Part shown: positions 1-64,000 of the stretch, in pieces
Position numbering within the stretch: the stretch's first letter is position 1
How the letters are laid out: each line of letters opens with the position of its first letter
Assembly (NCBI RefSeq): GCF_009834535.1
Contig: NC_045696.1
Span: 80,354,001-80,418,000, forward strand
Direction: 5' to 3'
From: Camelus ferus
Lineage: Eukaryota
Length of the DNA stretch: 64,000 nt
Program-made: the position numbers and the translations under genes
The notes under the pieces: generated by a model
What the model was told of the DNA's origin: nothing
Databases searched by the model: none
What the model saw: only the letters and a program-made list of their open reading frames with translations

Positions 1-127
1 TGGGGCTTTCTGAGAATTTGGATCAAAAAGGGTGTGAAGAATGATAAAAAAAAAAACCACAAATTCTTTATCTGGCTATACTCCAATCCCATTCTCTCTC
101 TGGATGAGTTTATCCTGTGATCTGTAC

Positions 128-275
128 AGCTTTGCTACTCAAATTAGTCCACAGACCAGCAATGTCAATGTCAGTTGGGAGCCTGAACCTCGGCCCCAGA
201 CCTACTGAGTCAGAATCTGCACTTTAACAGATTCTCAGGTGAGTCCTACGCACATTAAAGGGTAACAAGCAATGA
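128..275 (+). mobile_element. MER5A/MER5A1 hAT-Charlie DNA transposon relic
   Basis: ggccccagacctactgagtcagaatctgcactttaacagattctcaggtga resembles the recalled MER5A1 core. Confidence 0.75.
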
Positions 276-707
276 CCAGAGCTCCCGAGTCACAGGCCTC
301 AAGGACTGATTGACAGGTCATATAACTTTTATAAAGAAGGCAGACAGGACATGGGCTTCCTTAGTTAGGCTGACACTACTTCCCTCTAGAGTAAAACCAC
401 TGGCACTTTAGTTTTCAATTACATACTTAAGAACATCACTGCCAATATCAAATACAGAACTTAAAACTCTTTACAAGATTATGCTTGAGAACGGAAAATT
501 TAAGGGTACCACCACATACAAAAAAAATGTAAGTTAGGGCTAGTATACCCTAAAGAACTGGGTGATGGGTATATGTGAGGCAATTTCTATGCCTGATTTT
601 AAGAAAAATGTAGCTCACTGGTCACTGAATCATTCACGGCAACAGGCAGAGACCAGGAGCCGCCTGACCCTGACGGGCTGCACACACGCATGCGCACCGG
701 TTCTTAC

Positions 708-835
708 CTGTTTGTACTCAGATTCTCTTCCAACCAATACCTGCAGAATGTAGCTGACAGGGTCGCCTTTCATTGGTGGTACCGTCTCCCATAAAATTTC
801 ACATGAATTTCCTTCTAACTGTGTTACTCGAGGTG
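708..835 (-). CDS. FNDC3B: FNDC3B penultimate coding exon (~exon 25), 128 nt, phase 1->0
   Basis: tttcAG|CA CCT ... AAA CAG|GTaaga; (A)PRVTQLEGNSCEILWETVPPMKGDPVSYILQVLVGRESEYKQ. Confidence 0.96.
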
Positions 836-1109
836 CTGAAATACAAATTCACACATCCAAGCTCAAAATTCAAAGTATCGTATTAATAATCAATATTTTA
901 GTACTATTAGAACCCAGAGGGAGGGTGATTGCTTGAGTCTGCCCTGAGAGGGGAATTTATTTGCCCAACCTCTTTATCAAACTAGCAAGGCACCCTTTAC
1001 ACAGAGAAGACACTCCACGTCTAGCAGGCCATTGGTGAAAGATCCTTTGCTCATTATCTTGTAACTGCACTTGGCCTGGATTGCATTTTTGTTGTCTTTT
1101 TTTCCGATG

Positions 1110-1385
1110 GCTAATGAGCACCTTCTATGCTGTTAGGTTCTCTGGGGGATACAAAAATAAGTATGATAAATACTACTTTCAAGGAAATTAAGACCTGGTT
1201 GAAGGAAGGGGTGAGAATGGTATGAAACAAGTACAGACCAAAAAACCAAAACTGTAAGGCAGATCAAAATGCAGTATAAACAACATGTTGGGGAATTCTA
1301 AGGGAGGGAAGGAAAGTCACACCTGTGGGAGAGTCTAAGGAAGGTTTGAGAAGCAGGCGACATTTGAGATGAGCCTTTAAAAGTT
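1110..1385 (-). mobile_element. L2 LINE fragment
   Basis: aatgagcaccttctatgc...gggggatacaaaaataag...gagatgagcctttaa, typical antisense L2 3' region. Confidence 0.55.
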
Positions 1386-3355
1386 AGCTTACATTTGTAT
1401 TTTTTTAGTTTATTTTTCACCTACTGGACACTCCTCATTCTGGTTTAAAGCTAAATTATAGTAGTTTGCAGTAAAGCCTTTAAATATTATAGAATTTTAA
1501 AATATTTTCTTATAGCTTATGATATATCTCTACAGCTTAATTCAATACATTTTTCTATTTTTAACTAGAATGTGTAACTCCTTTCTAATTTCTAATTACA
1601 TGAACTCTTTAGAGGCAGTTATTTCTACCTGTAATTCTGAGAAAATAACTTATCTTAAAAAGAAAAAAAAAAATTGGTATTAGTTGGCCAAAACTCCAAG
1701 CAATTTATGGAAAAACTAAATAAAGACTCATCAGACTAAACAGTCCTCTAGCTAAGACAGTAGTTTCCTGAATCTGAGAGAGAGAGGAAGACGACCTGCC
1801 CAAGTGCACATGTGAGGAAACTGCCCTTCTGAAGAAAACGTACCGCGACATGCAAGGGCTACGGATTTCATGTTCTGTTTTCAACAAAATGCAACTCCCC
1901 CAGCAATCACTTTCAGAGGCAAAGGTAGTGCCAGAAAGATCTCTGAAGTTAGCCGGCTGGTAAATGTGGCAAACCTTCCTGCCACAACAACAAACCTAGC
2001 AGCCAGTGTGTTCAGGAATCTCTTCTGCTACAGCTGGAAGACGGAGCTGCACAAAGCGCCAGGGCACCTCCTGCCCAGGTGACCCGGAACGCCTTCCACA
2101 GGCACATCCATTTACACTAGTATCTCAGTCACACGGAACAGCAGCTGCCAGAGCTTCTGGACTGCTGAGGGGCAGGGAAGCAGGGGGACGGCATCTACCA
2201 TTAAGTACCCTGGAAGGAGCTATGGGAACCTTCACAGGATGCAAGCCAGACAGTGAGTCAGACTCTGACCCGGGTCCTGGAGGCCTTGCACCCTCCTTAA
2301 CAGACTCTGCCCCGGAGGGGGCTGACAGCTCCTCTGTGTGGAGGCAGTGAGTTCAACGGCTTTGCTCCTGAGGCCAGATACATAGGAACCTTTTCAACAA
2401 TCTGTGCTCACTGCCTAGCCACCCACATAGCAGCCAACCCTCACTATACCCCACGTAAGACCTGGTTCAGGTGGGCGGCTTGTCTATCTGTCAGCCTCAG
2501 AATCATTTTGGGCAGCAGCTGGAAAAATGCAAAGACAGGCAGCAGGGACCTGCGCCAGCGTCCCACTCCTGGGGAGAGGGGGGCACAGGCTCTGGAGTCC
2601 GTGGGGGGCTGGGCCTGGGCCAAGGCTGGGTGGGAAGGGCCCAGCCAGCCCCGGCTATTGCTGGCTGCCCGGCCTTGACAGTCTGCTGTGCATAAGGCAG
2701 AACTTTGGCTGAAAATGGGAGACGAGGGCTCAGCAGACCTGGTGGAGGGAGAACCTGGGTGACTGGCTTTCACTCACTCCCTGTTCCCTGTTCCCGTGAA
2801 GGGGGCAGAGAGTAAACCAGTCACTCACAAACTCAAGACAAATGCCCCAGGAGATGAGGACAGGCCCCTGCTGCGGCCTTCGAGTGGGGGAAGGGCCGTG
2901 GACCCTGCCCACCTCAGTCTCTACTTGCACCACGGGCATCCAAAGACGCATGCCAACCCCTGAAGGGAGATACTCACACCTCCCCTGGTGAACCGCCCAA
3001 AGCACTACCACCAGGAGCTCACCCCCATTCCTAACCCGACACCTGTCACTCAGGTCCGTTTCTTTTCTTTGTCCATCTATCTTCTGTGACTGCCTCACCA
3101 CTAAATTATTTGTAATAAACATTTACCATACTTGAGAAGGTCATCACTGGTAGGCCCTTTTCCTTTAAGGCCTCTCATTTCCCCTAGAGAACCCACTGCC
3201 AAACCTTCTGTTTTAGAAAGTTCTTTTGATTCTATCTTGCTGATACATGAAATATGAGAAGAGTATATTTATGATCAGAATGGAGCCTCCCACTCTAAGT
3301 CCCAACATCTCCTCATTCTCACAGGAGAGCATAACCGAAGACACTGTCCACAAAC

Positions 3356-3522
3356 CTTTGATGGTCGGGGGGATGCTCTTGGTTGTGCAGAAGGTGTAGG
3401 TTTCCGAGAAGGGCCCTTCCCCAGCCTCGCTCGCTGCTTGGATTCTGAAGGAGTAGCATGTGAATTCCGTTAGTCTCTGGACCTTGTAGGTATGGCTGGG
3501 TCCTCTGTAGATTGAAATAAAC
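3356..3522 (-). CDS. FNDC3B: FNDC3B coding exon (~exon 24), 167 nt, phase 2->1
   Basis: ctctAG|G TTT ... AAA G|GTttgt; FISIYRGPSHTYKVQRLTEFTCYSFRIQAASEAGEGPFSETYTFCTTKSIPPTIK. Confidence 0.96.
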
Positions 3523-6500
3523 CTAGAGAAAGGAGCAGAATCCATTAGCTACCTGAACTCTTATTAGTAATGAGAAATTAATTACGATACAAATGTGGAG
3601 CAGATTAGCCCAACTTGGTAAATGCTTTTCACACTATCTGAATTAATAACCAACTAGTTGCTACGTTATGGTTAAGTTTAATGTCTCATATGTGTTCACA
3701 TAAAAGAAAAACATAAATTTAAGCACATAAAGCTTAGAATGAGATCCCTTTAATTATGGTATAGATTCTAGAAACAACAGTTGTTCATGCTTTTATTTAC
3801 TAACGAAAACTAGCAATTACAAATTTTTCACAATTTTTATATAATCTGATACATTAACTTCTACTCTGTACCAGGCAATGAAGTTAATACTAACTAGGTA
3901 CCCGAGAAATACAATGTCCTCTTTACCAGAATTTTCTAAATAACTGAGGTTTAGCTAGAAAATTCTTTAAATTTTAACCTTTAATCTTTCCAAGAGCTTT
4001 CAAAGCCCCTTTCTCAAACTAGTAAGATGACATTTAGGATTATTCATCTTTGAGAAAATATGTAAAATGGAAAAAAAAACTGCTCAGAATCATCAGGTTA
4101 ATCAAAATAACAGAAATAGCACAGGTGGCTGGACAGTTTAGATTGGCAGCTTCTGGATCCTTCTCCTCTCTGAATCAGGGCTGTTCTATACTTCTCTGCT
4201 AATTAATATTTCCATGAGACATGGACATAGAAGGTAATGAAGATAAAAAATAAGGCCTTATATTTTGTTTTCCCCCAGGGTCTTAGAAAATTAGTATCAT
4301 GATGAAATTGGATTACTCAGAACTACAATATTATGTCAGCATTTGTCTTTTTATAGTTAAATGCAAAGATCTGGAAACAATATAATTTCCTATAAGTTAC
4401 CCAGACCCTTTCAGACCCTGAAACTGCTGGTGCAGGGACACTTTGAGAACTGCTGTATGACTTAATCCAACCACAGTGCCTCGTTCCTACACAGGCCAAC
4501 TGTTTCTCCCAGTTTCCTGTGCTTCGTCCCAGCGTCTGAGGACAGTCTGCTGTCTTCAGATACTGCTGGAAGTCCGTCAGTGATAGAATCACACAATTCA
4601 AAACGTCTCATAGGCCAATTTGGCCGAAGGGGTAAGCAGAATTTATGCATTCATTTAGCCGGCATTTCTTGAACATCTGCTGTGTGTGAGGCTCTGTGTA
4701 TTCAAAGATGAATTTGACCTTGTCCCTGTGGGTTAGCTGGCCCTGTGTGTGGGCGGGGTTCTCTGATGGAGAGCAGCAGCTTTCCCATGTGCTGGAGAAC
4801 AGTCCCGATGGGCGCACAGAGATTAAACAGCTTTTGCACAAAACCTGCCAGAGTCAATGCTTATCTTGAAGTGTCCATGCGTCCATCAGCCTCTGCAGTT
4901 GAGTTCCTGAGCCCTAGTCATTTCACCTATTTAATGTGGCTTCTGCTTCAACGTGTTAGGAAGCACCTTTTACTGAAGACTGAACATTTTTAATTTCAGG
5001 AAAAGACAGAGTCCAGGTTGAAACCCACAAATGCCATGGTAATCTATTTAGCGCTCCTGCCATACCACAACCTTAATGAAGATGCCCCTCGCTAATGCGA
5101 CGCAAACAGCTACCTATTAACTCAGCCTCACCCGGGCTAGAGTCCCTACCCAGAGTAACTGCCCTTAATCACACACAAAACGGAAGTCGTGGTTTAAGAA
5201 GTAAGTGTTACATCTTCACTGAAAACTTACAACAAAGCCCAGTTTTAAAAGGCGTTTGGGGAGGTCTATCAGCAACAGTGCTGCTTCCTGTCTGCGCCCT
5301 GCCCTAAGGAGGGCAAAGGAAGTCCGATACACCTGTGTAGGCAGCAGCGCTCATGCTCACGAAGACGTTTCCCGAAGCAGATTCAGTGCTCTAATTCTGT
5401 ACCGTAATTGAAACTGAGCAAACAGTATATGTTCAAATAATTTCAATTTTCAAATTCATCAAAATCTGCTGTTTCTCGAATAGCTATTTTGTTCCTTTAA
5501 CTTGTTTTGCTCCTGTACCACAGCGTTTTATTAATTTTTTAAAATTGCAGTCCAGTTTAGAACAAGCACTGTGGAACAGGGGATAGGAATGAAAAACTGT
5601 ACAATTTTGCCATTAGAACATTTGTTTGTGTCGAGGGACAGTGCAATAAAGACAATGTCAGAACCGACCTCACAGAGCTGGTGCAAGGTGTAAGTGGGTT
5701 AGTAAAAAAGAAGTACTCAGAACAGTCTTGACAAGTAATAACCCCTCAATGTGTGTTAGTTATCATCATTTTATAATGCCGAGAAGACAGGATTTTAAAG
5801 AAATTCCACTGTCCCTTCTGAGAGGTCATCTCCATGGCTGTCGGCTGACATGGAGCTTATTTTCCTTCCTCCCAGGTGCAGGGTCGGCTGTGAGGCGAGG
5901 GGCACTGCCCTGCAGACACTGCCGTTCATCCTCTCCCACCGAGACCTGTCAGTGTAGCGCGGGCAAGGGTCTCTCTCTCCCAAAACAGGTGGGATTCAAT
6001 GAGAAAGCTCATGAAACAGATCCAGTTCCTACACAGAGTAGGCTTCAAATCAGTATCTGTTGATCCTAAATTTCTTTCTACACATGCTGACAGTAACTTC
6101 TCTTTCAAACAATAAAGACCAACCAAAACAAAACAGAAGCACACAAGCCAACACGACAAGAATATAATCTTTCACCTGATTCTGTAATCACTTCCTGTCA
6201 TTCCAAGAGGCAGGAGAAGGAAGAACCTTCTTTCCTCAGAGCCAGTGATTTACAGCCAGTTGCACAGTGGCCTCTCCAGGAGGCTCCGTAGGTTAACACC
6301 CCGTGGCTAGAACCACTTGGGGACAGATTAAAAATATTCATCAAATATTTGTTTTACTAAGACCAACTTAATTGTTTTCTCTCTCCTAAATCTTTTTTTT
6401 TTTAAAGACCAACTTAATTTTAAAACTCATTAAGAAGTAAGCCAGAGGCCTGTGGTGAAGGAATTACATGTGCTATACATCCCCAGACACAATGATTCAA

Positions 6501-7049
6501 GACCCCACATTTTAAAATGACCAAGGAGTCAAGAGCTCAGAGCACGGCTTTGCCATGAAGAGGAGGAGGAGGGCAGCAGTCACCCAGCTGTCCCACGGCT
6601 CTTCCTCCCCCTTACACTTCGTGCCGAGAGCCAGTGCTTAGACCCCACATGTGTTCATGCACCACCTGCCCTGGGATATGAGTCACAACCAGAGGCCGAC
6701 AGGAGTCCTGCTGTCTTGAAGGCCCTGATCCCTATCACTTCAGAGTGCACTACCCCAAGCCCTGGGGAAAGGAGATCATCCCTGGAATGGGATCAACTAG
6801 GACTGGGGAGGACCTACAGCAGCTGGAGTGCCTACAACACCAGCAGGAGATGCGAAAACTCTGAGCTCGCAATCCCTTGACTGTTCAAGCCCAGGGGGTG
6901 GCCCAGGTGACAAGGGATGCACTACTGGGGAGTGTTTCCTCTCCTAGGCCACCCCACTGCTTGGTGAAGACTGGACCCCCTTTACTTCTCCCTCTGCCTC
7001 CCCACACGTTGGTGAGAAGCAGCGGGGCACAGATTTGCACTCAGGAAGA

Positions 7050-7215
7050 CTGGACGCGAACCTCAGCTCTGTCCCTTACTGCAAAATCACTTGCCCCTGC
7101 TAAGCATTTCTCTGATCTGCAAAACAGGGACAGTATCCACCTCAAAGATCGTTTTAAGAGCCAAATGTGAAAATGTTGGTAAAAAACTCAGCACTGAGCT
7201 CAACATATAGAAAGA
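7050..7215 (+). mobile_element. MIR SINE fragment
   Basis: Core-like tttctctgatctgcaaaacagggacagta...cacctcaaag. Confidence 0.55.
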
Positions 7216-7914
7216 GTTCTACACAGGGTGCCCAATGGTTACAGGAGCTGTACCATGATTGCCACCAACCATCTAGTCAGGCTAAGGTGCCCTGAGGACC
7301 ACTGTGGCTCTCAACGCATGCCACCCAGGCCCCTCCCACTTCCTGCCCCAGCCAGAACAGGTCCACCGGAATTTGTGATGTTCTGCTGCCATTAGTCATG
7401 ACCTGCACTAGACATAGCTCTCCCCTCAGTAAGTTAATCTAATTCGGTGACCAAGAAGTATAAGTGAAATGGTCGCTGTTACTTTCATTATACAAATGCT
7501 CCTGTGCTACAGAAACACAATGAAATTATATATAGATACATAGATATATATGTAAGTATGTATAAAAATAAGTAGCAGGTGGCATGGTTCCTAGACTGTA
7601 GCACATGTTCAGTAAAGTCACTGAGTAATTTTCTATCATCAGTTCAGGCTGAGGCATATGTAGCCACAGGGACCCTCATGGTATCATAGGTCATTAAGGT
7701 CTCCGTGGAGCCCTGGGTCCGCACTGGCAGTGCCTCTGAGAGGTCGTGTACTTCATCCTCAACCCCTGCTACCTGTGGCCACATACCTTTGGAGGCATCA
7801 TCCCCATGACCTAGGGCTCCTGTGAGACCACGTTAAGAGGGCAGGTGTGGAAACACCTGTGGACTCTGCTGTGGTGCAGGGGCTGAAGGCACGGTAGGTA
7901 ATAATCTCTGCAGA

Positions 7915-8125
7915 CCGCAGACTTGAGTCTGAGTTCAGGTTCAACAGCCTTGTGATCTTCAGCTCTACAGCCAAGAAAGCTGTTAGCTCCTGTGTAAAAT
8001 GGGTCTGATGACAGCGGCTACCCACCCAGAGGGCTGCTGTGAGAACTCCACGGGGTAACTCAGAGAGAACCCATCACAACATACTAGCACTTGTGAGTGC
8101 CTGGTACGTACCAGTGGTTATTGTT
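7915..8125 (+). mobile_element. MIR SINE fragment
   Basis: tgtgtaaaatgggtctgatgacag...agagggctgctgtgaga core. Confidence 0.55.
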
Positions 8126-9093
8126 TGCAACACTGCTATTAATGACAATGCACCCAGTTTCATGAATGATGTAACTCATTTCTCAATGCTGGAAAAGCCC
8201 AAGGATGTCCCCAGAATGGCATCCCTCCCACTTCCACGCCTTTAGGCTTTCTGGAGTTGGAGGGAAAGCTGTGCCAGTGAATACCACCCACCCTCTCCTG
8301 GTGACCCCAGGCCAAGAACTGCTGCTGAAAACAGGTCAAGATGGAGTGGTGGGTCCTACAGAAGTGCTGGCCATGAATGGAAATTTGGGCATTTTTCCAC
8401 TCAGGGAAAGGAAAAACGGGAGGAATGCTCTCTTATAGTAAAACAAATATTTACTAGGAAGAGGAAACAAACAAGGCAGAACGTTTGGTAGGTCACTGAA
8501 AGTTTACAGTCTAAATGAATTCTTTGTGGCTCTGCCCCCAACTGGCTTTAGTTTTGACTGTAATATCTCCTAGAAATGAAGCATTTGAATGCTAACAAGC
8601 ACACGTGGGTTTTAACGCTGGTAATTTAGCAGTGGTTTTTTAAAAAATGTCCTACGTATCTATGAATACAAAATAAATTTGCTTATTCTGCCGGCCTGTC
8701 AGAGTATTTCATGGTGGGTACAAAGATCCTGGCCACAATGGGGAGTCTGTTACCTTCACTATGAACTTGAACAAGCCGATCAGTCTCCAGGCTGTTTCCA
8801 GACACTTGGGATAATTGTCTTATTCACCTGGCAGGGCTCTTTATGAGATCCAAGTGAAAGGACCAAGGAAGTTGTAGATTCCTTATTAAATAGGCAAAAC
8901 AAGATTACTGACATCTTCAAGAAATTCTTTACACCTCAGTATTTTAGGCTTTCACGTTGTGAAAGATGACATTTTTGGCCTGAAGTGCAGCTTAAGGAAA
9001 AAACTCAGATGTGTTACATCTTTAAATGTGTCTTTATTTTAAATCACTTTAGAGGAAAATGATGATATACAAAGAACTTAATTTAAAAATCTG

Positions 9094-9211
9094 GGTGGGA
9101 AGGGACAGACTGGGATTTTAAAATGTAGAATAGATAAACAAGATTATACTGTATAGCACAGGGAAATATATACAGGATCTTATGGTAGCTCACAGTGAAA
9201 AAAAATGTGAC
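9094..9211 (+). mobile_element. Short, relatively young L1 3'UTR fragment with 8-bp TSD
   Basis: agataaacaagattatactgtatagcacagggaaatata... cetartiodactyl-type L1 3'UTR; flanked by aaaatctg at 9086-9093 and 9212-9219; homologous to 38854-38935 in this window. Confidence 0.85.
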
Positions 9212-10494
9212 AAAATCTGTTTCCTTCAGACAGTTTCGTTTCGAAAGAAACATCTAAGAATACTCTGGATGGCTTATAACAAATTCGCAGTAGAAAATAT
9301 GAGACAATGCTAAGGTTTGTGTGTTTACTTCGTTGTTGCTATCTTATAATCCCCAGGCCCACTGCAGGCCAACAACTGCCCATTAATATTAATCCCTCAA
9401 AATATCTAACCTGCTGACCTCAAATGGTCTGTGGTCTACAAACAGCTGCAAATGGCACGCTTCAAAACATCACAAACTAACAGCTTTAAGAAGCTCAATG
9501 CAGCTGCACCTTAACAATGACATGTCACTGTCTTTATCTTAACTCCCCTGGGCTCCACAGACTGTGTGTGCGTGGACCTGCTCCATGACTGAGGTGATGT
9601 TTGGGAATGGAGGATGTCAAAACAGGAATGGAGAGCCTGTGACCTCAGTCCACCCAGAACACTGAGTCCTGCCATGTCTACGCAGATGCAAGTGGCAGCA
9701 GATGGCATCACGTGGGGACACCTGAGGTGAGGAAGGTGCCTTTCTGAAACTGGTTTGGATGTTGCTGAGTCCCAGTTTGCAGACTGAGCACTCAAGTGCC
9801 AAGAGCGATTCCCGAAAGACCAATGAGAAAATGAGTTAATTTCCTACCCCATGTCCCCAGCCATACACGGAACTCCTGGCTTGTGAGTAATCAGGCTGCA
9901 ATACTTTTTGGTTTTGATCTTTTGTATGCTCCTTTTCCAAGAAATGTCACTATAGCTACTGGTGAAACTCTTTACATAGAATGAAATTCCTATTTCTAAT
10001 TTTGTTTACACTGCACTTAATTGATACATTTTAAAGGGGATTTTTTTTATATTCAGAGGAAGGATGACTAGACTCTCGAAAGACCACCTGAGAACCTTGA
10101 AACTTTCCATTCCTTTCCTTTGCTTTCAAACACGTGCAGGGACTCTCACCTTCAAGCATACTCTTCCCAGAGTCTTCCAAATTTCCATTAGCCCACTTTT
10201 ACTTTGGTGGCCTTGCCTCAATCTTCCCTCACTTAGGAAAAAGCTATCCAATTCCATTGTTACTTATTTATTTTTAAATAGAAATTCCATTTTAAAGAGA
10301 AGAAAAAAACTGTAATCTGAATTCTACTTCGGGTCTAATTAAGATCTCAAATAGTTCATTTACCATCTCTCACCTCTTCCTGTGCTCAGAATATTTTAGC
10401 CTGAAACTGCATAAGCTAGCAATAGTTTTTTTTTTTCCAGGATGAATTTTTGTACTTTTTCATAAGAAATAAAAATGTTTTTTTCCATTAGGTG

Positions 10495-10630
10495 GGAACT
10501 GGAGACAGGCATCACTAGCTCCATTTTGTAGAGGGAGAAACTAAGGCCAAAAAAAGTTAAGGGACATGCCTCCAAGTCGCCTAGGAACTCGGGAACAGAT
10601 CTGGAATTATAACAGAGATTTGACACCCCT
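10495..10630 (-). mobile_element. MIR SINE
   Basis: ccattttgtagagggagaaactaaggcc...gttaagggacatgcc antisense MIR core. Confidence 0.7.
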
Positions 10631-12109
10631 GCAAGAACCACAGTTGCCTTCTGGTTATTAAAGGTAATATAAAAATGCCATTTATCCAAAAAGGGTGATC
10701 ATGTGAATTGGGGACCATTCAAGAGAAGCAACGGAAACTAATACTGAGGGCCTTCTGTGGGCGCTGAGCTGTGTTACATCGATTTCATTTATTTCAGCGA
10801 CACACTCTGAGGAATATAGGCAGGAGTTTGTTCTGTAACAGGCGTACATTAAGTTCACCCCCCCCGTCACTTTTATTAGTTGCCTAGTGTGTGCTTCTTC
10901 AGGGTTTCTTCATGCAGATTATTTTCTGTCCCTCACTAACAGAAAACAGGCAGTCATACTGTACACATTACAAAGCCCCTCCAATTTCGCTGGCTGAAGG
11001 GAGAAGTGTCATGGGCACAAGGGCTGAGTTAAACGGAGAGCAAGGGGCAACCACCCACTCTACTTAGAGCCCTCTCCCCCATCTGCATTTTGCTGGAGAC
11101 TTGTTTTAAAATACATTGGCTGTCTGACTAAACCTGAACAGATGAACCATAAGTGCATTCCTGGAACCCAAGTTCCTCTTGCCTCCGTGCTGTGTACAAG
11201 TATCAGGGACACGGATCCGCAGGGTCAGAACAAGAATTGGCATCAACTAAAATTCTGTTAGGGCAGCACAACATCTCATTTCAATAACACAAACAGATGC
11301 ATCTTCAAAATCATTGTTACAGCATTATAATCTTAAAATGTACGAGCCGATCTTGTTATTCTAATCCCTGTATCAGGTTAATGCAGCATTATGAAAGTGT
11401 TTACTTTGCTTATATATTTTTCTTGCATACACAGGAACCAAAGACATTCAGATCTGCGCTAGATCTGTTAATAATAATAGACTTAATCATGCTACAGCCA
11501 AACTAATATAACTTTTGTTTTTCTGTTGAAATTAAATAAAACTTCTTGTGCTGTCTGCTCATTTTTTCATGTTAATTTATTTTCTCAGCAAGATAAGCTC
11601 CTTACAGGCAGGCCACATACCTCACAAGACCTGGCACACTGCAAAAATTTAAAAGAAAACTGATGACTGAGTGATCGTAATCTAACTGCTAGGGATAAAC
11701 TTAGTCCTATAAATATAAAGCACTGCTTTGAGGCTGCTGTATAAATATGTAGTCAGTGACCTTGGACTGGGAATCTTGTGGGTCAAAATCTTGAATACAT
11801 GGGAAACAAATGTCCTGATCAAGGGGAAAAATTTCCCAACCAGCAAGTCTAGGTCATCTGGACGAATGCTGGGTTGATTCACCTTGAGGATTTGGGCAAG
11901 ATGCCCTTCTGGGACCCCTTTTATTTACATGCAGTAGCCCCAGATTAAAAAAGAAAAAATCCACGTGTAAAAGTACTAGAAAGAAGCATTTACATGGAGG
12001 TTTGTTTCTGTGCTTTGGAAATTGTATCCTCTGTTTCCACCCAGTCCTGAGTCCTTACCACTAAGTCTCTCCAGCATGAGGCTGTAAGATGAGGATCCTT
12101 TTAAGATTC

Positions 12110-12350
12110 ACTCAACTTGTCACCTTCTCTAATAAGGCTCCTCCATTCATTTAATTTCAGGGCTAAAATACATGCCATTCTTCTGTCTTCCCTCAGTATT
12201 CTGTGCATGTGCCAATCTGTAAACCTTCCACACCATGATTTGCTTGAAAGTATCTGTCTGTTCCACCTGTCCCCCACCAGACTGTGAGCCCTTCAGGGCA
12301 GGGATCTATCTCGGTCTTCTTTATCTATTCAGTGCTTAAGCACAGCATAG
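12110..12350 (+). mobile_element. L2 LINE 3' fragment
   Basis: ccccaccagactgtgagcccttcagggcagggatc, hallmark of the L2 3' end. Confidence 0.65.
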
Positions 12351-14539
12351 TTCCCTTCTTTGTAATAATCTTAAGTGGAAATCAACTTATCAAAAACAGT
12401 ACATTGTTTTACTTAGATGGTGGAAAGCTTTGCTAGAAGTTCTATTACCACAGAAAATATTTCACTTTTTAGTCAAGAACTAAATAATGTAAATTAAGCT
12501 CTCAATGCCTGGCACTCTGTAGGTGCTCAATAAATAGTAGTTTCCTTTAGAAAGTTTGAAAATATACTTTTAGCTGAACAGTATACTTAGAAATCTCTGA
12601 GTCATTTCAGATATTTTGATTGTGAGATATAAAAATAAACATAATATGATCTAGCACATTACAGATGCAAACAAAGCCTTAGCGCTTTTGGATATTAAGT
12701 GGTTACTCTTAAGGAAAGTTAGTATCTTTTCATTTTCTTATTTGTCAAAAGCAGAAGCTAAAATATGAAGAAAAAAGAGATAAAATGCCCTAATCAGTTA
12801 CAAAAGATACCTTTTTATTGAGGATTTAGCTCACAAATAATCTACAAAGATTCACTGCTTTAGGTAAAAAGGGGGGAAGGACCTCAGAGTTCATCTTACT
12901 GTTCAATCCCTTTATTTTATAGACAAGGAAAAAGTGGGACCAATAGTTTAGCAGCTAAAATCAACTCAGCTCTTTAATCTAATTGCCAAGCGTGGAGTTA
13001 TTCATGCTCATTGTGCTTCTGCTGCAAAACATGTTTTAAGACTCAGACACCAGCTGTTCTCCTCTCAAATGCCCAGTGACTGGTGAGCCAAGTGGACATG
13101 GCAAAAGAAGTATTTTGAGACAGCTAAGAAAGTATATTAAAAACCACAATCAGACCTAACTCTGGTTCTCACCTTGGCCACAGCAGGATGTATAATATTT
13201 TTGCTACATCCATAATGGGAACTTATTAGTGGTTAAGGAAATCAACACACAGGCTAAAGAATGTGCGCGCTTTTCCCAAAAGCCACAACTAGAAACCATG
13301 CTCGCAACCACAAGTTCAATGAAAAAGACAGCTGCCTCTTTGGAAGAAAACGCTGTTCCTTTCACTGAACAGGCCAGACCCAAGTCCGAAAAGAACCTCA
13401 AGGGTACAAGAACTGAGAAAGACCAGGCTAATAGCGAGTATTATGGTCTACTCAACTCAAAGTGTTTCTCCCCGACCCTCATGAGTCGGGAGTCAAAGTT
13501 AAAGGCTTGGATTCATGGGGCCACTCACCACAAGAGTTCAGTTTCAAGACACTATGGAATGTCATCTTCAAACTCAAATTAGACCAAGTTTCATTCTACT
13601 TAAATCCCAGGAAAATAATTCCACTAATAGAATGAAAATTTATTATGCTCTATATTCCCATCGCTTTAATAACTTCTGGGAGCACTGACAAAATTAATTT
13701 TAAAAAGATAAATTTGGACTCTAGCTCATAAAATTAAGAAAAACACTGTTCCTAATGCTAAGTTTTCTTAAACTGCCATTTAGGCAAGTCATTTATTTGA
13801 TTAACAAGGCTGGCCTTGGGCTTTGTTTGTTTTTTTTTTTTTTTAAGGAAAGAGCAAGTATTGATTACTAGATTCTGCTATTTTCTGTCTGACATATTTA
13901 ATTGTCTCACAACAGCATACATATTTGGACCAGTGCTCATGGAGCTTTTTGTTCTAAGTCTCTGTATGAGTCACCTCAGGTGGCTTACCCTGCACAGGGC
14001 AGGACCGCAGCGTGACGGGGATGGCAGGTGTGGTGGGGAACGGTCACTCTCCCCACATTCTTGGAGGTTAACAGTAGAGGCAGCTGCATGGGGAAGTCAG
14101 GAGGTGCTGGCTCTAGTTTCAGTTTTGTTACCAGCTTCAACAACGTTGCTGGGCTTCACTTGTTCTAAACAGTACAACTAGAAAGCATTCTCTAAGGAAG
14201 GTTCTCCCCAACACCAATGCAAGCCAAAAGCCCAGGAAAAAAATGTAGACTATTTTACAAATTTTCCTAAATGCTAGCTTTATATATTTATCCTGATTTC
14301 TTTTAGTCTGTAATTCCTGTTCCTGCCAGTAAGGTCCATGAGTCTCCTACCAGTAAAATAATGAGCCCATGAAAATGCATCCAAGAGCACACAGCACAGC
14401 AAGATGAATGATCTTGTCTATGAATGAGTATGAATTTAATCTCTAATGAGCCACCCCAAAAGTAGCGTTACTTTCTCCACGTTTTCTATACTAGGACCAA
14501 TGTCCAAAAGGACAATCACTTTTTGTTCTTCTAAGTCAA

Positions 14540-14830
14540 ACTATTGTGTTTGCCAGGTCCTCCAAAGTCAAGTTCAAATGTTACTTGTTTCAGAAAGCTG
14601 TTCCTGATCTTTGTGACCAAATGTTCTCTGCATGTTTTCCCCTATGTCTGCCCCCCTTCAAACTCCTAGAGCACTTTTCTCCAATGGCACTAATGTTCCA
14701 CAACTATTTGCAGGTCGATATTACGCTCCCAGAGATGGAGGCAGGGCCTGGTTTTTGTTCTTGATCTTGGGCTCCATGGAAGGCCCAGCTCACACAGTGC
14801 CTTCCACACAGCAGGACTCCACTGCTCTGA
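14540..14830 (+). mobile_element. L2 LINE 3' fragment
   Basis: caagttcaaatgttacttgtttcagaaagctgttcctga...gagggcagggcctgg-like...cacagtgcctt. Confidence 0.5.
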
Positions 14831-15762
14831 CATGACTCAGAGCCCTCAAGCACAGAGCAGAGGTGGAGGTTGGACAGGGATTCTGTGCTAACTAGAACCA
14901 GTTCCCCGTGGAAAAGAGCAGGATACTATGCTGCTCGAAGAGGAAAGACAGAAATACTTCTGCCCCACGCTGTTCGAACTTTGGCAGGTGTGCCCCGGGA
15001 AGGAGCAGCCTGTGTCTACGCCACCGGGCGGTCGTGGTTTTGTGGTCATCTCTCACTTCCTTCAGCTGATTCTCTCTTTTGAACTTCTGAGAACAGAATT
15101 TGCTGTTATTAACTTTTGCTCTGCAGCTGAATTATTCCCAAATACATTCAGCCGCCCATCTTCTGGGAGGCCATTTTCAGAGGAAATGGAGCTAGGTTAA
15201 ATAAATACTACGTGAAAGGCTGGATTTGATTTCTGTAGACAACAGTGTTTCCTGAGCATGGAGTCTTAAAAAGAATCTCCTATTTGCTCCGGTTAATTTG
15301 ATATCACACTGCTCACAGTCAGAGTACAACCCTCATCTGTACATCAGCACAGCTATTTCAGATCGGTAAACATGTTTGTCCCGATGGTCACTGAATATTT
15401 AAAGAGGTTAATATCTCTTCCTGGGTCTTATTTCCCTCTGCACTCGTGACTAACATAACACTATTACACAGTGTGGACTTGAATTTGGCCATTTTCTTTT
15501 TAGATAATTTCCCTCTGTTATCTGGCCTTATGAAAGAAAAAACACATATATCATCACATGGAGGGAAATCAGGACCTTTAGAATGTTAATTTAGAAAATT
15601 CCAAATGGAGAATGAAGGATACAACTTTGTGTACAAAATGTAGAACCCAAATACACAGGAAGTCTTTGGACAAGGAGGAAGAGCATTTCAGAGGACAAAT
15701 GAACAAGATTTCATCCGGCAAGCCGAAGCCATAGGATTTTCTCGCGTACCCTCGTGCCTCAC

Positions 15763-15975
15763 CTCTTGTTTCTGTCCTCCAGCTGCAGCGTGTACACCAT
15801 GTCGTCAGCAGCATGGGTCTTGGCGTTACTGTCTCCCCATTTCAGCTTCAGGCTCTGAGGCCCGGCAGCAGCACACTCGAGCCTAGGAGGCAAGGGTGGT
15901 AACGGCCGGGTTTTTGCTTTAATGAATTGACTGAACGGCCCAGCTCCAATTTCATTTATGGCCTGAATTCTGATC
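15763..15975 (-). CDS. FNDC3B: FNDC3B coding exon (~exon 23), 213 nt, phase 2->2
   Basis: ttccAG|G ATC ... AAG AG|GTgagg; IRIQAINEIGAGPFSQFIKAKTRPLPPLPPRLECAAAGPQSLKLKWGDSNAKTHAADDMVYTLQLEDRNK. Confidence 0.96.
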
Positions 15976-17389
15976 CTGGAAAAAGGGGAAAAAACACAAA
16001 TGTTGTAGATTTAAGAAGCAGTCATTCCTTATTCGAAATAAACACTGTGTGGCAAGTTTCTTACTTGTCCCTATACGCAGTATCATGGAATAAAGGAAAA
16101 CAAGTTAAAATAATTCAAGACAGAAAGAGAAATGGGCAGCCTGGGGGACAGATGAGCCTCTCCATTCCAAAAAATAGCCCCCAAAAGCGCATTAGCAAGA
16201 TAACCCTTTGTTCTTTAATTAAGGGAAAAAAAATAGAAGAGAAAGAAAGAAAAGAACTGTTGTCTAAGGGAAGACATTCTCAAGACTTACTTTTACATTT
16301 TGTTCTGGCCACCCTTTAGCTAGCTCAAAGTCAGTTTTGGAAGTAAGTGAGCAATAAAAAAAAAATAAATGAGGTAAGAGAATAAGAGAGTCTCCTTCAG
16401 AGTTCGAAACAAAGGACAACAGCTCTTCAACAGGGCATTTCTCCTCCCTGTCTCCAGGCTCACCCAACAATCTCTGCTAGTCCTTAACCAAAGCTAACAG
16501 AGTGTCATTCCGACATGCAAAAATCTTACCTAGATGTTTACTACGTGCAGCGTTATGGGTAACAAAGATATATTACACTGCTCTCATGGTCTAGGAATTT
16601 TAAGTCAATTATTTAAGATATATAAAACAATGCCCTGCTATTATTCCTATTTTTCTTGTTCCTCTACTTCCTTACTAGTTGACTGAAACAGTTCTCCAGG
16701 GTCATCACACAACACACTGATGGCACTGCCTGTCTTCATTCTCAACGTCCCTTCCCGCAGCGACGGCATGTTGCTGGAGCTTGTTTCCTCCTGGCATTCA
16801 GCAGCCTGCAGACCCCTGCAGAGGCCTTCCTCCTCTGTTCTCAGGCTGAAAGTCTCACACACGCCCCCACCCCACCCTCTGCTCTCTCTCCTGTACCATA
16901 TGGTCAGTTCCCTCAGTAACCTCAGCATTTTTACAGCTTCATCCGCTTAAGATCTTTCCCAGGTCTGCATCTCCTCCACCACCTCATGCCTCATTACTAG
17001 GCCTCCAGTGGAAACTTGCACCCAGACCCCTTGCTAGGTACAAAGGCATCTTACTGAGCTGTATGAGCAGTGTGGTGTCACTGACTCTAAAACTTTCAAC
17101 ATGTAAACTTGATTTGAGCTTGAAACAGTGTTTCAAAACACATGATAAAAAATACAAAGAGGTAAATGCTCAGGGAACAGGTTAGTTTAAAATATTCTTA
17201 TAATTTAGTTTTACGTACTTCTCACTTACAGCAATTATTACTTATACTTAAACAGAAAATTTAGGTATTGCCTAAATTCATCAAAGGATCTCAAATTAAT
17301 CTTAATTCTGTAAATCTAAAATTACATAATTCAGCAAGTCAATTTAATAACATGTCTGTAAAGCGTTAAGAAGAAAAAACACAACAGAT

Positions 17390-19310
17390 TAATTCCAGGT
17401 GAGATGGAGTAAGCACACTCTCTCCTCTCTGCCCTGAAGAATGCAGCTATTAAACCTGGACAAAATAAATGAAGCAGCTATTTAAGAATTCCAAAAAGGA
17501 AATAGCAGGAGGATTTGGGGAAGAATCTGAACTACCACCAAAGCAGCAGTGAATGCATCATTTTCTTCCCCTCCATTATCCCCCAGACTGGACTCAATGC
17601 AGCCTAAAATCCAGGAGTGGACAACTGCACGGACAGAGAGCTTTAGGAGAAGCCTGGCTCGAAAAAAGAAAAGGTCTCTGAACGGTCAGAGTGAACAGGG
17701 GAAAATCCTTCAATCCTCCTTTTTTCCCTTCTTTTCTGCATTCCCTCATTCCCTAGCCCTTAGCTAATTCCATCATATTAACAGCCTGAAGAAGAAAAAC
17801 CACATGATCATATCAACTGATTCAGCAAAAGCATCTGATGAAATCAAAACATACATTCATAATAAAAATTCTCAGCCAACTATGGATAGAAGGGAACTTT
17901 CTTAACCTGAAAACGGCATTTATAGAAAGATCAACAGTTAACATTACACTTAATATTGAAAGACTAAATGAAAGGTCAGCAACAAAGCAAGGACGTCTAC
18001 TCTTACCACTCCTATTGAACATCAGGTACTACAAAGTCCCTGCCAGTGGGGGAAGAGAAAGGCACAGAGATGGGAAATAAAGAAACAAACTGCAACACTG
18101 CTGAGACCGTTAAAGACCACCCAAATAGAGGCGCACAGTGACCATGAATTGGAAGACTCTACACAGAAAGAATATCCATTCTCCCCAAATTGATCTATAA
18201 ATGTAATGCAATTCTAATAGAATTCCAGCAGGATTCTTCTTAGAATAGATAAGCTGATTCTAAAAGTTATGTGGCAAGGTAAAGGAACTAAAATTGCCAA
18301 CACAAATTTGAAAAGTAAGAATAAAGTTGGAAGAATCACACTACTTGATTTAGAGCTTACTGTAAAAACTACAGTCATCAAGATAGTGTGGTACTGGTAA
18401 AGGGAGAGACACAAAGATCAACAGAATAGAGATTCCAGAAATAGATCCACATAAATATGACCAATAGATTTTCGACAAACGTGTGAAAGTAATTCAATGA
18501 AGAATGAACAGTCTTTCTAAAGTGGTATTGGAACAATTGGCTATCGAAAGGAAAAATAAACTTCAATAATCTAAACCTCATATTTAATTCAAAATTTAAC
18601 TCAGAATGTATCATAGATCTAAAAGTAGAATGTAAAATATAAAACTTTTAAGAAAAAAAAAACATGAGAAAATATTTGTTGCTTAGAATTAAAGAGCTTT
18701 TAGATACGATGTGAAAAGCATGATCCATAAAAGAAAAAAAACTGAAAAACTGGATTTCATCAAAATTGAACAGTTTTGCACTTTTGGAGAATGAGGACAA
18801 GCTACAGAGAAAAATATCTACAAATTATATATTTGACAAAGGAATTGTACCCAGAATGTGTAAGACCGCTCAAAACTCAACAGTAACCAAACAACCCAAT
18901 TAAAAGATAAGCAAAAGACTGGAACATACATTCCACCAAAGAGGATATATACGTGGCAAATAAGCACACGAAAAGATGTTTAACATCATTAGCCATTAGG
19001 AAAAATGAAAATTAAAGCTACATTGAAGTACCACTATATCCCTATTAAAATGGTTAAAATAAAAAGTGCTTAATAGGATAAGGAACAACTGAAAGTCTCA
19101 TATTTTGCTGGTGCAAAATGCAAAGTGTATTATAACAACATTGGAAAACTTTTTTTTTAAAGTTTCTTATAAACTTTAACATTAACTTATCATTATGACC
19201 CAGCAATCCCACTTCTTGGGCTTTACTCTAGAGAAATGAAAAGTTTATGTTTACACAAAAACCTGCACATAAATGTTTATATATCAGCTCAATACATAAC
19301 CCCAAACTGG
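17390..19310 (+). mobile_element. Ancient L1M-type LINE: 5'UTR-like segment plus degraded ORF2 (RT to C-terminus) and start of 3'UTR
   Basis: 17765-17880 translates as a degenerate IHHIN..KKKNHMIISIDAEKAFDKIQH (L1 ORF2 RT); caagatagtgtggtactgg; gacccagcaatcccacttcttggg; many frameshifts. Confidence 0.9.
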
Positions 19311-21321
19311 ATGAATATCTGCCTCACTGTCTGGAACGCAGTAAACACTTATCTCTGATAAAGTATAGCAAAAATTCCATTATGAAGAGACTTACTTTTC
19401 CCAGAGTCTATTATACTAAGGCTACACCAGGTCTCTTGTAGATAAGGCAATGTCAGGTTCTCAACATAACATTCAAAGACTACAATAAACTCTTCTTGTC
19501 TCCCAACAAGAGTCTTGTAAAATAGCCGTATGGTATTAATATAAGAGTTTTTTTTTTCTTACGATTGGAAAAGAAATTTTTCTGCAACTGGAGAGGAAAA
19601 ATCTTTTTTAAAAACTGGTCATCAGGGTGGTAGAAATTGCCTTTTTTTCCCTACTTAGGAAAAGGGAATTAAGCCAGACTTTGTCTTAGTCTTTTTTCAA
19701 TGGTGTACAAATTCCCTCACTTACAAGGTTTATATTAATGTCTTTCTACTGTCCAGACTGCCATTCTTTCCCGTTATTCTGGGCACGGGTACGCCTAGAG
19801 CTCAGAGGTCAAGACGGAATTCCTTCCACCTGCCTGCCTATTGTCCTCCAGAGCCAAGCTCACTTTGTTTTCAAGGTGATCCTACTGTTTCACTCCATGC
19901 AAAATGTGTTTCAGTAAAAATGCATGGAAAATATTTTCTCTGGGTAGCTGATGTACTGGATAATAACGTTAATTAGTTTTAATGATAAAGTTATGATCAA
20001 AACAAACAGAACTGAGGAACTGATCAAATGAAATGAGGCCATGTCTTCTTGCATTCTGGTAAAAGTATTAAGAACCTGTGAGTCTAGGAGGGTGAAAAAA
20101 CTGAACAAGGACTAAGGTAGTTAATACTTCTTTTGTTTTGGGATGAAAAAATGCAGTATGTGAAAATGATTTCCTAATTCCTGTGAGAGCTCACCCAGGA
20201 CTAATGAAGAAAACAAACACTAACCCGACGAACAATTCCAAGAATTCACCTCAGAAAAAACTGATTTTCACGTTTTATTAAAGTCTATCCCAAACCCAAA
20301 CTTGAGAAGTTTTCTCTTAAATTGCGGTAACATGTTAATCTTAACATTTAGATAGGGTCTGCACTTAAAAAACCAAACGAACCATGCAATGTATATCAGT
20401 TTCTGAAATCTTAAACTCTACAAATTAAACAAAAGAAATGCTTTGCATTTAGGGAAGTGATTTAACTCTGAGAAGCTCTGCTTTGGCCAGACTGATGTGG
20501 AAAATCTCTTCAAGTATCCAGAAGTCTGCAATATCCATCAATACACTGATAATACTGAATAAATCAAATTAAGAAGCATATTCTTTATAAATTTTGATTG
20601 AAAATCCACTACTAAAGTATCTAATTTTAGATGCCAAATACATCACTGCTTCAGAAGGTCCTAGCCTTCCATAATGCACTTTACACACACGTGTTCTCGC
20701 TCTCAAACGACCCTACATATGTTAAAAGAATGACTTTGAAAACAAAAGCTTCCTCACCGGGGGAAGGTGACTCCTTAATCATAATTAGCCACCCCGGGAA
20801 TCAGGGTGTCTTGAACGCGGGGCTGAGGGGACAGTGAGGATAGCTGCTCTTCCCCCATAAAGAGTTGGGGCAGGACAGGCCTAAGCAACAAAAGACGGGC
20901 TTTTCACTCCACCCCACCCCCCACCCACCATCTAATCATCTAAGAAGAGAGGAATATGAAATAGAATCATAATCAGATGCCTTCTGAGGAAATATTAAAC
21001 AGTAGTTTAATCTTTGGGGGAAAAGATGTGTTTAAAATTATTCAGAGAAGGCTCCCTGGAAAGGGATTTTGCTTTGCTGGCTCAGATTCATCCCTCTGTT
21101 CAACCAAGCTACTTCTGACAGCTTCTCATACGTCCGTGCCACCATCCCGTCTCCAGGCACATACTTGCATTTTTTTGTGCCCTGCCTTGACAGGAAAGCA
21201 ACCTTAAATGTCTCCCTTGGCGTAAAGGATAATGCCAGATTTCCACACACAGTTCCACTGCTAATCTGGTCACAACCCACCTGCTAGCTCACTTCTTCCT
21301 TACCAAACACTGGCAACAGAT

Positions 21322-21545
21322 CATTTATCGAGTGCTTACGTGGTATGTGTCAGGTCCCACACAAGGTGCCTGAAGTCTCAAACGCACAACAACCCTTTAG
21401 GTAGTTAAAGCAAGTATCCCCATTTTACAGATCAGAAAACTGAAGCACAGAGAGCTTAAATTATTTCCCAGAGGTCACAGAGGCAATGAGTGAGGGACCC
21501 AGGATCGATGTCAAGGCTGTCCGACTCTGGTCCACTACTTTTGAA
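21322..21545 (-). mobile_element. MIR SINE, near full length
   Basis: atttatcgagtgcttac...ccccattttacagatcagaaaactgaagcacagagag...ccagaggtcacag. Confidence 0.85.
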
Positions 21546-22029
21546 CTACTCAGAACTTTCTTCCTTATAAAGTCCACTTCATCCTGTTAGGATGAAATGA
21601 TTTATGATTCACTACTTGCCAGGCTAATGTAGTGCTTGTGACATATAGTAAGGACTCAAAACAAACATTATTTTCATCCCATTTTACCTAGCAAAAAGAG
21701 CACAAATGAACATAGCAAGCACATCTACTTAAGTTTTAGTTGTCTGCCAGCTTAGTATAATGAGGTTGCCAAAAAAAAAAAAAAAATCTTATGCAACCTC
21801 ATTAACTGTTCAATATGGAGAATGAGGAAGGTGACAGTCTTGCTCTGAGCCGGCCAGCCAGACCATTCCTGCAGACCAGGGCACTACTCATTAAAGAGGC
21901 CATCAAGAAACAGAAATCACCCGATGATGAGGATGGAGGGGGTTTTAGAAAACCCATGCCAGTGACGACAGATGTGAATGAAGTGAGGATGGCTAAGTAG
22001 GGAACAGATGCCATTATAAGATGAGGCTT

Positions 22030-22113
22030 AGTCTAGGCCCCAGGAGTAGGGCTCAAACTTCTGTATTTTGCAAAAGCTTCCAGGTGATTCCTGCACAGAT
22101 TCAAGAATCACTG
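22030..22113 (+). mobile_element. MER5B-like fragment
   Basis: ctgtattttgcaaaagcttccaggtgattc...tcaagaatcactg (terminal inverted repeat end). Confidence 0.6.
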
Positions 22114-22121
22114 CTCTAGGG

Positions 22122-22309
22122 CAGAGGTTCTCAAACTCTAACATACATCAAAATCTTCTGCAGGGCTACTTAAAGCACAGAGTGTCAGGCCCCACCCCTA
22201 GAGCTGCGGACTCAGTAGGTCTCCAAGAGGGCCTGATAAATTGCATTTTAACAAGTTTCTGGGTGGTCGTGCTGCTGCTGGTCCAGGAACCACACTTTGG
22301 GAATCACTG
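22122..22309 (-). mobile_element. Full-length MER5A (188 bp) with 8-bp TSD
   Basis: Terminal inverted repeats cagaggttctcaaa / tttgggaatcactg; flanks ctctaggg (22114-22121) and ctctagag (22310-22317). Confidence 0.9.
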
Positions 22310-24984
22310 CTCTAGAGGAAGCTCCAGGATCAATTGAGTAAATTTTTAGCCAAAATAAGGGAAACTCTTTAGAAGCAGAGTCGTACACAAATGGAATGGA
22401 CTGGCTGGTGAGCAGGAACTGAAACTACTGCTACATCACTGGAGATGCCCACATCAGGGCACTGGGAAGGGATGACACCAGGCAATCTTGACGCTCTCAG
22501 CTCACAAACAGGCTTTTTGGGGGGCTCTGTGTGGCTGGAAGCATGCAAAAAGGAAAGTTACGTCTCTGTTTTTTTTCCCCCTCCTCAAACCAAAGCACAA
22601 ACTCAATTTTAAACTCAGTTCTAAGCTTAAAAGTAATGCTTTAAAAATAGCACTGTAATTCCAACCAAATTCTATACAGGGTGTCAGTAAGCTGTGCGTG
22701 GTTTGGCAAGCACTGCTGGAGAAAGAAGGGAAGGACCCATTTTTGTGTCAGCAGGTGTGCTAGAGAGGTGCACATTTCTGTCCCAGCAAGACAGAGAAAG
22801 AATGAATTCAGTGTGAGAACAATGTGTAACTGCTGAAGGTTTAAAAATACAAACAAAAGAAACAAGTCCTTTTTTATCCAAGCCCCATAGTCTGCTTAAA
22901 ATGTTTATTCCACATTTTTATCTAGAACATCATGATCTGTTCACTTATATTTTAACCAATTTATGGGACACAAAAAGGTGAGGTAAAAGTTGATTGGACC
23001 AAAATTATACCCTCAGTTCCTTGAAATACTCATTTTGTATTTCACTACAATTACTGCAATTGTGTTTCTGAAACATAAAAGAACGTGAAGGTGGGTTGAC
23101 CAGAGTTCTACTATAGAGTATCCAACTGGGTGCTCCAGAAACAAGATTCCTTAAGTTGGACAAAGGATGATTTTACACAGGGATATTAATTTTAATATAT
23201 TAAATATGAAACATCCAATTTATTTATTAATCAGCCAGCAAAGACTGACTAAAATGGCCAAGAACACACAAGCTGACTCAGGGCCAAGCTCTGTCATTTC
23301 TAAAGCTGTACATATTCCATGCAGTCCGTCTACAATGGTGTCTTCCGAGCTACCCTGTTAGGTTAAGAGGTGATATCCTCCCAAGGTGGCTCTCCACACC
23401 CGGCTCAATACATCAGCACATGAACACACTGCATATTAACACTGACTTGAATTACTTATGCTGCACCATTGAATGCTTTCAAAATAGATTCTTGAGGTTT
23501 CACTATCCAAGTCTAACTTCATTATTCTATAGTTGCTATATCACTAAACCACTTCATCTCCGTAACAGAATTATCCTCTGAGGTACTTTTAAACATGTCT
23601 TTAAATCAACCACTTATGTGGAAGATATTCTTGATAATTTCCACTGCAACTGGCATTTCATCGTTGAGCAAGGACCCCCTTCTTCCGTTCCCTCACCTGA
23701 GCCTTTGCGTTCTAGATTCCTTTCCTGCAGCCATTTGACTGTACGCTGACTAATAAACAGCATTCCTCCCACATCCACCTTCCACAGACCTTAAACCTTT
23801 ATAATCATTTAAGCCACCTTTAAGGTACATGTGTCAGGAAGAAGCAAAATTCTTGGGCTAACATCTTACCCTAAAAGCCCTTTTATGATTTCTGACCCGA
23901 GTGCTCAAAGGACTGACTTGAGGATTTGAGTTCACTGTGGTGCAGACATGGGTGTGGATCACACTGGACACTAAATCTTTTGGTGAGCCCTGAACCAGTG
24001 GCCTCGTAACTGGTTTTCTAGCCTGAGGGATCCAAGTCAGGCAATATTCCGGACATGTGGTCTCTCAGAAGCAGCTAGGGACTGACACTAACTTGGTCAT
24101 TTTCCCCCAGAGATATACCTGTTATCTTCTTGTCAGGTCAGGTCTCCTTAGCGCATCATCACTAGGGAAAGTCTCTGAGGCCAAGGCGTGGGTTTAGTCA
24201 CCTCTGGATTTCCTCAGCACTTGATTACAGTGCTCTGGACACTTAGTACTTGGTCAGCAAATGAAAGAAGAGACTGGTTTTCTGAGACCAGCTAGAAGTG
24301 AAAAGACGCCCTTGGCCTGCCTCGTTATCCATGTAAGTTACACCTCCTTTATTTAGTTTCTATCACGAGTCCCACTGCAAACCACCTTGACCATTCTCAA
24401 CCCTGGGTCTTCCTCTCTGAAACACCAACAGGGCTCTGTATAGGGTTATCTGCAGCCTGTGATAGCACCATCACCTACTGTCTTACGTTGCTGTTTAAGT
24501 GTTCCCCAACTCTGACTGCTCTGAGGGCAAGGATAGTGTACATCACTATTTTATAGACCCACGGCACACAAGATTGTGCCCAAAAGGGTTTTCTTAAAAG
24601 AAGGAAAGAGTAAACAAGTAACTGTCACTGTTTTGAAAAGCAAAATGAATACATTTATATGAATTATTCATAAAATATATGGTAGGAGAGAGAAAGAGCA
24701 GAGATAGTATGTTAAGGCAGGATGGAACTTTTGTATCTTCCGGCTGCTTAGCTGATTTCTTTCTTCAGCTTCTGAGGATTAAAAGGGTAGTCTATCAGAC
24801 TACAACATTAGAAAACATGCAGAAAAAAGATAAGTAAAATGATAAGACCCCTTTCAGCAGCAAGTTTACCTGCCTGCCCTTCATTCCCCCTCTACCCCAA
24901 GAACCAGTTTTCCTGGCTGACGATCTTGAGGAGGAGGAGAATTACTGTGCATTTGCTATGTACTTCCGGATTCAACATTTAATA

Positions 24985-25130
24985 TTCATTTATTTACTAC
25001 TTACAACATGCTTATGAGGTAAGTAATACTGTTCTCCTCATTTTGTGGAAGAAGCTGAGACCCAGAGAACTTAGGTAACTTGCCTAAAGACATAGCTAAG
25101 GACCTGTGCCTGAATCCATGCTCTACTTCC
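24985..25130 (-). mobile_element. MIR SINE
   Basis: tatgaggtaagtaatactgttctcctcattttgtggaagaagctgagacccagaga...taacttgcctaa. Confidence 0.7.
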
Positions 25131-25706
25131 CCTCCTTGAGAAGCCATTTAATCTGACAAAGGGAGACACCCTGGTAGGGCACACCGGAGTAACCAGAAAG
25201 TTCCTGTACTTGTCCAACACTACTCATAAACTTTTTGTTCTTGTTTTTGTCCCCAAGCTATGGCATCTTGGGGACAGAGCTAAGTGACTTGAAATCTTAA
25301 GAGGCCATGTTGAGAAAAAGGAGTATGAGAAGAGGAAGGAGAGGCGGCTGGCTCCGAGATGGGAACTCTGGGGGAAAGGAAGAATGCAGGTGGTAACTGA
25401 GTTTGGCTGGGTGGAGTCTGATGTAACTTCTTTCCTCTCCTCCCTTGTAAAATGTCAAGTAAAAGCTACATCACAAATGCTTTGTAATACGGTATCTGCT
25501 TTGGAGATTCAGAAGAATGGCAGAGCCTGCTTCAGATGTGGGTAAGTCCACGGTGGGAACAGAAGGTGTTCACAGGGCAATGAGTCACAGTAAAAATACC
25601 AACAAAAGTAGTTTATCAAAAGACCATGAGGGAGGAACTGATTTAAAATGATAAGTGAAATGCCCCTTCAAGGGGTAGGAATTATATCAATTTGTAACCG
25701 ACTCTT

Positions 25707-25796
25707 AATTTTAATGGAGGCCCCGGGAATTGAACCCAGGACCTCGTGCATACTAAGTGCTCACTCTACCACTGAGCTATACCCTCCCCTCCTCTA
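25707..25796 (-). mobile_element. tRNA-Ala-derived SINE (camelid Vic-1 type)
   Basis: Reverse complement reads ggggagggtatagctcagtggtagag...gcacgaggtcctgggttcaattcccggggcctcca + A-rich tail; A and B boxes present; imperfect TSD gtaaccgactctt (25694-25706) / gtaaccaattctt (25797-25809). Confidence 0.85.
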
Positions 25797-25974
25797 GTAA
25801 CCAATTCTTTAAGTAAAAAGCAGTACAAGTTTTTAAGCTGTATTTGCCTTTAGTATTCTGAAATATATTAAGAATGACTGGATTGCACCCTTTTGGCCTT
25901 TAGGACCTGAAGGGTCTCTGGCCTCAAGTGCTGAGGTGTCAATGCAGCTTTGATTTCTACCTTTCTGCACTTAC

Positions 25975-26255
25975 CGGTAGGTGGTTTCTGGAAGGAGATC
26001 TTTTATAACATGGGTGGTGGTATTGCCCACGGTGATGCTAGTGTCTCCAAGATCGATATTGTAAGCAAGGATTTCAGATCCATTATTGCACGGCTCTTCC
26101 CAGTTCAGTACAAGGCACACAGAAGGCGAATCAGGATAGGCATTGAGGGTCTCCTCCTCCAGGACACATAGAGTGGAGACAGGGTCAGGGGCCGTTGCTG
26201 GCGTCTGGCAAAGGACAAGCTCACTGTACGGTCCTGCTCCGGCTTGATTAACAGC
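25975..26255 (-). CDS. FNDC3B: FNDC3B coding exon (~exon 22), 281 nt, phase 0->2
   Basis: tttcAG|GCT GTT ... TAC CG|GTaagt; AVNQAGAGPYSELVLCQTP...KDLLPETTY(R). Confidence 0.97.
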
Positions 26256-26519
26256 CTGAAAAACAGAACAGCGAGACAAAGTCCGTATTACCACATGAGT
26301 ACATTCTAAACGCCTCCACATTAGGTGCCGGTAAATAAATCTAACGTAATACATGATTACTGCCAGAAACGTAGGTAGAAATAAATCCTCCACAATGTTC
26401 ACTTTAATCTAATAAACACTTTCCAAAATCACATCTTTTCTGCTAATAACATTGCCATCATCATCTCTTAAGAAAAATTATTTAAAAATACGTTTTATAT
26501 TTTGCACAGCCCACTTCAG

Positions 26520-26700
26520 TTTATGTATTGTCTTATGCAATCTTCTCAATAATTGTCTGAAGTCAGTAGTAAACGGCAAGTATTCTTATCTGCCTTTCAC
26601 AAAGGAGGGAACTCAAAGTCAGGTTAAATAACTCAGGCCTTGGATTTAGACACCAAGCTGGGACTGAAGTTCCGTAATATGACTTCTAACTCAAGTGCTG
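26520..26700 (-). mobile_element. MIR SINE
   Basis: ttatctgcctttcacaaaggagggaactcaaagtcaggttaaataactc. Confidence 0.55.
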
Positions 26701-26769
26701 CCCCGTAAGAGCTACAGGAGTTTTAGAAACGATATCTACTATTTTCCATGTGAGTGCTAAACTCATATC

Positions 26770-27965
26770 TGAAGTCAGTTCTCAGCCCTCACCTGACTTT
26801 ACTTGAGCGCCACAGCTGACACCTGATCACTCACTGCTTTCGAGTATTTACTCACTTGGTGTCTGGGACCTGTCCTCTTGTTTCTACTTACCTGCTGCTG
26901 CTTCTCAATCACCTCTGCTGGTTGCTACTCATTACTGGGATCTCTTAACCCTGGAGGGCACCAGGCCTCAGGCGTGCACGCTATTTCTGCTTAAACTCTT
27001 GGACATCTCATCTTGTCTCGGGGTAAATGTCATTTGTATCCTACTCCCAAATTTATCTGTGTAGCTCAGACTTCTGCCCTGAATGCCAGGTTAGTGTATT
27101 CAACTGCTTTTTGAGTATCTCCACTTGAATGTCAAATAGGCATCTCCAACTCAAGTGTCCGCACAGCTCCAAGTCTCCACCCCATCCCTGCTCACCCCAA
27201 AACCCCACCGCACCTCCAGTGGTTTTCCCCATCCTTCAGGCTGCTCAAGTCCTATCTCCAAGTCATTGCTGGACATCTTTCTTCCTCTCATACCCCTACC
27301 CAAGCCATCAGCACATCCTTTACCACCCTAGACAACTATATTCTCTCATCTGGTTATTGTAATGACCCTCTAGCTGGAATTTCTGTCATCCCTCGCCCCT
27401 CAGACTGTATTCACTGTTCAAGTCCCGTCAATGACCTCCCATTACATACAGAATAAACTTTGAAAGACTAATCTTGTACAACTACCCTCCTTCATCTCTG
27501 CCTTCATCATCTACTACTCTGCCCCTCACTCCCTCTGCTCCAGCCACACTTCTTCCTTGATGTTCCACAGGGACACCAAGTTTGCCCTCACCTCAGGGCC
27601 TTTGCAACTTGCTGCCCCTTCTGTGCACAAAGCTTTTCTCCAGACATCTGCACAGCCCATCCAATCATCTCCTCCAGGCCTCCTCTCAAGCACTGCCTTT
27701 TCAGGGAGACTTCTCTGAACACATTTAAACTTGCAGTCGCCCTACCCAAATCCCTGTGACCCATCTCATTTCCTATTTCCCTTCTTTGCCTTTTTTCCCA
27801 TCATAGCATTTACCACCATAGACCAACATAGTATATACTTCATTTAATTACTGCCTTGATAAGAACGTAAGTTCTATAAGGTCAAGGCTGTCTGCTGGGT
27901 TCACTGCTGTAGCTCTGGCAACTAGAACAGTACCTGATACAGAGTATGCACTCAATAAATGCTAT
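26770..27965 (+). mobile_element. L2a LINE 3' region (~1.2 kb)
   Basis: gaatgtcaaataggcatctccaactcaa; ctctgctccagccacact; cctcagggcctttgca; ends cagtacctgatacagagtatgcactcaataaat. Confidence 0.88.
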
Positions 27966-28439
27966 TACAGTATTTTTTTTCCTTATAAAACATTTGGCAA
28001 CCTCCTTATAAAAACTGTACTCTAAAATTTAGTTTACTTCATAGGAGAGCTTATGAGGACAAATTATAAAACTAAAGGAAAGTAGTCTGAGCTCTTAAGT
28101 CAAAGGTTCAAAAGAAAACTTAAAATGCCTGTGTATTATTGTTTATTTCAAAGAAGCAAGAGTATTCATTTGCTATCAAATCACTTTTTATACCCTACTG
28201 TAATATTTTTTCACATCTAGTCCTATTTCATGACAACAGGAACTCTCTTTTTGGTAAAATTTTAACATCACGAATTACTTTAAGAGTATATACTTAGAGA
28301 CTTTATTTTTGGATACATATTTATCACAGGGGCAGAAAAATAAGATACTGTGGAACCCAACTTTCACATCAACTGAGGCTTTAATCACCATGCAACAGAA
28401 GGAAAGGACCATGCCTTTTAAGAGTTGCAGCTTTGTTCA

Positions 28440-28595
28440 TATCGTGATTCTATTATTTACTAACTGTGTGATCTTAGGCAAATTAACATTTGAGTCTGTT
28501 TCCCCAAATGGAAAATGGGGATAGTAATACTTAATTCATAGTTATCGTAAAGATTAAATTTGTTAACATGTAAAATCCTGGCAGAGTGTCAGGCC
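28440..28595 (+). mobile_element. MIR SINE
   Basis: tttactaactgtgtgatcttaggcaaatta...tgtttccccaaatggaaaatggggatagtaatac. Confidence 0.8.
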
Positions 28596-28658
28596 AACTG
28601 TCAGGGCTTCACTTCTCTCCTTTCCAAGAACAACAAAGCAATAACAATTTTCCTATTT

Positions 28659-28762
28659 AACAAAAACAAAAAATCAAAAAAAGAAAAAAAAAAAAAAAAA
28701 AAAAAAGAAAGAAAAACACCCTAAAAAAAACAAACAAAAAAGCCAAAACCAAACAATAAAAC
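28659..28762 (+). repeat. A-rich low-complexity tract
   Basis: ~100 bp of A runs including an uninterrupted run of >20 A. Confidence 0.9.
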
Positions 28763-28767
28763 CCACT

Positions 28768-29010
28768 TCATTTCAAGCTAATTTTAGACTTACAGAAAAG
28801 TTGTAAAAATAGTGCAGAGAAATTTCCATGTATCTTTCCCATGTACCTCTCACCTTGCTTTCCCTAATACCTAACTGTAAAACAATGATCAAAACCAGGA
28901 GATTCACACTGGTACAGTGGTATTAACTACGTATAGACTTGATTCAAATCTTACCAGTTTCTCCAATAATGTTCTGTTTCTATTCCAGGATCCCACCCAG
29001 GACACAGCTT
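28768..29010 (-). mobile_element. L1MC-type 3' end fragment
   Basis: aattttagacttacagaaaagttgtaaaaatagt...atcaaaaccagga...ctattccaggatcccacccagga. Confidence 0.75.
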
Positions 29011-30477
29011 TCTTTTAGTAGCTTCATTCTATGGAAAATGCTTTCTTGATTAATACCACTTAGTATTACCACTTTTTAAAGGAATTCAAAAGAATCTTAC
29101 TAAATTTAAGAGTATGCCTATAATATATAATATGTCTCATGTGAAAAGAATTATTGGGTACTTGTTGCTTAAAATGTTCCTAAGGATGGATATAAAAATT
29201 CAACATTCCTGAGCAAAACAAGAAATGTTCCACTCAACTTTTATAAAACACAGTAGAGGTATGACAGTGGTTTAATTTTTAAGGCACCAAATATTCAAAA
29301 GAATATTCAGCGTCAACCTGGCTTTGTGGTAATGTCAAATGAAAATAACTCATATTTGGTCCATAAGTTATCAAGAAATCAATATAAGCTGAGGAGACCC
29401 TTTTCCTGGCAATTCTGTAGCATTACAATGGCAGTCTTGAATGTACTATCCCCTCCACAGGATCTGACTCATTTTATGACAAAGAAGTACAGACATGTGA
29501 AGATATTTACTATTTCTGACTGTCAGAACATGGAGGCAAGATTACTATGCGGGCTCTATTCTTACTAATGTATCTTTATCTTTTAAAATGCAATTTTGGG
29601 ACGTTAATGCTAAGTGACAACATATACCTCGAAAGGAAAAAAAAGGAAGCAGAACATTTTAAAGAGAGACCAAAACTTGAAAAGCAGACTGAAGTTCTTT
29701 CCTGTGATAGCAGACAGTTTTTATTTATATCCTTCCTTGTTCCAAAAACAGGAGTGTAGCACAGAATTTAACATTTTCCCAATGACTCAGCATTGCTATT
29801 ATAAAGCTCAGATAATGTGCTGTGACCCTGACTCACTGACAAAGGGTTGATTACATCCCAGACCCTTCATTCGAGAAGGAAAGAAGGTGTGTATAATGGA
29901 AGAGTTTAGCCAGAACTGTTTACGAACAGACTTCAGAATTTAACAGAAAAGGTTCAGTTGATCTGGAAAATTAACTTATGAAAGGAATATTTTCTCCAAA
30001 GAGGCCAGAGACATTGAGCGTACATGGACTTAAATCTGGTGGAAACCTAAATCTGGCATCTTTGCTTCTTTATGTATTTAAATCTGCAGAACTCTTCTTT
30101 TTTGCCTTTTGTCTGAGTGGCTTTCCCACTGAAATGTGCATCTCAGGAAATTCAGACAGAAGGTATCTTCCCTTAGGAGCTGTGCCACCTTTGCCTTGGA
30201 CTCAGTCCTGGAGAACTGACCGACCAGCAAGACACAAGAATGGCGAGAAGTACAGTGGAGAAGAATCTGGCTTTGTTCTGACATTTCAAGACCTCCGAGA
30301 GATGCAAAAATTAACTGTAAAATACCAAAACAATTATAATTATTTTTACTTAAAAGGACTCTCTTTTCCATATCACCCCTCCTGATGGCCTCTATCACAA
30401 GCCTTTTAGTAAGTTTCCCAAGAGTCTTACATAGAACACCAGTGTTTGTGACTAACGTCCGAATAGTGTCAGCCTAC

Positions 30478-30627
30478 CTGTAGTCTACAGCAATACTGTG
30501 CAGCAGGCAATAGATCCCTCATTTCAAAGCCGGTGTCTGTCCCATGATAAATGAGTTCTAAGGATTCTTCATCTTCTCCCCATTCCAACCTGTACTCTGA
30601 AATGTCAGCACCAGAGCTTTCAGGACT
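30478..30627 (-). CDS. FNDC3B: FNDC3B coding exon (~exon 21), 150 nt, phase 0->0
   Basis: ttccAG|AGT CCT ... CTA CAG|GTaggc; SPESSGADISEYRLEWGEDEESLELIYHGTDTGFEMRDLLPAAQYCCRLQ. Confidence 0.96.
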
Positions 30628-30773
30628 CTGGAAAACAGAAATTTAACTGGTAAAATTCACCAACAAGAAAATCCTATGAAGTCTGTGTTCTACTAACTGA
30701 ACTGGGAAAGAGAGCAACATGCCACAGGATACTCCAGATACATGCAAAAGAGATGCATGAAAAAGATACTTAA

Positions 30774-30883
30774 CCCAGCACCTCCATTCAAATAAGTAAA
30801 TAAATAACCTCATCCCCTCCCCTCACCAAAAATAAATAAATAAATACATAAAATAAAATAAAAAATAAAAAAAATTAAAAAGT
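30774..30883 (+). mobile_element. 5'-truncated Vic-1-type SINE tail with (TAAA)n/A-rich tail
   Basis: cccagcacctccatt (tRNA 3' end) then aaataagtaaataaataacctc..cccc + A tail; imperfect TSD aaagatacttaa (30762-30773) / aaaaatactcaa (30884-30895). Confidence 0.6.
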
Positions 30884-31072
30884 AAAAATACTCAATTTCA
30901 TTTGAATTCTGACAGGTGGTAAAATTTCCACAACTCTTGGCAAGTTTGAAGGCAGATTACTGTGTAAAAATCACCTACATGTGAATTCTAGCTTTGTAGC
31001 TTCCTCATAACTTGCATTGGGAGCAAATAATGAAGAAGAAACAAACTGATGCAAAACTTGTGCCTAACTTAC

Positions 31073-31186
31073 CTCCCAACTCACTAAGACACATCCATCA
31101 GGTGTAAAAGAGATACAAGGTGCTTTGCATTGTCCAGGAGGCCCTGCAGCAGTGGTAATTTCTGAGACGTCAGAATATGGACCATA
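31073..31186 (-). CDS. FNDC3B: FNDC3B coding exon (~exon 20), 114 nt, phase 0->0
   Basis: tttcAG|TAT GGT ... TGG GAG|GTaagt; YGPYSDVSEITTAAGPPGQCKAPCISFTPDGCVLVSWE. Confidence 0.96.
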
Positions 31187-31212
31187 CTGAAAGAGAAAAA
31201 CACATGTTTGTT

Positions 31213-31234
31213 TGTGTGTGTGTGTGTGTGTGTG
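31213..31234. repeat. (TG)11 microsatellite
   Basis: Read directly from the sequence. Confidence 0.95.
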
Positions 31235-33373
31235 TATACGTTCGTTGTGTGTATGCGTGCAGGCGCGCATACAACACAAGCTTATAACCAAACAAGGGCT
31301 AAGCTAATGCCATTATCAATACAACTGATTAAAATTATTACCTAATTGCGTTCAATTTCAACTGAACATGTAGACTTTCTTCCACATACATTCCCTGAGT
31401 GGTAAATATCTATTTTACATATATATTTCTATAAAATACATAATGAAATATATTAAAAATATATGTAATTCAAAAGGATTAGAAAGTTGGTTTACCATTT
31501 TTGCTGTGACAAAAGAAACCAAAAAATGCTGACTTCTAATATACCATAGCATTCTGCTTTAATTTCTTAGAGGGAATCAAAGAAAACTAAGTCAGATATA
31601 CACTGCAGTTTAATTTTTAATGCATAAAAATTTATTTGGAATTGCCGGTTATCAAATTTTGAGTATTTCTTCTAGTTATTGGTATTTCCATCTTGAAAAC
31701 CAATGCTCCTGGTAATGTTTCCCCGGCATGTATGTTCCACCATTTCAACTATCTGAAGATCTACACTGCCTTCCGTGTCTCATTCTATCACCATCAGTAA
31801 CCACACTGCACAGACCTAATCATCACTAGAGATTTAAAACATTCTGAGAGAGCCATAACCACCATGTTAATAGTGGAATGTGTGATACTGTAAAGAGTTG
31901 CGGCAAAGAGTAAAGCAATTTTTAGGCTAATGAAGTATGTGACTATGTTTTTCAAAATGGGAAAAAAAGATTAAGAAAAAACCCTCTCCTTTTCTAGTAC
32001 AACTTGCAAATATTCTGGGGGTGGGGATGGGGGAGAAGCTCTTTAAAATGGACTGTAGAAGGTGACCACAAGTCAAATATATGGTTAGCTTCCAATATAA
32101 CACAATTTTAAAACAAGGCTGAAGATAGTTTCTTTATATGATAAGTTAGTGAAAGGGGAGAGAAAGCAAAACCCAAATTAGTCCAGTTGCACATTTATTA
32201 TGGCAGAAATCCTCTGAAAAGTTGATGGAAGAAAAGTACAAGAACGACAGGAAAACGGTTTCTCCAGCAACAGTGATCATCACCATCCACCCTCTTTTTA
32301 CTTGTCCAAGTTTGGGTGCCTAGGCTTTCTTATCTTCTCACCAATACAGTTTCATTGTCTAGTGTTTGGCTTTTTTTTTTTTTAATTTAAATACTTGTGC
32401 TGTATCTGAAATTCTTTCCTAACAAGGAATTAGAAGAAATCCAGTTCCTATTCAAGGATCCTACCTCAAATCAAATGTTTTCAAAGTCAGCTGTGCCTAA
32501 CATTAAATAGACTAAAGACAAACACACTTCACTTCTGAAAGGTATGAACAGGACCACTGAGAACTAGAAGAGTCATTGTCAACTTCCTGTCACCAGTTGG
32601 GCCTTCTTACTTGTAAAAATCTCATCAATTAATGACATCTGTTTATTGGCATGGACTATCTATACATATCACTGGCACTTCATGGGGCCCTAGAGGCTGT
32701 CTGCTCTACCCATACCCTTCTACCTTGTTTTATAGAAACATCTTTGACACACCAGAAAGCCCTTAGAGTTTCTGGGTCACTTCATTTTTATTATGAATTT
32801 CCTCAAATCCATATCACTCTGCAATGAAAAAAACCCAAAACCAATTACCTTTGTGGATATAATACATACACACTCTTTCAATCTCTAATAGCCCAGCTCA
32901 ACAGCTCCAAATGGAGTAGCAGAAAGGGCCAGACATCTCTACAGTGTTCAGTTGAAATAAAAACCAATAAGCTAGCCTCCCTAGCCTCTACTCACAATCC
33001 AGTTTTAAAAACTGACCTAAGACACTGCTGGGTAATTTAGACAACATGGTAAAGGAATATTATGTACTACTAATTTCCCATACCTGATTAATACAGCCGA
33101 CAAGAAGAAAGGAAATTATTTTAAAAAACACCAAAAGCATCTAACAGGTGATGTTCTTATTAACCTTGAACTCTATCTTAAGAGAATGATAGGAGGACAA
33201 ATGAACGGAATTTCCAAGGCTGGGTCTACATGAAATCAAAACAATTGACCTTCCGAAATGAGATTTCACAGACACTTCCTTAATGGTCGTCAAGGTTGGA
33301 TCGATGTGGCAGAGGAGTCATAGGAGGGGAGAACCGGAACTGCCGAGACGGCGGTGCGCGAGCTGGTACTCAC

Positions 33374-33546
33374 CCCTCCGTCGTTCAGAGCTCTCACCCG
33401 GAAGCGATACACGGTTCCGGGCAGCAGGCTGCCGACGGTGCACTGGAGCTGCGGCCCGTGGTACACCTCAGAAGCCACGTCCTCGGGTTCCGTCATCTCC
33501 ACGCTGTACTCGGAGACCTCACAGCCACTTTCCGAGGCAGGAACAT
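33374..33546 (-). CDS. FNDC3B: FNDC3B coding exon (~exon 19), 173 nt, phase 1->0
   Basis: tcccAG|AT GTT ... GGA GGG|GTgagt; (D)[57 protein letters not shown]. Confidence 0.97.
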
Positions 33547-34438
33547 CTGGGAACGGAGAATATTTCTCACCTTAGAACATTTTTGTGTTTCCAGTTGACC
33601 CTATCACACCTGACTTTCCACAAGGTTTGCAAAATGTCAGTTAGGTGGCCTGTCCTCAGTATTTACAGAAGAACCTCCAGTTCAAAAAAGAGAAGACATG
33701 CAAAAGAAAGTTCTTGAATGATGTTATGCATACTTTGCAAACCAAGTACATTTAACGACACTAATAAAAATTCCAAAAGCACTTCTTTACGTTGTAATGC
33801 AAGGTAAGGGGAAGAAATTGAGGGAGGAAAAAATCTTCTCTTTAATTTGAGATCAAATGACCCAGTAAATCAAGTTGGAGAACCCCAAACTGGCACAATA
33901 TTTGATCATATTTTAGACATAAGTGGTGGGGAAAAATACTCTGGCAGCATTCTGCAGGTTTATTTTACAATTTTACGTGCTGTAAACTGCTGATGCGACA
34001 GGAAATGCTAATACAACTTGAGTCAATACTGTGAAACACCAGGACCCAAACATGACAAGGCAGCAGACAAGGAGGAATCACATGTTACTTTATGAACCAT
34101 GTCTTGGTTTCATGTCTAAATTGAGCACAACTTTTAATTTATGAATAAAGTTGAAATATTCCCGAAAAGACCAGCTTCTCTGAGAGATTTTCTAGGAAAG
34201 TGCCCTCTGAAGGGCAGAGGATGAATAGCATAAGAGGCGCCATCAGGAACAGGAGGACGAGTGATAGCGCTAGGGAGAAACAAACCCAAGCCCACACACG
34301 TTACAAAGAACATGGAATTTTCAACAGAAACAAACATGGTTTTCATAAGGAAGATTTGGAACTTAATTACAAAACATTAAGTCTTAAACTCAATCTCCAA
34401 ATTGTCCAAATCGTCAATGTGAAGATTTGTTCACTCAC

Positions 34439-34544
34439 CCCACTCTAAGTGGACTTCTTTGTGCTTTGGTCTACCCAAAACCCTCGGTGGTCGACACTGA
34501 CCTGGTGCAATGCTTAGTGTGCGAACAGGGAGACTTTCAGAACA
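34439..34544 (-). CDS. FNDC3B: FNDC3B coding exon (~exon 18), 106 nt, phase 0->1
   Basis: ctgcAG|TGT TCT ... TGG G|GTgagt; [35 protein letters not shown]. Confidence 0.96.
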
Positions 34545-35715
34545 CTGCAGGAGAAATACCGGAGACAACCATCTCTTAGTTACTTTGAATTTATTCGATC
34601 TCTATATATCAGGCAAATTTCACCCCATAACTGCAAATGTTACCAAAAGGGGGTTGCACATTGAATGTGTACACTCTTTATGGAATAAGCTTTTCATCTG
34701 TGTGTGTGTGTTTTAAGTATGGACATACACTGCATATGGCACTGGTAAAAAGAATTCTTTCTGAAGTCAGATTCATATACACGAGTGTTGTGCATCCTAG
34801 GCACACAGTTATTTTCCTTTAAACCATAACTGGAGAGACCCTTCATGAGGATGGAAGAGAATATAAAACAACAGCTGGATGAAATTTTCATATGGTGCCA
34901 TAAATGGCCAACCATCCACGTACAAAGCAGAGACGCAAATAAGATCAATATTAATCAGCTGGGTCTGATATTAACCAACAAGTTCTGTTAACACTGAAAT
35001 AAGCAGGCCTTCTTTGTTTTGGCAGGATCTGGTTGCATAAAGTTGGTGGTATGGAAGCTGACCCCTTTCTGAGACAGGAGAAGCAAGCTGCAGCTCTGCA
35101 TCTCACCAAACTCATCCTCCTTCCTGAGGAGAAGAACCTAAACAGTCAAGGAGCACTGCTGCCCCGCACAGCCTGTGCAGCCCCTTACACGTGCGAGGCG
35201 CTCGCTAATCACCTGGGGCTCTGATGTGCATACGCCCCGCCCTCAGGGGCAATGCCCATAAATGGTCTAACTGGACCCTCTTTTCCCAAAAAGTCTGCCT
35301 ACATGAACAGTCTAGACATTGCAGTACCACTTTCCTTTTGGAGAAAAGAAACATAAGAAGACACTGGAGGGGGGCTGACTGGCAAAATCAGGCACCCTAA
35401 TGGCAGGTATTCTCTTGAAAAGTCAGCTCAGCACAGGGCTAGAGGCCACCACTGCTCTCTTCCTCTCTCTCAATACTAATGGTTTCAAACCATAATGGTA
35501 AATATCGCTACAATAAAAACGTCTTTTACCGTATTGCTTCTCACTCACTTTCTGAATATTAAGCTAAAGCCATTCAGATAATAATTATCTCATTTCTGGA
35601 TCACTTCATGTGCATTTCTTAGGTTATTCTGAGTCTATGAGAAGACTGTGAGGCTGAAACCAAGGCTCCTGACAAGTTAACTGATGGTCTAAGGTCATAT
35701 AAATTGTAGACAAAA

Positions 35716-35820
35716 GTGGTGAGCATTTTGTGATGTAGAAAAACGTTAAGCCACCATGCTGTACACTTAAAACTAATGTAATAGTATTAAGTTAATTATA
35801 CTTCAATTTTTTTAAAAAAG
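35716..35820 (+). mobile_element. L1 extreme 3' end fragment
   Basis: gtggtgagcattttgtgatgta...atgctgtacacttaaaactaatgtaata...ttatacttcaat + A-rich end. Confidence 0.75.
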
Positions 35821-35837
35821 TAGACTACAAGAGAACC

Positions 35838-36010
35838 GCTGCTGCCGACAGATATACAGGCTGCCCCCCCACCCCACCCCCAGCACAATTGCAGGGGTGC
35901 CATTCAGCTCAGTCATCATTTAAGGCTTATACGACTTTTATGATCATCTTCCAGCAGATGGCAGTAAAGTACCTCGAGGAAGGTGCATCTCATAGTCTCA
36001 CAAGCTGTTT
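35838..36010 (+). mobile_element. MER91B-like hAT-Tip100 relic
   Basis: gcacaattgcaggggtgccattca ... ccagcagatggcagtaaagt...gaggaagg resembles recalled MER91B. Confidence 0.6.
35951..35964 (+). promoter_or_regulatory. CTCF core motif
   Basis: CCAGCAGATGGCAG fits the CCASYAGRKGGCRS consensus. Confidence 0.55.
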
Positions 36011-36361
36011 TTGACTCTAAATTCTGTTTTTATATCACTGCAATAATTGAGATTCACCCCCTTATTTAAAGCAAATGCAAATTCCAGACCACCCTCAATT
36101 CTCAACTGTCATGAGATCACACCAAAATCTAAGAAATGGCTAAGTGACAAATGTACCAGGAAAGCAACACAACTGAGAATTATGTGGGCCTATCTTCTCA
36201 TATCCTCTACAGCGCAATTCAAAACACTGAATTCATGACGTGATACCACGGCAGGTTGCGTTGGCAAGAGACATTTTAAACAGCAGTTTTATTCTGATGT
36301 TACAGATAGGTTGTCTGAATTTGACCGAAGATATTTACTTCTATACCAAAAAAAAACCAAC

Positions 36362-36480
36362 CTGACTGTGTCCACCAGTACTTATGCAGCATGCTCGGAG
36401 TTTGTACAAAGTGCCTGGTTTCAGGTGGGTGAACGTGTACTCTGTAGCTGATCCACTGTATGCCACTTCCCACTGACTCG
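36362..36480 (-). CDS. FNDC3B: FNDC3B coding exon (~exon 17), 119 nt, phase 1->0
   Basis: ttgcAG|CG AGT ... AGT CAG|GTtggt; (A)[39 protein letters not shown]. Confidence 0.95.
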
Positions 36481-38573
36481 CTGCAAAACAAGACCCACGT
36501 ATGAGTTGATGGCCTTTTGTGAAAATGTAGTAGTAGCCACCATTCCTGATAAGGAAAAGCTCTAAGTGGTTTCCATGAAAATCAGCAGCTCCTATTCTTT
36601 TTTTTTCTGTTTAATACCCACAGGGCTCTCCTTCCATTTCCTTTACAAAGTTAAATACTATAATAACACGGGGTCATTTTTAATACTTAGTACTGCTGGC
36701 TAGACGACTTAATATCACTATGATTGCATTTGCTGATTGTGAGGTTTGGATGCTGGAAAGTACATGAAACCTGTGGTTGGCCCGGGGGGAGTGGTACCAG
36801 GAGACAGCGGACAGTGTGGAGCAAGCTGTCAAGTGGTCCTCCTGTGAGAAGCCTCTGGGACTGGCCGGGCCTGGGGAAGGCTGCTCAGCCGTGAGGTTCC
36901 CGGTCAGCCTGGGGTGCCGTTGACAAGTTTCTCCTAGTGAAACTCTCCCCTTACAGACAAGTCCTTTGGGTAAAGGCTGGATGTCTTCATGGAGCCCCAC
37001 TTAAAAGACAAAAATTCCCGAGAGAGGGACACATTACTGCAGAAACACTCAGTGTGACACAAGCTATCTGAATACTTCTCAGGATTAAAAAAACAGCAAG
37101 CGGGGCCACCAGAGGGGCCTGGGTGAGGCTGATGCCACCAGGTGAAGAGCACGGGACTGCCTCACCCGACTGCCCACCTGCCCCACAAATCTGGGCTGTT
37201 TCCTCCTCTGGTTTGCTCCCAATAATGACATTTTCCCAGTAGATTATTTTACAAAGGCCTTTACTCCACGAAGTTGTTTTAGGGAAAATACTTTTACCCT
37301 GTTCCATGATAGTTACTAAAGTAACTCCCACAAATGCCCTAAGCTGCTTATTAGGTTAGAGTTACAATGAAGTCACGTGTACTAGGGCCACGAAACAAAG
37401 GGGACTATTAAAGACAGCCATTCTGACATTACTGATTAGAGAACCGGCACTGAAAAGGCGACTGGGAACAAGGAAGACTGAGGAGATTCAATTAATCACT
37501 GACGTCATGTGCTGGCACAGTTGTGAACTGTAAGCAAAGAGTGGCATCTAACTTTTCATTCACCATCAGTGGTCAAGAGAGCCATGGAAATTCGAAATAT
37601 ACTTAGGTTTTCACAATAAGCCACTGCACATACGTGACTTCTCTTCTAGGTAGGTGAGATTTTTAGCAGAGAATATGATTTTTTTGTTAAGAACAGCTGT
37701 GTCCATCTCAAAGCATTCTCAGGTTTTCAGCTTAAAATAGGGACCGACCGATGTGAAAAACAAAACACTCCAGGTGGCTATCGTGGCACAGGATAAAAAG
37801 CAAGCTGCACACCTGCATCGCTTGTTTGTAAAAGTTACTGTTAACTCTTTCCTTTTTTGCCATATGTAACACTTTAAAAAAATTTCATAGTTACAGGAAT
37901 AATCAGAGTGGGGAGATATGTCATTTTTAAAGTTCTGATAACTATACTTTTTCCTATTAAAGCCTAATGCATTTTTTTAGAAAGAACATCTAAGAATTTT
38001 TTAAAAGGCACCATAGAAGGAATTTGATCTGTAACATTGTCCCACTTTACTTCACCTAATGTGACCAGCAGTGAATAAATAATCAGACTCAGAAATCATG
38101 ACAAAAATAAAAAGGTATTTTCCAAACTTGTTATAAAGTGTGACACTCTTCATTAGCCCACAATACTGTATTTTGCCTCCATTGTACCTGAGAATTTCTA
38201 GATTACCAAACTCATTTGCTGTCTCCAACTTATCCTTCCTGCTGATTGCTTCTGACACTTCCTCTGCTTATAAGAATTTCCAGAGAAAGTGTGCCGAGAG
38301 ATGAGAAACATATTTATTCTATTAATTAGGGCGACTGGCTTAAAGGCATGACTAGAAAATTTGAAAAACATGATGAAGATGTACATTTCAAGCAGACTCT
38401 GATCCCTGATGCTGTGTTTGAAAGAAAAAAACTGTCAATATGTGATTAAGTATAATCATAAATGTAGTTTAATAGAATTAGACAATTGCCCACTATTATT
38501 ACACAGATGTTTATCTTATTAGAAAATAGGATTTGCTACTGGATTTGAATGAAACAAGTTCCAAAAACCTCAC

Positions 38574-38645
38574 CTTCAGAATTTCCATCAGTAATCTCCA
38601 GCAAGTACTTGAGTATTTCTGAACCACCATTGTCCTTTGGAGGAT
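38574..38645 (-). CDS. FNDC3B: FNDC3B coding exon (~exon 16), 72 nt, phase 1->1
   Basis: ttgcAG|AT CCT ... GAA G|GTgagg; (D)PPKDNGGSEILKYLLEITDGNSE; branch-point-like TAACTAAC ~24 nt upstream. Confidence 0.96.
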
Positions 38646-38696
38646 CTGCAAAATAAGCAAATGCCTTGTTAGTTATAAAAGCATATTGATTCTTGA

Positions 38697-39066
38697 GGGA
38701 GGTGCCAAGATGGCAGAGAGACTCACAGCTCGCCCTCTCCCACAAATACACCAAGAATTACATCTACAAACCCACTGAATCGCACAGAACACCTACTGAA
38801 CTCTGGCAGAGTGTTTCTCGCTTCAAAATACAGGAGGAGTCTCACAAAATTTGATAAACAAGTTTATACTATACAGCACAGGGAACTATAGTCAATATCT
38901 TGTAGTAATTTATGGTGAAAAAGAATATGAAAGCAAATATATGTATGTTCATGTATGACTGAAGTATTATGCTGTATACCAGAAGCTGACATAGCATTGT
39001 AAACGGACTATACTTCAATAAAAATATATGTACCCCTCCAAACAAACAAACAAAATGTTAAAAAAA
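38697..39066 (+). mobile_element. Bipartite L1-derived insertion (5'UTR fused to 3'UTR) with poly(A) and 20-bp TSD
   Basis: 5' gggaggtgccaagatggc (YY1-like L1 start); cacaaatac...cagaacacctactgaac; 3'UTR from 38854; AATAAA 39017-39022; TSD 38677-38696 vs 39067-39086 (18/20). Confidence 0.88.
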
Positions 39067-40797
39067 AAAAGCATATGGATTTTTGATGGTAAATATTATT
39101 AGAACACATAGAATCATACAACATTATATTGCCTCAATTCTGGATTCAACCAAAAGGCACAATAATTATTATTTCACTCAACTCCTTTCTTGAAAAACAG
39201 AAGAAACAAACAAAAACACCATAAAACCTTCTAATTATTCAAGGTTTGTAGAGCTAGAAATGTCAAAGAGTTAGCATTTATTCAGTGAAACACGAATAAA
39301 ACTCAAAACATGAATTTATTTTCCTAAGAGTTATGCTCATGTATTTATTTTGAGAATTCTGAAGCCTGCTCTGCAGTATTTACATAAGATGAACCATTCA
39401 TATATTTCTTTTTGTAAAATGATTTTATTCTTTCTTATTTCACTTGTATCATCAGTGACCAGGTCCTTCTGACAGATGGAGAGGGAAAGAAAGGGCAGTG
39501 CAGAGCTTACCGACAAAATAAATAAAACATCGGAATATAATAAATCTGGTCCATCACAGTTTGCTGCTAAGCAAACTTTATGTACCTAGGGTATCTGTCT
39601 GCAAATTCTGGGCCTGCAAGAGTTTTCTTTTCTGAGTGTAAAAACACCTTGCATTATAATTTTACAAGACTATACAGAATTCACCTCTACTATCAACTGG
39701 GCACCTCTATATTTTAGATACACCCTCAGGTTATTCACACAGACTTGGAAACTAATTCCAACTCCTTTCACTTGGTCTTTCCATTAATAGATACATACTT
39801 CAGATATTTACAGCAATAATTAAAAACATATACAGCATATAGTATGGCTAATCAAAGTAAATATTCAGTGCTGACAGAAATTTCTAAGATTTTCTGAGAA
39901 AAAAGCTTTAGATCTGGCAAAAAGCACACCTAGATTTTTACAGTTTCTCTTAATGATATCCATCTTCCAGGGAGTAATTCTGTCTCAAAATTGCTAGGTA
40001 ACTTAAAGCAGTTACATGTCTCAGTGGTTGGTCTCCAATAATGATTTAATAATGTTTTAAACTCCTTTTATATCACTTGACTGCCAGGTAAAATCTTATT
40101 TTAGATTACTACTTTGTTTTTTCGCCTGTTAGGTAGTTACTATTATTATATGATACTAGTGATAACCATACACATCACAACAGTTTCACATACGATTGCA
40201 AATGTTTCTCAACATTCTAATGGCAGTTATTTCACTGAAATAACCCATGTAGCAGGTGAGCCACAATATCCTTCCTTCTACCAGGTTTCCACAAACACCA
40301 CATGATAAACTTTAATACGAAAAATTCCTGAAGTTTAAGACTTCTGATTACATACAAACAACAGCAAAAACTAACATTTTCCTAATTCATTATAGCTTAA
40401 ACATTCTGTTTATCAAAATTTAATTAAGATGACATATCTAAATTTTGAAATTTATTTTCAATATTAACTTTATAAATCAATTTTTGTATTAAAAATTGCT
40501 GCTTTTTAAGCTACTGAAGAATGAAATATATATTCAGAGATCACTATATTCAAATAATACATCAAAATATAGGAGGAAAAACATTTAATAGCATAAAATC
40601 ATAAATTAAATGCTCTTAAAATTGTCATATTTACCAATCTGTCGAATTCTCAGGATGTTTCTCATACATATATTCCAAATGTGAACAACTCCCTCAGATA
40701 CTATGGTTTGTTTATTATCGGTTTGTCACTACTGAAATTAATCAGTTTTTTAAAAACCCGTCAAAAAAGCAGCAGCAGTGACAGCAATAAAACATAC

Positions 40798-40936
40798 CCC
40801 ACTTGACACAAAAGCCATGAGATGTAACTGGTCCTTTAATGAGGGGTCTTGTAGGAGGTCCAGGCCTGTCGGGACTCGTCGTACAAACCAAAACTTCACT
40901 CGGGCAGCTTTTCCCTTCCATATTAGAAGCAGTCAG
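40798..40936 (-). CDS. FNDC3B: FNDC3B coding exon (~exon 15), 139 nt, phase 0->1
   Basis: ttacAG|CTG ACT ... TGG G|GTatgt; LTASNMEGKSCPSEVLVCTTSPDRPGPPTRPLIKGPVTSHGFCVKW. Confidence 0.96.
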
Positions 40937-42114
40937 CTGTAACACAACCGAGAAGACATTAACACGCTTTAGATATAAATTAGGTATGAAAGCAGCGCCG
41001 ACTTTCAATATGGCAAGATCAACGTATCCATAAACTCGCAGACACGCCCATATTCTCTCCTCTCTCAATCTCAAACTACTAATTTATAAGCTTTTCTTTA
41101 ATGGAATACTCATTTTCTGTATGGTTTAGCTATTAACAATTGAAAATAAAACAGTAAGGTGGGTTTTAGCTAAAGACACTTTCACCCTTTCAAGAGGACA
41201 AAACAAAACCAGTAATGTCACCATCCGGTTCATACTGTTTTATAGAAGGAAAACATGAGAAAAGCAGATAACAATAACCTTGCTTATTTCGGAGCAGGGC
41301 AACGCCACCTTGTGGAGAAACGTCAGCAGTATACCTAGTTCTCACAGCCAGCATCAGACAACAAGGGGCTTTAAAAATATCAAAAACTATCATTGTCCTC
41401 TAATAGTCACACATCCCACTTGACAGTCTGACCACTGTTTACCGAGTGACTACTACATGTCAAGTGACACCATGTGGCCCACAAAGTAAGAGAAGGAAAG
41501 GTGGACTCATAAAACATAGCCATCTCTCCAAAGTTCACACTGTCGCTCCAGGAAGTGCGAGCTGTGTGGGCTCAGTAACCAGCAGGGCAGCCCGGTGGCC
41601 TGCAGGGACAACACAGACCCACAGTGGCATCAATGGTGGTTGTTAATGCCCAAAGCAGAGCCTACGCTGGGGCGGGGGTGGGGGTGTGGGGGGGGTGGGA
41701 GTGGGAAACAGAATTAAAAAGAAAAGTGGGTGAGAAGGAGAAAATGTGCAGAAGACCAAAGGAACACGGAGAGTAAAAGGGATATCCGATTAAAAGGAGA
41801 AACTGTGCAGAGAAAGGTGTGAAGAGCTGGTGAGAGATGGGTGCGCTGGGCACCTGGCTGGGCCCTCCTGGGCAAGGGCCTCTGGCCACGCTGCAATGCA
41901 ATTTATTACGAAACACTATGACACTTTTCTTTCTCAAAAGTGGGTTTTAAGATTAAAGTACAGTGTGTATATTTTATAAATGTTACTTTCGAAGCATAAA
42001 GAGCAGCGAACTTAAAAAAATTTTAACCCATGGAGTCGGTTTAAAACAGTAAAGTGGTGAAACATAAAACAGCTTCATTTTTAAGCAGTTCAGGTACCAA
42101 AGTGACTGACTCAC

Positions 42115-42201
42115 CCTGAATTTATACTGTGTGCTTCTTTTGAGATTTTTCACAGTACAGGTTAAATCCTCTCCAGTGTATTTTGGGTGGAAAAGGTTAT
42201 C
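42115..42201 (-). CDS. FNDC3B: FNDC3B coding exon (~exon 14), 87 nt, phase 0->0
   Basis: tttcAG|GAT AAC ... TTC AGG|GTgagt; DNLFHPKYTGEDLTCTVKNLKRSTQYKFR. Confidence 0.96.
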
Positions 42202-42829
42202 CTGAAAAGGCAAAGCCAGAAAGAAATATCAGTATCATAAAACCTGGGCATTAAATACCTTGTATGTAGGGATTTTATATTGCCTCCTTCCATCATCACC
42301 AGTGGGGCAACTATAGCATTTAAAAAAAAAAAAAAAAAAAAAGAGTGTCAGAATCCCAAGGTGCTTTAAGTAAAAATGTACCTCTACCACACTGTAATGT
42401 GCCCTGGATCTGGGCAGCTTTATTGTAGACTAACTTCAAAGAGAACAACGCTCTTTGAGAGAGTGTAAATTTGCTTTGGAATAGATGCCACCATGTGCTC
42501 TTCTCACAGAGCAAACTTTTTTCTGGATAAGCGTTTTAAATGAAAAATTTAACCACCAAAAAATCCTATGTGACGAAGCAGTATGTACTTAAAAAAATTT
42601 TTTTTTTATTTGACAACTCTGTCATGAAAAAAGGCTCTTGTACTGAGGACCTCATTGTCAAGTTGCGCTGTGCTATGTAATAAACCGGGCCTGTGGTTTC
42701 TGACACAGTGTCCTCTTCCGGCCAAGGGGGAAAGGACAGCTTTCACAGGGAAGACATAATCCTTCAAGGGGATAAATATCCCACTGAAAATTGAATGTAT
42801 AGAATTCAGTCAACAGTATTCTCAATCAT

Positions 42830-43870
42830 GCCTGCATCCACCCACCCAATCCTGGAGCACTTTCTGTGCATCACACTCTTGGGAGTTAGCACTGCCCAAG
42901 AACAGACCTAGCCTTATCTGTAGGAAACACAGGACAGGGGGAGAAAGCAGTTAAAAAACTGCACACATAAATACGAAGCAGGTCACATGGTGTTAAGTGC
43001 TATGAGATGAAAAATACAGCAGAGTAAGAGGGCAGAGGGGTGGAGCTGGGGGGTGCGGCTCTCCGAGCTGTGCAGGTTCAGCAAGGCAGCCACTGTGGCT
43101 CTTTCAATTTAAATTAAATACAATTAAAAATTCAGTTCCTTGGGCCCACAGCCACATTTTAAGAGCTTGACAGCCATGCGTGGCTAGGCGCTATCTTACT
43201 GGACAGCACAAATTACAGGGCATTTCCATCATCGCAGAACGTTCTTTTGGCCAGTGCTGTTTTACAGGGTGGTCAGGGAAGGGCTCTCCAGAGAGGTGAC
43301 ATGTGAGAAGAGACCTGAGGGAAATGAGGGAAGTGACTCACACGTATCTGAAGGGGCCTGCTGGGCAGAGGCCCTGCGGGAGGGCACTCTCGGTGCGGTC
43401 AGTGAGACTGCAGGGGCAGGAGCAAGGGCAGAAATGAAGACCCCGAAACGCAGGGCCTGGGAGCATGGTAAGGACACTGAAGAGGACACATGGTAAGAGA
43501 GGGGAAGGCACCGAGATGGGAAGGGTTCTGAGCAGAGCACTGGCACGATCATATTTGTATTTAACAGGTTCTCTGGCTTTGTGTGCTGAACAGACTAGTG
43601 TAGCAAGAATGAAGGTGGGGAAAATACTTACGAGGCCATTCTAATAACCCAGGGGGGAGACAATGTGGCTCAAAAAGGGTAGTAATTGTGGAGATGCTGA
43701 GAAATGGTCAGATTTCTGGATAACTTTAGAAGGAAGATTTAAAGGGATTTGCTGACTGATTATCCATGAGGTCAAGGATGACTCCAAGAGTTTCCAGCTT
43801 CCTCAACTGAAAGGTCGGGGATGCCAGTACTGAGATGGGGAGACTGTGGGTGGGAAGGACAAGTTTCTGC
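42830..43870 (-). mobile_element. L2 LINE fragment (interrupted by MER3)
   Basis: agggtggtcagggaagggctctccagagaggtgacatgtgag; gggaagggttctgagcaga; ggatttgctga...gaggtcaaggatgactccaag. Confidence 0.85.
43068..43259 (-). mobile_element. MER3 hAT-Charlie element nested in L2
   Basis: aaaattcagttcc...gccacatttt...tggacagcac...catttccatcatcgcagaacgttcttttggccagtgctg matches antisense MER3. Confidence 0.85.
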
Positions 43871-44006
43871 TGGTGGTTGCAGTAGTAGAAATTAAACGTT
43901 TGGTATCAAATTTAGGTAGCAAATCTAATTTCACGGTGCACCCTGTAGTTATGATCAAACTGACTTTACAGAACACACACAAGGATATAAAATGTGCCAA
44001 ACTTAC

Positions 44007-44181
44007 ATTTTCATCTTCCTGGATTTCCAAGGTGTAGGTGATTACTTCCTCAGGTGAACAACCTTCTGGTTTATTCCACTGCAGTGTGACCCATGTGACT
44101 CCAGCGCGAACAAGTCTTGGTGCAGAGGGCATCTGAGGAATGTTTCCCAGCGTGTAGCAGACCACCTCTTGACTATACCCA
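44007..44181 (-). CDS. FNDC3B: FNDC3B coding exon (~exon 13), 175 nt, phase 2->0
   Basis: ctccAG|T GGG ... GAA AAT|GTaagt; GYSQEVVCYTLGNIPQMPSAPRLVRAGVTWVTLQWNKPEGCSPEEVITYTLEIQEDEN. Confidence 0.97.
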
Positions 44182-45328
44182 CTGGAGAGAAAAAGACCTG
44201 GCGTGACACATTCAGGAGCCTGGGAGGAGTCTCGGCATTTCAAAAGAGCAGGGATAAACCCACCTACTTGCGCAGCTTGCTGGGGTTGGAAGGTCTAGGG
44301 CCTGACAGGTTCAGCGAGCAAAGGCAGGCAAGGATCCCTTGTGTGATACTCCCCACCTGGACTTCAGTTTGCCCAATTCCCCCCTTTATTCTGCTACTAG
44401 AAAAGCACACACTGTTATAGGCCAATATACTTAAGTTTATTTCCCCCGCAAAAGCACCCAGCAGAAATAACTATCCCTTGATAGAATAAAGCTTTTACAA
44501 ATATATATAGTGCTATTTTCCAAAAGTTTGTGGATGCTTCTAGTTCATTTACAAATTCTTGAACTGGAGAAGCCTTTATCATTGTAACTTTTCAACTAGA
44601 GGACTCTAAAAATACAACGGTTATCATGGGTAGGAAAGGAGAGCTGAAAGCCCTGTGATGTTTAGAAGTTTCTTAGGCTGGAAAAAAAGGTTGAGACCAA
44701 TGATGTGCCGAACCTCTAAGAAGATTTTCAACAAGCAGTGATGAAAGAAAAAGGTTTTTCCCTTAATCAAGAGTTACCCAGGAAGTGCCACTGAAATACG
44801 GTCTTTTCAAAGCATCTTTAATCCATTGATGCTTCACCATAAACTTGTTCTCGCTTTTCTCTAGCAGCTTGGAGGCAAGCCGTGTGCCCGCATGGTCCAG
44901 ATTTGATCCTCCAGTCCTGTGAGTATCTGCTGGGGGCTGACAACAATGGATGGCCCAGCACCTCTTTCTTTGTATCAGGAAACACTCACACATAATTGAA
45001 AAAGGCAACTCAATGAGTAGCTTGCTAAAGTGATGAAAGAAAATGGCACATGATCTGAAAAAATAAAGCCCCCAGAGGATTCCTTTCAAAATCCATAGTT
45101 ACCTTCCTCTTGAGTCTCAGAGGCCCCTAGTGGGTCTTTGCATTACAGCCTGCAACACCGCAAAGAGGCCACGGGCCTTCTAGCCTCTGATTAGGATTCC
45201 CTTTTGGAAAATCTCCAACTGGTTCAGCAAGGAGGCAGGAGGCATCCCCGGCCTTTCAGCCACGTGAGAGGAAGACTCAGGAACGCCACACAGACACTTA
45301 AAGGCATGAGGACAAGGAAGCGCCTTAC

Positions 45329-45453
45329 CTGGTGCCAATGTCATTCCGAGCAGCCAGCCTGAATGTGTACCCCATTGCCGGACAAAGCTTTGTCAACTTG
45401 CAGTGCTTTTGGCTCCCAAAGAAGCACTGTCTGAAGCCACTGTTTCTTTTCCC
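45329..45453 (-). CDS. FNDC3B: FNDC3B coding exon (~exon 12), 125 nt, phase 0->2
   Basis: ttttAG|GGG AAA ... ACC AG|GTaagg; GKRNSGFRQCFFGSQKHCKLTKLCPAMGYTFRLAARNDIGT(S). Confidence 0.96.
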
Positions 45454-48400
45454 CTAAAAGAAAACAGTGAAACAAAGCTCATACATTTTAAAAATAATGA
45501 GAACATGAAGGAGCATTTTGAGTAACTATTTAATTTCCTAGTTTGGATGAACAAAACCAAGAGAAGGAAAGTGGTCTACGATGAAATGTCATCCTTAACG
45601 TAAAGGCACTACAGAAAATTCTCTAACTGAGAAGGGTAATAACTACTCGTGGCGTCTCTAAAGCGGCCTTTGCTTAGCAGAATAAAAAAGGCCCTTTCAG
45701 TCACAAGGCAATCCTCGTTAGGGATCACAGTTTCTCAGATCTTCCTCATTTGATCAAACTGCCCATCCTGACCCGTAAGAGTAAGTCTGCAGCCTCACAG
45801 AGTCACTAGCTTTTGACCAGCACGGCCTGCCCCAGATGGCCCAGCACCTGAGGACCAGTCTGCGCAGCTCCACAAGCCACAGAAAGTCCCCCCTGGTCTT
45901 CTCTCTCCTCTCCTGCCTGGCCGTGGCCCCCAGCGCCACACATGTCCATTCCGGCTGGTGAGCTGCTTGTTTACTCATCCCAGAATATCGGGCACATGCC
46001 TTTGACTCATCTTGTCCACATCTGGTCTCCTCACAGCAGTGCTTTGGACGATCTGGGAGTTCAATCAAGGCTTGCAGAGCTGAACTGAATGATAAGCACT
46101 AGAAACATCAGCTGAATTCATCTATATGTATTACAGCCATTCTTAAGTTTCTTATGAGGCTGGAAATATATCTTTAATGCATTCCTAGCCTTACATGATG
46201 CTTTAAATCCCTTGGAGTAAAAAGAAAACACTCCAGTGGGTTCTCTTAATAGATCTTAGGGGGAAAAAAAAACTTAATTGCCCTCTGCCTTGCTCAGAGG
46301 CATGGAATACTCGTATCAGCAGTTTTCTAGACTATTTCATGCCCATAATCCACAGTATTTTATCTGTGTTCATGCAAAAGAAAACCACATGCTAACACTG
46401 AATCAATCTTACTTATTAGCATTCTAATCAGACAGCTGGGCCCAGGACTTTTAGGAATATGTTTGAAGTTCTCAATTTATTACATAAAAAACAAAGAAAG
46501 TACATTTTTCTCCTAAGCAAATTTAAGCATTTCCTTCCTTTAAGCAGGTCTCCAAATGCTTACTACTAAAAACATCCCAGGTGAAGATTAATTAAAAATA
46601 AACACACAACTAGTCTGAAGTATCACTAGGCCGAACAGATTAAAAACACCATGCCACATTCATTTTCCAAGTGACTCTTCCCGATTCTCCCTCCCAAGGA
46701 AGGGAGTGGAAGTCCTGTCAGTCTAAGATCCAAAGTTCATGTTATCAAGAGTTCAAAGTACATTCAGGTGCAACAATGGAAAACTGGGGGCAGGGAGGTG
46801 GGAAGGTGAGCAGTAAAGCATGGTTTTCAGCTGCTACTTGAGCAAAGTCACTCAGTGGCTGGCAAATCACGCCCTTACGCTTACTTTAACCTTGAGTGTT
46901 AAGGTTGCTGCAGACAATTTATTCATAGAAAAACCGTTTCTGCATACATTTGCATAATTACATCCAGAGTCTGATTACACTCTGTGCACTGCACGCCCTG
47001 GTATATTCTGTATCCATTTCAGGCAGTAGCGTGATCTACCTTCTTTCCTCCTCTATTTCTGAGCTCAGAGTAAACAGTGTAAGAAAGGCACATCCTGTCG
47101 CCACAGAAGCCTCATCCATTCCAAACCCAATGTTGGCTCTCCTTCAATGCCTCATTTTTCCTATTTCTTTGTTTGGTCTCATTTGCCCATTTCTGGTGCT
47201 TAGAACTTCAGCCAAAGATAAAAGTCAGACTGTTCCTTACTAGGTTGATTTGCTTTAATTTGGTGAAAACCAGACTGTGGTTTAAATGAGAAAAAAAGAA
47301 TGGGAAGGCATCAAGGATAGGAATTAAGACTTTTATTTTAAGAGGCCACAGCACCAGGGGGGGATCACGAAAGATTTGGGAGAAGGGCATTCTGTGATCT
47401 TCAAGATGTTTTGCTGTATTGCCAACACTTAAAATTTTTTTTTTTACTTCAGGATCAAGAACAATTGCTAAATAAATAACTTGTTTAGATAAATCATGCC
47501 AAATTTTCAATCTTAATACCTTCCAAGATATACTACTATGTGTGTGGACCTCAAGAACACAGAGAAAGACCCAGAGTTATTGGACCTTTAGAATCAAGTT
47601 TTAGAAATAGAATCAGTAGAGTCTGAAGGGGTAAGATTGTACAAATATTTCATAGAGTTTAAAAAGTAAAGTTTATTGGAATTTTTAGAAGTCACTGAGT
47701 ATAAAAAGAAAAAAAAGGGAAAGTAGGTTAACAAATTATTTCAGACATGAGAAGATTTTGAATAAAAGAAAATTTCTGTGTTTGACATGGAGTTTAATAT
47801 AAAAGGGGTATCTAGGAAGAAAGAAAATTAATATTCACAAAAGTCACTGCAGTGCAGAAGTAATCTACTGTGGAGAGATCGGCAAGTGCGGCTGGAGAAC
47901 GCCATGGGTTCCAGCACTGGGGGGCTCACGTGTCACCCTGCCTGGCTCTCGCATGGCTTTAGGCTTAGGCATTAGAGTAAGTACATGATCAAAGGCATGG
48001 GCGATGTGAAGAATCTGTTTGTAAACCAAGTGGGATCCCGGGTTGCAAATAGCATTTATAAATAAAATATTATCCAGTTCTTCTTGTTGACAGAAATGGA
48101 TAGAGTTTAAAAAAGAAAAAAAGATAATGCTTTGGAAGATTAAAAGATTCAGAGAAGCTGACAGGAGTGATACCGTGAATGTTTATCATTGTTTATCAGA
48201 AATTAAATCTGTCCAAACCACTCCTGTCAGTCAAGTTTTACAAATGGTAAATCACAACTTCCATATTTGATACATAGCGTGGCACCAAATGATTTTGAGA
48301 TATTATAATCTATGGCATGTTATTCCCTCTCCTAATAAAATCTAATTTAAAGTACACAGGATTACTGAGACTTACTAGCTTTGCTTGGAAAGGCAACTTA

Positions 48401-50819
48401 CTTTTTAATAATTTAAAATCAGCTTCATGAAAAGTTTGCTACTAAAATGTGGTCCTAATGGAAATGGGTCATCTCTTGACACTTTGTAGGCCTGCTGTCA
48501 TCAATAATCTGCTCGAACATAGGCAGCAGGGACACCCATGGCCCAGGCCTTGTCCTGGTCAGCTACTGCTGCTAGGCCACTGGTGGCTGTCACACAGAAG
48601 AACGTAAGAGTAGGGGCTCAAAGGGCAGTGGAGCTGGCTGGTCTACCAGGGAAGATCTGCAGTATGGACGCCCAGGAGCTCCCTCATTCTGCACCTTGGG
48701 AGGGCAGGGACATGGGGCCTAGGAGTGATCAGGCTCAGCACCTCCCTAAGCTGAGCTCCCGCTCTCCCGGGTAAGGAAGGAAAACTGCCCCCAGTTAAAG
48801 AGGTGAGAGGCGGCGGGAAGCCCACATCCTTGACCATTCTGGAGCAGACCTAGCCACTGGGCTCCTGACCTCATTGGTCGTGAAGCCATAGAACCCCCAG
48901 TGATGCTCTGGACATTCCACTGCCAGTGTCCACAAGCCAAAAAAAAAAAAAAAAAAAAAAAAGGCAGATTCTCAGGGTTCCCTGACTTGTTTCCACTTCA
49001 TAACCTCAGGCAGACCCAAATCCTTTTTTCTTACTGCACACACTAAGTTCATTCAAGGACAAAGTTAATCTTCACTAGAACATGAAGAAATCTTGGGAGC
49101 ACAAACCAACCGTGCGATGCCAGACCTCAAGGTGCTCACTGTGGTGTAGGGTGAGGCATTAGAAACCAGCACTGGTTCCTTTTTTGGCTCTTTTCCTTTT
49201 CTCACTCAAATGAATCCACGGTTCTGGCTAATCTGCTGTCATCCTACACCCAGCCATAGCCTGAGAGCATCCATGCAACACCCTGGGCCATCAGACAAAT
49301 GGAACTGTCTCCCGCCCAGGGCACTTCTCCTCCACTTCTGGTTAAAAGTGCTCCCCAGAAACGCACTCGATTTCCCTGCAGCTGAATCACGTGGCGTATT
49401 TCACATCAGTCCTTCCCCAGTCCCGAGCTCCCTGCCCTGCCTCAATCACCTGTCTTACCACTGAACGAGGACACACTGCACATTAGCTACATTCTAGACC
49501 CCAATGGATCGGCTCAATGTCCATTCCCCCCAGCCTGTCTCAGGCAGCCAGCTCTCTGATGACACTGCAACTCTATTTATATCTTTATATTACTATTTTT
49601 ATTTATATATATTTATATAACACAGAGTTCACTGGGCCTGGTCTGGATGTCTCATTAATCTGATCCTTGGTAAACAAGTGCCTCTTTTCACTTCTAGATA
49701 CACACACTAAAGGGTAGCACCATCTTCGGGGCAAAGTCCCAGCCAGCCTCATAACACTCAGTACACACTCCACCTGCATCTGCCCCTGCTCCCTCCTCAT
49801 CCTCACTCTCTTGTAGAAGGGTCACACGTTTGGTTACAAGTCCTAATAGTAATCAGAGTCCAGATGTTCTTTTAAGGCCCTACAAAGTTCCTTGCTAAAT
49901 TCTGAAGAGTGCCAACTTTCTGCCAGACTGTAGGAGCGCCCAATGTCAGAAAGGCAGCGGGGAGAGCAGGCAGCCTGGGGAGTGTGTGAAATATAACTCA
50001 TGTGGCTACACAGCAGACAGTGACTCATCCTTGGAAACATTTTTCAAGATGTGTTAATATAAACTTCAGGGACAAAGATATTTTCCCCCTAAGGGGGAAA
50101 ACGCCTTATCAAACATTTTTTTCCACTCTTTCAAATGAAATTTGGGGATAAATTTTAAATAAAAGGTTTAAAATACTTTAAGGAATATATTCTCTATTTT
50201 CTCATTTTATCTTTTGCCTTTTTACTACCTACTTGAATATTTTTCTTTCTGATGTATAGTTTAAGAAATTAAAATTAGCTATTAAGTAAGAGTATAACTA
50301 TATTAATTATTCCCTCAAAAAAAAAAAAAAAAAAAAAAGGCAAAGGAAAGGGAACACTGCTAACTTCCGGTGAGTCACCCAAAGAACAGGATACATGATC
50401 TTGCTTCTCAAGTGTGACTACTGAGACAGAGACATTAATTGGCAGGAATACTGTTTTTCTCATGGGTTCCCTCTCCTTATAGCTAAGGGAGAAGCAGTGA
50501 TCTGCTCCATCTGTTTACTGAGAAGAGCTGTGTTCGAGCACCACTGAGTCACGCCCTGCTGGCTAGTGGAACAGCGCTGGCCACAGATCTGAGTCCCAGC
50601 CTACCACTGCATCTCTGGGTGCACGTCTGTCTTCCTTCCCCTCTTCCCAGAACACTCAGAGGAGAGCAGGGGCAGGAAAAGAGTTATGCTGTACTTTCAA
50701 AGTCCCTGACCTTGTATCTAATCATCTTAGGGCATAGGACCTAAAACACTGTATGTGCTACACAAAGATTAAGGGGAGAAAGATTAATGGACTAAGAGAG
50801 TCAAAAGAACCTTCTGTCA

Positions 50820-51290
50820 CATGGTTACGATTTTAAACATGTCCACACATTCCTTGACTTCCCCATCCAGTGAAGAGCCTATGGCCCTTTCCCTTGAATG
50901 TGGGTGGGCTGGAGACTCTCCTGTAACTGCTGGATGGAGGGGAAATGAAGCTCTGTGACTTCCAAGGCGAGATCTGAAAAGGTGAGGAAGTTTCTGTCTT
51001 TTCCTGGGAAAACTCATTCTTGCCATTCTGACTCCCCTGAAGTCACCATGCTGTCAGGGAGCCTGAGATGCACAAGGTCCCACTGGACTTGTGAGTGAAG
51101 ACCCTGCCAGAAGGTTCCACCCAATAAGCCCTCCCGGCTGAAGTCCCAGAAACTGTGGAACACAGACTAGCTGGTCCTCTGGTGCCCTGTTCAAATTCCC
51201 AACCCAGAATCCATGAGAAAACAAAGTGACTATGTTAAAACCAAGGTGTAAGTTTTGAGGTAATCTGTTATGTAATATTACACTCATCTA
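50820..51290 (+). mobile_element. MLT1-type (MaLR) solo LTR
   Basis: cccttgaatgtgggtgggc; tgtgacttccaaggc; caaattcccaacccagaatccatgag; taagttttgaggtaatctgttatg. Confidence 0.8.
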
Positions 51291-54200
51291 TTCTGATGTC
51301 CATATATGTTTAAAATATGGAGTTTTTCAGTAAACTTTTATAAATTCCTCCTGCACTATTAATAGCCAGGAGGTAAGGGAGCATGCTAGAACACAAAACC
51401 AGAGTTTAACATATGCCTGAATACAAAGTTCTATTTTCTACATGCACTTAGCACATGATTTCTCCCTCAAAGCCATCCAACAAAGTAAGGCCTCTCTGAA
51501 TAGATTTTAAAAATGATTTCTAGAAGCTAAAGGTGTAACAAGATTCCTAGATGATAAAGATCAACCAAAATTGTTAATCAATGGCAATGTAGTTACTTCA
51601 TCTTACGGAGTGACATTTTAGACTGAACTGAGGTTTTTAATAATGTTATCCCAGAAGTTGTAGGGAACCGTGGGGAGATCTTTAAACACAGATACGCAAG
51701 TCTTTGGGGGGGATGGTTTAGGCATGGCGTAGCCCAAAGCCTCAGGAGTGAGCAAATTAAATAACCTTTCCAAGGACCTCCACATATAATCAGTCTTCCA
51801 CCTCTCTGTTTACAAACACATGTACGTTCCAGCGGAGAAGTCAATTTACAGATGGACCTGCCTATTAAAACTGGTATCTAGGTATATGAAAAATATTTGA
51901 CTTATTTTATAAAATGCAACTAATTTTAAAGACGTGTTTTAAAGTAATTATTAATTTGTAAAACTATGTAACTGAAAACCAAAAATGTTTTTTTCAAGTC
52001 AGTTTTCCTTTTTTATTAACTTAGTTTCCCCATAAAGCTGTCCTCAGCGCTTGGGAAGACGAGTCCTCAAAATGGGTCGGTGTCCTGTTAAGAAACAACA
52101 CACCCATGGCCAATTCTGTACATACAGCTCATACATATTCCAGCTAATTCAGGCCACAGTGTTTTCCTGCCACGAGTAATTCTACAGAGTGTGGGGGAAT
52201 GTGGTTGCTCTGGCTAACACTTTCAGTCATCCTGGCACTAACCGTCTTGGAAGCTGGTATTTCCAACACTGGCACTAACAGATGAAGTTGACAGCTATTG
52301 TCAATTGCCTTCAAATTAACAGATTGGAAATGATCCTTCCTGATCCTCTTCTTGGCACAAGAACATGAGAATGGCCAACACAGGGAAGCTAGAATCCATG
52401 GTGAACTAGCCCCCCTTGATCATGTGACTTGCACTCTTCCTGATGTGTTCTTCATCTATGGCCTCTTCCCACTGACCTATTTCTCTTACAGGTTCTTGCA
52501 CTGCCGGTGCCTGTGGGCTTCCCTAGCTGCTCTTACCCGGTTTGATAACTGCCTGCTAAACAAGTAACATGCATTTGGTTATCAGTTGTCATGTGCTCAT
52601 GGCCCAGGTCAGCTGGATCCAGACATGGGCTGAGTGATTCTGGGCTGGGCACTCTCTGTAACAGCATAGTTCAACCTGTCAGAAACATCAACGATAAATC
52701 AAATAAAAACTAAGGTTGCGCTGGCCAACTGAACTACTGCCAGGCTCAAAGATTTAGTCTGCTAGTACATCTATATTTAGAAGTTGTTCCAGCACTGGCC
52801 GACCCTAGGCAACATCAAAGATAAATCTTGGCCTGAGAAATAAAAGAGCATGTATGTGTTCAGCATAACCATATATAAGAAGGGGTTCATAACAGGGAGG
52901 TGGAGGCACTCCACATGTGGGTGGATTCAAAAGTTCCTTGGGCCAAACCTCACTTTCCCCTCAGTGATGCCTCTTTCATTTTACTGACCACTCTGGCACA
53001 CAGGGACTTTCAAAGGTAAGAAAAGGCAATGGAGTAGTTTGCGGCTGCATGTTACTAAATAAATACTGCACGCATTTTATCCCCTGGCACACTAGTTTTC
53101 TATGTTTGTGGGAGAGGCTTGGCTACCTCAAATAGCCAAGGATGATCACCAGGTCCTCTGGTTTAAAACAAACAAACAGAATGTTCCTATACAGCCCTCC
53201 AAATGCAGAGGAGGTTCACCTGATGTTGGGTGCTCTGAAAAGATTAATGTGCTGAGACTGTCCGAGTGAAGGGAAAGGAGAGGAGGAGCAAGGGAGCGAT
53301 TTGAGAACAGGCTGTCTATACAATTTATAAGTGAACCAAGAGCCAACGTCCAAGGCAGCCATCCTGTGGCTGGCAACCAACAAGCATGACACATGAGTTG
53401 ATAAATCAGGTGCCAAGGACCAACATGGCTATTTGTAATTTAGCCTCAGCTGGAAGTGCCCCACAAAGTCTGCTGCCCAAGCATGTAATAACCCCATCCT
53501 GTACATACGTGACAAATGGTTTAAAAAAAAAAAAAAAAAAAAAAAAGCACAGAGAGAATCTGCTTCAGGTGTGCAGGTGCCTGGGGCTGGGGTCCCTAAA
53601 AGAAAGGGCTCTTTTTAACTCTGCTTGGGCTTTGATGCCTGTGGACCTGAGTATTAAATCCTTCTTTGCCTCCTTTGAAAGGAGCTATAGTGGAGAAAGC
53701 TATTCCCCTGGCTCTCAGAAACCCGCCCTTGGACATGGCAGCAGAGATCTGTGATGTGGCAAAACACTGTCATTCTGCCAGGTCACTGATTTGGCATTTA
53801 TGTAAAGGACTGCTTCTGATGGACAAGTGAAAAACGAACCTGGGACCCCACTCTCCACAAGGACATTTCCCAAGAATGAGCAAAAGAGCTCAGAGGGCCC
53901 GGGCAAATGGCAATTTCTCCTAACATCCAGCCAGGCATTGGTGGTGGGCTGGGGAATGGAAACAGGCCTTCCCAGCTTTCCCCACTGGACCAACATGCCA
54001 TGCAAGTTCAGGCAGCAGGGCTCCTCAGAGACAGCGGCAACTAGAACCCACAGGGAGGCTCTCCGCGTCCGTTCTGGGGAACCCACTGTCACTCTGCTGG
54101 CTGACGCTCCATCCCCTCCCAGAAGGGCTGCTGTCTAACCAGAAGAGCCCTGTGCAAATGCACGCATGCTTAGAAGCCTTCTGAAAGATGATCAATACTA

Positions 54201-57200
54201 ACTAGCCAACACCTAAGTTAAACAGGAATCAGACTAATAAACCAGGTACCAGGCCCCTCCTATGGGGCTAGCTTGGCTGCTCCTGAACTGCACGTCCACA
54301 CAGTGACCGTCTGGGGCCCGTATCTGCTCCAGGGTCCTGCAGCGGGGCTGCTGAGCCAGGCCTGCCTGGTGACGGTCCCCTGGGGGTGTATGGGCTCTAC
54401 CTGCCGCTGGCCTTTTCTGTTCTATTTCAAAGTGTACGTCCCTCGATTTCTGCAGTATTTATCGTATTCTCAGTCTACTGTGTTTTACAGCTGTGTTCAC
54501 TCATTAGTCACCAGGAAAGCCAGATGTGAAATTCCCTTTTGGGCTAGCTGAGTCACATGTGAGGAAGAGTCTTGGGAACTCCACTAATCACATTCTCACA
54601 AAGCTATTTTTCTGGTTCTTTCGTATATTCCCTACATGTCATGTCTGGAAGCTATGCTAATGGCGAATTAACATCTATATATAGTACTGATGTCCGTTTT
54701 TGTTTAGTTCAAACCAGAGCCATTAACCTCAGGACCTCTGTTTAAGTTCCTGACCAAAAAATGCCATATTCCTTTCATACAATCCTTCTGTAACTGTTGA
54801 CTTTTCCTACTCCAGATCTTAACATGGGCTTGGGTGACTGGAAATAATCATTACACAGAATCTGTTGCTGCCCAAGTTATCTCATTCAATCTTAACCTAC
54901 CTGTCAGGTAACAGGTATGATTTTGCAAGTGGAGAAGCTGAGACTTGAGGGTTAAATAATTTGTTTGATTAGGCAGAGACAAAGCAGAGACTATTAAGCT
55001 AGGTCTCTTGAGGTGAACACCACGTCACTGAACAAATCCGCATGAATCCACGCCACACTTTCACCGCGAGATCTCAGGGGCACGGAACTTGCTCTGCATA
55101 ACTAGCTCCAGTAGCACCGGTTAGCATTTCTGTACGGCACAGGTTAAAACAGTATCTAAGGGTAGAACTCATAGCAAGTTTCCATAAATACTTCCTTCAC
55201 AGAACTTTTCTTTCCTAAAATAGAAAATAAAGTTTCTTTTTGACTATGAAGTTTGCCCTTTTACTCAAATTTTCAAGGAAAAGGCCAGATCACCATCCCT
55301 TAAAGAGACTGGGCAGGCATTTATGTGTCAATTCAAAGGTTCTTAATCCTTTTTCCATAAAAGCCCCTTCCTACCCTGGAAACTTCTACACCCCCAATCC
55401 TCCCCTGCTCAGCTGCTTTTAGAGAAGAACTCCCACCTCTCCTAGATACCTCTGTGTCATCAATCCGAGAAGCAGCAGAGGGGCCAATTCAGTTGGGAAG
55501 GTGCCCAAGGAGGGGAAAGAGCAGGCCAGACGGACGAGCTCAGTGGTGGCCCCGGGGCAGTGAACTGTAAGCACTACCTCTGCCTTCCGGACCCCACCCC
55601 ACCCCAAGGTTTTCCACTGTGGCAAAGATGCACCATCTTGAGAAATCGAGCCTCTAAGCATTGTTTGACTGTTAAAAAGCAAAGAAACTTTTCTCCTATT
55701 CATAATTCTGTATTAAACTAAACCTTAATTCATAAAAAAAATTTTTTTTTAAAGTCAGCACCAGGTGTCATACTCAAATCCAGCAGAAGAAAGAAGCCCT
55801 CAGGAGGCTTTGGATCTGCCTTCTGCCAGGCTTCAGAATGACCACGACTTGTAAATTAGGATGTACACATGCGGTGGGATACGTTGTGATCAGAAAGAAA
55901 TTAAAATGTAGTAACGACTCATCCAGTAGTCAAGCAGGAAACTGCCTTAAAAATGACCTTCTGCTTTTCTGACGTGGGGTCTCCCGAAGGACATGGTGGC
56001 TAAAGATCTACAAAAATGCAGGGCCAGTCTTCAGGCCCCAAAGTTCTAAGCACTGCAACTCAACCAAGTCACCACAACAAGGGGATGTGGCCAGGAAAGG
56101 ACACACCTTTCCAAGTTATGAAAACTGATCTATTTCAGGGGAAAACTGAAACTGACGGCCAGAGCTGAAAAGCCAGGGACACCTGTGTGTTCCATTTTTA
56201 GGCTTGTGACCATCTCACAGTCACAGTTACTTCCTAAGCTGACTGAAACATTAAGGGATTGGCCAGGCGCAATTATTAATGGAGAAAAGTAGGCATCTAA
56301 CACTTCTGCAGAACTATCAGTGAGCAATTTCCAAGTGAACTCTGACAACAGTGACGTGAACGAATGACAATGAACCTAGGAGAGAGGATGTATCAGCCTC
56401 CCCCTGTGCTTCACACTTCTGCCTTCTGTTCCCTGTCAGAGACCAGCAAGCGGTCAGCTATTGATTAAGGCGGCTTTTCCCACGGTCAGCTCAGCCCAGC
56501 ATTCCCCGTTGGGGCAGCAGTGAAGGTGGGCACTCACCGGCCTCTCTGCTGCTGCTCTTTCATTCACGAAAGTCTTTTTCTAGAGACTGGACAGAAGGAC
56601 TTGATGCCCTGTGCTCTTACCTTACTAACACCTTCAGAATTTTACACTAATTGTGTTATCGGAATGGTGACTAAGAATTGAGCAAAAGAATGAAGTGTTC
56701 TGGGAACTCTAGCCAGTACTGCTATACTATAATAAAAGTACAGGGACACCCAGACATTAGTGGTGGCATGTACGTGGATGGGGCCACCGCACCCCAAGCC
56801 GTGTTTCTTCGACCGGGTGCCAGGGCAGAAACGGTGCAGGGTGCGATTCCTAAACACGAGCTTCTTCGAGACTGAGTAGCACCTGTTTCCCTCCCAAGCA
56901 GCGATGTGCACTTTTGTGAACCCTACTCTCCTCCTGCCTTTTAAGCTTGTTTCTACAACACTCTGGATGCCAGAGAGACCATAGGTTTCGGGGGAGGTGA
57001 CTCCAGCCAAACCCCTCTCACTCTCCTGCCCCACCGTACTCCACGAGGGCCCAGGCTGCAAACAGACCTGGTACCAGGAGCACCTGGCTCCAGAAACCAC
57101 CAGCAGAAGGTTTCAGAGGGACAGCCAGAGCCTCGTGTGCTCACACTTCCTGCAGGATTTCTTTATTCTCTTCTTTGAAGAATACTAAGCCACAGAATAT

Positions 57201-57705
57201 AAAAGAATTCCTGTGTTGGCAAAAGGCCTACAGCAGGTGAGAGTCAATTAACCTGCAATCTCCGGGAAGGCTCACCAGAGCGGACACCAGCAGGAATTAG
57301 AAGGTAGGAGGGAATATAAAGAGGAAAGGGGAAGACAGAAGTGAGGACAAGGCTAGATGGAGGGAGAGCAAGGAGGAGAAAGGCAGGAGAAGGCCCAAAA
57401 TAAACAACTTCACATTTGTGGTCACTAGGCCATCGTGGGTCCTATTGATTATAAATGGTCATCAGACATAGCTTCTCCATTTCATCTGAGGCTGCAGCAT
57501 ATTTCCTCCCAGCATCATGCCAGGACACTTTCAATTCAAATTCAAAGGGAAGGAGGCCAACAACTGAGTCACCAGTACCATTTCCTGCAGCACCTGGGTT
57601 TTCCTTGGAGGTTTCCCATTCGAGCACTCAACTTCTCTGACCTTACTTAACTTATGAGGCCACAGTCCAGGGCAGAGAAGCAGCAAAAAACACAGGATGG
57701 AAAAA

Positions 57706-57753
57706 CGCACACGCACACACATGCACACACACACACACGCACACACACACACA
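57706..57753. repeat. Interrupted (CA)n microsatellite
   Basis: cgcacacgcacacacatgcacacacacacacacgcacacacacacaca. Confidence 0.9.
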
Positions 57754-59037
57754 GTGCTGTGAGAAGAAATGTGTAAGGAGAAAAGCCTCCTCTTTACTGG
57801 TAAACTATCTGGATATAAAACCTCAACCTCAAGGACCACAGGGGGTGGCTTTGCTTTCCAATCAAGCCACCTTAAAATGAAATCCACCTAATCTGTAAAA
57901 TATACTGGTTAAGTCTGAGATTTCACCAATCTGTACACAGGAACTATTCACAAGGATCCCAAGAACAATAGATCATTGTTTTTGGTAACTTGGAACTCCT
58001 GCTGTTCAGATGTAACCCAGATGGGAAAATACGCTTCTGCAAAAAGTGATGAAGGGCCCCTTATTCATATCAAAATTTCATCATAAGAGTTTCACCCATT
58101 TTCATTTTACATTTGGTTTAAAATATATTTTTCCACACTTGGTAAGTCACTTGTTGCCTGTTTGTGTTCTGAATGTTTTAATGCCCCTAAATTTAAGTCA
58201 CAAAGACTAGTTAACTTACGTTGCTTCCCAAATTCCACATTTCCTATTCTTAAAATCCTTTGTCCCTTTGCTCATTCACAGAATGACAGAAAGAAACAAA
58301 GGTAAATGAATGAACAGAGATAAGATTTACAAGAACAAATAGTATGGTTGCTTTTTAGAAGCGGATTTCTGCATCCATTGCTTCCTGCCTAAGATTCTGT
58401 GCAGTGTTGTCAAGGCCAGAAAAGCACTGGGTTACCAATCAGCAGAGAGCGGCCTTCAGGATAGGAGGAATTCACCATGGGTAACCACCCACCGCCTCTG
58501 GAGACAGACACAGCAAAGGGGGCACCCATTCCAGGATGGTCTGACAGGTAGGTGAGACCTCCAGGTGCTGCTCCATCTCCCACAAACAGTACTCAACAGT
58601 GCGACAACAGAGTTTACACGTGGCACTCAAAAAGAAGGAACAAATTAGGCTTCCCAAGCCACAGTGTGGTTTATGTTATCAAAACCATCTACACAGGCTG
58701 GCCCTGGGCAGTCCAGATAACAAAGCAGTCATTTCTTAATACTCATTAATGCCTGGCCAGATACTAGGGACTCCAAAATAGATAAGACCCTGTCACTGCT
58801 TTCAGGAGCATTTCTTGCAAAAAGCCATGTAAACATATTTTAATGCACAATTCACTAGACTACTTCAGTCCATTTTCTTTTCCCACAGTTAGTAACTTTT
58901 GGTTTTTAAATTTTTCTCTACTTACGTTCTTTTTTCCACGTGTTTAGCACATCTTAAAAAAAGAATAAAATGGCATTTGTTCAGCAATTTCATTTTTGAG
59001 AGGGGTTTTACATGGATGAATGTGAAAATGTGATTAC

Positions 59038-59091
59038 CTCATCCCATTCTAAAAGGTAGTTGGTGATTTTTGAACCGTTGTCAATTGGTGC
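59038..59091 (-). CDS. FNDC3B: FNDC3B coding exon (~exon 11), 54 nt, phase 0->0
   Basis: ttttAG|GCA CCA ... GAT GAG|GTaatc; APIDNGSKITNYLLEWDE (too short for the ORF track, read by hand). Confidence 0.96.
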
Positions 59092-60842
59092 CTAAAAAAT
59101 AAAATAAAATGAGATTAGTGGAAGCTGTTCACAGACAAAAGTTCTGAGCCATGCACTTGGTTCAAATACAGTGTCCATGCTAGTCCTGTGCTCTCCCCGC
59201 AGGGGCATAACTCCTGCATTTCTTTGGCCAAACATTATCAGAAACTAATTTTAATACAACTCAACTAGTAGAGAGAGCCTCCACTGTTAATAAGTCATAC
59301 CCCACAAACAGCCAAGCCTGCCTTCCCCAGCACCTCTACCTTGAGACCCATGTGGTGCCCTACTTCCTCTGGGGATAAAACTTTTAAGAGGCATTTTAAT
59401 TTCAAGAATAGAGAGAGAAAAAAGACAGCAGAGAAACTGCGTCACTGCCTGCAGTGCCTGGGGTCTGATGGAGTAAAGCTGACCCAGCTAGGTTCAGAGT
59501 CCAGAGTTCAGATTCTTTGTAACTTCTCCCCTACAGGTTTTATTTTTTTAAGTGCTTAACATTAGAAAGCCTTCTGTGGCATTATGATTCCCCATTTTTT
59601 TTTTTTAATGAGGAAAAAATGGGATCTCCTAGAGAGATTACCAGGGGCAGTCAGCCCTTTGCCTGTTAGTAAAAAGAAATTTCATCATTTGTTTTCCTCT
59701 TAAAAGCACAGTGAGATCTGCTTCACTGAGAAAACAGGCTTTGGACAATGGGAAAGGGAGTAAAGAACTGGAGAAAAGAGTGCTGAGGGTCAGGCCTGCC
59801 AGAAGGGGGTGCTACAGCAGGGTCCCTCTCAGCACTAACGCCATGTCTCCCAAGTACAAAGGCATCCGGGCCTGGCTCCCCCAGGAGAGAGCCAGAGCCC
59901 ACAGACTGTGACGACCTGCCGCCCGCAGAAGGCAGCCGGGTCACCAGAGCTACAAGGAGGCCCAGCTCGGCTGTTTGTCACACTTAACATCAGTGTTTAA
60001 TTTCTTATTCCAAGAATGGATGGGTGTGATAAGGAAATGGGAGAATTTGTATAAATCACTTCCTCAACTGCCCGGTCTCATAGGAAGCGCTCCGCGAACG
60101 GTAGCTGTTGCTTTGTTACTGTTAATAGTAAAACATCATTGGGCCTCAGTAAACATTAATTAATAAAGCAATGCCTTGCTCTCATCTTTCCTTCCTTCTC
60201 CTTCTTTCTTCTGAGTCATATAATCGTGGAGTCCTGACCCCTGATTTCAGGTGAGTGCTCTATGTTCTACTAAACTGTAATTTTAGGCTTTTGTCGGCTC
60301 AGTTTGGGAGACAGGATAGGGATACATTTAAAGTTGTAGATAATGAACAAAAATCAAAGTTTCAGCTTGAGAATCCATTTCTAGGTTAAGAAGTACATTT
60401 ATGATGCTCACAAATCTCTCAGTGACGTCCTGCCCCACCACCGAGTCCCTGATTCCTTGAGGGTGGGGACACAGACCCTGGTGTTTGCATTGCCCCAGGC
60501 TCCGGCGCTGACTAACAAGGTAACGATAGAGGACCCTGAGCTCTCTGTGTCTTGGTGGCCTCAAGGGTAGGTGGGCAGCCAGAGTGTGGTCCCCCTGTCC
60601 CTGCGCTCCCAGCTGGAACACTGTGATCAGGAAATCTGTTCTAAGGACAAGAAACTGAACTGAATCCAGAACTTTCAAGTTTGCACATAACCAAATGGAA
60701 CAATACTGTGTTTCCAAGCTACAATTAAATAGAGGGAGAAAGAAAATGTGAAATATTTTCCTCCTAATAAGAGCACTTTTTCTTGAAGTTGCTGGTCTGC
60801 CTGAGACCTGAACTTCATCCAGGTTTTAAGCAGAGTGTGTAT

Positions 60843-61074
60843 CAGTGATTCCCAACTTTAGGTTTAGTAAGATCCTGGGGTCCCTCTGATTAACTTAAAG
60901 AAGATTTCTTATATTTTCCAAATAAAATGGACTTTAATTCTTTCCTTAAAATATATTTACATATGTATATGTGTAAATATAGAACCTATTTTAAAATGGA
61001 TGTTATATGCTCCAAAGACTTAAACAATGATAACCAGTTGGGTGTTAAAACTCTGAAAAGGTGGGGAATCACTG
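60843..61074. mobile_element. hAT-Charlie-type MITE (232 bp)
   Basis: Terminal inverted repeats cagtgattcccaacttt / aaggtggggaatcactg (15/17), AT-rich interior; TSD eroded. Confidence 0.65.
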
Positions 61075-62119
61075 ACCTGGATTATCCCTGGAAGCCAGGA
61101 AGGAAAATAAAATAGTTCAGATTCTAAGCCAGTTTAAACTTTGCCTTTGTCCAAATAACACACTCACTGTTGGCCATTGGCTACGAGAGGGGCCTACCGA
61201 AGCCCATGATTTGCTGCTAACCACTGTTCTCAGCGGCTTTTACCCACCCCCAAGACAAATCGGACTCTCTGCTCTGGGAACAAAAGGACAAAAGATTTCT
61301 TCACCAATAACGTCGATCTCCCTAGCCATCATATTTCTTTTGTACATTAGTATTCTCCCCAAGTATCACACATCTTTATTACCTCTCTCTCTACAAATTT
61401 AACATTTTAAGCTACATTTTAAAGTATAAATATATAGAAATACTTACTGCACTGATTGATAATGTAATTTACCATTTTCTTACAAACACACAACTATGAC
61501 TGATAAGCTAATGCTACACTTTAAGGACCTCTCTTTGGGAAGAGTTATTTGTAGCCAAAAAGTTGAGTTCCATGAAAACTACTACATAATTGAGATGTTA
61601 AAATATAACTGGTAATCCTAACTGATCTAAGGCCTAATTAGTAAAAATTAATGAAGTCTTAATGTAGTTTAGAACACTAAACATTCTAGGCAGTTTTAAA
61701 TATTAAACATTTCTGAGTCACCACTGAAAGAAGCCAATGGAGCCATAAAGCTACTTTAAATCTTTCTTCACAAAAACTTTTTACTCAAGTCCTCAAATGT
61801 TTGTTGAAGTGAATTAAACTATTAGAGAGTGATGAAATGTAAATATCTTAAGTACTTATATCACTTAGAAAGTACTGCTCATGATCCTAAGAGATTTACC
61901 AAATCCCCCTGCAAAGAAAGCTAAAACTTGATTTTGCAGTTTCCCCTCCCACCCCTTTGCCCAATTTTTATAGAGATGGTAACTTTTGACATCATTACAA
62001 TTTGTTTCACATAGTCACTATGTAGAAAACCAAACACTATCACCAAGTTGGAACAGTGCCAGATAAATGTTTCCAATGGCTACAGACTCAGAGGACTCCC
62101 GACACTTTGCGCTACCCAC

Positions 62120-62258
62120 CTTCCACTGCAAGGTTAGGGAGCTTTTGCTCCTGTGTGCCAGCTTAGGTGGGAAGGGGCACTCGGGCGCACAGCTGTGGGT
62201 GGTGAAGCTCACTGGCTCAGAGCAGGATCCCTTTACGGAATTGTACATAGCATATACC
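62120..62258 (-). CDS. FNDC3B: FNDC3B coding exon (~exon 10), 139 nt, phase 2->0
   Basis: ttttcAG|G GTA TAT ... TGG AAG|GTgggt; encodes (R)VYAMYNSVKGSCSEPVSFTTHSCAPECPFPPKLAHRSKSSLTLQWK, matching recalled FNDC3B. Confidence 0.97.
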
Positions 62259-63204
62259 CTGAAAACAGACAGACAAACACAGTCAGTGGCAGTGGCCCAT
62301 CACGGAAGACCAGGGTGTTTATCTCAGCTTTGCCCCAGGGTTTTCCACAGAGGAACAGAACTTCTTACACAGTACACACCATGACCCTTGTTCCTATCTA
62401 CTGGTCTTGTCCTGACCTGACTATGGTCAGCATTTCCAGGGGAAAACCAGACTAACAGGCAATGTGCCTCTCTCCTACTAATTCTCAGAAACACCCAGCC
62501 CCATTTAAGACAGGGAGAGACTACTGACTGGAAAAGAATATGCTAAATAAGAAAATGTCCTGTATCCCCCAAATGGTCTCCAAATGTACTTTCTAAAAAC
62601 CATGAGGCCACTCTCTGGTTGACTTTGTCTGGAAAGAGGCTCGAAGTAGTTAGAGGTTGGGTGAAAGGAGACACGAAGCAGTGGTAAGAGTCTACAAACT
62701 GGAGAGAGAGGTAGGAGTACAAACCACAGGTGAGATATCACCTCTGAACTGTTCGTAACACTGCAGATATTTAGGTAGAAATGAGGACATTTCACACACA
62801 GAAACATGCTATCTACTGCCAAATGCATCTCTCTAATTCAATAAAAACACTGTTCAGGTACAGTTTATCCATGTGAGCATCTAACTCTTGCACCTGGAGC
62901 CAAGATTAAAGATGTGTGTTGTGCACATTAAAATACCTGGCTCAATACTGAACATATGGGCCTGATTTCTCTAGAGAAGCTGTGAAGAAAAAGCATATAA
63001 CATGCTATTAGAAAATCACTCCTTTCAAATAGCATAAAATAGGATTATGTTGATTTTTTTATCATCTTCCTTTCTACTTTTCCATTTTTTAAATATTGGG
63101 CATTAAAAAAATAACTTGAAAACATCCTCTTTCAAAAAGACAACAAAGAAACCTTTGCTGCCTAAAAAGATAAAAGGATTAAGCTATTCAGAATTGGTAA
63201 ATAT

Positions 63205-63330
63205 ATCAAGTTCTTAATTCTTAACCCTTTATGAGGTGCCATTAAAGACACAACACTCAGACTACACAGGTAAAGTAAATTTCCCAAAGCTACACAGCTA
63301 GAAAGTTGGATCAACTGTATTCAGTCATAG
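63205..63330 (-). mobile_element. MIR fragment
   Basis: ttaattcttaacccttttatgaggt...ggtaaagtaaatttcccaaagctacacagctag. Confidence 0.55.
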
Positions 63331-64000
63331 AAATCTGTTATCCTGTATTCCCTCCTGTCCTTACTCATCCTGTAATTATATTTCTTTAAGTACCCACGAT
63401 CCATTTCCCCTCACTCTGCCCAATGAATAAGTAGCAGCTAAAGATAACATGGAAAACCTAACTAGGGGTGTAATTTTTAAGGTCCTTTCTCCTCAAAGTC
63501 CATCACAAAAAATTTACAGAGATCATTCAAGTCAAAAGTTCTAACAGACATGCCTACCTTCCATTCTAAAAGGTAAAACACATATTTACTGGCTATTTGA
63601 CTTATTTGCCTGACGGGAGGACACCATGACATTTGATCCATTTGATCCAAACAAAAGATGCTTATCGACAGGATGCTCTTCACCCAACCTGATGAAAGAA
63701 ATTCTGCTTTTTGCATTCACTATAAGTAGGCACACGATAATATAAAACTGAATGCTAGATTTGGCAAGACCATTTCCATGCATCAGGACAGGCTCACTGA
63801 GAGTAAGTTACTTAAAATGAGTCATAGAACATTCCAGACATAGGCAAGGTTCCAGCCTGAACTTTAGCAGATCAGTTGAATTCTCCAACCGAAGGCTCAT
63901 GGATTGCATCTGGCCCTAAATGTACATGTGTGGGGGAGGAACACATGTTTTACAATATTACAGCCACCAATGAATTAAAGGACACAGGCAATTATTAACA

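Follow-up and report, generated by a model that had tools for sequence, protein, structure and literature searches.

A short element of 370 bp, found at positions 38697-39066 of the 64-kb stretch of wild camel DNA analyzed here (the window), joins the beginning of an L1-type 5'UTR to the end of an L1-type 3'UTR. It was inserted as a single target-primed (TPRT) event between target-site duplications (TSDs) of 20 bp, and is probably a SpIRE-like retrocopy of an L1 RNA that had been spliced from its 5'UTR to its 3'UTR and mobilised in trans. The argument for splicing comes from the position at which the two halves meet, considered against related 5' ends and a second copy of the 3'UTR.

The features of the insertion are gathered in Table 1. 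The two TSD copies agree at 18 of 20 bases; among 2000 pairs of random sites spaced by 390 bp, none did as well within ±15 bases. The TTAT that precedes the left copy forms an L1-endonuclease-type T/A boundary. The single TPRT insertion proposed by the sequence-only reading is therefore upheld, with its coordinates, its duplication and its A-rich tail. The TSD divergence of 2/20 (95% interval 0.01-0.32) is compatible with an old insertion and poor for dating. The resemblance of the tail to 20 bases at 53166-53185 comes down to simple (AAAC)n sequence. The second anatomical proposal, an L1-type 5' end fused to a 3' end, was found to be correct as well: the two parts measure 157 nt and about 170 nt, no remnant of ORF1 or ORF2 was detected in the element, and the longest frame crossing the junction has 64 codons and lacks a start. 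Judging from the TSD, the poly(A) and the 5' start, the parent of the element is presumably L1-type, and the 3' segment presumably as well. The CAAGATGGC start motif is presumably the YY1-type site of L1 promoters.

Table 1. Positions, in the window, of the element, its flanks and the features compared with it
Feature	Position	Strand	Remarks
Left TSD	38677-38696	+	20 bp; opens at the A-run after TTAT; 18/20 match to right copy
5' block, first 157 nt of L1-type 5'UTR	38697-38853	+	GC 0.48; from G-rich start to putative donor
CAAGATGGC start motif	38706-38714	+	within the 5' block
5'UTR/3'UTR junction	38853-38854	+	inferred splice joint G/(GT...AG)/ATAAAC
Terminal L1-type 3'UTR segment	38854-39022	+	GC 0.29; about 170 nt; ends in AATAAA (39017-39022)
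Degenerate A-rich tail	39023-39066	+	(AAAC)n; terminal A-run continues into the TSD
Right TSD	39067-39086	+	18/20 bases same as left copy
L1-type 3'UTR fragment, acceptor proxy	9086-9219	+	more diverged; AG ends at 9133
Host 3' splice site AG and branch-point-like CTAAC	38646-38647 and 38668-38672	-	adjoining exon identified by eye

The donor side of the junction was investigated with an 18-base motif of the 5' block, which detected ten metagenome loci. Nine of them (L001-L003 and L005-L010) were kept as full-type 5' ends; L004 was dropped as a chance match with only 20 bases in common. The nine loci constitute one interspersed family, in which the upstream flank differs from copy to copy and a G-rich start precedes a long body of high GC content, and the first 115 bases or so of these 5' ends are 72-78% identical to the 5' block (nhmmer E 5.9e-12). 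Beyond the motif, their 5' region extends as far as the contigs reach, at most about 1.2 kb, and their 5'UTR measures at least 1.1 kb. Since ORF1 is not seen in these short contigs, they are labelled L1-type by their architecture; they presumably resemble whale or dolphin L1. The contigs themselves are contaminants from host mammals in metagenome assemblies, and L009 carries a tandem duplication of about 45 bases within its L1-type 5'UTR, around the search motif.

None of the nine related loci shows the short form: all of them run on past the donor-like site. The base context matching the junction (marked by a slash) is G/GTA in eight loci and G/GCA in the ninth. The 5' block was aligned to the 9 loci under 5 scoring schemes, its end being left free over 40 bases. 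Of the resulting 45 alignments (ties included), 32 stopped exactly at the GT, 11 stopped one base before it and 2 eight bases before it. The strength of this donor is middling, as 1-12 other GT sites per 0.7-1.2 kb equal or exceed it on a crude U1-match score.

A closer relative was provided by the 64-codon frame that crosses the junction. Compared with 1.84 billion protein representatives, this frame gave two hits, P0001 and P0002. The latter was rejected as an unrelated repeat protein matched by chance; P0002-P0006 are proteins of 920-1112 residues, and P0002 is made of tandem repeats of about 99 residues. P0001, a single ORF from a 1031-base contig, is 79% identical to the frame of the element over 38 residues. 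Over the 40 codons before the junction, the two align without gaps and differ at 16 or more of 120 nt; after it, they fall to the random level (17 differences in 33 nt, for a random mean of 18.7). Past the junction, P0001 is in register with the related 5'UTRs, so that it is the translation of a full-type 5'UTR belonging to a much closer family. Its register with the element is unique: the last 10 codons show 6 differences at offset 0 and 12-21 at 12 other offsets, and none of 5000 random stretches had 7 or fewer. This register places a Gly codon on G38853, followed by Arg, a Gly-Arg pair also present in eight of the nine related loci, and this Gly codon implies that the next base of the parent was a G. 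A putative G/GTAG donor fits P0001, which permits any third base; the T is predicted from the relatives that are 72-78% identical. Used as a query, P0001 found itself alone among 5 candidates.

On the acceptor side, the sole other dispersed match in the 64-kb window is a stretch of 78 bases at 9133-9210, 78% identical to the 3' block. At this level of identity it serves as a stand-in for the parent and not as the parent itself, and it belongs to another subfamily or age class. Downstream of a shared G, 27 of 30 bases are identical in the two sequences, compared with 3 of the 12 that precede it. In the 9133 copy, AATAG lies directly before ATAAACAAG, the homology begins right after this AG, and the upstream sequence includes a G-rich tract that is absent from the 3' segment of the element. 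The AG announced by the sequence-only reading in front of the 3' breakpoint is thus indeed present, in a copy of 78% identity. Its context is poor. The pyrimidine fraction is 0.35, compared to 0.60-0.80 at seven putative host acceptors (one of which was picked automatically and is possibly wrong), a value within the lowest 23% of the 4558 AGs of the window, and no clear branch point was detected by eye. The absence of a pyrimidine tract counts against splicing. The breakpoints are compatible with a GT...AG splice, the putative donor being favoured by G/GTA in 8/9 relatives and the putative acceptor by the AG of the proxy copy. The fragment at 9086-9219 is a small insertion of its own: direct repeats of 8 bases occur at 9086 and 9212, poly(A) is lacking, and the fragment stops at an internal A-rich stretch in the manner of a tailless, internally primed retrocopy.

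The window contains fibronectin-type-III exons on the minus strand, one of which matches FNDC3A in the PDB; their peptides are presumably those of FNDC3B. The element therefore lies antisense in an intron. The host 3' splice site, at a distance of 31 bases from its left TSD, and the CTAAC, only 4 bases away, are both intact, and the branch A of this CTAAC is 24 bases from the end of the host intron. Read in the orientation of the pre-mRNA, the element contains several AGs preceded by pyrimidine-rich sequence (e.g. 39036 and 38692) as well as donor-like sites at 38845 and 38726, from which a cryptic exon might possibly be produced in the host pre-mRNA. Among the 24 sequencing runs listed, the 14 best, from three organisms and six studies, contain 0.92-0.95 of the words sampled from the 1601-base stretch 38100-39700; one of them is possibly the source of the window. 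As the insertion represents about a quarter of this stretch, all three organisms probably carry it. Shares of 0.45-0.81 in RNA runs fit intronic host RNA and are uninformative on the element, and runs with shares of 0.07-0.23 were not counted as evidence. Two other repeats were observed in the window: a tRNA-derived SINE-like element on the minus strand at 25715-25786, its only Rfam hit and presumably of the camelid SINE type, and an old, broken L1 ORF2-like fragment on the plus strand at 17790-19100, recognized by eye.

Under the preferred splice origin, a full-length camelid L1 would have been transcribed from its internal promoter, and the spliceosome would have joined, in cis, a donor located about 157 nt into the 5'UTR (G/GTAG) to an AG separated from the poly(A) signal by about 165 nt. 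One intron would thereby have taken away the remaining 5'UTR, both ORFs and the G-rich portion of the 3'UTR. The product would be a polyadenylated, noncoding RNA of about 0.4 kb and, since it coded for nothing, ORF1p and ORF2p would have to be borrowed from another L1, as for a processed pseudogene. Such a dependence on the ORF1p and ORF2p of another L1 is described for Pol II RNAs without proteins of their own (PMC2666806). The resulting RNA would then have been inserted by full-length TPRT, antisense, in the intron of the FNDC3-type gene.

At the joint itself, AAAATTTG is followed directly by ATAAACAAG. Since G38853 is common to both sides, the breakpoint may slide by one base, and the microhomology is limited to this shared G; ATAA, the sequence just past the junction, is similar to the donor (GTAG/GTAA), and an imperfect microhomology may have existed in the true parent. 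The crude chance of GT and AG ends in a random deletion is 0.4-0.7%, and it falls to 0.05-0.09% if the donor has to score as well as the present one. These figures bear on a template jump or RNA ligation, by which the reverse transcriptase would have copied the tail and about 170 nt, stopped, and resumed on a 5'-terminal fragment of L1 RNA. The same TSD-flanked bipartite product would be expected, and the poor acceptor context, the shared G and the ATAA/GTAG likeness would suit it. Insertions of two RNAs by ORF2p occur in cells (PMC11702581), a jump has been proposed for the R2 SIDEs (PMC3414825), and the U6/L1-type chimeras constitute a parallel. This route is nevertheless regarded as a minor possibility: it does not predict a GT together with an AG at the breakpoint (chance of about 0.05-0.7%), and the match of the proxy copy upstream of the joint, 3/12 bases only, speaks against it. 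The GT...AG ends would be explained equally well if the same donor had been joined to the 3'UTR fragment of another L1 located downstream, or to another RNA by trans-splicing, before retrotransposition; L1 transcripts spliced to adjacent sequence and then retrotransposed have been described (10.1101/2025.02.02.635956). Such a chimera requires two elements in the correct order, and no sign of two subfamilies appears in the halves, so that it is judged improbable. An even poorer candidate, quite improbable, is the insertion of a full-length L1 that was later mostly lost by end-joining repair. One TSD would still flank the remnant, and the proximity of the host branch point and acceptor, 31 bases off, would give a selective reason to purge a long insert; but a microhomology of one G is slight, the GT/AG coincidence would be left unexplained, and the short form looks shared by the three organisms of the 14 best runs, a measure to which a longer allele is invisible.

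A question that is in part distinct from how the junction formed is whether a short master gave rise to the element. In this scheme, the junction would have arisen once, probably by splicing, and the element would be the copy of a transcribed, self-propagating bipartite mini-L1. Both ends are complete and the start motif is kept, two A-rich tracts in the tail could record two rounds of insertion (a weak indication), and a host promoter is able to reactivate a SpIRE (10.1101/2025.02.02.635956). Against this stand the loss of most of the promoter and the lack of a second copy in the sequences searched, and descent from such a master appears unlikely. The sequence-only reading had credited the RNA with both a promoter and a 3' end; the promoter part of this view is not supported, since 157 nt are left of a 5'UTR that exceeds 1.1 kb in the relatives. 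In the human SpIRE97/622, where more of the 5'UTR is kept, the reporter activity drops from about 267-fold to about 7-fold (PMC5860796), and the element would have lost its promoter activity likewise. With most of its promoter lost, it is probably a dead-end copy. No second copy was found in the 64-kb window. Outside camelids, pattern scans of viral contigs and of bacterial and archaeal genomes gave no match to the element, nor did blastn on plasmids and phages, and two junction-spanning frames gave no candidate in word-index protein searches. The ORF-less bipartite families reported in 2018 in the available text of PMC5786205 belong only to RTE, Ingi, Vingi and R2.

The number of copies would by itself be insufficient to settle the matter. 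SpIRE97/622 is represented by 116 copies with one junction and was still judged a dead end (PMC5860796); identical junctions are therefore insufficient as proof of a family, and family status calls for private shared changes. It is accordingly doubtful that camelids harbour a self-propagating family of ORF-less mini-L1 derived from one 5'UTR-to-3'UTR splicing event. In a repeat table of the casein cluster, the 14 wild-camel rows examined for L1-x_Vpa all start at or beyond consensus position 3716 (PMC6726744). Because the consensuses may lack the 5'UTR, this speaks only weakly against a very abundant family.

Neither a 5'UTR-to-3'UTR spliced L1 copy nor a camelid SpIRE is described in the portions of the literature covered by the search, and an earlier description is possible. 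The accessible text of PMC2896524, PMC13756887, 10.1101/2022.02.16.480772 and PMC5860798 is likewise silent on a 5'UTR-to-3'UTR spliced L1, the consulted text of a camelid transposable element survey (PMC8605555) mentions no such copy, and a motif search in published papers gave only unrelated primer matches. If the splice origin is true, the formation of SpIREs would extend beyond primates and beyond acceptors near the 5' end, the whole coding region of an L1 could be removed by one splice, and an L1 RNA that encodes no protein could still be integrated in trans in germ-line DNA. The presence of a donor-like site in the L1 family of another mammal makes such an event searchable across related genomes. 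If a family exists, it would fill a gap noted by Kojima in the available text of PMC5786205, extending the bipartite ORF-absent LINEs to the L1 clade; such a family would show that splicing can give rise to a new parasite, and would depart from the view of SpIREs as dead ends. A unique copy would be a neat fossil of minor importance.

The element can finally be compared to the known classes of short retroelements. It is not a SINE, as it has no pol III head of the tRNA, 7SL or 5S type (Rfam gives no hit in the element). It resembles HAL1 in being an internally reduced, non-autonomous L1 derivative with a poly(A) and a TSD (PMC5786205, PMC5322556, PMC13756887, as far as their consulted text goes). 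This assignment was rejected: HAL1 keeps ORF1, whereas the element is devoid of any ORF and the only convincing match of its frame is a translated 5'UTR. Processed pseudogenes and U6/L1-type chimeras are also spliced or fused RNAs inserted in trans (PMC2666806, 10.1101/2025.02.02.635956), but both halves of the element are L1-type. The bipartite ORF-absent LINEs, i.e. RIME, NARTc, the Vingi-1 derivatives, Bov-A, RTESINE and the R2 SIDEs, are closer in anatomy, since they consist only of the 5' and 3' ends of a LINE without a pol III head, as does the element (PMC5786205, PMC3414825). In the available text of these sources, however, they are multi-copy families of the RTE, Ingi, Vingi and R2 clades ascribed to internal deletion, recombination or template jumps, whereas the element is L1-type, known from one copy, and shows splice-like ends. 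SpIREs are retrotransposed L1 with a TSD of about 6-25 bp, a 3' poly(A) and an endonuclease-type site (Larson et al. 2018, PMC5860796), and all three of these TPRT marks are found in the element. The likeness probably goes further, as SpIREs show an internal deletion from an early GU donor of the 5'UTR (position 98 in human; putative donor at about 158 in the element), a truncated promoter and, often, an antisense position in introns. In the part of that paper available, their acceptors are located in the 5'UTR or ORF1 (622, 790, 853 and 976) and ORF2 is kept, whereas the element is joined in the 3'UTR, lacks both ORFs and resides in a non-primate host. The two SpIRE classes, one intra-5'UTR and the other 5'UTR/ORF1, both keep ORF2, and the element therefore stands outside them.
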